Below, piece after piece: positions 1 to 64,000 of a stretch of DNA of 64,000 nt. The DNA is taken from NCBI GenBank assembly GCA_037447605.1, contig CM074808.1, forward strand, positions 806,001 to 870,000, in the 5' to 3' direction. The position numbers and the translations under genes were made by a program. Position 1 is the first letter of the stretch. Every line of letters begins with the position of its first letter. The stretch comes from Zygnema circumcarinatum SAG 698-1b (Eukaryota > Plantae > Zygnematophyceae). Under the pieces are notes generated by a model. The model made no database searches and had not been told where the DNA came from. It saw only the letters and a program-made list of their open reading frames with translations.

Positions 1-11
1 ACAAGACTCCA

Positions 12-41
12 AGTTCAGTTCAGTTCAGTTCAGTTCAGTTC
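12..41. repeat. (AGTTC)6 microsatellite
   Basis: Six perfect AGTTC units read directly. Confidence 0.95.
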
Positions 42-538
42 AACTACAGAGAGTTTAAGTGTGCTCTAGCGCCTAAAAGAGTCGGCTTCATTCACAGCAG
101 CCAGTGTCGACCATGCTCCACGCGATAAGTCGATCTCCAAATAAACTTTCGTCAGTCTGCGTAGTCCGAATGTCTCGCTCTATTCTGTCACCCCTCTGCC
201 ACGATGACATTGCAGGGCACTCTCAGTCCCTCCCTTCAGATTGACGCCTGACTGGCCTCCTCAAAAAACCTCAACTACCGCTCTACTACTAAAATTGATA
301 CAAGCTCCCAACACCGCTATGCTGGGAGCAAGGAACCCTAAAAGGTACGCTCAAACTTTAGGATTGAGGAATGGGAAAATGGCACACACCTTATGTCAGT
401 TGCTACCAGCCCAAGCTGTTGCTGCAACTGAGGATTGACCTGAGCAGCAGGTCAGACCAGCTTCCCAGAGCTCTGGGGAGAGGGGGGCAAGCCGACATTG
501 TTGCAGAGGGACAGGAGGCTTCTGGTACGTTTTACGAA

Positions 539-3500
539 CTATGTCTGCACTACTGGTTTCAGCTGGTCCAGCACAGAAGGGTGAACTCGGGCCATAGCTG
601 CGGTGAACGGTGCATCTCCATGAATGGCTGCACAGACTTGCAGCTTTTCTCTCAACAATGGGGCGATGATCATGGTGTTCACTGGATCTGCCGTGAACAC
701 CTGGACCATTCAAGAAGACAAAAGTTCCAGGTTAGTCTCCAGCAGCGCGCTGCACTCTAAAACAATGTAGGAGGAATGGGCATGCACGAGGTTTAACGGG
801 GAATGAGACAGACACGGATTAGAGCTCCGCTGTTTTCAAGAGGTAGGAATCATAAGGTTTACCTGTCTTCTCCTCATGTACTCACTCTCAGATGTTTCAT
901 CTGAACCATCTTCATTTGCGTCTGCTGCCCAATAGTCGTATCTGTTCAACATTACAGAACGGAGGTATCAAAATATGAGCAAGATGACGGAACATACAAA
1001 GGCAAAGAGCTGAGCCACGATTTTAAGCATAGAAAAATCCATAAAAGTGCTCACCCTAGAGGTGCCCCAGCCCCGTTGTCTCCTTCAGTTTCCCGGAGCA
1101 CTCCTGCACACACACTGCCACGAAAGACAACCAAACAAAGTTTTATGGTCCTCAGATTGTAAAACAGAAAAAGCAAGCACAATGTATCACGAATAATTTC
1201 TTGACAAGGACAATCATTAAACCTCATCAACGCACAGCACTCCAAGAGGGATTCGGTTGTTTTGTCCCTTTCTTTTCTGCAGCTTTGTGTAGGAAGAAAA
1301 AGGAAAATGAACTCTCTAATACACAACCTATGTTGAAATACATGAATGCTCGAAAGGCCCTAAATTTTAAATTCTCGGGGCAGAAGTCTGAAACCGAGTA
1401 AGCCGGTTGCAAAAGTAGATGGTGAGGTCAAAGTTTCACAGACGCACCTTAGGATCTGCTCGAGCCTGTCCAAAAGCTGTGACTCATGAATTGTAAGAAG
1501 CACACACAGTGCCAACGCTGACAGTTTCCGTTTGGCAACAGAAGAGATTGAATCCAGCTGCAAAAAGACTTCTCAAGGTTCAGAGCACAATATATCACAA
1601 CAAGCATATGCTGGCAAAGGTTCCAGGACGAAAAAGGAGGTTTAACACTGCAGACGTGAGTTGCTTGCACTAACCTTTTCGAGCCAGGCGTCCACAAAAA
1701 GTAACAAAGGGCTTGTTCCACCGGCCGCTGATGATTGCTGCTGAACGAGGGCAGCTGTTGAAGCCAGGGATAAGAGCTGGCCAAAATAAGGCGCATTCTG
1801 TAGCAAGACTCGGGCCAAAACACACGCTGCGGTTGCCTTGACAAGGTCGGAATCACTCGCACTGGCAATCACAATAATAAGGAGCTTCTGCGAAAGAACA
1901 TTACGGGAAAAGTTCAATCGAAGGTCCTGTTTGCCACTTGATAAGTCGTGTCCATTGAACAGGGCTTACCTGGTGGTCATTTTCACTACCCAAAAAATAG
2001 GCACCTCGACTAGTACTACTGACGGAAACTCTCATAGGGCATAGAGCCGAACTTAGAGCACGAATGTATTGCTTGAGCAGCAAAAGCAGTTTCACTAGGA
2101 GGTTGAGCAGACCTGGAGAACTTGCTCAAGGACTCCTGGAGCCTCTGATGGAAAACACTGCACATGGAAAAAAACAAGGTGTGAACAAGGTGCTAACCAC
2201 AAATTAACATGAAGGATTACGAGAGCTAACTGCTGACTTTGAAGGAAACAAGTCATCAAATTGGTTTGTATCTTGGATGTGGAGTGCAAGGTGAGGCTAA
2301 TCAATAAAAACTGAAAGGATAACTGACCTGAAGGAGAGTATCGATTACACCTAGTGTCACCATTATTCCTTTTTCGTTCACATTTCCAACCACTGCGTTG
2401 AGAATTGTCACCACGCTTCTTCCATGGTGATGAAGAAATTCTCCACCACCCACTAAGATGTAACTCTCAATGATTTTCATGGCCACCTGTTCACGAGAAC
2501 GGAACATGAATTCGTAGGAACAGATCAAAAGTTAACGTTTCCTTTCCGATTTTCCACGAAACAGTTCAAGGAGATGACTTGCAGAACACTCCAACTTATG
2601 CATTCAAAAAGAAAAGCCCAGAAACTCCTGTGGCAACCGAGCCTCCCTCCACAAAGCTTCCAGCCAAGAAGCAATGGCTGCACATCATTTGTAATCAGTA
2701 TAAGGGAGAGACATATCATCACGTTCGCGGATGTTCCAGGACTTACGGGCAAATAGTCAAAATTGCGCTCCATAATAGGGACAAGATGAGGGAAAAGCTG
2801 CAAAAATTGGGGTACCATACTCGGTGCATGGCGAAGTGCCGCTTGCCAAAGCTGGTTGCACACAATCCGCACAGGCAACAAACGCTTAAAGTGACAATAC
2901 ACTAAGTTGCTCTTACATATGTAAAGTCAACCAAAAAAAAAAAGGGTTCCCAGAAGTATTTTTAGTATCAACCCAATATCCTGAAACAACCACATCTTCC
3001 ATGGCTTATGAACTTGTGATGCTGACTTTTGACAAAATCAAATCAAGTAATACAATACTCAAGCACTAAGCGACTTTCTGATTGAAAGAAGTTTGCAGAT
3101 TCCAGGCAAACCTACTTGTAATCCATCTTCGAGCATGTTGAGCTCATCAGGTTGTGATATGTCAGTGCAATGGTTCAAAATTGGGAACAAAAGCTCATAA
3201 CAGAGCGGCGATTGGGAACCTAACGCGATGAGCAAGCGCTGCAGGGCCAGCATCACTTGTATACGCAGCAAACTCTGACCGTCTGCTGTATCCCACACCT
3301 GCAACGAACCATATGCAATGTAGCAGACGGCCAGTCAGTCGCACAACATAGTGGAAGTAGCATGTGGATGAAGCTAGGCTCACATAGCTGGATATAAGAG
3401 AAACTGACCATGGTTTTAACACTGCGAACACCTTTAGGCATATACTATCAACATCGTTTCTTCAACCATAAATTATTGTTGCAAACACAAACACAATCAT

Positions 3501-6500
3501 TATCATACGAAACTGACAACAAGGCACCCTCACGAAGGAGGCGCACCTTTGGTAGAAAGGCCATTATCTTGCCCGCACATGGCACAACTCGCTCACCAAG
3601 TCGATCAATTACGAGTGAAACCAGATTGAGAACTTGCAGCTGCAAAAAAAAAACTTCTTGTCAATCAACTACTTGAGATACATGTCCCAAAGTGACGTTA
3701 ATTTATCGCAGTGTTTAAACCTTCAGTCATCACTTCATCCACTAAAACCACTTGTATTCAAGTCAACTTTAGGCACAGGAAGACGGAGTAGCAGCTGTGC
3801 CATAATACGAAACCAATTACTAACCAATTTTAACTTGTATTTTCAGTTATGCGCCTCAAATCAGTTAAACAGCACTTGACAATTAGCTTTCTGGTCCCCA
3901 AGAAACATTATTTAGTTGCCTTCCCCCATGATACGGCATGGCATGTACCAAGGAATTAAGATCATGCGATGACAGAAGGACTGGTGCATCCATTGAGGAT
4001 GTTATCACCCTTCCAAGAAATCCTATAAAAAAAACTCTCATGCTACCCTGCAAAAAGTAAAATGGAACTCCTACCTGTGAATCAAATTCCTTTGCATTTT
4101 GTACCATCTGAAAGAGAAGCTGCAGGCATGGCTCCACAAGACCAGCAAAGTCCTCCTCATAGAAATGGACGTCATCTATGAGGTTCCGCAGAGAACGACA
4201 AGCTGCCAGCTGCATTCAATGGAGAAGTAAAGAAGAGCAAAGCGGCCTGTGAAGCTAGATTTTTCTACAACTGCTTCACCAAGCATGATTGTACGACCAA
4301 CAAAACAACAAGCACGAGCAACAATGACGTATTCAACAATAGACAGCATGACGATACCAAGATGATGAAAACAGAAATAAGGCTCGTCTAAATGATTGCA
4401 TCACGTGCAGATGCGACAGTTCTCTGATTTCATGTTTGCTCTTTTTTGGATTCTGTGGAGTCTAGTTCAGTGTATCTTTGCAGAGGTGTCTTTATCAGGA
4501 GGAGGCTGATCCGTTTGACTAAGCTAAAATACAACGAGCAATTTAAGCGAACAGACATCAAAAGGCTACCTGCACTGCCAAATCCTCGTCTTGAAGGAGA
4601 TTGATGAGACCACCATAGACTTCACGTCTGAGGTCATCCTTTATCTGCATTCCAGCAACAACACTCAGGAATAAATTGAGTTGAATAAATTGAATTACAA
4701 GAACTAATCCTGGACAAATGCACACTGAAGTATCCAGTGCTGGCAACCACTACATTGCTTTCAGACAAGCCTGAGTTGAAGATTCAGCATGGCACAAAGG
4801 AAGGCATCACCACTCATCAGAAAGCCCAAATGAATGTTTTACCTTGCTGACCCACTGGCCAAGGAGCCACGCCACTCGCCTCCTGAGTATTCTTCCATTT
4901 GGATGACGATTTGAGAGCTCACGAACCAAAACACTCCTATACCTGCATGTCGAACATGCGAAGGACTCAGAAAATCAAACTCTGAAGCTTATCAAGCTTG
5001 CTACTTGTGAGAGAGCCTCAAGTACCAAGCTCTAGAGCCTTAATTTGGGAACCAAATGATAACTGCTTCGTCAGGTAGTACAGTAAAGGCAAAGCTATTT
5101 CAAGGAACATTGCTCCAACAAAGGTCTCAAGATTAATAACTGGATAAGTAGGTCCAGTATTTCCTCGGTTACTTCTACAAAAAGCTCATACATACTACCT
5201 CTCACACTTGAATATCTGAGCACCATCCATTGGCTTCAAAAAAAACTTGATGATCAAAAAGAAATTCAGTATCCATATGCCCCTACAGCCAAAGGGTGAC
5301 AGGACACATCTCGTTCTGCATCCGATGAGCGCAGAGTTTACAATATTCGACCTCTCAACAGATTTACTTGCAGCTGAAACTATTGAATCTCAACCTACTT
5401 GCAGATGACAGCTGGCAGATGACAGCTGGCAGAACACCTGCAAGATCTTAGGAGGAAAGGTACCAGGAATCAAAATCAACAAAGTCGTGGAGGTCATAGC
5501 TTGCAACCCCAACTGCATCATAACAAGCGTCTTTGAGCAGTAAAGCTTGAGTGACCATGATGCCTGCTCCAGGATCTACTGGAGGGCAAGCCTCGGAGGC
5601 ATGCTTCAGCATTTGCATCACCATTGGTGCCAAAATCTGCAGTCCAGCTCACATCACGGCTCATGAGCTTCTGCGGTTCCTCGTTAGGAAAACCAAAGCC
5701 TTCACGTCTGCTATAAAAACAGTATCGGTTTCTAGTGGAAATATTCAGTGAACAGAACCACTTATGACTTCCGGCACGACATGCACATGATCAGAATGCC
5801 TTGAGGAATGGTGACATTTGATACTCGCTACAATCTTGGTCATGATGCACGAATGTTCTTCTACGCTCAAGACAAGGTTCATCAGCTAACCTCCTTAAAG
5901 TTCTCAAAGAGCACCATATATAATGCTTCGGCACAAGGCCGCAGTTTGTCCCGCATCTGCAACTGGTCTTGTTCATGATGAAAGCCTTCTGGGTCTTCTG
6001 CCCACTCCTCCAAGTCCGTTTCAGTAAAAATGAAATATCTGCATTTGAAAAAATGGACTACGAGAAACGGTTGAAAGCTTTGATTTTGCATATGTCATAC
6101 ATTGAAGTATTAAAGAATATCCTTCATGGTAAATGGACGTTTTGGGCACTAGTGGAGCATTACAAAGACACACTTTCCCATATACAACCAATAGGAAGTT
6201 TGCTCATCTATGATCTAACAGCTGTGGACGCATGAGCATCATAAAATTCTCTCTCGAAATTGAATGGGGTGGACGCCAAACCCCAATACTCATAAAGATT
6301 ATGATGGTCCCTTAAAGATTATATCTTCCAAGCTAAGAAACTCGCATCCCTACATGTAACTTGAAACATGCACAAAATACAAAATCTGAGGACCCCAATG
6401 CAAGACTGGAAACAACAGCCTTTTGTAAGTATCCGTTACCGGCTATTGTCTTTCCGTTGTATTGGTGAAAGCTATGATAAAAGGAATGCACAACAAGCAC

Positions 6501-9075
6501 AGGGAAATGGTCCTCACCTTTGGACAAGGACAGTGCAAAGAAAACCAACTCGTCCCCGTTCGAAATACTTTTGACAAAGACTTTGCGCTTGGTCTGATAG
6601 TCTTTCTTTTGTTTCTTGCATTGTTGGTGTCGAATTGCCAAGGACCCGGCCTGTCTTCGCTTGCTTATAAGCCACACACTTCAGAACGTTTTGCAACAAA
6701 ATCATGCATTGAATGAGGAAGCGCTCAAAAAGTTGCTTCCCGCCTTTCTGCCCTTCAGTGACTTGAACAAAACTGAACTCCAGAGTAGGCAGCATTAGCT
6801 CCTCCTTACTGAATGAGTAAGGATGTGTTGCTTGTATGTCAATGAGAGTCTTCATAAGTTTTATGCATGCCGTCTCTAAAAACAGCTGGAAGTTTGCATG
6901 CTGCTGTTGTAGTGCCACCCCTGAAAAACAGACCCTGAGCTGACATCAGACCAGCGCACCTTCGAAACTGCACAAGCCAAAGCAAAGCATTCAAGTTCCA
7001 CATTCACTGCTTCAAATGGTGGGTGGTAAAAACTGACTCCTGGAATTAGCTGATTGATCCAGCATTATCAAAAACAAGCGTGAGAAAGCTAATGTTACAT
7101 CCATCTTTGACCTGTTCAATTGTACTATTAAGAAGACTGCCCAATAGAGGTGTATCCTCGTTACTTACAACACTGCATAAGCGACTGGATTGCCTGCAAG
7201 TACGCGGGTACGACCTGCTGCACTACCGGAACTTCCTGCATCACAGATCATGGCCTCAGGAATCACGGCAAGTACTTTTGATGGTGCTATTGCGTTGTAT
7301 CATATCTGTAAGCAAAGAAACTTGCAGCGTTATCATTTGGTTAGGTTTGATAACAGCCGCGTCAGCCATGACTCCAGCACAAATTTTGCTAAAGTACAAC
7401 GTGGCGTGCGCACCTGCACTGACTTGAAATCGCTCGGAAAACCGAAAATGAGCATCCTTCTCAATGTCTTGCAGCAGAGAAGCCATCTCTCACAAGTAAG
7501 TGCCAAGCCTTGCTGGTCTTCAAGGGAGATAGAGCCCTCACTTCCACTCAATAGAAGGGTTGTTAGCGATTTGATGATGGTTTGTGTGTCACCATACCAA
7601 TGACGCCATGTGTATTCAAACAGCTGCGAAGAAACCTGATAGAATACACAACTCTTGAGATTGATTAGTTCCCGTCACTGAAGCGTACCATGGTCGAGCA
7701 TATGACAAGTTGATCCGAGTTGTGACAATTTTGAACAAAGCTCACATGCCCGAGAAGGCACAAACTCTCACCTCCGCAAACTGGCGCTGGTCGATTCCAA
7801 GCCGTTTTGTGGATAACTCCTTCAGAACTTGATTTAAAGTCAAGTACACACGCTGCCTTGTAAGTGAATCAGTTGTTTGCACCTTCTGAAGCAAAGTTGG
7901 AAACAGGTCTGGCCTGTAAAGAATGACATTTTGGTGATCAATAGCCCCATTTTCACAATGATATCTTTACAAAGTCAGGTACTTCTCACAATTTTCTCAG
8001 GTGGATTTCACTGCAAGGAGTTCTATACGCATAGACATTGAACCAATGAACAAATAACTGTAAGTCGATCTTCAAAATGCAGCGCGATAAGAAAGTAAGG
8101 ATAATGAAAGGACAGTCTACAAATTTGCATTTGTGTACTTTGCACGCCTTCCACCACAAGGCGAACGGAAACTCTGGAGGCCTAAGAGATTGCTTGAAGC
8201 TTACCACTCGCGAGGGAAGTCAAAGCGAGCTATCTTGGAGATTAATAGTGCCAGTTGAACAGCCACCTACAGAAAGAATTTAGGCGAAGGTGAACATTTG
8301 CTTTGCAGTAACACGTGCAACTTAGCCTCAACAGATTCAAGAGAGTGTATGGTTACAATGAGAATTTGGACCTGATTGTTTTCATCTCGAAGGAGCTCTA
8401 ATAACCTTTTCCGAAGATGCGGCTTCTCTTCATTACTGATGCCTCTGTCACACAGGAGGCCACGCAAACATCGTTGTAGCATGAGCAATCGTGTACTCTG
8501 AACGTGGGATTCTATGTCAATAGAGCCATAACTTCAATTAACAACCACCAACGCTAGAAACGGAGCTGCTGCATGACCATGAAAGTGATTCAATAACTAG
8601 CTTGCAGATAACACTCACTGTGAGTCCCGTCGAGCTCGCCAAAATCTATTGATGCTATTCTTGAAGTATACAGCTGCCAACCATCGTGCATTACCCTGCT
8701 TATCTAGCTCGGGAGCGGCAATTATCTCCTGCAAAACATGCCGGTTGAATATTTTCAAGTTACTCGGGGCACTTCGGAGTTATTCTGGTCAAACAAGTAT
8801 GTGAATATAAAACGAACTTTTCAAAATTTCAGACGAGCCTCAAAAAAATTTTAGAACCAAAAATGCTGCAATCGGGGCGACTTGCACGCTCATCACTCGG
8901 GAGGCTAGCCGACTAAGTAAGGAGAGCTACTGACCAATAAACAAGAGCAAAATCCTGGTCTGCTCGCATTTGCTTCCAGTGATGATTCCGCCACTTTCCT
9001 AACATTCTCGTCCTGACTAAGTGCATTTTGAAGGCATGAATAGACAGTTGGTGCGTCAGCTGAAGATAGCGCCAT
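539..9075 (-). CDS. IPO11: Importin-11 / KA120-type importin-beta family karyopherin, multi-exon (>20 exons)
   Basis: Exon 1 (9075-8935) gives MALSSADAPTVYSCLQNALSQDENVRKVAESSLEANASRPGFCSCLL. Exon 2 (8728-8619) gives ARWLAAVYFKNSINRFWR. Internal exons give LALTCERWLLC, EEWAEDPEGFHHEQD..LRPCAEALYMVLF and LRRRVAWLLGQWV. The last exon (700-539) gives VFTADPVN..REKLQVCAAIHGD..VHPSVLDQLK* with TAG at 541-539. These match recalled plant importin-11 motifs, and GT-AG junctions were in phase wherever checked. Confidence 0.93.
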
Positions 9076-9627
9076 CTTCCTTGCGGGTGCAGATGCTCAG
9101 AAATTCAGGAATCAGATGACGCTTGTCTAACGTTCGTAAAGCCCGCACATCCAGCCAGCATACGTATGTTTGTTCAGTTCGATCGCTGGCGAGCAACGAA
9201 AGCTGTGAGCATCTCAGTCTGGTCGACGCCGCCGCAAAGCTCGCCTCGCTAACAATCGGTCTGCAAGCAGCTGCATGGGCTGTCTGTCTATCTATCTATC
9301 TATACATATATCTATCTATTAGCCTGAGCAGGCTCCCCTCCCTCTGTCGCCACTCCTGCGCCCTGCCGGAGCCGCCTGCAGGCTAGGCGCTGAGAAGCAC
9401 GCTCCCGGCTGGCCCTGCGCCTGCGCTTGTTCAAGTTGCGGTTGGGAGGATGCGCCGCTGTGCAGACGGCGAGCCATGGCCGTGGAACAAGTACGGTCCG
9501 GCCGTGCAGCCTCCCTCGGCTCGTTCTCGTGCTGGGGGAAAACACGACTACACGAGGGAATAAAGGGAGGCTCCACTACAACTAACTGCCTAGAGGAGTG
9601 TTGTTATTGCACCTCATGGGAAAATTG

Positions 9628-9769
9628 GTGTGGGATTGATCTCACAATGGCGATTCCATCGTACATCATCGTCCATCACGTACATGGATGGACAAAATCA
9701 TCATTGGGAACCACGAGGAACTGGTCACAAAGGACACTAAGGACGTTAAAAAAAAGCTATGAGCCATAT
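9628..9769 (-). repeat. Copy A of unclassified ~180-bp dispersed repeat
   Basis: GATTGATCTCACAATGGCGATTCCATC...CATGGACAAAATC...GGGAACCACGAGGAACTGG...AAAAAGCTATGAG aligns by eye with the copies at 11160, 11270 and 60356. Confidence 0.75.
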
Positions 9770-9778
9770 GACATACAA

Positions 9779-10065
9779 TATTGCACAGATCGGACGGAAC
9801 ATGGGAACAACCATTGGAAGGATGGCGAACCATTGATTCGCGATTCAGCCAACCATTGCCAATGGTTGGAGCCATTAAAGTCAATGGTTGCCAACCATTG
9901 CCGATGGTTGTAACCACTGGATTCAATGGTTGTGAACCAGGGATTCGCGATCCAATCAACCATGGACAAAGGTATCCAACCATCGGCGTCGGGCCGAATC
10001 AACCCTCGCCAATGGTTGCAATCACTCAATGCCAATGGTTGGCCAATGGTCCGACCTGTGCAGTA
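9779..10065. mobile_element. MITE-like element with ~17-bp TIRs ending in TA (Tc1/mariner-type TSD), filled with AACCATTG/CAATGGTT motifs
   Basis: Left end TATTGCACAGATCGGAC (9779-9795) against right end GTCCGACCTGTGCAGTA (10049-10065), 2 mismatches. More than 10 internal AACCAT(T/C)G-type motifs occur in both orientations. Confidence 0.7.
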
Positions 10066-10916
10066 GTGCTTGTTGATTGATAGTACATGGTCCGCAATTT
10101 ATAGAGCATAGATGAAGCATGGAGTATGAAAACCAAAATTACCAACAAGGTTTTCTACTGTGTACATTTCAAACTATACAGTGGGGAGAAGAACAAAACA
10201 CAACAATAGAGCGCTTTCTTAAAAAAAGAAAGTCGAAATCAAAATTTCGTCAATACCAGGCACATCCGCCCATACCATATTCGACCAAACAAAAGGGGTG
10301 TGGGTGGATCTCGCGCTCCACCTTTCGCCAACGGGTCCACGCACTGAGTTGCAAACCGAGGCGGCGACTTTGCAAACCTCCGAACCAAAGTTTTCAACAG
10401 CTGACCGTCAACCGTCCGCAAGCTGCGAGTGCAGCTACCGCCAACAAGAAAGCGCCACGTGGCGACTAGAAGTGTTGGAGGCTGGCCGCAGACTGTTTGG
10501 CCTGCCCGCGACCTCGGCCCCGAGATACCAAGCTTCTTTCTCTGCATGGCCAAGTTTGAATGTGCCTTTTTTCCCCTTCTCCTTGGTTCTTACGGCTTGC
10601 TTTTATCTGGAGTGAGTCGGGGTGTAAATATTCTATTCTCATCTCCTCGTCCATAGGAAGTGAAATGCTATCCTACTCAGGCTCTGTTTTGTGCAGTCGC
10701 ACGGCCTCCCGGTTCCACCCTCTCTACTGCTTTCATCCTTATCCTTACAACTATTAAATCGATTTCAATTCTTCTTCCTCCTCATCCATAGGCTATTATC
10801 TTGTTTGGGAAAGGTGCTTTTTAGAGAAATTATTTGAAGCGCAACAAGTGAGGAACTTATAGCATCGATCCGTCCACCGCTCTCTCCGCTCGATGTGCCA
10901 CACATCGGCGACTTTC

Positions 10917-11087
10917 GCGGCTGCTTCGAGGGAGGGCTGCCTTGTTGAGCCTAGGCGTAGCTTTCCGCTCCTCTCTTTTTTCTTTTGTGCTTAGGTCCTT
11001 TGCATCTAGGTCCTCCTGGTTCCCCATGCTGATTTTTTCTATGCACATTTGATGGCATCATTGCCGTTGCGAGATCAATGCCACACC
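10917..11087 (+). repeat. Copy B (near full length) of unclassified ~180-bp repeat
   Basis: GCGGCTGCTTC...GCCTAGG...GGTTCCCCATGCTGA...CATTTGATGGCATCATTGCCGTTGCGAGATCAATGCCACACC is collinear with 39654-39836. Confidence 0.75.
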
Positions 11088-11159
11088 TCTCTATCTAAGA
11101 ACAGAACGATTTCAAGCTTCAAGCTTCTCTCTTCTCTCTTCAAGAAACGGAATGAGGAA

Positions 11160-11346
11160 GTGGCATTGATCTCACGATGGCGATGATGCCATCAAATGTA
11201 CATGGACAACATCAGCATCATGGGGAACCACGAGGAATAGGCCAGGATGGATGGATTCTTGCAAAGGATGTGGCATTGATCTCACGATGGCGATGATGCC
11301 ATCAAATGTACATGGACAAAATCAGTATAATGGGGAACCACGAGGA
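11160..11346 (-). repeat. Two tandem partial copies (C 11160-11237, D 11270-11346) of the same repeat
   Basis: GTGGCATTGATCTCACGATGGCGATGATGCCATCAAATGTACATGGACAA..GGGGAACCACGAGGA occurs twice, nearly identical, and inverted relative to copy B. Confidence 0.85.
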
Positions 11347-12206
11347 CCAGAGCGCAGACTCTTCGAGTCTTCATCCTCTCATACAGTACTGTACCTCAAA
11401 GTCTGATTACCGTACCGGTATGCCCGAACCGAACCGAAACCGTACAGGCGATTTCCCCCGCCCCGACTAAACTAACATCAGAATTCGTATCGCTTAGTGG
11501 AAAGATTTTTTTTCCATAGAGTACTTACTTTGAAATCACGTCGTATGCTTTCCGTTTCAGAAGATTTTCTGAAGATGTCGCCCCCCATTGGCCAGTTTCA
11601 CCCCAAATCTGCGGACCCAATGGCAGCAGCCCCTTTCCATCCGAATTTTCCAGTTTTAAAAACTTCGCACATGGAAAAAGCGCCTCTGAAATTGCAAAAG
11701 CGCTCGTCCAGATTCACCTCAAACCCTTCACTGCTGACATGACGGCACGTGGCGCCAAGCCGCTCTCCCATTGGTGTGTGTCTGCCGACATGGCACGGGA
11801 TTTTTGGGTCCCGCCCGCCCGTCCGTACAATCCCCTGCAAGATAATTTGAGGGGCCGAGCAGTAGCGTGGTCAGACCATGGCTCCTTTTGAGAAAATTTC
11901 AGGGGCTTGGAGGAGCTCCTGCAGCGCCTTCCAAGAGACGGGGCCGCCATGGCGGCTGCAGCGGTGCTGCTTCCGCAGCCGCTGCCAACAGAGGGGGGAC
12001 GAAGGGATTGTTTGGAGTATTAAGGCAGAATAGTGGTTCGTAACAGGACGCTGGAGACGAGGACAACAGGGGGGGGGGTCCCTGTGAAGCTTGATACACC
12101 AATATCAAACCTGGGATGTGAGGAGCTTAAGGATAGGTTAGGGGAAAGGCTTAGTGGCGCAGGTTTGAGTGTTGAGAGTCGGAACTGCACAGGGAGGAGG
12201 GAGAAT

Positions 12207-15200
12207 ATGGGCCGGCTGAGTAGGTCGGGGCGGGCTCTCTATTGGTCGTTTCAGGTGGACGACAGAGCGAAGACTTTGGAGTTTTTCACGCGTGTGTTGG
12301 GAATGCAGATTCTGCGCTATCGCGAAGATGCGCTGTCCGGCGATGATAACGGTAGTCCCACTGTTTTTAATTTTGTGTTCTTAAGGTTTTGAAACAAACA
12401 CAGCAAGCAGAAAGTGAACGTTTTGAGCAACTTACGAAATTATTTGACTGGATTGGAGAGTACTTGTGCCTGTAGGACACTAGTTAGAAGGCGCCGCGTA
12501 TCGTTTTGGAGCCTATCGTGTAGATTTTTCTCCCTGATCATGAACGTATTCGGGAGCTGGTGATGTTGTTGCTTGCAGACTCACAAAGCAGGTGGAGCTG
12601 TACAAGAGTGGGGTGAGAGACCATATGCGCATCTTGATGATCTTTCTCCCCTTTTTTTTTTTTTTTGGAATGAGCTTGCTCTTACAATTCGCTATCCACG
12701 TGCCATGTTTCGTAGACTTTGATTACGCAGAAAATTTACAGGTGCTTGCACGTTTCTGTCTTGTAACTAATTACTGCCTTAGGCTCCCAGTTCTTCCCGT
12801 ATGCTACCACCTGAATACTGTTAAGCTCTTGAACGGGGTGTCTTCTCTTACGCACTCTGAGCGGGGTAAACAGGTACGGGTCTGAGGAGAGTCATTTCGT
12901 TTTTGAGCTTGTGCACTTTCGTGGAAGGGAGCAGGTGAGTGGATAGGCCGCTGATGTAAGCTGTAACTTCAACTTTTTTGTTTGCAGGAATAGTCTGCCC
13001 CTACTTAGGATCGTACTGCCACCTAGGGTTGTTTTGGCGACCCCAGGATTTTGGCACCTTAGTAGGGTTTGAGACAAAATTCAGGGTGTCTTTTGTTTCT
13101 GGCGTTGAGATTTATTTAGGATTGACTGTTTTTTGCAGCGGCAGCACGTTACCAGGTCAGGATGGATCTCGATTCGCAGTACGAAAGTGCTCCAGCGAGC
13201 CAAAGATGCCAAGTATCCATTTGAGAAACTTGCGCAGAGGGAGAATAGTGATATTGTCGTCCGCTCTCCTGAGGGGTACTTGTTCCGCATATACGACGGT
13301 GACTGTGAAGCGGATCCTGTGTTGGAGATAGGCCTACACGTATCGAGCCTGGATAGTTCTCTTGGTACGGTCACATCTTCAATTGGCAACTAAAGGAAAC
13401 TTAGATCAGAAAGAAAAAATCTGAACAATGTGATGCCACCACTGTTTGTAGAAAGTGAACTAAAGAAGCTCAATCGAGAGAGGAATACACGCAGTCGAAT
13501 GAAAATATGCACGACTTGCTTCCCGAGTGAATGATGAGGTTGACGGTCTGTGTGAGTCAGCATGTGAAGGCACAATCTGTAGAATTATCTTATGGAGTTT
13601 TTTCTACGAAGTGAAAAATTGGAAAAGTCATTGGCATCAAAGGGACAAAGTTATTGAAATGCCATATGTTTTGCAGAGGCCTTGTCTACCGTGTCAAGTT
13701 TGTCTTCTTGACCCTTCTTTATGTCGGAGAACAGTAGTAAATTGCGCTGATTGTGACAGTCAGCCCCTTTTAAGGCCATGCTTCCCTTTTTAGTGGATAT
13801 TTCATTAGATACAGGAAACATAGTTCACCTTATCTCACTGGTCTTTCCATAAAGACCGTAGGAGTTCAGGAGAATGACAATTGAATCTTTGGCTGTGAGC
13901 GTTGAATGCAGAATATTGGGCAGCTTTATTGGGTATGCCAGTGCTTTCACGAGGAGGGAGCTGTAGTGTTCTCAAATATGGACCAGGCCAATGCCGGCTG
14001 GCCTTGTGGGAGGTAGAAAACCAGGACAATGTTGTGACAGACGACGAGCATCTGGGCTTCAGTTGTCCGGAAGAGCAGGTCTGCATTTTGACTTCATGCT
14101 TTTTTTTTGTCTTTCATTGAATGCGGTGTCACTTCAGAGTGCAACCAAGGTAAACTCAAATGAAGCAAGGTCCTATTCCTGGCACTGCGTTTCTCAGTCA
14201 TGCATTTGTTAGTACGCTACCCAGGTCTTCTCAATACGTTCTGGTTGACTGAGCAAACGGATTTGTTGAATAATGATAAGGAGGAATTTATGGAAGCGAA
14301 AGCGAGCCATAATTTGTAGATACGACACCCTTTAGTTTTGGAAGAATGGAGCCGCTCTGGCTGGAAAAAATCTGTCAATCGAGTAAGCAATTGATCTTTA
14401 GGCCACTTATATTTCCTTACGTATTGGTCTTTGATCATGCATGCCGTTTCCCACTGCAATCTATGCAGTTCGCTTCTCCTGGCGCTAAGTTATGGGGATA
14501 ATCTTGGTCGTCTTCATTTAAACGTCTGCTTGTAACGGGGGGCTATCCTTGTCCTTGAAGAAACCGTGGATAAGGCTTAAAAAGCCTTGTAGGGTGCTCT
14601 TACGAGCGACTCATTGGGGTTTTCGCGGATGATGTCAGGACAGCTCCTACGTATTGTGGAGTCTATGAAAGCTGCAGGGGAGCAGTTCCTGAGAGAGCGT
14701 GTTGTGATGCGTACATGGCACCCAATATTGCAGGTGCATTCTCAGAGTCAACTCTTGTAGGTTGCCACATGCTTCATTTTATGAAGGGGTGGCGCATAGT
14801 AAGTCAGTCATATTTTGCGAATGGTCGATGTTGTGGACTCAAAGTTAGGGGTTTCGGTGAATGCATTTTTGGACCTAGCATGAGCTGACCTGACGATAAC
14901 CACTTCCACCAAAAAAAGCCATCTGTACGATCAACCACGTCGAAACGGCTCATGCTTCAATTGTGTCAGCTGTTCATTGGATCCTTATATCGATCGCAGA
15001 ATGACAATTTTCTGGGGCCTGTTTAGCAGGTGTTGCTAGTTGACCCCGATGGTCATCAACTAGCGTTCTTTGGAGAGGAGGGTTTGCGAAAGTCATATCA
15101 GGATAATGCACAGGTATGCAATTCTAAGCTCACCGGAAAAGCAGGAGGTAAGATGCATATCTGGAGTCACTGATGGGTGATAGCCAAATTTCTCGTGCCT

Positions 15201-15433
15201 TCCCTCTCCAACCAATTTTTCACAGTGTCTGAGACTTAAGTCTCTCTTGGGAGGCCTTGCAAAGTTAGATGCGTCTTGCGGTGTCTCGTCCGCAGTTTCA
15301 ATTTGTGGAGTGTCGATCACTTGCTCTGCGAAAAGATTCACTGCCAGGCTCCCATTATTGTGTGTTGCCCTGTCCAGGAGCCCTTCCTGCTGAAGCTGGG
15401 ACCTCTCATAGAGAGAAGGAACAGCGATTCTGA
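12207..15433 (+). CDS. GLOD4-like glyoxalase/VOC-domain protein, 8 exons (12207-12351, 12579-12612, 12874-12934, 13139-13364, 13912-14078, 14644-14733, 15030-15113, 15296-15433)
   Basis: Spliced product has RALYWSFQVDDRAKTLEFFTRVLGMQILR, RWSCTRVGYGSEESHFVFEL, SPEGYLF..DPVLEIGLHVSSLDSSLEYWAALLGM and VLLVDPDGHQLAFFGEE, paralleling GLOD4. All phases are consistent; the last exon is the least certain. Confidence 0.82.
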
Positions 15434-16959
15434 GGAACTGGCGACTTCTGGAGGCAAAAAATGAACACGGAGGATTGATCGGCTCCTGGTCAGTGAAACG
15501 ACTCCTGTACCTCTGCAGATAGGGTCTCGTTGCAGATACCTGTCTCAGTGCAAACTTGAGCTTCTTTCTTCTGGCTAGATGGTGAAGCTTGTTCGCTTTG
15601 CTTCTGAATGGACGATGGGAATACGAAGCAGGTTCTGCTTGAGGTTCTGCTTCCAGTGATGTCCTTTCCACCCCTTAACGATTGCACCCGTGCATCTGTT
15701 ATGCCGTTGAATGCCACAGAGAGATCTGATGGTTGGTCAATTGCACCGCTGACTATGGAGGTTCCACTTCAACCCGTAGCTGAAATGCCGGGCAGAGACA
15801 ACCTTTGCGATTGGTAGAACCTCAAACTCTTCATATGCTTCGTTTGAAGCCCGATCAATGCTTTTGTGTGAGATTCCAAACAGAATCCCGAGCGGGCCAA
15901 CTCGTGGTTTTGCCTTCAGAAGAGAAGCGCCTGTTTTGTAAATTTGAATTTTAGGGCTTCCCACTGTGGTTGGTCTACAGATAGGACTTTACCAGAGGCG
16001 ACAGCGTGATCCCTTTTTTTTTTTTTTGTAAAGTTTCGGACGCTTTCTTTGTAACAATTGCGAAAATGGCACGTGGGCAACTGGTGGCCTGACAATCGAA
16101 CGCAGCAAAATTTGGGGTTCAAATCTTGCGTAAAGAAATTTTGCAGTGGAAAAATGCTCCTTTCATGTAGGGTATATATATTGAGCGTGGGCGGGATCTG
16201 GCGTAGTATTCATTGCGTGTCACGGGGAAGTGGGTGGTTTGGACGATGGAAAACTACCTTACAGAAACGAAGCGTAGAGAGGGAAGCTGAAATCCGTAAT
16301 TTTCTTCAAACTGAGGACCAGAGGCACAAATAATACGACTTTGATTTCAAATATGTAAAGCGACAGCCCAGATTGGAGCTCCTGAAATGAAATATGGGGC
16401 TAAGGCCCATCGGTTGCCATGCATAGTCCTTGGGAGTAGCTTCCCCCATTGAATCAAACTAGTTCTTTCACGTCAACAACTCGAATTAAGTGCGGTCCAA
16501 CGTCTCTCCAAGAACGGGTTCAACCGTAAGGCGAAGTTTACATCCATGGCCCCAAATAAACAGCAAGGCAGATTCACAGAGGAAATTGCACATTTTCTTT
16601 CCGCAAATAAAGACGTGACATAGAGCCAATTGGAGAACCATACTGCTCCTCACTGGTGCGCCCTTCGACCCTTCTGTAGCCTACAAATTTGTAGCCTTTT
16701 GGCTTTTCCACTTAGAGCCTCGATTGAATGGTTGCCCACGGAGAACTACTCATACAAGGCCTGTCCCGAAGGACACCAATGTAAAATGCTTAGGTCCTCT
16801 GCTTGGAAAGCCCTGACCTACCACTATTACAGCAGACTCCTATGTGAAGAGGAAAACAAATCCAACCATGGTAACATGTAACTTTCAGTGACAAATCCCA
16901 TACCTCAGAGGCGGAACTTGTTTTCCAGCTCCAGCCATACAGGAACACTCTTTTCTATG

Positions 16960-19564
16960 CTATTGTTCCTTCCTTCGCTTCGCCTTCTTCTTCTCACTGC
17001 CGGTTTCCTTGCGTGACGTCTCCTCCACTGGTGTAGCTTGTTTCCCTGCAAATCCTTCCCTTTTTGACGCTAATTGTTGGAGAACTTGGGAGTAAGAGGT
17101 CCGTCATTCATGAACAATAATTTCTTTTGCACACGTGAAAAGAAAAAGGATTGCATCCACAACCTTTACCAGGACAACTTGCCTAATTCGTTCATTTCCA
17201 GTCATCGCAGAGGCTACTGTCAGGCGTCACTAGGACAACACCTCCAGAAAATGTGTGCTTGCATCAAAGTTGGAAACCTACGACAAGACCTTGAATTCCT
17301 TTTCTTCTTTCCTTTTCTTTTTCTATTGCCAAGAATTCTTGCCAATTTTTTCAGCCAAATACTTCAAAGCTAGTATGTATTGCAACAAGTCTGTATGCTG
17401 TCCTCCCCATGACCGACGGAATACAGAGCAATAGCTTTCTAACTCGCGAGGGCTTAAACTATGACGAGCACATACCTCTGTTTTCATTGTTATGTGGAGA
17501 CTCTCTGTGCATGGAAGATGCCGAATCCCTCCTCTCAGTTCCTTTCTCTCCTTTACTCCTTTTTGGCTTTCGCGACGACGTTTTGGTATCATCATTTATG
17601 GTCGTAACTTTGGTGAGAGTTCCGCCTGATCCGCGCAAGCTACCGAGATGAGATGTTAGATGTTGCTATGTTGAGTAAACTTCCACCAATCTCACCATCT
17701 CGGTTTCCAACTTTACACCAACCTTTGCTCAACAAACGCTAATGCTAAATGCTTTTCGGCTACCGCATTTAGAAGACCTAGAGTAATGTATTAGCTGTAT
17801 TGGTAATTAATATAGTTAAATACAATTCACGGATCCGGGCCATCTAAGGTGACTGAATACTTCACCTTGTTCAGATGGCATGGATATTGCAAAGGTATGC
17901 CGAGGGGATACAGGCTCTTCTCTCCCTCCAGCTTCATGCTCTGTGTTGCCTTCGATCTCATCATCGCCCTGCTCAATTTCTCTGATGGTGCAACTGGCAC
18001 ACCATGAAATAGGTCTCACTGCAATCCCATCAGAACATGTCCCTACAACTCAAGGTAGGAACGATATAAATCTGAAAGGGTTCCCCCGCCTACTTCGGCA
18101 AAGTCAGCAACAGTCAGCTGCCTTTCTGCTGGCCTTGTTCCGTGGGTATTTTTAGATCTCAAAGAAAGAAAGTTCACCTCGGCTAACCCTCTCAAGGGTA
18201 GGGAGACAGAACACCACAACAGCAACAGCAGAATGTGACCACCTAATAGTTAGACACATTAGCAACATTCTTATCTTCATGAAGGCATCCTATGGTAATA
18301 AATTGCATCGAACATAATGCTACCTAAGCTGTCCATGCCATGTGCATGATGGGCAAATTGTAAGCAAAGGTCTTACCTCCTCCTCGCTGATTCGGAGTGT
18401 CAGGCAAAACTGCTACCAGTGCGGTAGCCGGCATCTTCTCAAGGACCATCGGCAGCTGTGTACCTGAAAGCACATATCTCCTTCGAACACATAAGGGCAA
18501 GCCTGGCAGGTGCACGGAAGCAAGAGATTGTACGATTGTTTTTATACGCAAAAACCGGAATTCGGCAAATTTTGATTGAATGTGTGATGCGCTTGAGCTG
18601 GCGAACTCATCAACAAGCATGGAATCTCTCTCTCTAATCTTCCCACATTATATTTTGAGTGAAAAGGAAAAGATGGGTTCACCATTGGGAAGGGTGAAGT
18701 TTCCAACGCAATTGAGAGTATTGAGCTGCTTTTCCATGGTGCCAGGCTGCAGCTTCCACTGAGATGCCGCCCATTGTTCTGAAGTCACCTGCTCCATCAA
18801 AGAATCATCATCATCATCTTGAGACTAACGTAAAGCTAAATCAGAGTTCTTGCCTTGGTGGGGAAAATGTTTGCTAGCTATGACAGCTGGCCTCAACTTT
18901 CATAGCTCAAAACCATGTAAAAAGGACAGGAAGACCAAGCCCAAGTCAGAGGCCACAATGGCGGTAAGAACAGACCTTTTTTATGTCTGGAAGCTGCAGC
19001 AGCCAAATCTCTGCATCGTCATCAAAGATGTCATCTTTCCCAAGGCCGCTTTTCTCAGAAAGTTTGTACTGCGGGGGCACCTCAAACCTGCCAACAGTTG
19101 GAAACAAAAGATGTGCAAAAACGATTCAAATTTCAGGCTTCCTCCACTGAGATAGGTGAAAAAGGATTAAGAAAACAAGCAAGCTCATACAACTTACACG
19201 CGCATTCTCTACCATCAAAGGACCTCCGTCCAAACCTTCATCTACTCACAAGGCGCCATTCACGATGCAGAGCCTTCCATAATCAGCCTTCCAAACTCTA
19301 AAAAAAGTCTTCCCGGCAACTCCTCTCTCTCTCGCTCTTCTCTCCTCTCATTCTCTCTCCACTCTCCTCTCTCTCTCTCACTCTCTCTCTCTCACTCTCT
19401 CTCTCTCCTCTCTCTCTCTCTCTCCAATCTCTCTCTCCTCCCTCCGCCCTCAACATCCAACTTTTGAAACGCCTTTCGGCTCTGACCCCTCCTTCACCTC
19501 ACCCGGCAGCTCCATTCTGAGTCCCTCTCTGGAGCTGCTCCTCCTGCTGCTGCACGGACGGCAT
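16960..19564 (-). CDS. RNA polymerase I subunit RPA34-like / plant mediator-associated protein 2-like, 7 exons, ~251 aa
   Basis: Exons 19564-19503, 19087-18976, 18788-18683, 18463-18377, 18018-17866, 17625-17476 and 17045-16960 splice in phase (756 nt). The motif FEVPPQYKLSE...DAEIWLLQLP and the Lys-rich C-terminus (EKKKAKRRKEQ*) are typical of the A34.5 family. Family call is from recall. Confidence 0.65.
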
Positions 19565-19624
19565 CTCCCTCTCCAAGCAGAAGCTCCTCCCTCAGCCGCT
19601 GCAACTGTCTGTCCGAGCTGGGGA

Positions 19625-19745
19625 ATTAGGATTAGGGTTTCAGCGGATCAGGGTTAGAATTAGGGTTAGGGAAAGGTTCAATGGAATTAGGTTAGGGTTA
19701 GGGTTAGAGTTCAGCGGAAAAAGGGCTAGAATTAGGGTTAGGGTC
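19625..19745 (-). promoter_or_regulatory. Cluster of telo-box-like (TTAGGG/AACCCTAA) repeats upstream of the RPA34-like ATG
   Basis: About 7 TTAGGG/TTAGG units, e.g. GGTTAGGGTTAGGGTTAGAG and AATTAGGGTTAGGG. Confidence 0.7.
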
Positions 19746-20324
19746 AGCAAAAGGCCCTGCTGACGTGGCCCTTACCTTCGGAGGCCCGTTCACACTGTGG
19801 GAACGCACTCGGATTCGCCGTTCACTTTTTAGGGCATGTCAATCTAAAACGTCGATATTTTTCCGATCACTTGAATTCAGAAAACGTACACATTATCAGG
19901 GAAATATATAACAATAGTAAACTGTAAATTATGGATTTCGAAATGGTTCCCGAAGCGCCATGGGAACGGCCGCCTTGGAAGCAAACAATGAATTTTGGAC
20001 GAGCCGTGCTGGCCAGGTCCGCATCGGATCGTCCACGTGACAGATCGTGCGGCCCACGATGCAGCCCGCAGTGGAACCGGGCACGAGCGGGCTTTTTTCA
20101 CAATACAGTAATTATTTTTATTTATTTATTGTACAACTTCCGCGGTGGTTTCCTATAACGATGGGTCTTCCGCAATCCGTCCCACATGGAAACGGAATCT
20201 GTGAATCAATCGCGGGACGGCGTGGCACGTGCAGCGTATCACACAAAACTCGACATCTGGTCGGAAACGGGTCCGCCGGATCCGCACAACGAGGCGGAGT
20301 GGGCACTGGGCAGGCGGTGGGAGA

Positions 20325-20520
20325 GTGGGGAGAGGGAGAGGGAGAGGGAGAGGGAGAGGAAGAGGGAGAGGGAGAGGGGAGTATGATGGATAAGGAGAGA
20401 GAGGCAGGATGAGGGGGAGGAGGTGGAGTGGAAGGAAAGGGAGGGAAGAGTGAGTGAGGAAAAGGAGGTGTGGGAGGAAGAGGGAGAAGGAGAGGGAGAG
20501 GGAGAGGGAGGGGGGGTGGG
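20325..20520 (+). repeat. GA/G-rich purine tract in the putative 5' UTR of the KIX-like gene
   Basis: (GAGG)n/(GGGAGA)n low-complexity run immediately before the ATG at 20539. Confidence 0.85.
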
Positions 20521-20538
20521 GTGGGAGGAGGACCGATA

Positions 20539-22495
20539 ATGCCAAAGCCGGGACCGAAGCCATACGAGTGCATACGGCGCGCGTGGCACTCCGACTCGCA
20601 TGGAGATCTGCGGTGCCAGGTCATGCAGAACGCCATCAGGTGAGTTACGCCTGCATAGAACCGGATTCAAAATGCGGAGCTTGAAGGGTTTGGCAGGCAG
20701 CCAGAAGTGCAATGGGAGGATGTGAACTTTGCACTTTGTATTTGCAGAATGGTTATAAGAATGCACAAACCAGAGACGACTCTGTCGATGGTTTGGCGGG
20801 AAAAAATGGCAAGATCTGTCATGCGGCTGGATGAAATTCTCTACTCTATGGCTCGATCTCGGGTGAGAGTCAACCCCTTCTATGCCATGCAAGTTTCTGT
20901 TTGCTTACGTGTTAGTTGTTGTTAATTGTTGCCCTTTTCTTACAAGTGAAGGACAAACCCCCCCTTCCCCCTCGCTTTCCCCCCTCCTTTAAATTCTTTG
21001 CAAAACATAGACTGCATTTTTTTAGAGTGTTTGCTGTCATCCGACTCCTTTTTGTAAGCCGGTTGAAGGCAGTAATACTGGAAGTGTCGAAGGCCAGAGC
21101 AAGATCGGGAATTAGAGGCTAGTCTGTCTGCCATATGTTAAGAGCTAAGGAGTGGCATGAAAATAAAAAAGAGCAATTTGTGTACGAGCTCTGATAGATC
21201 ACATTGTTTGAAGTGTACCCTTGTGCTGAAAACGACTTGGACGAAGTTCACCTCCATCTAATGGTACTCCAAGTAATTAGAGTTGAATGAGCTGTAGTTT
21301 TCTGCAAGTTCGGGTGGGCAATGATGTTCATGGTTAGTAGTGGCCATGAATGTGTAGAAAGTGTAAGATCGGAAAGCATGTAGCAGGTGAGAGCAAACGC
21401 TCTCCAGTTTATGGAGCTTCTTGGATATGGAAATTTTGTGTAGAAAGTCATCTTATACTTTCTCTCACAGGCAGAATATGAAGACTTATCTACACTTGCA
21501 AGCCGCTTGACTGAGGCAGTGGAGTCCATCGTGGCTCGAAATGAAGAAGAGGAGGAGGTTGAAGGGCGGAAGCTGCTGCCTTGCGTTGAAGGTGGGCCTC
21601 AGATGGTCGCTGCAAGACATAGGGAGTGATATTGGGGACAAAGGAGGAGGGATGAGGGACAGTTGAAGTAGCCTGATGCAGTCTATACACCCTGGTGCAC
21701 GCTTTAGAGTTGGGTTTCACAGGAAATTTTCTGTCCGTTTCATGCTTGTTGATACAATTTTGCAGTTTGTATTTTCTTGTTTATGCAGCGGCGTTGACTA
21801 TTGCTCAACAACCTCTGGCCAGCCCCAACAATCGTAACAGCAGAACTTATGCTGGCAGTAGAAGCAGTCTCCGGGAAATTCGACCTCGAGAGCAGACTCT
21901 GGGAGCTCGGCCCTTCGCAGAAACAGCAGTGGGCGAGGAGAGGTTTGATAGGAGTGGAGATGGGTCTGATTTGGGAATCAGAAGCGAAGTGTTGCAGCAC
22001 TGCACGTGGACCAAAAGCACGTTCACTAGGTCATACAGTCTGCAGGAAGAGGGAGGCTTGCCATTGGCCAGTAATATCCCTCTGCTATTTCGAGGGGACC
22101 TAAATCATCAGCCTTTTCCTAGGCAGAGTGGGGAGCCCTTTCAAGAGTATCCTTTGGCTCCTCAAGAAAGATTTGGAAGGTCAACGCCTACAGAGGAAGC
22201 AACTTTCAGGCCACGCTTTGTTCCTGAATTCAGTATGGGCTCTCCGAGTAGATTATGCCACGATGATCTGAGTCTGTTAGGGCCCACAGGAAGGGATGCC
22301 AAGTGGGAGCGATTGGCGTGGCGTGTTCAAAGATTGAAAGGGCCGGAGGACGCTTCGACAAAGAGACCACGGCAAGAGCCAAGCAATTGCAAACAGCATT
22401 TTGGGGTTGCGAATGGGGCGTCCAATGACTGCTGCAAAGACAGCGGATCGGAAAGGAGCTCCCAGGGTGTGTCCGAGTCTAGCAGCCAGCAGTGA
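20539..22495 (+). CDS. Plant PxPGPxPYECxRRAWHS-family protein (KIX-like N-terminal domain; homologues often annotated 'histone acetyltransferase'), 4 exons, ~347 aa
   Basis: Exons 20539-20639, 20748-20862, 21471-21591 and 21789-22495 give MPKPGPKPYECIRRAWHSD...WREKMARSVMRLDEILYSMARSRAEYEDLSTLASRLTEAVESI...LLPCVEAAL, matching the conserved plant family motif. The C-terminus is uncertain. Confidence 0.8.
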
Positions 22496-23507
22496 CAGAC
22501 CACTGTTTGCCAAGGAGGCCGATTCGCAGGGAATTCACTTCGGAAAGTTCGGAAGGAGCAAACCTGCAATTTGTCCTTTGAACACGTAAGTGCATATAAT
22601 CCTCCCCAGGAGAAGGTCATGATTGCCCTTTCAACCTAGTATGGAATATCTAATGGAGTTTTTTTCTTGTTCTTGAAGACAATGATTCTCTTTTTCGAAG
22701 TTCTGGTCACGTGATTCGAGTTTTTCTCGAAGGCAATAGCATGTTTCCAAGTGTCCATCTGGTGCATTTTTTGAGATTGGCAGAGGGAGAAAAGCGTTGC
22801 ATTGTTGCAGTGGGCTACGCTGCACTGAACTAGCCAACTTAAGCCTAATTTTCAAGTCTCCAATCCCTCTACCTCGCCATCTCATTAAGGCAGGCTCTTT
22901 TGTAAGCATCTGAATTTGCTTCAGCACGAAGTTGTACATTATAAGGAAAGATTGAGAGATCACCTGCAACTTCCTGTTTTCTAATCTGCAGACAACTCAT
23001 ACGTGTTAGTATTGTCTCAGACTTTCGACTAGGGTTGTGAACGGTCCTGTACTTGTGTGCAGGTGCGCTCTGGGAGGCATCCTCCACCTTCAAGCCGCCA
23101 TGGATTTTGGGCTCCAACGAGATGGTGAATGCGAAGGCAGCACGTGGCACATACACGATGGAGAACAGAGTTATCACGATTCCTCTTGTGTCAGACAATT
23201 TCCAAGTAATTTTTTTTGCGCCTTCTGAGTCTTTATTTCTCGATAGTGGCACACTGGGACAAAGTCACTCGACTCAGCTTTTTACCAAACTTTTTCCCAT
23301 AATGAAGGCTCAGCTCTAAGCAGCTGTACCAGACAGGTCGTTTCATTGTCTCTTCTGTAGAAAAGCGGGTACAGAGTAGAGAGGAAAAAGTGGTGCAGTG
23401 GAAGTTTTACCTTCAGGTTCTGTTCAAGTCCTTGATTATCTTTTTGAGTCTTTGTCAAAGTGGTACATAGGAGCTGAACTTCTCACCAAGAGCGGTTAAT
23501 ATTTTTT

Positions 23508-24394
23508 GGGTAACTCTACTGCACCCTCGCGTTTTGTCTTTCGCACCCCCGTTTTGAAAATTTTGCCTGCCCGTTTTGGTTACCCCCCAGTTTTGAATAT
23601 TTCGGGAAAAAAAAAATTTCCCGCCCCTTTCGTCCCCTCCGATGCCCCCCCTCGAACCATTGCGGTTGCAAAACCCTCACCCGGTTGTGAAGGAACGAGG
23701 CCGACCTTCTGGCGCGCGCAATTTGGCAATCAGCCGGGACAAGAGCTATTTCGAGTACGTTGAAAGGAAAAAATGTTCCAATTGCAAGCAAGTAGGCCAC
23801 AATTTAAGATCTTGCCTTAATTAGGGGTAACCTGAAAACAGAGAGTAACAGTTGCCCAACATTGGTGACCTTTGCAGTTGTGTTTAAGGTTGCGTTTTTG
23901 TACTTAAGCTTAGTTTAGTTTAGTTTTTTGTTCCTAGTTTTTTTATTTTGTGCTTGTTTCATTTGCGACTAATTTCTTGTGGTTCCCATGTTGACTTTGT
24001 CCATGTTTATTTGATGGCCTCACCATCTTGAGACCAATGCAAATCCCCTTTTCTTTTGTCGCACATTGTTGGAAGTCAATAGTGAAAAGGAGAAAACGAG
24101 GGGATGGAATGTCCAAAAAAAAATGAAGGGAGGGGGAATGAAAACAACCGAACTCGACGCCTCCCGGTACCCACCCATAAACTTTACCGTTAAAAGGCAA
24201 CCGCGGACATAAACGAACGATCATACATTTACTTTTATCGCGTTTCGCAACAGGGGGCAGCGGAGGGGACGAAAGGGGCGGGAAAAAGATTTTTTCCCGA
24301 AATATTCAAAACTGGGGGGTAACCAAAACGGGCAGGCAAAATTTTCAAAACGGGGGTGCGAAAGACAAAACGCGGGGGTGCAGTAGAGTTACCC
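23508..24394. mobile_element. Non-autonomous Mutator-like element (MULE) with ~140-bp TIRs, 8-bp TSD and a transposase Zn-knuckle remnant
   Basis: TIRs GGGTAACTCTACTGCACCC...(23508-~23650) and ...GGGTGCAGTAGAGTTACCC (~24250-24394) are nearly identical. TSD TATTTTTT lies at 23500-23507 and 24395-24402. An internal frame (~23750-23824) gives RKKCSNCKQVGHNLRSC*, the CCHC typical of MuDR-type transposase C-termini. Confidence 0.88.
23979..24048 (+). repeat. Partial copy E of the unclassified repeat, inside the MULE
   Basis: GTGGTTCCCATGTTGACTTTGTCCATGTTTATTTGATGGCCTCACCATCTTGAGACCAATGCAAATCCC. Confidence 0.75.
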
Positions 24395-24873
24395 TATTTT
24401 TTTCAGGAGGGTTTTTTTGGAGTGTATTCACTCAAAAATATTTTTTTTCTTATTGATGCATATCGACTGTTGACTGGACTACCAATAGTGACAGGTTTTG
24501 ACTTGAAAAAACTCAGGAAACATGTTTCTAATTTCTATTGACAAGATTCTGCTGACAACAAACACAGGCGGGATTGTACCCAATCAACTGTTTTGGTATG
24601 GACACCACCCCCTATCACAAGCGCATGCATTGTGTGCTTGGCAGCGACAATTACTCAGCAGCCAACAGAGGTTGTTTTGTTCACAACAATGCCAAAACTC
24701 CTTGCTCGTCTTCCACCCGTTTACAAGAAATGGCCTTCTTGATCTTCCCTTGCTATGTCTGGTTGGGGGGCTTACAGCAGCTGCGACAGACAATGCCTCC
24801 ATCCTTGTTCACTTTTCCATTTCTTCATCTCTCCGCCAGACCACGCCCACCTGACCCTTTTGAGAGCGGGAAA

Positions 24874-24909
24874 GTGGCATTGATCACACGTTGGCGATGC
24901 CATCAAATG
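24874..24909 (-). repeat. Short copy F of the unclassified repeat
   Basis: GTGGCATTGATCACACGTTGGCGATGCCATCAAATG. Confidence 0.65.
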
Positions 24910-25362
24910 AACCCTCTTTTGAGGGTTCTTTAGCTGGGTATGTACGGGACTCCATTGAAGGTACTTTTGTCCAGATTGGACCGATCACATCGTGCCATTG
25001 AGGAGATGTGCAAACCCTGATTGGATTCAGCTTAAGAGGGTACCTTCGACAGCGACCACACCAGCAAATACACACATTCACGCCAGACACTTAAGCTTCT
25101 TACGCCTCGCCAGTTTAAGTGAGAATTTTACTCACAGAGTCACAGCCCTGCTTTCGCTTTGGCAGAGATATACCTCACTCAGGACAGGAAGCACGAGTCA
25201 AGCTAGGAGCTAACCATATCAACTTACAAACACTAAGGTAATTTGAAGTTCTCCCCAAGCAAGCAAAGCCAGTAATACATTCGCTTCACGCCATGCCCCG
25301 TTCAGCAACATAACTTGGTAAAAATACTTGCATCAGCGACATTATCATGTACACACACTCAC

Positions 25363-27259
25363 CCGGAGCTCCATGGACAAACTAAAGAAATATGCTCATT
25401 CATCCACATGCATCGTGAAACCGTCCAGTTGCATTATCTGCATCAAATGCACAATCGCTGACACCATTTGCACATACGCAGGCACTTATCCCATCATATG
25501 CTCAAAAAATGTATCGCTATCATTAACTAACACGTTTACTCTCCACAACCACTCGTATCAAGCAGACCACTTCAGAAAGTAAACGACTCTCATCGTTATC
25601 AGCGCGATCACATACACCAAGAGAATCATTAACAAAATCAATAAGCTCACGTTCACCAGAATCCTTCAAGCCGTCTACACAGTACTCGGATCAACAGAAT
25701 ACTGCACATTCAACTGCATCAATAGCCCCACTTGCACAGCCAGTTGAGTGATAGGCCGCAATCACATAATGTGGGCAGCCGCACCATCCGCATCGTACAA
25801 GTTACCATCAGAAGTGCCTTTACTGCCTCTGGCTGTTCGGATACACATTTTTAGTTCACGTATTTGATTTCCATTTGATTCTTGATGCAAGTTGTCTATA
25901 AGGAACACAGTAGGTGGAAGTGAAACTCGTAAGCTTGTCTGTTCTCTCCAGATGGAATCTGTGCAATTAAATTAAGTTTTGTCTTGTTGTGCGGTGATGC
26001 AAGTGGTACGAAAGATTGTGCATGAGCGTTGCAAGTTCAACCCTGCTTGAGAATCCAACTTTTCGAATCAATACTACTGTAGTTAGCAAACTACTGCATC
26101 TTGGCGGCAGCGGTTACGACTTGTCAAACTGCAGAACAGGCGTCTCACCCGTCCCCAGAAGGGCACTTGTTCCTACGACCGAGCAACACGCATTCATCTT
26201 CAATAAACAAAGGACCAAAAAAGCCATAAGAAGACGCGCCAGAAAAAGCGTCCTGCGCTGCCGGCCGGGTGGCCCGGCACCAACCTCGAACCTACCCCTC
26301 GACCAAGCCCTGCCTGCCGTTCGGCAAGCAGTCTCATGAGAAGTCAGCGGCTCCATAACTGCTCAACGGCCCACTACCATGGCGGCTGCCGCTTTCAAGC
26401 CATGTGCTTGTCCTGCATCAGGCACCGCCATGATGGAGTTCAGGACAACGCCACCTGCATTCCCAATGCCATGTTGGCGTAGTGGCGTTGACTTTCAAGG
26501 GTTTTCCGGAGGGTTCAGGGCCCTCCCTCCGCTCTGCAGGGCCCGCAGTTCAGGGCGCATTTGTCGTTTGTGAGCCTGCAGAGAGGGGCGAGGTGCAACG
26601 TGGGTCGCCGTTGAAGGTTCCACTTTGAGAGAAAGCCAATCATGGTATGCCACGTCTTCAATCTGTTGACATGGGAGGCTGGGATTGGCTCAGTCCGTGG
26701 ACCGAAATTGTGACCGTGTGTGTGTCCGTGTCCGTGTCCGTGTCCGTGGTCGTGTGTCTTGGTAGGACGCGGCGGCGGCGCTACAGTGCCTCCTTTGGAG
26801 GGCGAGTCCAAGCGTCAGAGAGGGGAGGGTTCTGGCTATAGATCCGTATTATACACTTTGAGGTTTAATACAATGTATAATACAGTATTAATACAGTATT
26901 TTACATTGTATAAAACCCGAACGCAACTGTTAACATCCGTACAACCAGACATAGAGTCGTACGGAATTTCTGTACGAAAACTGTGTACGGAACTATACGG
27001 CCACACGGGTCACACGTGTGGCCCGTCACACGTGTTGAGTTGTTGGTTGGCCAATAATCAATCTCTGTTCAATTAGCGAGAAATCAAAAGAAAATACGTT
27101 AAATACATATAAAATACACTGTATTTTTAAAATGGTGTATAATACGCATGTATTATACAGTGTATTAATACACGCGTTTGATACATACGGATCTATAGTT
27201 CTGGCCCAGTTGGCAACTGGCGGGCGGTTCGCATTCGCGGGAAACAAAAATACAAACAT
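25363..27259 (-). pseudogene. Probable decayed multi-exon gene for a single-TM protein, interrupted by a hAT MITE and several nonsense codons
   Basis: Removing the MITE plus one TSD gives one frame from ATG 27259 to a GTGAG donor at 26149 (742 nt, phase 1). This joins in phase to exons 25832-25651 and 25437-25363. The frame has a hydrophobic segment (TLFLARLLMAFLVLCLL) and 7 stops (6 TGA, 1 TAG). Weaker downstream exons may extend to ~24900. No family recognised. Confidence 0.45.
26837..27197. mobile_element. hAT-type MITE copy 1 (361 bp)
   Basis: TIRs TATAGATCCGTAT...ATACGGATCTATA; 8-bp TSD GTTCTGGC at 26829-26836 and 27198-27205. Confidence 0.92.
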
Positions 27260-27434
27260 GGTCCCCAGGAAGCTGTGGTGTAGGCGTGTAGGCGGAGGCA
27301 GTTTGTGGTAATTTTTTTGGTTGCGAGCTGCCTGATCGCGGTCAGCACCAGGGAAGTTCAAAATAAAATAAAATCGGGAAATGTACTAAGCGGTAAAATC
27401 TGTATCATCGGCGTCATCGCTGCAACAGCTGAAG

Positions 27435-29440
27435 TCATGTACGGTACCGTACCGTATCGTACCTTAAACTAAGGTGTCGCATCATATCGTATCTTAACGT
27501 ACGGTTTTGTACGGGGAATGAACGGCTTACATTGCAGGAATGGCAAGAAGTCGAGTGCAGACTCGGTCCACACGGGTTTCCTGCCCAACCGTGAAAAAAA
27601 AATGTTTTAAGCACCAATCAGGAGTCGCTATGCAGCTTGAAATTAGGTTGCAGAACTTTTTCCTTGGCCGGAGGACGGGCGGACATCTTGTCGTTTGCGG
27701 CCGCTGGACTTACCGCCGCGTCGCCGGCATATCGGTAGTGACCGGTGAATTATTAGCCCCTGTCGGCCAATTTCTGCGCCAACCCTCGTACCTTTTCACT
27801 CTCGACGGTGGCAAGTTTCGCCGGTTAAATACGATACGTCTACGATATGACGATATATCGAAGAAACGACAAGTCGCAGTCCGGTCCTTCCGGGCCAAAC
27901 ATATACCGTACAGGAAACGGGACCGCCAGTTGGCCGGCTGGCTGGCCACATGGCGACAGTTATTTGAACCTTCATTAGCCTGGGTTTGGAGGTTTAGCGT
28001 TTCCCGTCCGTCCACCGGACGGTCGGATCGAACGGTTCTCGACACTTTCCGTACAGCGATCTTCAGGACCGAGTTCGAGCTACCGTACGGCACTCACTGA
28101 ACCGTTCGAACAAGGTCATAAAATTCTGTATTATTTTTGTACCAGAGTTTTTTTGGTTGAATATTTTTTCTTTTTAAAATGTTTAGCATCCGCCACATAC
28201 ACTTTGTATGGCGGCCAGTCATTGGCTTTCCAGTCATTTCCTTTTTTTTTTTTTTTTTTTTTATAGAGCCATCCCCTGAACGCGCGCGCTCACGGAAATC
28301 GACGGTCCAGATGCGCCGCTCAGTGGACTCGCCAGGTGTCCTCTCTGTACGGCCGAGAATCCGTACAATAATGTCAGTGCGCGATGAACCAGGGAGCCGA
28401 CACGTGGTACAGTACCATTACTAGCGCCGCTACGCGACGGTAACGTACGGCACAGTATAGCCGTACACGTTGTTCTTTAGCGGTTTTGGCTCGGAGTGTC
28501 GAACGCGTTGCAAAGTGGAGACCTCGCACTAGAATATGCTCGTGTCAGCCGTACTTGGCGGTTTGATGACGTCACTGGCGAGGCCATTTTTGGTTTTTTT
28601 TCCAGTTTTCGGTTTGCTGGTCCGCGCCAACTCGAGGCGACTGTGCGAAATTAAATATTGTCCGTACAGTACAAGACATGGAGGACCGTCAAATGTTTTT
28701 TTGGCGGAAGCCATTGCCCGTATTAAACGTTTTTCCCTGCCCGCATTCATTCACTACCCTACAACTCGATCATGTCATTCTCTGTTTTTCTTTCCGTCAA
28801 CCGTCTGCTTCTCCAACAACCGCCTATCAAAAACATTTTGAAACTGTCCTCTCCTCATGCAAAACTTTTCCCTTCCTTTCCGAGCTGCCCGAAAAAACCC
28901 TAAAAACATCCCTGCCAGCGTTCGTACAAACCGAGTCGGCGCATTCCGCCGGCAACCGGCCGCCGACGACGGCACAAAAATTCAAAATTCCCAGACTCTG
29001 AAATCCGACGAACCCGCCCTCCAATTTCCCGTGACTTCCTCCGCCAATCCGGGCCCTCTCTCGCACGTGCCTCTCGCCCGTGCCGCCCGTCGCCTCACTC
29101 CCATTTATGAACCAACGACCGCCAATTCTGTCGCCACGTCCCGCCCCGTCAGCGTCGAAAAATCGAGACCGGCCCCAGCCGGCCAGTTTAATGCCGCTCC
29201 CCCGCCGGCCGGCAGCTTCCTGCCGGCCACATCTGCCGACAAGCCGCCGTACATTCCCGTAGCCCACCGTACCGTACCGCCCGCCTTGTCAGATCCCGTA
29301 ACTTCCAGAGGCGCCACAGGCGCTCCGGGCGGCCACGTTCCGGCTGTAGCGTTTTCTCTCCGCCTCCGGACGCGCGCGCCGTCGCGCTACAGCTGCCCGC
29401 CGCTCACCACGTATCTTTCATTCGTACAATAACCGTACAT
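27435..29440. promoter_or_regulatory. Dense cluster of CGTAC/GTACG (SBP-box-type) motifs upstream of the STIG1-like gene
   Basis: About 20 CGTAC/GTACG sites counted by eye in ~2 kb (about 4 expected at uniform base composition), mostly as CCGTAC. Function is inferred. Confidence 0.5.
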
Positions 29441-29973
29441 TCAGTTGTCGGTTAGCGAGGGCGCACCGGCGCGCGGACCGCACTTCATGCGGCGCCGGTC
29501 CCGGGCCCACTCACAAGCCGGGGACGGCGGCTGGTGGGGCCCACTGAGCAGATGTCGGTGCGCGTGTCGGTGGCGACTGCCGGCCTGCCTGCGATCTCCC
29601 ACTTTCGGTGCGTCGAAGTGCCTCCGCCTGACAGTGCCAAACGCGTCTCCGCCGTCCGATCCCAATCCGACGGCGAGGGCGCGCCCTCGCCCGGCGGTCC
29701 CAGCCAATGGGAGGCGGCCGTTGCCCCCCGGAGTGGGGCCGCCGAATGCGGGAGGCCTCGCAGCGCGGGCCACGGCCGCTACTTAGCGCAGGGCGCGGGG
29801 GAAGGCAGGGAGATCGGGACTGCAGGACGCCTGCAGCGGGCAGAGGAGGGAGAGGGAGAGGGAGGGGGAAGGGAAAGGGGAAGGGGAAGGGGAAGGGGAG
29901 GATATAGGAACTAAGGGGAGGAAGGGGAACAGGTGACCAGGAGAAGGTCAGGCCTTGAAGGCCTTCAGCAGCC

Positions 29974-31819
29974 ATGGCGCAAGTGCAGTCGCTTCTAGTG
30001 GCTGCAGTTGCTGTAGTATTAGTTAGTGTGCTTCCCTCGCTGCTTAACCCTGTAGAAGGCAAGTTCGGTCTCTCTGTTGCATCGCCAGATCTGTTCTCTA
30101 GAGGTTCCGACTCCTCCGCTGTTGGCGAATCCCTCCTTCAGCCGCACTCCCTCCTCGCTAAATTGGTCTCTAGCGACCCCTGCGCCAGCGGCTCCTCTGT
30201 GGACGCCAACGGGCACCCCTGCAGCGTGCAGGCCGTCTCCATCCCCAAGCTTGGCGGCACTGTGCGCGCCGACAACGTGGTGTACCGCGTGGTAGGAAAG
30301 CATCCCCCTGGAGTTGGCCATCATCGCAAGCGAGTCCCGGCCCCCAACTCCCCTCCCCCGCCTCAGGTCTTCGCTCCTCCCGCTCCAAAAAACCGAACTA
30401 TTGGCGGACACCATGCCCCCGGCGTTGGCCATCGCCCGCCCGGCTTTGGAAAGCATCCTCCTGTTGCGGTCACTCCTGGAAGTGGAAACAAGGGGGGCCA
30501 TCACCCTCCAGGAGTAGGGAAGCATCCTCCTGGAGAAGGGCACCACGCTCCCGGTGTGGGGAAGCGCTGCCACAAAGATCCAGCTCGCTGTTTCAAAGTG
30601 GCGTTCAATCCTACCCTTCTCTACGATCCGGGCGCGACCACTTGCTGCCAGTAAGTTCAATGAATTCTCACAGATCTGAGTCTATGTGCTTGAATAACGC
30701 TTGAAAGTCGCCTCTTGAGCTGTTTTTTCCTTCATTTGGTGGGATCCTGACGCTCTCTTTGTTGTTTGCAGTAAGCGGTGCGTGAACCTTGAGACGGAGA
30801 GGAAACATTGTGGTCAGTGCTTCCTCGAATGCCGCAAGGGAGTCCCTTGCAATTCCGGGAAGTGTAGCGATTCACCCCCGACTCCTCCCAGCGAGCCTCC
30901 TACTCCTATTCCGTCCCCTCCTGTGAAGTCTCCTCCTCCCAGCAAGACTCCTCCTACTCCCGTTCCCTCCCCTCCTGCCAAGTCTCCTCCCCCCAGCAAG
31001 ACTCCTCCTTCTCCCACTCCCTCCCCTCCTGCCAAGTCTCCTCCTCCCAGCAAGACTCCCCCCGCTCCCACTCCGTCTCCTCCTGTGAAGCCAAGCCCCC
31101 CTGGTGGAAGACACCCTCCCGGTGTTGGCAAGCGTTGTAACAAGGATCCAAGACGCTGCCTCAGCGTGTCGTACAACCCTCAACTTCTCTACGATCCCGG
31201 AGCTACCACCTGTTGCAGGTGGGTTTCCTCTCCCGCGTTCTGCCGCTTTTTTCCCTTCTGTTTTCCATCGTGCATTGTGCATTGTGCCAGTTATGTGGAG
31301 ATCTGACATGTTTTTTGTTCCCTTTTGCAGTAAGACTTGCGTGAACCTGCAGACCAATAGGAAGCACTGCGGGAGTTGTTTCAACAACTGCCGGAGCGGG
31401 ACGTGTACCGACGGAGTTTGTATACCCAAGTTCCGCCATCCTCCCGGTGTGGGCAAGCATCCTCCCGGAGTGGGCAAGCGGTGCCACGTGGATCCCAAGC
31501 GCTGTTTGAGTGTGGCATACAACCCCACTCTCCTCTACGATCCGGGAGCCACCACTTGCTGCCAGTGAGTCCCTCATTCCCTTTGGCCACTTACATTTGT
31601 GATTGCTGCTGATTGTCTTTGTGATTCAGTGATTGTTTGTTTGGTGTACTTGAGGGACTGACAGTGTTTCAATGATCATATCTGACCGTCTTTTGTTCAT
31701 TTTCTTGCAGCAAGCGATGCACCAACCTGCAGACGGACAGGAAGCACTGCGGGACTTGCTTCAATGAGTGCAGGAAAGGGGATCAATGCGTTGGTGGCCA
31801 GTGCCAAGTCTACCCTTAA
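29974..31819 (+). CDS. Secreted STIG1-domain x3 / extensin-like chimeric protein with His-Pro-Gly repeats; exons 29974-30650, 30772-31218, 31331-31564, 31711-31819
   Basis: It has an N-terminal signal peptide (MAQVQSLLVAAVAVVLVSVLPSLL). Three CxxDPxRC...GATTCCxKxCxNLxTxRKHCGxCFxxCRxGxxCxxGxC modules resemble STIG1. There is an SPPP-rich linker and ~10 HPPGVG-type units. All introns are GT-AG, phase 2. Confidence 0.85.
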
Positions 31820-33199
31820 CTGCGCTCCTTCCCTCCACCCAGCCGGACCGAATCCTCTCGTAAATAAGGGAAATAATCTGGCCAAGAGCCAGTCAGTCAT
31901 GCCATGCGCTCCATGCCATGATCTCACATGTCGATGATGATCATCACATCACCGCCGAGCCACCGTCGACCCCTCCCGCTTACATCTCAACCAATTGAGG
32001 ACGGATGGATGTATGGATGGACGGAGCTATCCATGGAGGACCGTCTTCTTCGCCGACTGCTGATTCTGCTGAATGGCGAGCAGCCTGCATGTCCCCTGCG
32101 AGAACAGCACCTCCAAATGGAGGTCATGTTGATGTGAATGATGTTCTCGCAGACTGCAGGACAAATAATGTCTCCGATGCACCACCATAAGGCTTTTTAG
32201 CCAGTAGATCCGACATTAATAAGTTTTTTTTTTGGATCTACGGTCATCAGTTGAGACGCTTTAAATCATGTTCAGAGCTCTCTGTCAGTTTGGCGGAAGG
32301 CAGGTCTCTTTCAAGTCCATACCTCTCGTCAGTGTTCTCCCGAATGAATGTAGCGATAGCTTTTTTGTGAAGTAGAGAGGCTCTGTAAGATTTCTGTTGA
32401 TAAAGAGATTTGTTCCAGTTTTTTTAGGGATCTCAAAATAACAAAAGTAGCAGCATCAGTTCGACGGACTGCTCTCTCCGTCTGCTGTAGCGCCTACGCA
32501 TTTGTGTTAAAATCGACATTTTTATGCCACCTATTCGCTGGTGGCTTCGCCATCCCATCAATCTCAGATGTTCCTGCTCGTAATCTGTCTTTTTTAATCT
32601 TATTTGCTGCATAATGTTGGTCTGTTCGTCCTGTAGCTCCTTGTTTCAAGTATTCAACTTGTATCCTTCCGTGCCATTCCTTCCTGCTTGTTGAATTTTG
32701 CTTTGCCGTTGGAGGAGCTTATATCACTTATCAGCCAGAACTAACTCACTCGCCTTCCATCTCCTGCAAATACGAACATTTCAAACGACGATGATAGCAT
32801 GATGGCTGCTTGCATTGGTCAAAAACTTAAGCATTGCTGACTTTATCAAGGTTTCCTCAGATTTGAAGTTCTGAAGTGCAGCGGACCATCCTCATGTCAT
32901 GACTTAACACCCTCCCTGAATGTCATGTACATCGCGATGAAATTAATCCCGAAATCAAGATCCAACGGACTCTTCAACTGAGGGTGCCCATGGAACGGTC
33001 TCCGCGCGGCGATAAGCCTCCGCTCCTCCCGTGGCCGCCTTCGGTCGGCGCTTTTCCGCCGGCCCGTCCCGGCCGTCGATTCGGCGGCTCAAGAACCCCA
33101 TTGGACGGCTGCGGACCGCCCGGCGCGTCGACGTCTGTCGTTTTCTGCGGTTGGCAGCGCTGGCGCACTCCCGCTACGCGCCAAACGGGCCAGCGGTCA

Positions 33200-33388
33200 T
33201 CCGTACGGTAAGGTAATGCCCGTTACGTACTGTACGGTGATGGGCCCTGTGGATAACCGTACAATCTTGTACGGAGATTCGTAGACCGTACCAGTTACCG
33301 TACGGTATCTGCTGGCAAGGGGGTTGACCGACCGACCGACAGAGGGTTGACCTCACGATGGCGACGGCATCCGATGATGCACATGGAC
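33200..33388. repeat. Second CGTAC cluster (~7 sites in 110 bp) followed by short copy G of the unclassified repeat
   Basis: CCGTACGG, CGTACTGTACGG, CCGTACAA, TGTACGG, CCGTACC, CCGTACGG; then TTGACCTCACGATGGCGACGGCATCCGATGATGCACATGGAC (33347-33388). Confidence 0.6.
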
Positions 33389-34059
33389 CTAAAATCCTAA
33401 ACCCTAAAAGTATACAGCTTAATTCCTAAATCCCTAAACATCGAAGGAAAAATGGGCACATGAAAAATTTGTGGATGGACGAACTGTATTGTACAGATGG
33501 ATGTGAACCGGACAGGGAGGGTTGGTTTCGCAGGGAAGGAAATGGATAAAGAAACAAAAGAACATGCATGTGTTGTGAATTGCTCAATTACTTAGTGAAT
33601 TGCTTGGGTTAGAGGGTTGGTCGTCAACGATAGAATCCAAATGAATCCAATCGACCATTCATTGTTTGATCGTGTGCAGTCCCAGTGCTGCACTATCGAC
33701 AAGGACTGTTGACAGCTGAGGCTGCCACCATCTAACCCTAAGAACGCAAAAGCCATACCGAAAAGAAGAAAAGCACTCCTTTTCGCAATGTAGAGATATG
33801 TACCAACATGCCAAGTTTTGGGGGTGAATGCAAAGCACGCCATGGACCATACGCTCCTTAAAATTGAAGTGAACCATTCCTCCCCCTCCCTCCCCCCCTT
33901 CCCCCCCCCCCTCCCCTTCCACCCTCTTCAATTCCAAAGAAGTGATGACATGACGCAGAACACAATTCAGAGACAACGAGGTCTCTGCCTCCATCAAAAG
34001 AAAAACTTTATTGACAACGCAGACATCCGCTTGCGGCACGCACACATCTACTCTCTCGG

Positions 34060-36705
34060 CTACACTTTTATGTGGAAGTAATCGTTGTCAAAATGGTGAA
34101 GTCGCACATATCCATCCTCGCCCCCACTCGCAAAGCTGAACAACAACAACCAACAAACGAGTTGAGGATGAGTTGGCAAGTCAATGCGATGTGGCATACG
34201 GCCTCTGCAAATTTCTTCGGTCTTGACCTGCATAGCTTGCGTTTTGGTGTTACGCTCATTGAGACCTGACAGCCGGCCCAAATGCTGTCTGCTAAAGGGC
34301 ATGCCCTCTCAGTTCACAACAAAAATTTCGTCTTTAAGGGCACAACAAGCGTGGCTGGTAGTGATTAGTAAGAAGCGAAAGCTCACCTTCTACCATCTGG
34401 ACTAAAGGCGAGTGCATTGATAGGTCCAAAATGTCCTTTAACTCCACCAATCTCCTCCTCAAAAATCTGCTCCCTCTCAACCAGCAGGGCTGCTAAGACC
34501 ACCACTGTCTAGCATACTGACAAGCATGTGGGACCTGCAAAAACTCATCATCCTCGCCACCAGCCATGGCCAGGGAGGACCCCTTCAGCCAGCTCCAGTC
34601 CTGCTGTTTCACTTCCTCATTTAGAGTAATGTGCTGCAACTGCTGCATAATCTGGCAGTATAAAAACTACAATAAACAACGAGCAATCTTCTGCATCCCC
34701 GGCCCCAACCTTGATGATGAGGGAGATGGGAGTTCGAAATGCACCTTATGGAAGAACTTCGCCTCAAACTTGCCAGCACGTGACGATGTTGTCGTCACAT
34801 CGGCAGCATCCTGTCCTCCTCCAATCACCACCTGCCCCAAGGATACAATTCCTTTGCAGTATTAATACTGCCACCTTCCTCAAACCTTCATGATCCAATC
34901 TTCGCAGTAAACAATACCATTCAAATATTGTAAACCCCTTTTAATAAAGAAGCTAGTTCAAGCCAATGGTCGGGACTCACATGATCAAGCAGAGGAGAAA
35001 TGGCAGCAGCGTTGATGGGCCTCTCCGTCTGATACGTTTTTAAGTGATTTAAGGTCCGAATGTCCCAAAGCTGCATGGACAAATTTTCATTAGTGAATAA
35101 ATGCCACATCAGTCGACCACGCTCCATCATGAAAAGTTACCAAGAGGCAGACAATCAATATTCACCAACTTCAGACAAAGAAACTTCCCTAGCAACCATA
35201 AGTCTCATGCTTAAAGTGTGTAGTATAATACAGGCACAAGCTACTTTCAAAGCATTAATAGACATCAGAACCGAGTTCTTGAACTTGCGTATAGCGGTCA
35301 CCTTAGATGTCTTGTCAGAAGAGCCTGTAATGAAATGCGAGCCATCAGCTGATTTCTGGAGATCTGTGACGGTTTTCTTGTGAGACACGTCAGGCTCCGT
35401 CTCTCTAAGCAACTTCCCAGTCTACATCCAAACCAAAAAGTTAATCAGGATTAACAAAACTTGAGAATTCATGCCGTCCTCACACTTGTTCAACAGAGCG
35501 ATCGCACGTCTAAGGTGGTCCAAAGACATCAAGTCCGTTCCACAAGTGAGCCCAATTGGCAGCCAGCAGAATATGAGCCATAACAAATGCTGCAGAGTTC
35601 TAGTGTTGGTCTCTCATGCTCTTATGCTGGCACCGTACAGCCTTCCAAAAAGTCGACCATGGCTGCAAGTTACCTCAACATCCCACTGTCTGATGATGCA
35701 GTCCTCCCCCCCGGCAACAATCGTTTCGTTTAGAGGACCCCAGACAGCACAATTAATACGCCCGGAAGGACCTTCAATTTTCATCTTCAATTCGTTCGAT
35801 TCTGCACGCCGAGCAAAACAAACACCTCAGTGTTGTAGTTGGATTACTCTGCAAGCAAACAGGCTTCAAGTGCTCAAGCTGCCAAAAAAAAAAACTAGCA
35901 GTGGATACAATAAGAATTTCTTACGTTCATCTGAGTTCATGTCGATGTTCACAACGGCGATTGCAGCAGGACTACCCATAAAAGGATCGACAGACACGAG
36001 GGCCATCTTTTCCCCTTCAGAAAATGCCACCGATCGTGCAGGCCCAAAAAATTCGAATGTGAAAAGCCTCTTTCCAGTCTCTAGGTCCCACAACATGGCG
36101 GTTGTGTCGGCAGAGCCGGTGAACAAGCGGGTTGAATCCCCTGCAACGAGCGTTAAGGTTTCCTTCAGTTCCATAGTCCAAAAAATAGCATAAGCCTCAG
36201 ACCCACACTATGGATCCCCTCGACCTTTGACGTCTTTGGTACTTGCGAATTGTGATTAAAGAATCCAACTTACCCTACATGGAAGAATAAAAATGGTAAC
36301 TTATGCTTCAGCCTGTGTTTCACAACCTCGAGAAAGAAATGCAGCCAGCACGAAAAAATCTTCAAGAATAGTGGCAGAAAAAAAAGACAGAGCGAGAGAG
36401 GCGAGGAGGAGAGGAGATACAGGAGGAAATTCGAGAAGAGAGATGGCGAGGGAGGCAGAGTCGGAGGAACGCGAGGGGGATAGACAGACAGAAAGGGAGG
36501 GAAGAGAGAGATGGGCCTCACTTGATACATCACAGGACCACACGGCTCCATTGTGCCCCTTGTAACTCCCCAGCCGCTCCCCGTTGTGAGCATACCACAC
36601 GTTGGGATTGTGATCCTTAGCGCAAGAAAACAGCAAGTCTCCTTCTCTGTTATATTTCAAGAAGGTCAGAGGACGTTCGTGGCCCTTCAGCAGATATGGC
36701 CTCAT
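34060..36705 (-). CDS. eIF3i: Eukaryotic translation initiation factor 3 subunit I (WD40; TRIP-1/TIF34), multi-exon
   Basis: [31 protein letters not shown]...[66 protein letters not shown] and [16 protein letters not shown] are diagnostic. Confidence 0.96.
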
Positions 36706-37236
36706 TGGACCCTCCTTTCACTTCAGAAAATGAGCAATTCTCTTCAGCCTAAACCTTAAAGCCGCCAAACCTGACGAAAAGTCGCCGTCTTTTTAGCCTC
36801 CTTCCACCGAGACAAAGAACACAAGTCTCCTTCTTGCTGCTTTACTCTAAGACTCCACGCAAAGAGAAACAGAGAGGGAGAAATGCGCAGAGCCCTCAAA
36901 ATTTTCGCTGCGCCGAAAGTGCAGGCCGAACCCTCCACAGTGCGCTCTGGCACGTTTTTAGGGTTGTGGCCACTCAAAAGGGTAAAAACCCGCACCATTC
37001 TTCCGTCCACAGCGTCCGCCGGAGGGTGTACCTGCGTCCTCCGTTACACAGTACCGCCATCCGTCAGATACTATACCGCGGTTTACGAAAGGGCTACTTT
37101 TGTAACTCGAGTGCCTCCAGGGAGCAGGAGAGCCCTCTGCCATATTCATAGGCCTACGTAGAAGGGAAAAGGAGGATATATTTGGGTACAGGAGCGAGCA
37201 TCAGACTGCATCAGCGCTATCTTTGCAGTATTCAAC

Positions 37237-39036
37237 ATGCGGGTGCGTATTCGGGATGCCGCCGGCAACACGCAGCGTGTGGAATTGCCAGAAATTTGCG
37301 ATTTGCGCAGACTGCGGGAGCGAGTCGCAGCTGTGATGCAGCTTCCAGGAGAGAGCGTGCGCTTGTCGCTGAACAGGAGGGAAGAGATAGCAGGGCCTCC
37401 CAGCGCCATGCTGTCATCACTGGGAATCTGTTCGGGGGATTTGCTCTACTTGCTAGGAAGCGACTCTCTAGCGGGCACTGCTATGCCTGCTGCATCTGCA
37501 ACTGCAAGCTCTCTGGAAGTTCAGAAATGCCTGAAGGGTGGCAGCGCCGTGCTGGCACGTGCTGAGCAGCCACGCAAACCATCTGCAGCAGAGTTGGCGC
37601 GAGTTCGCCGAGAGAAGTGTGCAGCTGCAGCTTCCGAGAGATTATTAGATTCAGCTGCAAGTGCATCGGGAGTGTCTGCACAAAATATGACTTCCACAGG
37701 AGAGGTTAGTTGTGCAGATAGTGAAAGTCATGGTGTGATAGGCGTGGTTTTGAATAAGGAACAAGTGAATCTTGGAGATGACAAACTCGAGAATGTCGAT
37801 GTGCCGGAAAAGGTCATCCGGGTTAAGAGAAGCGGCTCAGACATGGTCGATGATGAGGAAACTGCTGTTGAGGGAATGAACGGGAATGGGACGGAAGGGA
37901 TGCCCGACAGCTTGCTCCGGGTTCTGATGACGGAATTAGAGCCCTTGTCTGCCGCGAGTTCTTCAAATATTTTAATAGCTGTGGTACATGCCGCTATGTT
38001 GGAAACGGGCTTCGTTCTGAGAGCTTCAGAACAACTTTCTGCTTCCAAGCAAACATATGGATTGCCCGACGGTTGGACGGCAGCTAAGGGACCTTTGACT
38101 CTGTCGTACGGCTTACCTGTTGCAGAAGCTGTCAGCTGTACCCTGCGTTTCCACACTCTTGGAGACTTCCTTCTTGTGTATGGCACTGTGAATGGCAGTT
38201 CAGCTTTAGTTAACGGCGATGTTAATAGGTTGACGTTGGGCGTTGAAGGATACTGGAATAGTTCGGCAACCCCGAGCAGCGTTCAGAAAATTTGTTTTGG
38301 GCTTTCCAAGAATATGCGCAAGCTGTGGGTGGAGGTTAAGGACAATCTATCACTGCTGCTGTTGACGAGCTTGTGCGAGCTGGCAGGTTTGCAGTCTCCT
38401 GTGAACCTTCTTTCACTTCCGACTGAAGTGAAACTGCATGTGTTGCAGAAGCTGCCACCAGTCGCACTGGCAGCTTTTGCGTGCGTTTGTTCAGAACTTC
38501 GGTTTCGTTCATCTGAGGATGACCTATGGAGAGCTCACTATCTGAACGAATTTGGAAGTCTGCCAAGTGATCTTCCAGCCAATTCCAGCTGGCGGGCTTT
38601 CTTTATATCCAAATGGCAGCATAAGCAGCAGCTAGAAAGAGAGCGCCTAGAAAGAGAGCGCCATGAAGTACGGAGCCGTGCTTTTATCCCTCCTCCTTTT
38701 GCTCCTGGCCCCTTTCCATTTCATCCAACTCCCGGGATTATTGGAGGCGAATATGACCGCTTTCCTGCAATTGGTGACATAGGCGGGGGATTTGGAGGCC
38801 CAATTTTAGGCCCCAGGGGACTTCTTCCTGGAGCAGGTTTTGGACGGCCTGGTGGCAGCTGGAGTCAGGAAGGCGATCTCCTCAGTGAGCCCCCAGGACT
38901 GAGAGGTCCTCCTCTTGGAGCCATGGGAGAGGTTGGTGACCTCCCTGGAATGCTTGCACCAGGACAACCCCGGAGGCTAGAAGGCAGGTTTGGTGGCCTT
39001 CCACAAAGGTTTGGTCGACCAGGAAGGTTCATTTAG
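37237..39036 (+). CDS. FBXO7/SKIP22-like F-box protein (N-terminal UBL, PI31/FP-like domain, F-box, Pro/Gly-rich tail), single exon, 599 aa
   Basis: UBL-like start MRVRIRDAAG...LSLNRREEI...LSSLGICSGDLLYL; IAVVHAAMLETGF (FP domain); F-box LLSLPTEVKLHVLQKLP; PGIIGGEYDR motif as in FBXO7. Confidence 0.88.
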   Translation: MRVRIRDAAGNTQRVELPEICDLRRLRERVAAVMQLPGESVRLSLNRREEIAGPPSAMLSSLGICSGDLLYLLGSDSLAGTAMPAASATASSLEVQKCLKGGSAVLARAEQPRKPSAAELARVRREKCAAAASERLLDSAASASGVSAQNMTSTGEVSCADSESHGVIGVVLNKEQVNLGDDKLENVDVPEKVIRVKRSGSDMVDDEETAVEGMNGNGTEGMPDSLLRVLMTELEPLSAASSSNILIAVVHAAMLETGFVLRASEQLSASKQTYGLPDGWTAAKGPLTLSYGLPVAEAVSCTLRFHTLGDFLLVYGTVNGSSALVNGDVNRLTLGVEGYWNSSATPSSVQKICFGLSKNMRKLWVEVKDNLSLLLLTSLCELAGLQSPVNLLSLPTEVKLHVLQKLPPVALAAFACVCSELRFRSSEDDLWRAHYLNEFGSLPSDLPANSSWRAFFISKWQHKQQLERERLERERHEVRSRAFIPPPFAPGPFPFHPTPGIIGGEYDRFPAIGDIGGGFGGPILGPRGLLPGAGFGRPGGSWSQEGDLLSEPPGLRGPPLGAMGEVGDLPGMLAPGQPRRLEGRFGGLPQRFGRPGRFI

Positions 39037-39604
39037 CTCTTGCAGACTTTCACTGTACAGAAAAACCTCGAGTGTAATTGTTGTTTTGCAGAGCTAGTTG
39101 AGATAGCAGTAGAAGTGTTCCCCTCTGCTGGCCTCTGACTTAGGGTTTTTAGGGCTGCGGTTGCCAGTGACTTCCTCGCACTGTGCGGGTGCCTCTCTGA
39201 GGGAAGCCCAACTATCAGAATCTAGATTTAGGATGTCTGTACAGAGTTTAGCATGTAGGTAGAGAAACAAGTTGAGCAGTGTGAGAATTCAGACGGAGAT
39301 AATGCATCCCGATGTGTGTTTTTGCGTAGCTTTTCCGTCCTTTTCACTGCCAGTTGCAATGTTGTTGTTCGAGTCAACGTTAGTATAACCAAACATTCCC
39401 TCGCGTAGTTTGTTTGGTCGCAGTCAGTCACTTTTTTGCGCGGTCGATCCTCTCCGCCCTCCGCCGCTTTGTTCGCAGTCTCCGCCCCTCCTCCGCACGC
39501 CCTACTCTTCGGCGCCTATTTTGGGTGAGAACAAAATCGTGCTGAAAAGTGCCCTTTTCAGTAAACCTCGCGGGTCAATCTTCGCAACATTGGCCCGTTG
39601 ACTT

Positions 39605-40159
39605 TATAGATCCGTATGTATCAAACGCGTGTATTAATACACTGTATAATACAGTGTATGTACAGCGGCTGCTTCTAGTGCCGTGTTGTTGCGCCTAGAA
39701 GTTGATTTCCGTTTCCAAGCTTTCTCTCTGTCCTTATGTCTGTCGTGACCGCTTCTTTTGGTTCCTTATGTCGACTTTCTCCTTGTACATTTGATGGCCT
39801 TTCCATCGTGAGTTCAATCAAACATCCTTCATTTTTCTGTATAATACATGCGTATTATACACCATTTTAAAAATACAGTGTATTTTATATGTATTTAACG
39901 TATTTTCTTTTGATTTCTCGCTAATTGAACGGAGATTGATTATTGGCCAACCAGCACCTCAACACGTGTTACGGGCCACGCGTGTGACACGTGTGGCCAT
40001 ATAGTTCCGTACACAATCATCGTACAGAAAATCCGTACAACTCTATGTCTGGTTGTACGGATGTTAACAGTTGCGTTTGGGTTTTATACAGTGTAAAATA
40101 CTGTATTAATACTGTATTATACATTGTATTGAACCTAAAGTGTATAATACGGATCTATA
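39605..40159. mobile_element. hAT-type MITE copy 2 (555 bp), opposite orientation to copy 1, with a nested insertion
   Basis: Same TIRs TATAGATCCGTAT; 8-bp TSD GTTGACTT at 39597-39604 and 40160-40167; body is the reverse complement of 26837-27197 apart from the insertion. Confidence 0.92.
39654..39836 (+). mobile_element. Copy H of the unclassified ~180-bp repeat, inserted in the MITE with a 12-bp target duplication (SINE-like)
   Basis: Flanked by CTGTATAATACA at 39642-39653 and 39837-39848. MITE copy 1 has that 12-mer only once at the equivalent position. Confidence 0.75.
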
Positions 40160-40299
40160 GTTGACTTAGCACGATCGACTTGGGTTCGGTTCGGTATAGG
40201 TTCAGGAAAGCCATGTAGTACTTAGGAACCTCGGTTGTAGCACTACTAAAAACTCGATATTCGTAACATTTTTTGCTAAGTCTGACACGCCCTGATGCC

Positions 40300-40590
40300 T
40301 GGACTGGTTAGGCTTGCAATCTCTACCATTGTCCAATCTTCGAGCCTTCAACTTCAGTTCCCTCCCGCTCTCTACTTGTGGCTGCCACTTTTTGAAGGCA
40401 CCAAAGGCATCCAATTTCCTCATACGCATCTTCACCCATATTCTCGTTGAGATGTCAATGATGAAATACTTACTGCGCTCCACCTCCACTCTTAGGGCTA
40501 CCAGAACCATCTCTGTGCTCCAACCCAAGTTTTTGTTCAACACGAAGTGCTTTGGCCCCATGAACAACATGCCGATGGACCTTCCCGAGA
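40300..40590 (-). mobile_element. Degenerate Ty1/copia integrase (rve) fragment
   Basis: RSKYFIIDISTRIWVKMRMRKLDAFGAFKKWQPQVESGRELKLKARRLDNGR resembles the copia consensus (KYFLTFIDDFSRKTWVYFLKxKSEAFxxFKxWxxxVEx...IKxLRTDNGGE). Confidence 0.7.
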
Positions 40591-40847
40591 TCTAGATCTG
40601 ATCAGATCGTGTACGGCCGTTCGTTGCTGGTTCTGTGCCTCACAGTTCAGTAAAATAAAAACGTTAGTTTTATGGAACTGGCGTCGACGCACGCCGATGG
40701 AAACGCTTCCTCACAACAATAACAACTGTCCCACAAAACGACAAATTACGATTTTTTCGCCTCCGCCAACCGCGTCACCCGTCGCCGCAAATCTCGCGAT
40801 TGGGGGGCGTCCATTGGCTGACGCCTCTCCGCTACGGACAAAATATG

Positions 40848-40896
40848 GCCACGTGGCACGCCCTGCACGGCAGATTTGAGTCCCAGTCCACGTGGC
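40848..40896. promoter_or_regulatory. Two G-box/ABRE motifs (CCACGTGGC) upstream of FAD2
   Basis: GCCACGTGGC at 40848-40857 and CCACGTGGC at 40888-40896. Confidence 0.5.
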
Positions 40897-41414
40897 GCGT
40901 CGTCGGCCGGATTTTGGAACTCCGCGAACGCTGATTGGCCGCACCGACATCCAGTCGAGATGAGAGCTGGCGTACCGACCACAGTTGACACGTTTCTATT
41001 TTTCGGACCGTCCGATACAAACCAAATGCTCGAGGCCGTCCATTTTTCGCTTTTTACTTACAGAACTTTTTTGGAAGGTTCGGCTTTCGTAGCGATCCCC
41101 TCACCGTCCACCGGCGACTCGCCACGTGTACTATGTGATGGCTTGGCACTTCCTCATTGGATGTGGCTGGAGAAAAAAGGTCGCAGACATATGTCGTTTG
41201 AGATCCAAAGCGTGAAACTAATTTAAACTGAAACCGAATCTCATGCATGGAACCACCCTCCTTTGGCGTGCAAATTGCGGCTGCTTCTGCAGGTGCTTCT
41301 GCATGCGGCTGAGAGGAGAGTGAGGAGCGAGAAGGGAGGAGGGAGGAGGGAGGAGAGAAGTAGGGAAGGCCGTAGAGCTTGAGGGAGGAGGGGGGTGTCA
41401 GGGTTTCTGTCAGG

Positions 41415-44400
41415 ATGGGTCGAGGAGGGGACAACTCCATGGCTTCCAAGCGCAATGTCGGGACACGGCTTCCATGTGTGAGTGTGACAGTTATACAGAT
41501 CAAGCTCAGATATTGCAGGAAATCAAAGCTTTCTGTTCACGTTTTGTGGATCCGTCCGACTGAGGCATGTATTCACATGTACCAAGAGTTGCGTATTGAG
41601 TGTTGAGTGAAAAGCTTACAGAGCATCTCTTGCTATTGTTCTGCCTTCCAGGAGAAGCCTCCTTTTACAATGGCAGACCTCAAGCGTGCAGTACCTGCGC
41701 ACTGCTTCCAGCGGTCCTTGCTCACTTCCTCCGCGTACTTGGTGTTCGACCTCGCAGTAATGATGGTCCTTTTTACGGCAACCAAGTCTTTCAACCATCC
41801 ATCTCTCCCCACCTTTGCGCCCTTCATTCTTTGGCCTCTCTACTGGATGGTGCAAGGCTGTGTAGCTACAGGCGTATGGGTTATTGCCCACGAATGCGGA
41901 CATCAGGCGTTCTCTGACTACGGATGGATTAATGACTCGGTCGGCATGATACTGCACACAAGCTTGCTTGTACCCTACTTCTCCTGGTAAAAGTTTTTAT
42001 GTCTAGCGGTTGCTGTCGGATGTAAAGTTTAGGGAGGCCCTGGAGACCCTCTTTTCTGTTTGAAAGTTTGGAGGGTGCTGCGTCTTCGTTATTGTGCAGT
42101 TATGTTTCTGTCAATCGCTGTGCAGCTTGATGCTTTATACTTCGGTTCAGCCTGGAGCTGAGACATAGAGAAGCATGTATTATGATGTCGGCTGTGGATA
42201 TCTCGAATCGCTTCATGTTCATTTTATGACTATTGAGTAGAAAGCATGTTGAGCTATAATGACAAGCGTGGGTCGTTTTCAGTGTGGAAGTTTAGGGGGG
42301 GGGGGGAGTTTCTTTCATAGACATTTTGGGATAACTGCGCCCTAGTAGTCGTAGTTGCTTGCTTCGTTTGTTTATTGAGGTGCTTAAAAGTGTTGAGTGT
42401 CTTTGTGCTATCGTGTATAGAACCGACACTCTTTCCTTGCTCCAACGTCTGTGCAGGAAGTACAGCCACAGGAGGCATCACAGCAACACAGGGAGTCTGG
42501 AACGTGATGAGGTAAGCTGTCAATGTTTCATGAAGCGCTCTTTGGATTTCATTTCCGCCTCCTCCCTCATGTACTTGTGCATCCTTCAGGAGGGCCAAGA
42601 TTGCAGGGAGCAGCAGCGGCAGTTGCTGCTCTGGCAGTGCATGCTCTGGGGAAGGAAAGACTTCTTTCAACAAGGCCTTAAAAATGTTTTAACTGAAGGG
42701 GATTTCCTTGTCATTAAGTTTTTGAAGTGGAGTGAGGCTGGTGATCTGTCCGCGTTTGCCGATTTGAATTAGGTGCTTAGTCGTTAATTCCAAGGATGCT
42801 GCCAATGTCAGAGAATACATTTCTTCTTGGTTTCTTTATTTTGTTGTTGTGTTGATGCGGAGCAGGTCTTTGTGCCAAAGCTGAAGGAGCAGGTGCCTCC
42901 TCTGTACGAATATCTGCAGCACCCTCTGGGACGAGTGTTCAAAATCTTCGTGACTCTTACTATTGGATGGTTCGTTCTACCATTCTATTCCTTTGTATTG
43001 CTGCTGTCTTTGTGTAAATCATCGAGCTTGGCAGATTTTTAGTCCTGAGGACTGTATGCTGCACGAGGAGAGGAAGAGAGGTTTCTTGGCAAAATCTACA
43101 ATAGAATGTCAGTGCCGGGAGTAGCCAGGCTGCCTACGTGTATTCACGCAGATTCTTTGTCCTTATGCTGGTGAATGTACAAGGTTAGAAGCTAGTGTTT
43201 GAAGTAATCATGATGTGCTCTTCGACACTCTTCTTTTTGTCACCAGAGATAGGGTAGGGGCTGCATATGTGTGGAGACAGGCCACTCTATTTGGCTATCA
43301 ACAAGAGCGGCCGCAAATATGATGGCTTTACAAGCCATTTTTTTCCTGGGTCTCCGATTTTCAATGATCGGGAGAGGTTCTTTGTAAGTGCGCAATTCCT
43401 CCTTCCTTTCTTGGTGATGATCGTTGTAAGGGGGTCCACTGACTTTTGATGTGGGGTATTCTGGAATTCTTGCTAATGGATTGATTGGTTGATGTAAGAA
43501 CAAGCCTGTGTTCTTGCATAATGCTTGACACTTTCACTCAAAGCAGCCTGGAAAAGGGAGAGAGGGAGAAAGAAGGGGTAGGCAAAACAATAGCACCTTC
43601 AATTGGTACAGAAGTTGACCTGGATCTTCTGTGGGTTAATTTGTGCCTTCTTGGAAATGAATTTTTGAACCAGTCTGAGTGTGATGAACTTCTGCTTCCT
43701 TCTTGAAGCTGAAGCGTGCGTATCACTCAAAAGTTTTCAATGAAGGTCGGTTGCAGGTGGCACTAAGTGACGCTGGTCTCATAGTCATGATGGCCATTCT
43801 CGGCTACATTGGATCATCCATGGGATATTTGTGGCTTATCAATGTGAGTCTTCGTTTACAATCTAGTTCTTGCCGAGAGTCTTAGGTTGCCTTCAATGCA
43901 TTAAACATGGCATGTTTAAGTACTAAAGGAGATAAAGATATTTTTTAATTTTACATGGCATTCAGCCAGTGCAGGGTGCAGTGAGAAGATGTGAAGAAAA
44001 CATGCCGGGATTGCTCATACTGTATGAAATCCCTGTCAGAAAAGAAAAACTGCATAGAACTTGACTTCGATGTTTGGATATGGGCTCACCTGCAGGTGTA
44101 TGGTATGCCATTGATGGTAGTCAACGCCTTCCTCGTCCTTATCACTCTCCTCCAACACACGCATCCTGACCTCCCTCACTATGATGAAACAGAGTGGGAG
44201 TGGCTCAAGGGGGCGTTGTCAACTGTGGACCGTGACTATGGCATTTTGAATCATGGTGAGCATATAGGATTCTGTTGTTTTAGTCTGCCTTTTTTCAGAA
44301 GCTGCTAGGTAGTTGTGGCTAACACCATTGTCGCCCTTCTCTATGTTTGAGAGGGGGGTAAGATGAAGCCGTCTCATTTTGCCTCTGTGTATGTGTCTTC

Positions 44401-45030
44401 ACTACTGCAGTTTTCCATCATATAGCGGACACCCATGTGGCGCACCATGTCTTCTCCAGCATGCCTCACTATCATGCCGAGGAGGCTACTCGAGCCCTGA
44501 AGCCCATTCTTGGGGACTACTACCGCTTCGACTCCACCCCTGTGCCTGCAGCGCTGTGGAGGGAGACACGAGACTGTGTATATGTAAGTGATATCTTTCA
44601 ACCTCTCATCACCGTCAGTAAACATAAGACAAAGTAGAGCTGGATAAGTAATCACCGTGAACGATGATATCTTTCTCTTTTTCATTTCAACGGGCAGTGT
44701 GGTACATAAGCGTAACAGCCAAACTTTGGCTGTAGATGCTGTACAATACTTGATGAACAGTTTTTGCTGTGAACAATCATTCGGTCACCCTCATTCGCTC
44801 GTCATAGTTTTTGAAGTCATTGCGTCGCCCATTCCATCATGTCAGTGTCCAGTGTGGAATGCAGCTCACATGCAACCTCACTCGAGGGATACGAGGTCAG
44901 TTTAAATTCTCTTATGGATATGTGAGAGAGTTTGGTAGTGACAGGTGGTTGCTGTGTGTTTCAGGTCGAGTCAGATACTCCCGGCGAAACGAAGATCTTG
45001 TGGTACAAGGGCAAGACCAAGGCAACCTGA
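41415..45030 (+). CDS. FAD2: ER omega-6 (delta-12) fatty acid desaturase, 9 exons
   Basis: MGRGG...RLPC|[22 protein letters not shown]; His boxes HECGH, HRRHH and HVAHH; [28 protein letters not shown]; TGA at 45028-45030; 8 in-phase GT-AG introns. Confidence 0.95.
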
Positions 45031-46186
45031 TCTGCTTAGGCCTCCCCCTTACACAACACAACTTTCCGATTATTCTTTCAGACTCCACCTTGTAGTTATC
45101 CATATACTATTTTATAGGCCTTCTATTAGCCGATTCTTCGAGGGGATGGAACACATCTGGAGTCTGCATGTTGCGGACCAACAGACTATGAAGGCCTGTA
45201 CTTGTATTCGTGACAGGAAGCCAAGCCTCATGATATGACAGACTGCCTCTAGTACATGCATGCATGCAGGGCATGTAAAATTGGCATGCCTATTATGATA
45301 TATGAATGATGTTTAACTTCTGTATTCAATATCCATGCATGTGTGCATACTTCGTGCTATTCCAGCATCTTTGGGATTCACGACTGTAATGGCTGGAATA
45401 AGATCTGGAAAATTTTGGTGTACAGATAAGGAACAGGCAGCGAGCGGGGTCGTACTGTTCAGCCTTCCTAGTGACAGATATTACAGTTCAAGTTTTCAAA
45501 GATGACTTTCCCCATCACATGGAACCTACACACTCTGTTAACATAGGTACAGTTGATCAAACTTGTGCAACGTCAAGTAAAATATAATGTTAAGCACATC
45601 TGCCATCTGAAAAAAAAGAAACACATCTGTGTTCGTTTCCTCTATCTACTACCTGAATTCTCAAAATTGATAAAACTGATGATAAGCCTCCGAACACTAA
45701 TGCGACGGTGAAACACAGAGAAAATTAAAATTTGCATTTGCTCCAACCGATCGGAAACACACATTCCTGTGCGCCCCATGTCTACCTGAAAGTACGGGAA
45801 GAAGATGGCATCTACAAGTGACAAATCCTTCCCAGCCAGGCCGCACGCCCAACAATTCATCTGCAAACTTACAGCAATGCGAGCAAAGAACTCGCACACT
45901 GTAGTTATCAAGACGGAAAAAGTAGTTCTACTTAAGGTGCTGCGAATTAAACTCTAGAGATTGCTCTCCAAACTTACAACGAAAAAGAGAAGCGCCATGC
46001 TGCAGTGGGGGCACATCATAACTCTCCTCGGTTGTGAAACTAAGCAGCTTGAGTGGCCAATAGAAGCACATTTCTCTGACCGACAGGGTCCAAGTATCCT
46101 CTAAGCGCTACTCAAGGAGACTGCTCAAACGTTTCATAGAGAAGAGCACAGCTGTAACCGCTGTGAGCTGTAACCACCTTTTCCTT

Positions 46187-49100
46187 TTAAAGTTTGGCAG
46201 ACCGCGGTGCACTGGCAACCACAAGATGCCGATGGCGATAGAGCCACTGCCCTACGACTGTGGCCATGTAGGCACCAGGAATATCAGCTTCTCTGGTGAG
46301 ACCTATAAGGGAAACTCCTAATTCTAGGGAAACTGCAGGGGTCTTCTTCACACAGACCAGCCAAGCGGGGGCTGCAGCACCGGGCTGCGAACTCACGCTG
46401 TAGAGTGATGCAGAGGGAAAGTGCAGGGCCAGCTGCAAGCGAGCAGTGTATATCGAATCAGCAAGATTATGTGAGAGGCTGAGGTAGAAGTAACACGATG
46501 TAACAGAAGCTTGAGGCTCTTCTTTGTCAGCCTTTGCACAAGAGTGCAGATTGCAAAGAGGCAGGCGGAAAGCAGCTTTGACTCTTTTCCTGCCAATATA
46601 ATCATAAACTGTGTGCATAGCATGCATGAACCGACTCTGTTAGGAGCTTAAGAACCTTCATGAACCTATGAAGGACCCCTTATGAGCTTAGCTTAAAAAA
46701 GTTTCTCCTTACCAGATTCAGCACTTCGTTTTCCTGGCCTTGTGATACGCATGCCACCACCGCCTTCAGCTGCTGTTCAGATCCGACCTGCAGCGGCCAT
46801 GATTATCCTTCACTACAAGTCAGCCCTGCACCCTCGGACTGCCCCATTTGCTTCTTGTCCATAAGGGACAACTCGCTGCTCTCAAAACAATGGCTGACGC
46901 AGCCTCTAACCTTAGGGGGGGCACCCACTCTTTTCTTTGATTCTGGTATCATCAATGCTAATGACGGCCCTTTTGATCGGTTTAAACTCGGTCGCATACA
47001 CGTCGGAATCTCACATGATACTGAAATGGGCAATGGACATCTAGAAGAGGAGTTCAGAAGTGGGTAGTAGCACAATTGATGTAGCCGTCCCATGGAATAG
47101 CTCAGCTCACCTGCATTGTAAGATGCTCAACTGCCATTCGGACAGCTGTTTCCACTCCCACTCCCTCTACAGAAGCAGCAGCTGAAAACATTCCACCCTT
47201 GGCTTGCATCAAGAGAACTGCCCCAGATGCTGCCACTGATATCTCCTCCGGTCTCCGCAGCGACCATTCAGGAGCAAGTCCATGAAGGGTGCATGTTGGG
47301 AGCTCCTCAAGAAGCATGCGAATGCTTTCCTCAAGATTGTTAGCTGTTCGACCTTCACCTCCTTCTGCTTCTGAATCCTGAAGCTCCATGTCGTCACTTC
47401 CTCTCCAGGCAGAGCTTCCAACAGCCACCAATGCTAGGGTTGAGGGGCCCATTACCAGGCCAGCAGCAGCAAGTTTGGCAGCTTCAGATAAAGCCACCGG
47501 CAAAGAGGATCTGACGGCAAAACCATGGGCTCCTGCCACCTCTCCTGTCGCATCAGGCTCCCTCGCAAAACTTGCAAAATTCATCACCTCTTCCATGCCT
47601 ACAGCCGATGGGAAAGCACCGTCGTCCTCCCTAGGAGCAAACGGTTGCAATCCAGGAACCCTCTCCTGAAGTGGAATTGACTGGAAGTGCTCCTGCCCCC
47701 ACCCTCTCTTCATGTTTGTTGATTCTTGACCCCTCCGTGTCTGCCCCTTTTGGACTACAGAGATGCTCGAGGCTTTCCCGTTTTTGTCACCTACAGATTT
47801 CTTGATGGAAGTCTGTCCTGCAACTACTTTCTGACTTTCTTTTCGGCTATGCTTCATCTTGACAAGGGTTCCACCCACCGCAAGAGAAATCACACCGGCC
47901 ATCAGCAGAAGGCCTCTAAAAGTGGACAAACTCATTCCTGGAGAAAGTAGTGCCCTGACGCCTTGGCTGGTTTGGAAGACCTCCGGAGCCATCGACTCCT
48001 TTCTAGGAGGAATGGTCACTACCTGTCCTACTTTGATCGGCTGATTCTCTGAAAGGCTGTTTACCTCAATCAGGTCCCCTACATCAACCCCAAACTCCTC
48101 TGCAATTTCATACAAATAATCACCCGAACGAATGGTGTACTCCCTGAATCCTCCTTGCTCCAGGGTGGCTGCTGCAGGTACAGCTTCCCTTGAGTTTTTC
48201 CGAGCTGCCAGTTCCCCAAGATTTTCGCATTTTTGTCTGAGTTGCTTTTCCTCGCGAAGAGATGGCCCTTCTCGATTCCTAAGCAGCGGAAGCATCAGTG
48301 CCTGTCCTGCTTTCACCTTGCCCAGGTCCACCTCCGGATTCAAGGCCTGAAGCTCACTTCTCGTTACACCCCAATCCTTCGCAATGGAAGAAATTCGATC
48401 TCCTCTCTTCAGCACATATGTTGTTGCATTGGATGCATCACCCCCAGTCCTTTCATTAACAGACGTTGGCTTCGCCCGAACGATTCCCCCCAACTCCGTT
48501 CCTCCTTTCTTGGCAACATCACAGACATCGACAGCTGGAAATTCTTTGGGAGGCACTGAACAAGTATCGACTGCTGCGCTTACCGAACGCTTTTCCGATA
48601 GTGCCGATGGGGAAGAGGGCATTGAGCATTGCTCTGCACTAGTATTGTTTTCCGCACTGACTGGAGGTGAACTTGTAGGGCATTGCAGCAGCTGACAGCT
48701 GTCAAGAGCTGGCTCTACAAGCCCCCTTGGAACGACTATTTTCTGCTTTGGCTTCACTCTGTCAAGATCGACTCCCGGATTCAGTCTACGCAAAACTTTC
48801 AATTGCACACCCAGCTTATTTGCAATGGCAGCAACCCACTCTTTGCGCTTGATTTCATACAACTCCGTCTCTTCTCTCGTAGCCACAATTTCCTCACTAG
48901 TCTCTGGAGCAGGTTCAGATGATAACTTCTCAATTGCTGCATTGCCTTCTCTATCACTGCTGACAGCAGATCTTCCCTTCATCCACCCCACAAAAGCCTT
49001 CGCTGCCCGGCTTCCAGAAGCAAAAGGGCTCTCTGCAGTTTCGTCAGTCGCTTGCTTGGCGTCTGCATCCGTAGATGCAATGCGGTAAGAATCGTCTTCT

Positions 49101-49743
49101 GAGGCTGCCAGCTGGCAGGCTGATGGGTTCGGTAAAGCGTCTCCTTCTCCTCTGGCCAACCATTGTTGTGTTCGGGAGCCAGCCTGTTAGAAATAGTCAG
49201 TGCATCTGAAGCCGATGAGCAGCTTCCGCCATTCCGACATCCTTTACTATGGAACGGCTGGTCAAGTTTTAAAACTTGTGGTCAAGACATGCAAGGAAGA
49301 CGTGACTGAAGCCCGTCCAAAACCAAAAACAAAAAAAAAATGTGTATGCCAAATGCAAGCGGTTTCCAAAAGTAACAAAATATCTTGTTTCTTGATCTTC
49401 AGGAAGCGACTATACCGGACAGTTTCAGAGAATACCACACACGGCATAACATTTCAAGCGACGCATGCACAAAAAATTACAACATATGTTACGAACGGAT
49501 CCAGTACCTTGTCACGACAGCAGCTGGAGAGGGAGTCGCACGGCAACGAGAGGCCCCCCTCCTTGAAGCCCTACTCGAACAGGCCGCGCCTTTGTGACTG
49601 CCACGTGTTTCCCTGCCGGCGCGATGCCGCGACAGCAGCATAGCAACGCAAGCAGGAGCAGTTGCCTCGTGCGCTTCTTGAGAGAAGCCAGCTGTTGCAG
49701 GGTAAAGGGAAAGGTTCTGCAGAGGAGACGCCACGGCAGCCAT
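46187..49743 (-). CDS. Putative plastid-targeted 3xLysM + transmembrane protein with an uncharacterised (possibly FIST_N-like) C-terminus
   Basis: Exon 49743-49508 encodes a Ser/Ala/Arg-rich transit-like peptide. The long exon (~49151-47111) carries three LysM repeats (YEIKRKEWVAAIANKLGV..LNP, YVLKRGDRISSIAKDWGV..LNP, YTIRSGDYLYEIAEEFGV..VN) and a TM (GLLLMAGVISLAVGGTLV). A further exon lies at ~46787-46713. The 3' end (to 46187) is uncertain. Confidence 0.72.
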
Positions 49744-50928
49744 GGCTGCTGCAGGGAGCCCTCCTCCCTCACCACCACTCACCTCTCCTCTCCTCTCCTA
49801 TCCCACTCCCGCCCACAAAGATAGCAAAAGCGCCTGTCAAACCAAAGCTGATCCCCGTGCAAGGCTGACCAATTCCACGTAAGAATGAATTTTGAAATTG
49901 GAAAATACTTGGCTGTGTAACTGGCAATGAAACTGTAACTAGTCGTAGAACGACGCAGTGTTCAGTCACATAGATCCCAATGATTTGGACTTTAGAGGGT
50001 ACTGTACTTTGTCGAATATGCACCAATCACGGCCTGCCATGTCAACAAAATGTCCACGTGGCAAATCCGGATTGGCTCTCGTTCTCATTTTTTCACTTTG
50101 AACGGAGACGAAGACCCTCCCACCTTCAAACTTGGAGGTCTGGAAGGGGGCAACCCTAAAAGTTGGAGAGGCTTCATTGCAGGAGCAGGGACAGGGAGCG
50201 GGAGGCGGTGGTCGGTAAGAGCCTGCAGAAGCGCCCTTTCCTATCACGTTAAATCTTATGTTTCTTTCAAGATGGAGACTGTCTTTGCTGGCTTGAAGTG
50301 TATGCTCTGTCGTGTGAATTGACTCGGTGTGCTTCTGAGGTTTATTGAAAACCGTGGGGGTTGTCATTATATGCTGGCCTTGGGTGTTCTGATGATAGAG
50401 ACGTTGTTGCGGTGGTTTTTCTGCCTTCGTTAGCATCGGCGTTGTTTTTAGGAGGATGCAATTTGCATGCGGTTATGGTTCAAGTCGTGCTTGTCGCCTT
50501 TTTACCGTTTCTTTCCTCAAATGGATTACTGTTAGTGATCTTGTCGTTTTTTGGAAAAGCTGAACTTTGGAGTTGAAGAATACTAGACCGTAGAAAGTAG
50601 CTTTTTAAGAGGACGACAGATGTCTCTCACTGTTACCCTGGCGAGTGTCTACTGTTTTTTCACTTCTTTTCTGCCTGTATTCGCTTTTGCCCCTGCATAC
50701 TGGAAATGAATAAATCCAGTTGGGACTCATTTGTTGTATGAAATAATTTTGTAAGACAGTATGATGTGGTCTCTTCATAGGGTCCCTTTCGTCTCTGAGG
50801 CGTGAATTAAGCAATTACATGAGCTCTAATCTGATGGCTTTTGTTCATATAGCACTTGGCACGTTGTTCAAACATTTTATATCTGTGGAACCTTTCACTG
50901 TCCATGTTTTTATGCAGGTTTGACGTAT

Positions 50929-53900
50929 ATGGCATTTAGATATGGTAAAGGAGATGTCCGTACTGCTGTATTTGAAAGACCCCGTCCAGTTGATTTGGAT
51001 CGCGGGCGAGCAGAGGAAGTAAGTCGCTTGGATCGCCCCCGGGAACTTAGTGAGCGTGATCGACGAGATCGAGAGGTCGAGCGGTTTGATCGAAGGAGAG
51101 GGCCTCGCTCTCGCACGCGCTCTCGCTCACCTCGCCGCTTTGAGCGTCGCAGAAGTCCTGAACGAGATAGAGATCATGACAGGGATCGGTTCCGTGAGCG
51201 AGAGCTTGAACGCGATCGAGAAAGGCGGTCTCCTGGAAGAGAACGGGAACGCCGCGAGAGGTTAGAACGGGAGCGTCCCTTGGACCGTGGGCGAGAGCGG
51301 GAGGTTGAGCATGTGCGAGAGAGGAGTTCTCCATCGAGGGAGAGGATAGATCGCATGAGAGATACTGAAAGGCTACCAATAGCTGTTCCTTATGGAGGTT
51401 TCAATGGCCCTCCTGGGCCCAGCTTCAATGGGCTGAGTCGTGGAAGCGGCTTTGGCCCATCTCCAGGGTTTACCGCAGGAGGACCTGCGATGCCCGGGTT
51501 CAATGATGTCTGCTTTGTTTGCGGAGGGGTTGGCCATTTTGGACGTGACTGCCCAAGCAATCCCGAGGATTTATCAAAGCTGCGACTTCCTGGAAGGCGA
51601 GGCTCTGATGTTGACATGGGGGATCCCAACGGACGAAACAAGGGACTTCCACCAGACGATCCCAACTTTCCAAAATGTTTCGAATGCGGCAAGAGGGGGC
51701 ACGTTGCTCGGGAGGTAGGGCTTCTTGGGTGGTTGGAAACTTCGGCCAAGTGGTGCAGAACAGGCTGATAGATTCTGGTTGCATTGTGGAGATTTCAGTT
51801 ATATATGGATATGATTGCATTGAAGGTAGGATATTTTTTCTTTAGGCGTGGAGAATGGACAGGCGCCGATTTGTGGAGAGCTGTGCATGAGGCTGGCTGG
51901 TATGGAATTTGGAGACCGTGGGGGGGCATCGATTCGTTCGCAATTGGCTCATCAGGGGCAGGTTCTCTGGGACACTAGTGGAGGTAGGCCAGAAAGGGGA
52001 GAGAGGCAGTGTGGGACTTGAAAGGCGGGACCTACATGGAGTCTTTGATGGAGTTACTGAATCAGCGTCTAACAGTTCTGCGAATGGGGGGTTCCTTACC
52101 ATGGTAAGGCTGGCGCATTAGTTTGTGGTTGCAATGGCAGAGAATAGGCATGAGTGGGGCTTTGTTAAAGGTTGGCGGGCAGAGGAGAAAAGGTTCATGT
52201 GGAGGAAGGACGGACAGGAGGTATGTCTTAGTGGCGGGATAAGGTTCTGAAGCGCTCATATAGGGGATGCAATCCGAACAAGTTGGGCACTTCCGACCCC
52301 TGCTGCACTGCTGACCTTACCGGCATGGGTTTGACGAACTGCTGGCGAGGGATGAGGACCTCCTGGAGATTTCTTATCGCTGGAGAGGAGGCTTGGCAGT
52401 GCAAAGGAGTGCAGTATTGGTTAGGGTGACTGAGGGGTGGGGATTGGGGGCATCATTTGAGCTGGAGTTTAGTGTCCTGGCGAGGTCTTAGGCAAGATGG
52501 TGGAAAGGGGAGACAGCTTGGGGATGGAGTAAGTTTGATGTTGGGGTTTCAGCGCTGTTGGTTCTTCTCCGGCATGAGGTCTATGTAGTCTTAGAGCCAA
52601 ACTGAAGGTGGGCTTCTTCTCCAGCTGAAATCAGTTATCACTGAAAGGCCTATGGAGGTTTGGCAGTTTCAAGCATGGTCGACGGAGCTAGACATGGCCC
52701 TAGTCTTAACCACGCTGTAAGCGTTTGGGACCTTGTTCGGTGCTTCATGAATCTTGCATGAGTCTCAAAGACCAAATTGTGCTAATAGAGATTGTTATTG
52801 GCTCTTTGGTTGTGTCTTATTGTGATCTGTTGAGGTTTCAGTGCCGCCTCAAGCAAGCCGGCGCTGGTCCTATTGAACAACGCTGTTACAACTGTGGCTC
52901 CATTGGTCACATCGCAAGAGACTGCCCGAATCGAAATGCAGCAGATGGACCACTGCCTCCTCATCATGTCGACATGCCTCCTCCAAGTGGACCACCTCGT
53001 GCTGCACCTGGTGGCGTGATTAGTGGCGAAGCGTGCTATAACTGCGGTAGGCCGGGCCATTTCGCTAGAGAGTGTCCCGCTAAGTTTGGGCCACCAGCAA
53101 TGGGTCCTTCTCCTATTATGGACCGTTGGTTGGGTGGAATGCCAAGACCTGGCCCTATGGGCCGGGGTATGGGCTTTGGAGGAATGGGGTTCAGTACCCT
53201 TGGTTTTGGAGGCGTTGGTCCTGGAGGCATGAGCGCAGGTGCAGCTGAGGGCTGCTATGAGTGCGGCCATATGGGGCATTTTGCTCGCGAAGTAAGCAAT
53301 CGCTGCTGTTATTAACATGTAGAGAAAACAGGAGGAAAGAATGTCCAGACAAGGAGCTTTCATTCATCATTCAATGTATGCTGTTCACCTGAAGAGACTG
53401 TTGACGGAAGTTGCATGTCCTGGTTGTGGGTCATGATGGGCGGATGCTTGGAAACAGTGCCCGGTGAGATCACGCAGACTCGCAGAAAGGGCTGCTGCAG
53501 CAGCACACGCAGGAGGGGGAGCAGGTGGTAGTGGGGGAGAGGGCCGCCGAATTGCGTCCTCGGCGATTCGGCACAGTGCGGGTGGTGGACGTGCTGAGGA
53601 AGCCAAGCTGAACAACGAGCTGGAAGACTATATGAAGGTGCGGCTTGCTATCTGTTGTAGCACACTTTTTGCCAGTTTTGGGGGCACAGGAAGTGTTGCA
53701 GGGAGCCTCTGGCAACACGACTCTGGTGGCAAAGGGCAGCTTCTTTGGTGTATGGCTGTGTCTGGGATTGACTAACGGATGCGTAAGGAGAAAAGGACGG
53801 GATTATCCTACTTGTCTTTAAAATTCTGTTGCATTGCAATATTTTCTGCATAGTTTGGCTCTAGTACAAAGTTCCTTGAGGTCTTTGACAGGCATGTTAT

Positions 53901-54537
53901 CGTAGTTGAGATGGTTGTTTCGCTGGCTGGGAAGGATGTGTTCGGCTCTCGTATTTCTACTTCTATTTGATGATGGGATTTGCATAGAACATGTTTTGGA
54001 CTTTGTGGTATTGGGATCATTTTGTTTTTTCTAGACAGTCTTAGTCTAGTTCAGTCACGCTGAATAGTTTATGGTGGTTCAGAAACGGTCCCATCATCGG
54101 AGGGATGGAGACGATGATCGCTTGGATGACCTTGAAGATGAACCGTTCGACCATCCGAAGGACGACGGGCCAGGTAGCGACGATGGAGGTATGCTGCCAA
54201 GTCTCAATAAAGCTGCAGTTGATAAAGCAGCTGGAGCAGACGACAGAAACAGTCGTGGTCTCTGATTTAGAACCTTAGACAAGATGAGGTAGAGTCATCA
54301 TTGGAGGATGGCGATAATGACGTAGATTATAAGGCAGCTGATTCATCTCAAGTGGGTCCGGCAGGCCATGGCAGGGATCAGGAGGGTGGGAACAATGGAG
54401 CACGAACAGTGGCTGCCGGTAAGAACCTGAAAGGGGGAGCTGAAGAAGATCCAGAAGAGGCAGAAGGTGAAGGCATCTCAGGGGATGTGTACGCCGGCGA
54501 GGATAGGGACGACGATGCTGTCGATGTGGACATCTGA
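50929..54537 (+). CDS. RS/RE-rich, 5x CCHC zinc-knuckle, Gly-rich RNA-binding protein with acidic tail; exons 50929-51714, 52842-53291, 53458-53637, 54083-54188, 54284-54537
   Basis: Five CX2CX4HX4C knuckles, two of them split by phase-0 introns before the last Cys; N-terminal RD/RE/RS repeats; 5' UTR intron at 50215-50917. The last two exons are less certain. Confidence 0.82.
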
Positions 54538-55182
54538 TAGCCCTCCGTTGCCATTTAGATTGAGAAGCTGGACATTTGAATGGCTTAGTAATGTAAGCCA
54601 TCTGTACACAATTTTGTAGACAGTTTTCAATGCCTTGAAGTCGAAACCCTTCTGCCTCCATTTTTCAAAGTATCATCGAGATACTTCTTACATTTACATG
54701 TGGATGTACTGTCCTGTGCTTGTTTACTTGTACGGTGCCATCGGCTGATTGAATGTGTGCTATCATGAATGAAAGTATTTAAAATTACCTGATGTTTTCT
54801 TACTTCAAAAGTGCGCATGCGAACCATGCACGTTGAAAGTTGTTGGCGAGCCTACCTGGGGCAGGGTACATGCAAATCCTGTACAGTAATCTGCGGCAGA
54901 CATGCAGCACACACTCCATGTCCCAGATGTTCCTTCAGAAAGTTCTGCCCTGTACGCAATAGCAGGTGAAACTACATTCAGTGATTGAGCACATGGCGTT
55001 GGTAGGAGTCTGGCAGAGTTCTCGCATTCTTTGAGAGGTTTGGAGCGATGGTGTGCGAGGCGGCTAATCCTCGTTTTGCTGCCTTCCAGCTCTGAACTCA
55101 ACATCAGATTTGGGTCTGAATTGTGACGACCAAGTTGAGCTTCCCTGATCACAATTCTCCAGACATTAGTTCCTCCTCTAGG

Positions 55183-55226
55183 ACTGCGGCATCGTATCGT
55201 ATCTGACGACGATACGATACCGCAGT
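55183..55226. repeat. 44-bp near-perfect palindrome (18-bp arms)
   Basis: ACTGCGGCATCGTATCGT-ATCTGACG-ACGATACGATACCGCAGT, one mismatch. Confidence 0.8.
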
Positions 55227-55799
55227 AGCGGAAAAATCATGAGTATGTTCGATATATTGTATCGTATTGTATTTCCCGTATCGTTTTCGCTGCTATGACG
55301 GTCGAGCTTTTGGATAAAAAGGCCGAGAATCAGTTTTCGTCACGATCATGATTTTCGTACCGTACGAAAAAGCCCGTGAATCTGTCGTCATCGAGCAGAG
55401 GCAAGTGCCTTTATCGGTCCTTTCTCTCTGGGGAGTGACGTCATCGCCCTGAACCCCTCCTGGCGTGAGGCCCACGCAAGCCGCGCGAGATGCGACCAGG
55501 GCAGGGCTTTAGTGCCACGTGGGCCAATCGGCGGCCGCCAACACCTCACAAACTTGACCAGAAAGGAGTTTCCAGCTACAAACTCATATTACTGACGTCA
55601 TCTCATACGTCTTTTTCCGCCAGTACCGTCCGTCTCCGTCCGAGTGAACAAATCGGATAGCTGTTCCATGTGCTAAATAGCGTAAAACGCGATTCGGCAC
55701 ATGTAGCCCGCCTTGCTAATGAGGAGCTATTTCCCGGCGAGGGACAGCACTTAAGGCTGCTCTTGGAGAGGCTGCAGGAGGCGGAGGGACCGCGGGAAA

Positions 55800-55990
55800 T
55801 TATGGGGGGGAGGGGCGAGGAAGGGGGAGAGGGAGGGGGAGAGGGAGGGGGAGAGGGAGGGAGAGGGGGAGAGGGAGGGAGAGGGGGAGNNNNNNNNNNG
55901 AGGGAGAGAGGGAGGGAGAGGGGGAGGGAGAGGGGGAGGGAGAGAGGGAGGGAGAGGGGGAGGGAGAAGGGGAGGAGGGCGGGGAGGAAG
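55800..55990 (+). repeat. G/A-rich tract containing a 10-N assembly gap (55890-55899)
   Basis: (GGGGGAGAGGGA)n-like run with Ns, directly upstream of the NFXL1 ORF. Confidence 0.9.
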
Positions 55991-56009
55991 GGCACCCGCA
56001 GACACTCAT

Positions 56010-59000
56010 ATGCAGCCTCTGTTCAGACGACGGGAGGGCGGACGGCAGGATGGAGCTCCGCAGTTTGGCAGAGAGGAGGGAGAAGGGCCGTCATTGAATA
56101 TGGAAGGTCTGAAAACAAATAGAGAGCAGTTTTTCCGCACAACGCATCCAAGCCCGGGGCCAAGTGCTGCGTTTCAAGAGCGGGATGTTGCTCCTAACAG
56201 ACCTTTTTTTCAAGGTATGCATAAGGCAGGCAGCGATTTTTGGGAGCAGGGTACCTACTCGCAAGCACCAGGATCATCAAGTCAGCCTCCTGCCTTTGGA
56301 GGAATACTTTCGTCACGATCTTTACCGTCTCCCGACATGCTAAGAGGTAGGGACTCTGCAGGGCTTAGGTTAGGGAATAGAGAAAACTACCGTGTTCAAG
56401 TAGATTCGTTCCGCTTGGAACAAGTCCAAGGCACACAGGAAGGTGCGAGCTTGCGTGAGAACCCGGCAACGAGTGGTAGAGGAACTACCACGTGGCGGGA
56501 AGAGAGTGGCAGTAGTAGACAGTTTGACAAACATCGTCATGAGTTTAGTGAAGGGCGTGGGAGCGGGGGTAGTGCGAGAGGAAGCGGTTTCAGAGGAGGT
56601 CGGGGGTTCGGGCGAGGCGGGAGGGGTGCTGAGCAGCATCGAGAAGAGAAAAGATTAGAGGGCTTTGGAGAGGAGGGTAGTTCTAGCAGGACAGGGAGGG
56701 GGAGTGAGTTTGGGGGACGGGGCTTTGGACGTATGGGATCCATGAGGGGGGGTCGAGCCGGAGGAGAGAGGGCTCTAATGATTCCGAATACAGCTGGCGT
56801 GCGATTTGGGAGAGGTATAGACAGCAGAGAGGTTAGAGAAGACGGCATATTGGGACCCGGAGCGAGGATGTCAAAAAAGAGCGGGAGTAGCTATAGAGCA
56901 AGTACGGCTAGTGACAAGGATGGAGCTGCCGAAAGGATAGGGACAGGGGACCCCATGGTGCCTGAGCGTGTTCAGGAGATAAAGGAGAAGCTTGCAACGG
57001 GTCAGGTAGAGTGCATGATTTGCACTGACATTGTGGGTAGGGCAGCTCCTTGCTGGTCTTGTGGAAGCTGTTTCACCATCTTCCACCTGCACTGCATCCG
57101 CAAGTGGGCTATGACTCCATCTGCAGCAGTTTCAAGTGGCCCTCAAACCGACGGAGCAGCTCCGAGCTGGGGGTGCCCTGTATGCCGGAGTGCTCAGCTC
57201 GTCCAAGCCAACGATATTCATTATCGGTGTTATTGTGGGCGGGTGGGTGATCCCGATTACAACGAGTATTTTACCCCACACTCATGTGGAGAAATTTGTG
57301 GAAAGCCGCTGGACCGTACAGGTGAAGGGCTGTGCCCTCATCACTGCACTCTGAGGTGCCATCCGGGCCCTTGTTCTCACTGCACAGCCTCGGCTTTGCC
57401 TCAGAGCTGCCACTGTGGTAAGAAGCAATTTGTCCGCAGATGTGCGGAACGACTGAAGGTCGGGCTCAGCTGTGACCAGCCATGTGGAAGGTTACTTGGT
57501 TGTGGCCTCCACACTTGTACTCAAACATGTCATTCTGGACCCTGCGTTGACTGTAGGGTTTTGGTTCCCACACGTTGTTATTGTGGCAAGAAGTCGGAAG
57601 TCATGATGTGCGGACAGATAGGGCAAAGTATGGTGGCCGATGACATTGTACAAGGAGCATTTTCTTGTGGGGTTATCTGCGGAAAGGACCTGACATGTGG
57701 CAATCACAAATGTCAGAAGGTCTGCCATGATGGACCATGTAGCGAGTGTCAGCTGCTGCCAGAAAACGTCTCAACTTGTCCCTGTGGGAAAGTGTCACTA
57801 TCGGTGCTTCTGCCGCCGGAAAAGGAGAGGAGAAGCTGCTTAGACCCAGTTGCCACCTGCAGTCAAATATGCAAAAAGGAACTGCCTTGTGGCCTGCATG
57901 AGTGCAAAATGCCCTGCCATAGAGGCCCCTGCAGGCCGTGTACGGTGATGGTAGAGCAGCGGTGTCGTTGTGGGGACTTTTCTCGCAATGCCCCTTGCTC
58001 TCATGTTTTTGGAGCTAATGGTACGGATGCTCGTCCTTCAGCAGCAACAGTAGAGAAGGGCCTGTTTCTTTGCGAAAAGAAGTGTGGGAAGAAGAAGAGT
58101 TGTGGCCGGCATCGTTGCAACAATCGCTGCTGTTCTGTTGGGAGAGACGGTGCGAATGAGATGTTGGAAGTCGACCCACACCTCTGCCTACTGCCCTGCG
58201 GGAAGAAGTTGCAGTGTGGGCAACATAGCTGCCAAGAGCTCTGCCATGCTGGACACTGCCCCCCTTGTTTGAACTCTGTCTTTAGTGAACTCTCTTGTGC
58301 GTGCGGTGCAACTACTGTAGCTCCTCCTCTACCATGCGGCACTCCTCCTCCCTCCTGCCTGAGAGACTGCTCTGTTCGGCAACCTTGTGGCCATCCATCC
58401 ACCCATCTTTGCCACTTTGGGCCATGTCCTCCCTGCACTGTGCCTATTGCTAAATCCTGCACGGGGGGACATGTCGTGCTGAGAGGAGTTCCATGTGGGT
58501 CACGTGATATAAAATGCAACAACCGTTGTGGGGTTTTACGGAAGTGTGGCCAACACTTCTGCAACAAGCTGTGCCACCTTCCTCCCTGCGATTCACCACG
58601 TCCGGAAGGTGCAGAGGAGAGATCAGCTGGCGATAATTCTTCTTCCTGTGGGCAGCCGTGCGGAGCACAGCGGAGAGACTGCCTACACAACTGTACGGCT
58701 CTCTGCCACCCCGGGTCGCCTTGCCCAGACTTGAGATGTCAGGTCCAAGTCATGATAATGTGTCCCTGCAATAGAATTTCAGCCAAAGTGCCATGCGATG
58801 TGGGAGGTGGCAAGGAGGCCGATTCATGGATGGTGTTGGCAAGTCTCCCTACTCCTTTACAGCCTGTAGAGGAGCGAATTCGAGTGCCTCTTGGACAGAG
58901 GCAGCTTTCATGTGACGAAGAGTGTGTGAAGATGGAGAAGAAGAGAGTACTTGCAGAGGCTTTTCAGCCATTGGGAGCCACTTTTGATGGTTTGGATGTT

Positions 59001-59927
59001 GCCTCAGGGAGCAGTTCTGCTGATCTCAGTGAGCTCGCTCGAAGGGAGCCCTTGTGGGTCGCCGGAGTTGAGGCTCGGTTGGGGGCCCTTATAGTGGGGT
59101 CTCCCAAGGGAATGCTTGGAAATGCAAAGTTTAGAGTGCATGTGTTTTCACCCATGCCAAGTAGCAAACGAGCAGCCATTCATGCTCTTGCGTGTCTTTG
59201 GAGCATGCGCTCAACTTCTGTCGGAAATGAGCCGCGACGAATGGTGGTTGTGTATACCACAACCAAGTCACGACCCCCTCCCAGAACAATCAGCAAATGC
59301 TTAGTAGCTTTACCGGGACATTCTGCCCCTCCTCCTCCTTCGTTTAATGGTGAGCTTGATTTGGACCCTTCCACTGTAGTTGCTTTGTTAGACCTGCCAA
59401 TGGAGGCAAAGGTTTCCAATCAACTTCTGCGCTTTGGGGGCGAGTGTGAACTCGTCTGGTTGGATGATAAGAACGCTCTTGTAATCTTCGATAGTCCTGG
59501 AAGAGCTGCCACAGCTCTGCGTTACCTCGACCATGGGTCGACCTATAGAGGTGCGACCACGTGGGAGGGTCGACCTACAGTGAGAGGGAGAGGTGGGAGA
59601 AGGAGTGCGGAAGCTGGTAATGAGGCTGAGAATGCTTGGGCCGATGATCAGGGCAAAGGGAATGCCATTTCTGATGCTATCCCTAGCGGAGCATGGAGAC
59701 GGGGGGGTCCGCCGATTTCTTCCACAGGAAACACCTTTTTGGCTTTAGAGCTGGCAACAGAGGAGGGAACATCTGAGGTAAAATCTGTGGAGGAGGCACG
59801 GAGGACAGGAGGAGGGGAGAATCACACGCAAGCTGTAAACAAGGAGAGGAAGCAAGAGGAAGTAACATCTCAGCACGCCGTAGCTCCCGTTGAAGATACG
59901 GAAGAATGGGAACAGTTGGCCGAGTAG
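56010..59927 (+). CDS. NFXL1: NF-X1-type zinc finger protein (RING/PHD-like, ~11 NF-X1 fingers, R3H, C-terminal RRM-like), single exon
   Basis: CMICTDIVGRAAPCWSCGSCFTIFHLHCIRKWA...WGCPVCR; YRCYCGR..PHSCGEICGK; repeated CGxHxCxxxCHxGPC; R3H-like SPMPSSKRAAIHALA..S.GNEPRR; LVWLDDKNALVIF. The true start may be hidden by the upstream gap. Confidence 0.93.
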   Translation: MQPLFRRREGGRQDGAPQFGREEGEGPSLNMEGLKTNREQFFRTTHPSPGPSAAFQERDVAPNRPFFQGMHKAGSDFWEQGTYSQAPGSSSQPPAFGGILSSRSLPSPDMLRGRDSAGLRLGNRENYRVQVDSFRLEQVQGTQEGASLRENPATSGRGTTTWREESGSSRQFDKHRHEFSEGRGSGGSARGSGFRGGRGFGRGGRGAEQHREEKRLEGFGEEGSSSRTGRGSEFGGRGFGRMGSMRGGRAGGERALMIPNTAGVRFGRGIDSREVREDGILGPGARMSKKSGSSYRASTASDKDGAAERIGTGDPMVPERVQEIKEKLATGQVECMICTDIVGRAAPCWSCGSCFTIFHLHCIRKWAMTPSAAVSSGPQTDGAAPSWGCPVCRSAQLVQANDIHYRCYCGRVGDPDYNEYFTPHSCGEICGKPLDRTGEGLCPHHCTLRCHPGPCSHCTASALPQSCHCGKKQFVRRCAERLKVGLSCDQPCGRLLGCGLHTCTQTCHSGPCVDCRVLVPTRCYCGKKSEVMMCGQIGQSMVADDIVQGAFSCGVICGKDLTCGNHKCQKVCHDGPCSECQLLPENVSTCPCGKVSLSVLLPPEKERRSCLDPVATCSQICKKELPCGLHECKMPCHRGPCRPCTVMVEQRCRCGDFSRNAPCSHVFGANGTDARPSAATVEKGLFLCEKKCGKKKSCGRHRCNNRCCSVGRDGANEMLEVDPHLCLLPCGKKLQCGQHSCQELCHAGHCPPCLNSVFSELSCACGATTVAPPLPCGTPPPSCLRDCSVRQPCGHPSTHLCHFGPCPPCTVPIAKSCTGGHVVLRGVPCGSRDIKCNNRCGVLRKCGQHFCNKLCHLPPCDSPRPEGAEERSAGDNSSSCGQPCGAQRRDCLHNCTALCHPGSPCPDLRCQVQVMIMCPCNRISAKVPCDVGGGKEADSWMVLASLPTPLQPVEERIRVPLGQRQLSCDEECVKMEKKRVLAEAFQPLGATFDGLDVASGSSSADLSELARREPLWVAGVEARLGALIVGSPKGMLGNAKFRVHVFSPMPSSKRAAIHALACLWSMRSTSVGNEPRRMVVVYTTTKSRPPPRTISKCLVALPGHSAPPPPSFNGELDLDPSTVVALLDLPMEAKVSNQLLRFGGECELVWLDDKNALVIFDSPGRAATALRYLDHGSTYRGATTWEGRPTVRGRGGRRSAEAGNEAENAWADDQGKGNAISDAIPSGAWRRGGPPISSTGNTFLALELATEEGTSEVKSVEEARRTGGGENHTQAVNKERKQEEVTSQHAVAPVEDTEEWEQLAE

Positions 59928-60355
59928 GAGAACCACATTCCGGCATACAGAGTTTATGCGGACGTGAAGCTTTGGCTTTGGCTTTGAATTTGAGTGGAAT
60001 TGTCTTGGCTTTACAAGGGCCGGTCAGTGATTGAAGGCCTCCTTAGGGTCAAGATAGCCGCGGCACTGCTTCATGCTTGTGAGCAAAACTGGAAACTGGT
60101 TTTGCTTTTCGCATGGACTGCTTTTGAAAAATAAAAATAAAAATTGTGATAAATATCGTTCACTCACAGTTGCAATGGCGAAGGTCATCTGTCGTCCTCC
60201 ATCATCACTCATAGTGAATAACTTCATGTTCCTTGTTTCTTAACTGCCATGAAATTTGACGGTTTGTGGCACTCTGATATTGTTCGTTTGGTTATTGAAC
60301 CAACCCAACGACAGCTCAACCACAATCTATTTTAATAGGAACAACAGAGTATGGA

Positions 60356-60535
60356 TTTGGCATCGATCTGACCATGGCCATTCCGTCAAACGCACATGGA
60401 CTAAGTCAACATGGGGAACTACGAGGAACTGATCCCAGTGGACGTAAGGACAATAGGAAAAAGCTATGAGTTGAACTCTAGACTTCGCTTCTAGGCCCAA
60501 CAGCAACAACAACAACACGACTCTAAGAGCAGCCG
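60356..60535 (-). repeat. Copy I (near full length) of the unclassified repeat
   Basis: TTTGGCATCGATCTGACCATGGCCATTCCGTCAAACGCACATGGACTAAGTCAACATGGGGAACTACGAGGAAC...CTTCTAGGCCCAACAGCAACAACAACAACACG...GAGCAGCCG. Confidence 0.75.
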
Positions 60536-60589
60536 TGAAGGGCGCCGATGTGGGCCACGTGGCGCGGAGGGAGTGCCGGAAGGCCATCG

Positions 60590-60819
60590 AACGGTCACCA
60601 ACAACCGCCATGCCCATGCCATCCCCATTCCATCCCCATCCACCATGTAACCAGGCAGCCGACAACGGTAACCGAAACCGTAACCTGGACCGTACAGTAT
60701 GTTACGCATATGCATACTGTATGATGTTGTGGTGACGCAATGTTACGCCATTGGTACCGTACAGTATGTATCGCATCGGATACATACGCGTACGGCATCC
60801 CGGAGTTCCCGGGCAACGG
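60590..60819 (+). promoter_or_regulatory. Three MSA-core (AACGG) motifs upstream of the PATRONUS-like gene
   Basis: AACGG at ~60590, 60664 and 60815, just 5' of the probable TSS. MSA elements drive G2/M expression in plants; function here is inferred. Confidence 0.4.
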
Positions 60820-61478
60820 CCATGGCGGCGGTCCAAATTTCAAACGTTCGCCTCCGCCCTCTCCCTTCATTCTATTTTTGCTGCTCGCAAGAGGAGAGAA
60901 AAGCTGCTCTGAACTGCTTCTGTCGGAATATTATAACCCTAAACAGGCGAACCGGCGCATAATTTTCCTTTTGAAAACCATCCAAGCAGCGGTCTGAAGT
61001 GTCTCAGGTACAGACTGGTGCGATAATAAGCTGTTTGAAATCATTTGGATTTGCAAACCTCGAGATGTCTGGATGTTAAGGAGAGGATAGGGTGTGTGTA
61101 CCAGTTCTTCAACAATATGATATGGCGCAATTACCGGCAGAGGCTTTTCTGAAGTTGAATGTGACGTTGAATTTGCAAGTGCTTTGCAGTTCTGTTTTCA
61201 AGTATTTCGCGTTTTGAATAAGGCAGGAAGTAGAGGTACGCGGGCTTGCTGTGCATATCCTTTGCGTTCTTTAGTTTACGTAATTCCATCGCCTGCATAG
61301 CTGCACTTTTTCCAGCTAATCTGCTGGCCTCAGGTTCAACTTGGGTGGTTCTGTTAGCACAAGAAATTTACTCTGCGGATTTTAGGTCGTGACATAGATA
61401 TCCTAGAAGATTTCCTTACGAATTGAGTCTCAAAAAACTCAGCTCGTTTGGTTGCAGGCCTGCTCGTCAAGCTGCTTC

Positions 61479-63062
61479 ATGGCGTTTCAAACGCCTCGAC
61501 CTGTTGCTTACCGCGCGGATGAAAACAATGGCGGTCCTTATTCAGGTCAGGATGGAGAAGTCACTTCCATGATATTCACATATTTGCCTTCTTGTATCGA
61601 CTGCCAAAACGAGCACCCTTTTAAATGTTTTTGTTTGTGTTTTTCGATTTATTCTGTTAGATGCTGCCTGTTCAGATGGGAGCACGTGTATGGTTCCTGT
61701 GTGTTACCCTTTAGACGAAACATGTGGTGACCTTTCGTTTTGATTGTGCAGGAAGCGTCACAAAGAAAGCGCTATCACGAACTTTCGCACTTCAAGGACT
61801 TTCTGCTGATGTGCCCCGGAAGACACTTTCGAACATAACGAACCTTGCACATCCCAGTCCATCGAGCACACAGAAAGACGTTACCAAGTCAGGGCCTCTT
61901 AAACAGAGGACTGTTTTGCGGAACATCACAAATGAGAATGTGCCAAGCAAGGCTGTCCCTGTGGCCCCGGCCAAGAGAGATGCTTTTGGCCAGCCCACCG
62001 AAGCAAAAAAGAAGAGCAGAAAGCATACTTCCAGGGTGAAGGACACAAACGATCACCTGAAATTGGCGAACAAGGAAGCTATCCTTCAAGAAAAGGCCGA
62101 AGCATATGCTGCAGAGGGAATCGAGTACGTGCACTTCAGCGGCAGGCAAGCGGAGGACTTAAGGGCAGCGGAGGCCGACGCAGGTCTTATACCTTATTTC
62201 ACTCATCTTCGCTTAACTGGATGTTGGCTCATAAACAAGCATGATTACGGTTGACTTGGTTTTAATTTTTCACCACGTGGTATTCAATCAGTATGGATTG
62301 TGAATTGGGAGCGCTTTCTATGCGCACTTTTATTCTGTATCTTTTGTGTAAGTTTTTTGGTAGCATCTGCTTCTAAAAATGGAGGCGCACTCTTTACGCC
62401 CACTCAGAGATACCTTTTCTGTTTGCAGAGGTGGAGGCCATGGCAGCTGTAGCTCTGTCATTCAGGACAGATCTTCCGCGAGTACTGGTACCAAGTAGCG
62501 AGGTCAGAGGCCTATCTTGCCATTCATTTCTCATACGAATCCTATCAATTAGTCGAGTCTTGCATCACCATATCAAGCAATTCGGGTAGCTTTAACCTTA
62601 AACGTCCTGTCAGAATCTTTCAGCAATGGGACAAACTATGGCTATGTCTGCCTGTTTAGGGCGTGCTTCGAGAAAAGGTGAAGCCTGTGTGCTCCTCCCA
62701 TGGTCGTCGGCTCTCTCCTGCCTAACAATTCCACAATCTTTCCAAATGTGCAGCTCTCTCCAATAGTCTCCGCGCTTCTGGCATTGGAGGAACTCCCACC
62801 CAGCCCTCGAGGTAGTGAGCAACTTTGCTGAGCCTCTCAGCCTCTGCTCAACTGCGGATACTTTCCTGCTTTCTGACGAATGGGAGCTCGCAATGACTTG
62901 CATCAGAAGAGCTGCTTGCGGACTGATGTCTCTGCCTCACAATTGCGTGCAGTCCCGTCTCCGCCAAGACATAGCGCGCGGTTCTCAGACGTGGAAGCCA
63001 TTGATTTGGACGACCTTGCGAGTCTCCTTGAATGCGACTGCACGGAGCTCCTCGCTTGTTGA
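61479..63062 (+). CDS. PATRONUS / plant securin-like APC/C substrate, 5 exons (61479-61545, 61752-62183, 62429-62502, 62754-62811, 62953-63062), ~246 aa
   Basis: N-terminal DEN motif (ADENN), two D-boxes (RKTLSNITN, RTVLRNITN) and AEGIEYVHF, resembling the PANS conserved block. Exons splice in phase; the last two are less certain. Confidence 0.65.
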
Positions 63063-64000
63063 CAGGCACGAGGCATCATCATTCCTGATACTGAAGATTG
63101 GAGACTGGCGGACGCAGATCCGTGGCACACTCCTGCGGGCACACTTCTGGTGTTCAAATTTTGCTCCGATATTTTGTTCCTGTGCTTGGACGCCCTCTGC
63201 CTAAAGCCGGCGCAGCTTTTTGCCACGCCCAAGGGCTCTTCTCGAAGGCGAAAGGCACAATTGTTGCGGGGATATCACCGAGAATGTTGCTCTTTGGAGA
63301 GGTCGTTCGCCGTTCTTACTTCTGTACATAACATGTGTAGTTTAGTAGTTTACTGGACGAGTTTTCTTATATTACAGTTTACCTACACGCGAACATCGCG
63401 CAGAGCATGATGTGAACTTCCATAGTTGTGCTTCCTAGCAGAAAATGACTTCACTGCGTTTTTAGCAAGCAGCTCATTTCGTATGCAATGAACAACGCAC
63501 TGCCAAATGTATTATCTGTACCTTTATTCTCGTTTCCCCTTTTTTCTTCTTTTAAAGGACGGAATCCAACTAAGGAAAATAAATCGGCTTCATTTGTATG
63601 TCTTGCAGAATGGCAGTGCAGGCTTTTGGATGATTTGACCTGTCTGTTTTTATTTTTGCATCCATTTTTACACCCTTCCACTGTAGCAGAAACCCACTGG
63701 GGACGAGGGGCCACATCGAACGACAAGGACGGAGAAGGAGGAGATGAGCGAAGGATGTGTGCGAGGGAAAGAAGTGAGACAGGGAGATGAAGACATGCGA
63801 CGAACTGCGGCATTGCATGGCCACCCCTCCATCCTCGACAAGCAGATAAAGCAAGCAACCCTAAAAGGGCCATCGTTGTACTGTATGATGGTGATTTTTT
63901 TTTTTTTTTTTTGAGAAAGAGCGATAATAAACAAGCAGCCATCACACAGGCGTACGGAAAATGGACAACGTGGTTCCAAATCTGCTCTGAACATCAACTT

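Follow-up and report, generated by a model that had tools for sequence, protein, structure and literature searches.

Plastid peptidoglycan is retained in mosses and liverworts, and its molecular job is still open. To our knowledge, few protein partners of it are known: the enzymes that synthesize it, DipM, and PPASP, whose connection to it is purely correlative. The layer itself was called 'a mysterious cloak' in a 2023 review (PMC10784329). DipM, a plastid and cyanobacterial peptidoglycan hydrolase, combines LysM domains, which target it to the wall, with a LytM/M23 domain (PMC4015805). PPASP, the peptidoglycan pathway associated streptophyte protein, is a membrane-anchored LysM protein whose role in plastid peptidoglycan was proposed from co-occurrence alone; it is short, with an N-terminal transmembrane helix, one C-terminal LysM domain and no transit peptide, and it occurs in embryophytes and not in prasinophytes (PMC4815162). 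The two proteins are precedents for plastid LysM proteins that are tied to peptidoglycan. FtsN and other SPOR-domain bacterial division proteins are bitopic: one side of the membrane carries a module that binds the wall, and the opposite side a part that binds partners. Further, the FIST domain is composed of three YjgF-like structural repeats with pseudo-three-fold symmetry (10.1101/2024.06.03.594717). As to the lineages concerned, the peptidoglycan toolkit is reported to persist in streptophyte algae (PMC13519894), and complete peptidoglycan pathways occur in some prasinophyte classes (PMC4815162).

Here, we describe a gene within the window (the whole 64,000-nucleotide stretch of DNA that was analyzed) whose product carries three LysM domains, a transmembrane helix and a conserved C-terminal domain, the tail, of about 275 residues. 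Tentatively, and at somewhat less than an even chance, we read it as a single-pass plastid envelope-membrane protein of an unnamed green-lineage family that links the wall to a stromal partner. In more general terms, it is a plausible candidate for connecting the bacterial-type wall of the chloroplast with the compartment across the envelope membrane. A membrane protein with wall-binding repeats and a sensor-like domain on opposite faces would offer a concrete handle on the plastid wall and, if the tail is a FIST domain, would bring this fold into plants in a new setting. Two things weaken the case: the family is narrowly distributed, and it seems to be missing from the standard model mosses and liverworts.

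Gene structure

The gene and its exons are as follows.

49743..46187, minus strand: whole gene, nuclear and green-plant, with four exons and about 873 codons
49743-49741, minus strand: ATG start codon, where the open frame begins
49743..49516 (3′ end approximate), minus strand: exon 1, the ATG and a 76-residue transit-peptide-like N-terminal extension
49183-47111, minus strand: exon 2, 691 codons, with the pre-LysM linker, three LysM domains, the transmembrane helix, a basic linker and tail residues 1-169
46787-46713, minus strand: exon 3, 25 codons, VGSEQQLKAVVACVSQGQENEVLNL, the predicted central strand and helix of tail repeat 2
46432-46190, with the stop codon at 46189-46187, minus strand: exon 4, 81 codons, the end of repeat 2 and a short third unit

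All peptides quoted in an earlier, sequence-only reading of this DNA were found on the minus strand, and the 3′ exons that it had offered tentatively were confirmed by a gapless tblastn alignment of P0001, an uninterrupted mRNA-derived orthologue of 870 aa that is present in three RNA-seq runs. In particular, P0001 residues 58-764, 763-787 and 788-868 map to 49213-47108, 46790-46716 and 46435-46193, respectively. Because P0001 maps colinearly and without gaps onto exons 2-4, the 3′ exons are real and the last exon reaches its stop at 46187; the alignment establishes the gene model for these three exons. Exon 2, whose underlying ORF spans 47102..49159 on the minus strand, is 48% identical to P0001 with 98% of its length covered, and it is bordered by a CAG acceptor immediately 3′ of an in-frame TAA and by a CAG|GTGAGC donor. 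Exon 3 (CAG acceptor, GTAAGG donor) is 72% identical to P0001 763-787 and exon 4 is 70% identical to P0001 788-868, with the peptide SLYSVSS followed by 64 further residues of exon 4 before the stop.

Exon 1 was called from its open frame and composition only, and its sequence is not conserved (21% identity to P0001). It ends in a weak donor, GTGACA, and no other junction of the gene is as uncertain as that between exons 1 and 2. An alternative donor, AAG|GTACTG, runs into a stop when paired with the acceptor at 49184/49183 and stays open only with a poor acceptor at 49151; the original junction was retained and is flagged as uncertain. Whole-domain searches and folds used separate exon pieces or natural orthologues as queries, with the window's exons left unjoined.

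A small green-lineage protein family

A full HMMER scan with the tail domain, covering 1.84 billion representative proteins, recovered three other clusters, from Chara braunii, Spirogloea muscicola and Pyramimonas obovata. One or more LysM domains, a transmembrane helix and the same tail occur together in the Chara (GBG85842.1), Spirogloea (SM000048S16509) and Pyramimonas (A0A7S0R096) proteins and in P0001. The architecture, which the sequence-only reading had not recognized from any described protein, holds up and is conserved across five sequences of the green lineage (the window, P0001, Chara, Spirogloea and Pyramimonas), and the best explanation is a small green-lineage protein family without a name. 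The titles of its three database clusters go no further than hypothetical protein or LysM domain-containing protein, and the Chara, Spirogloea and Pyramimonas members are cited in no searchable paper.

Other searches returned a similarly short list. A word-index search with exon 2 found P0001 and bacterial multi-LysM proteins only, the same search with P0001 residues 585-870 found P0001 alone, and the best-conserved tail motif had no relative in 185,579 bacterial and archaeal genomes. The sole word-index match of the tail profile, a 146-aa fragment filed under Prorocentrum minimum (P0016), was treated as contamination and not counted as an independent member, since its first ~49 residues are almost those of Pyramimonas P0012 and are followed by a proline-rich repeat. 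The only match of the metagenome scan (locus L006) lay on a high-GC, bacterial-looking contig and was set aside as a chance match to the motif (G.YLATVVGQW).

The named member taxa come from groups in which retention of the peptidoglycan toolkit has been reported (PMC13519894, PMC4815162). Among the annotated land-plant proteomes in the libraries searched, no orthologue was found; since mosses and liverworts have plastid peptidoglycan nonetheless, the protein is not a universal part of the plastid peptidoglycan system.

N-terminal extension

The transit-like N-terminus that had been proposed is borne out by its composition, which is long, acid-poor and S/T/A/R-rich and has no signal-peptide core, the sequence of exon 1 itself being unconserved. 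In particular, exon 1 has S+T of 0.18, A of 0.23, R+K of 0.13, D+E of 0.04 and a net charge of +7, and it contains no strong hydrophobic core. The orthologues have N-terminal extensions of 75 to about 220 residues, with few acidic residues and a positive, S/T/A/R-rich composition; over 77 residues, four orthologues have net charges of +5 to +13. No signal-peptide core was detected at the N-terminus of any orthologue, where the maximum 12-residue Kyte-Doolittle score was 1.0-1.7. Judged by composition only, the N-termini resemble organelle presequences, and the extension would act as an organelle-targeting peptide, perhaps one directed to the plastid.

Transmembrane helix and orientation

Two adjacent features define the membrane anchor.

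47861..47914, minus strand: single transmembrane helix, GLLLMAGVISLAVGGTLV, 72% identical to P0001
47828..47860, minus strand: basic patch KMKHSRKESQK, the C-terminal flank of the helix, net +4 over 15 residues

The single helix followed by a basic patch stands as first described: the helix is the strongest hydropathy peak in each orthologue, and its C-terminal flank carries a net charge of +3 to +5 in all five sequences, with an N-terminal flank of -1 to +2. Because the basic flank recurs in all five, the positive-inside inference is not an accident of one sequence. On this basis, the tail would lie on the basic (cis) side, taken as the stroma, and the LysM domains, on long disordered linkers, would lie on the non-basic (trans) side, which would be the intermembrane space.

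When a cleavable transit peptide precedes a central stop-transfer helix, the N-terminal part of the protein usually stays in the stroma, as in ARC6, and this counts against the proposed orientation because the LysM domains would end up on the stromal, wrong side. An inner-envelope protein of reverse orientation, with stromal LysM domains and its tail in the intermembrane space, would be that usual outcome (from general knowledge), and its LysM domains could meet GlcNAc-containing precursors; yet the basic flank is C-terminal to the helix in five of five sequences and the stroma has no polymerized peptidoglycan. We consider this arrangement improbable.

LysM domains and their possible ligands

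Exon 2 encodes the three LysM domains.

48728..48862, minus strand: LysM 1 (PF01476), 69% identical to P0001 LysM1
48287..48421, minus strand: LysM 2 (PF01476), 53% identical to P0001 LysM2
48008..48142, minus strand: LysM 3, the best Pfam LysM stretch (ORF residues 341-384), 78% identical to P0001

The three repeats named in the earlier reading correspond to three stretches matched by Pfam PF01476 with an E of 2.9e-27 and 94.8 bits against a cut-off of 20.9, and the same model scores above its gathering threshold in P0001, P0009, P0010 and P0011. The domains are spaced by long disordered linkers and are not packed together. The solved structures nearest to LysM 3 are Ecp6, which is the closest and binds chitin, and bacterial cell-wall-binding LysM proteins. 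LysM ligands include chitin as well as peptidoglycan, and the closeness of Ecp6 counts against a reading specific to peptidoglycan.

These domains also bear on a different location, the plasma membrane or endomembranes, where a receptor-like LysM protein would sense external chitin or bacterial peptidoglycan and the tail would be a cytosolic signaling module in place of a kinase. In favor of this, plant LysM receptors are laid out as three LysM domains, a transmembrane helix and an intracellular domain, and the protein scores above the cut-offs of PF23577 and PF23473, which model plant LysM sub-families; the LysM structure that comes closest is that of a chitin-binder, and the positive-inside flank suits a cytosolic tail. 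However, none of the orthologues has an N-terminal signal peptide, so that 100-470 residues would need to cross the membrane, and their N-termini are composed like organelle presequences; moreover, the CxC disulphide motifs that plant LysM receptors have between LysM domains are absent from exon 2, and the LysM domains are unpacked on long disordered linkers. We consider such a receptor rather unlikely.

The tail domain and the FIST fold

The largest piece of the tail lies at the end of exon 2.

47111..47617, minus strand: first part of the tail, predicted repeat 1 and most of repeat 2 of alpha/beta units

This part is 62% identical to P0001 594-763 and was aligned with the Chara, Spirogloea and Pyramimonas sequences. 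The motif LK[AS]VV in exon 3 is common to all five sequences, and the best-conserved motif of the family, G[VI]SL.G.T.EA..[GP]GA..A.V.G.WLY, lies in exon 4, a region with a pLDDT of 70-93 in the P0001 model. Between the window and P0001, identity is 53-78% in the domains and 21-35% in the linkers, which indicates that the tail is constrained like the LysM domains. Its conserved positions are nearly all hydrophobic or structural, and the tail is therefore more likely to be a binding module for a protein or a small ligand than an enzyme.

The sequence-only reading called the tail FIST-like. Sequence comparisons did not support this: six tail sequences matched no Pfam family at E up to 10, FIST_N (PF08495) and FIST_C (PF10442) included, scans of the full proteins with a limit of E 1 likewise lacked a FIST match, and the tail, as single sequences or as a profile, had no match in Pfam, NCBIfam or PDB sequence searches. 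Structure comparisons lend the claim weak support. In fold comparisons with 350,542 PDB chains, the FIST domain of FBXO22 came first for both of two separately built, low-confidence AlphaFold models, which were made from different first sequences and had a mean pLDDT of about 56 (39-46 for the other four models of each run). The Foldseek E was 1.1e-3 for one model and 0.03 for the other, with TM-scores of about 0.26-0.28, and FBXO22 entries held ranks one and two in both searches (E 1e-3 to 4e-2, TM-score at most 0.28). The matches that followed were chorismate mutase, chorismatase, Toblerone-fold hydrolases, IspF and the FtsZ C-terminal domain; IspF and FtsZ aside, the FBXO22 structure paper names the same fold set for FIST (10.1101/2024.06.03.594717). 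A Foldseek search of the viral library gave no useful match. Within the tail, the helix and strand of unit 1 align in phase with those of unit 2 (hhalign P 0.009). The second unit is complete; in Spirogloea the first has no clear hairpin, and the short third unit has about 60 residues and one helix. The tail may consist of between two and a half and three alpha/beta units that resemble YjgF and chorismate mutase, the type of unit from which the FIST domain is assembled.

There is close to an even chance that the tail is instead a lineage-specific alpha/beta domain unrelated to FIST and that the fold matches are noise from weak models. The empty Pfam, NCBIfam and PDB sequence searches, the short third unit, and the overall quality of the tail's Foldseek matches (E of at least 1e-3, TM-scores of 0.2-0.28, mean pLDDT of 56) all speak for noise, while noise is harder to reconcile with one PDB entry family topping 350,542 chains for two models from different first sequences, or with further matches that fall mostly in the fold class reported for FIST.

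FBXO22 is also relevant to the identity of the membrane. Its FIST domain, the sole solved fold match cited for the tail, is a cytosolic protein-recognizing module, as might be expected if the protein sat in the outer envelope: the N-terminal part would pass through TOC, the helix would be released into the outer membrane and the tail would remain cytosolic, giving a wall-to-cytosol link. The LysM domains would then stay beside the wall and the basic flank would be cytosolic, as is usual for outer-envelope anchors (in part from general knowledge). However, we know of no outer-envelope protein with such a TOC-then-release import route and layout, and we hold this arrangement to be quite improbable.

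Proposed role at the plastid wall

Returning to the inner arrangement, with LysM domains in the intermembrane space and a stromal tail, the LysM repeats would grip the glycan strands of plastid peptidoglycan, and the protein would connect the wall with a partner in the stroma, for which the division or wall-precursor machinery is the most plausible choice. The basic flank, the targeting-like N-termini and the member taxa are compatible with a plastid location, with LysM domains that face the intermembrane space and with binding to peptidoglycan; the apparent absence from the annotated moss and liverwort proteomes and the usual stop-transfer route of import count against all three. Overall, the interpretation put forward by the sequence-only reading, a candidate plastid peptidoglycan sensor or tether, is partly supported: the architecture, the conserved basic flank, the N-terminal composition and the taxa agree with it, the FIST assignment is weak, and the lack of an orthologue in the annotated land-plant proteomes searched and the usual stop-transfer topology speak against it. 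In its most specific form, an unrecognized green-lineage family that couples plastid peptidoglycan to stromal division or wall-precursor machinery via a diverged FIST-type sensor, we regard it as unlikely, though worth stating.

Comparison with known systems

The plant LysM receptor kinases and receptor-like proteins (CERK1/LYK, CEBiP/LYP) are similar in having three LysM domains, one transmembrane helix and a basic-side domain, and the plant LysM sub-family Pfam models match the present protein as well. It differs from them in its missing signal peptide and CxC motifs, its long inter-LysM linkers, its lack of a kinase or GPI signal and its different tail; in particular, Pfam scans of the exons and of P0001 contained no kinase family. 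DipM likewise has several bacterial-type LysM domains and is nuclear-encoded in lineages that keep plastid peptidoglycan, whereas the present protein has a transmembrane helix, a different C-terminal domain and, over the tail, no bacterial homologue found; the M23/LytM domain that marks DipM and NlpD was not detected in Pfam scans of the exons and orthologues. PPASP is also a membrane-anchored LysM protein, but the order here is three LysM domains, the transmembrane helix and then the long tail, and the family has a prasinophyte member.

FIST proteins (PF08495/PF10442; FBXO22 and bacterial sensors) would share the repeated alpha/beta, YjgF-like units predicted by the models, and their order of helix-strand-helix-strand and hairpin-helix-strand-helix-strand suits the tail. 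In contrast to FIST, the tail has no profile match and its third unit is curtailed, and it is fused to a transmembrane helix and LysM domains and not to an F-box or bacterial output domains. Finally, the coupling logic would be that of bacterial bitopic division proteins such as FtsN, by analogy only, as the domains here are unrelated and the chain order is opposite. If the coupling to the stroma is real, the protein would be a chloroplast counterpart of bacterial wall-to-cytoplasm division links, one that some algae have retained and most land plants have lost.

Gene model and domain architecture

The LysM gene contains four exons on the minus strand, from 49743 to 46187, with CAG at all acceptors and a coding length of ~873 codons when summed over the exon pieces:

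49743 (ATG) to ~49516, minus strand: exon 1, weak donor
49183-47111, minus strand: exon 2, CAG acceptor and GTGAGC donor
46787-46713, minus strand: exon 3, CAG acceptor and GTAAGG donor
46432-46190, minus strand: exon 4, CAG acceptor, followed by the stop codon at 46189-46187

All peptides quoted in the sequence-only reading are present in this gene. A word-index search with exon 2 identified P0001, an orthologue of 870 residues (48% identity, 98% of the query covered), whose reading frame is unbroken on 2.9-3.0 kb contigs from three RNA-seq runs (SRR8128905-7), indicating an expressed mRNA. In tblastn, P0001 aligns to the window in three colinear, gap-free blocks (residues 58-764 with 49213-47108, 763-787 with 46790-46716, and 788-868 with 46435-46193) whose joins coincide exactly with the proposed splice sites, and orthology therefore confirms the 3′ exons, which had first been called tentatively. 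Exon 4 reaches its stop 64 residues past 'SLYSVSS'. Exon 1 is the least certain piece of the gene model; its sequence is not conserved (21% identity to P0001). The window's own LysM protein has no entry in the protein libraries searched, and whole-domain analyses used its exon pieces separately, together with natural orthologues.

The three LysM domains originally proposed are recovered by Pfam (E 2.9e-27), and their nearest solved structures are fungal Ecp6 and cell-wall-binding bacterial proteins. The domains and the membrane helix are located as follows:

48862-48728, minus strand: LysM 1 (Pfam)
48421-48287, minus strand: LysM 2 (Pfam)
48142-48008, minus strand: LysM 3 (Pfam)
47914-47861, minus strand: single, strongly hydrophobic transmembrane helix, followed by a basic patch

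The proposed order of one transmembrane helix and then a basic patch holds across the family: in 5/5 members the 15 residues C-terminal of the helix carry a net charge of +3 to +5, and the 15 residues N-terminal of it -1 to +2. Between the window and P0001, identity is 53-78% in the LysM domains, 72% in the helix and 62-70% in the tail, versus just 21-35% in the linkers and exon 1, which argues that the tail is a constrained domain and no mere spacer. The linker between LysM 1 and LysM 2 (48422-48727) is poorly conserved apart from a block, PP.E.PAVDV.DVAKKGGT.LGG..RA.P, that is kept in P0001 and has no family match.

Family members and their distribution

Because word searches reach only some protein lengths and the tail had drawn no Pfam match, a full HMMER scan was carried out with P0001 residues 585-870 against 1.84 billion representative proteins. 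At E up to 1e-3 it returned four proteins, P0001 and the following three:

Chara braunii GBG85842.1: 1396 aa, E 2.5e-13, four Pfam LysM stretches
Spirogloea muscicola SM000048S16509: 643 aa, E 6.5e-7, two Pfam LysM stretches, starting within an additional LysM
Pyramimonas obovata protein: 763/765 aa, E 5.7e-5, one Pfam LysM stretch

All three share the same order of LysM, one transmembrane helix and C-terminal tail. They carry only the names 'hypothetical protein' or 'LysM domain-containing protein', and their accessions are not mentioned in the searchable literature. No annotated land-plant proteome in the libraries searched gave a match; similarity on the level of the Chara protein would have sufficed for detection. 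Scanning GTDB genomes with the family motif turned up no relative, and the one metagenome locus matching this motif was rejected as a chance match on a bacterial-looking contig. Further word searches added nothing beyond P0016, a Pyramimonas-like fragment filed in EukProt under the dinoflagellate Prorocentrum minimum and rejected as a member. The first ~49 of its 146 residues nearly match the Pyramimonas obovata protein before giving way to a proline-rich repeat; cross-contamination or a frame-shifted transcript within that data set is the likely source.

Fold of the C-terminal tail

The earlier likening of the tail to FIST fails by sequence, as the tail sequences match no Pfam family at E up to 10 and nothing in NCBIfam or the PDB, but it retains a weak, repeated FBXO22 signal by fold. 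The AlphaFold model of P0001 585-870 (alignment A2) has a mean pLDDT of 56.0, rising to 70-93 over its final 130 residues; that of Spirogloea 380-643 (alignment A4) has a mean of 56.4. For both models, the FBXO22 FIST domain ranks first and second among 350,542 PDB chains, with E of 1.1e-3 and 1.7e-3 (probability 0.87-0.92) for P0001 and 0.03-0.04 (probability 0.41-0.47) for Spirogloea. The next matches are AroH chorismate mutases, a chorismatase, Toblerone-fold cyclic amide hydrolases, IspF and the FtsZ C-terminal domain. According to the paper reporting the FBXO22 structure, FIST consists of three YjgF-like repeats related by pseudo-three-fold symmetry and most closely resembles chorismatases and cyanuric acid hydrolases (10.1101/2024.06.03.594717); the matched chorismatase, Toblerone-fold hydrolases and YjgF-like chorismate mutases fall within that paper's fold set. 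The tail is predicted to contain three units:

Unit 1: helix-strand-helix-strand
Unit 2: hairpin-helix-strand-helix-strand, a complete unit
Unit 3: strand-strand-helix-strand, short

The helix and strand of unit 1 align in register with their unit 2 equivalents (hhalign, P 0.009). Since the fold matches have TM-scores < 0.3 and come from poor models, a FIST-like fold is plausible, with the chances about evenly balanced, and membership of the FIST family is not established. A binding module would fit the tail better than an enzyme, because the positions conserved family-wide are mostly hydrophobic or structural.

Proposed location

Tentatively, and with somewhat less than an even chance of being correct, the protein would sit in the plastid envelope, where its LysM repeats would face the intermembrane space and bind plastid peptidoglycan, and the FIST-like tail, on the basic, stromal side, would bind a partner or ligand. 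The conserved charge asymmetry around the helix is consistent with this placement; a rival arrangement is an outer-envelope protein with its tail in the cytosol. Further, the N-termini of four orthologues are targeting-like and lack a signal peptide, in keeping with the transit-like N-terminus first noticed, and the CxC motifs of plant LysM receptors are absent from the LysM gene. These two observations point to the plastid envelope; the competing proposal is a receptor-like protein outside the plastid, and LysM also binds chitin, which counts against peptidoglycan as the ligand. Members come from streptophyte algae and one prasinophyte, groups reported to retain the peptidoglycan toolkit, which favors the plastid envelope, as do DipM and PPASP as precedents; against it, the family seems to be missing from mosses and liverworts, which possess the wall. 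Stop-transfer import would place the LysM domains in the stroma, which counts against the proposed orientation and leads to the rival of an inner-envelope protein in inverted orientation.

Neighboring genes

The window carries spliced genes and is nuclear DNA from a streptophyte alga or green plant; its ORFs include NF-X1/NFXL1-type zinc-finger, F-box and zinc-knuckle proteins, and no Rfam families were found in its 64 kb. Other regions are:

28000-32000: highest GC of the window (0.57-0.58 vs 0.43-0.54 elsewhere), with long ORFs overlapping on both strands that have no Pfam match except a sub-threshold STIG1
37237-39036, plus strand: single 599-aa ORF in which a ubiquitin-like N-terminus (UN_NPL4, E 4.4e-5) is followed by a PI31 N-terminal/FP domain (E 1.9e-7) and an F-box (E 1.9e-8), the domain order of animal FBXO7 and unexpected in a plant-type genome
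50920-53315, plus strand: two ORFs with CCHC zinc knuckles, the first also with long Arg/Asp/Glu/Ser-rich repeats; probably parts of a single spliced gene encoding an RS-like RNA-binding protein, in head-to-head arrangement with the LysM gene
56010-59927, plus strand: unbroken 1305-aa ORF carrying NF-X1 zinc fingers as well as R3H and the NFXL1 RRM-like domain; an apparently intronless NFXL1-type gene

Comparison with known systems

The combination of LysM repeats, transmembrane helix, FIST-like tail and organelle-type N-terminus is undescribed in the literature searched, in agreement with the initial impression of an unrecognized architecture. The protein qualifies as a LysM protein. It is neither DipM nor PPASP nor a LysM receptor kinase, because one defining feature of each was looked for here and found to be lacking. 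By analogy, it may function as a bitopic link from wall to interior, like FtsN.
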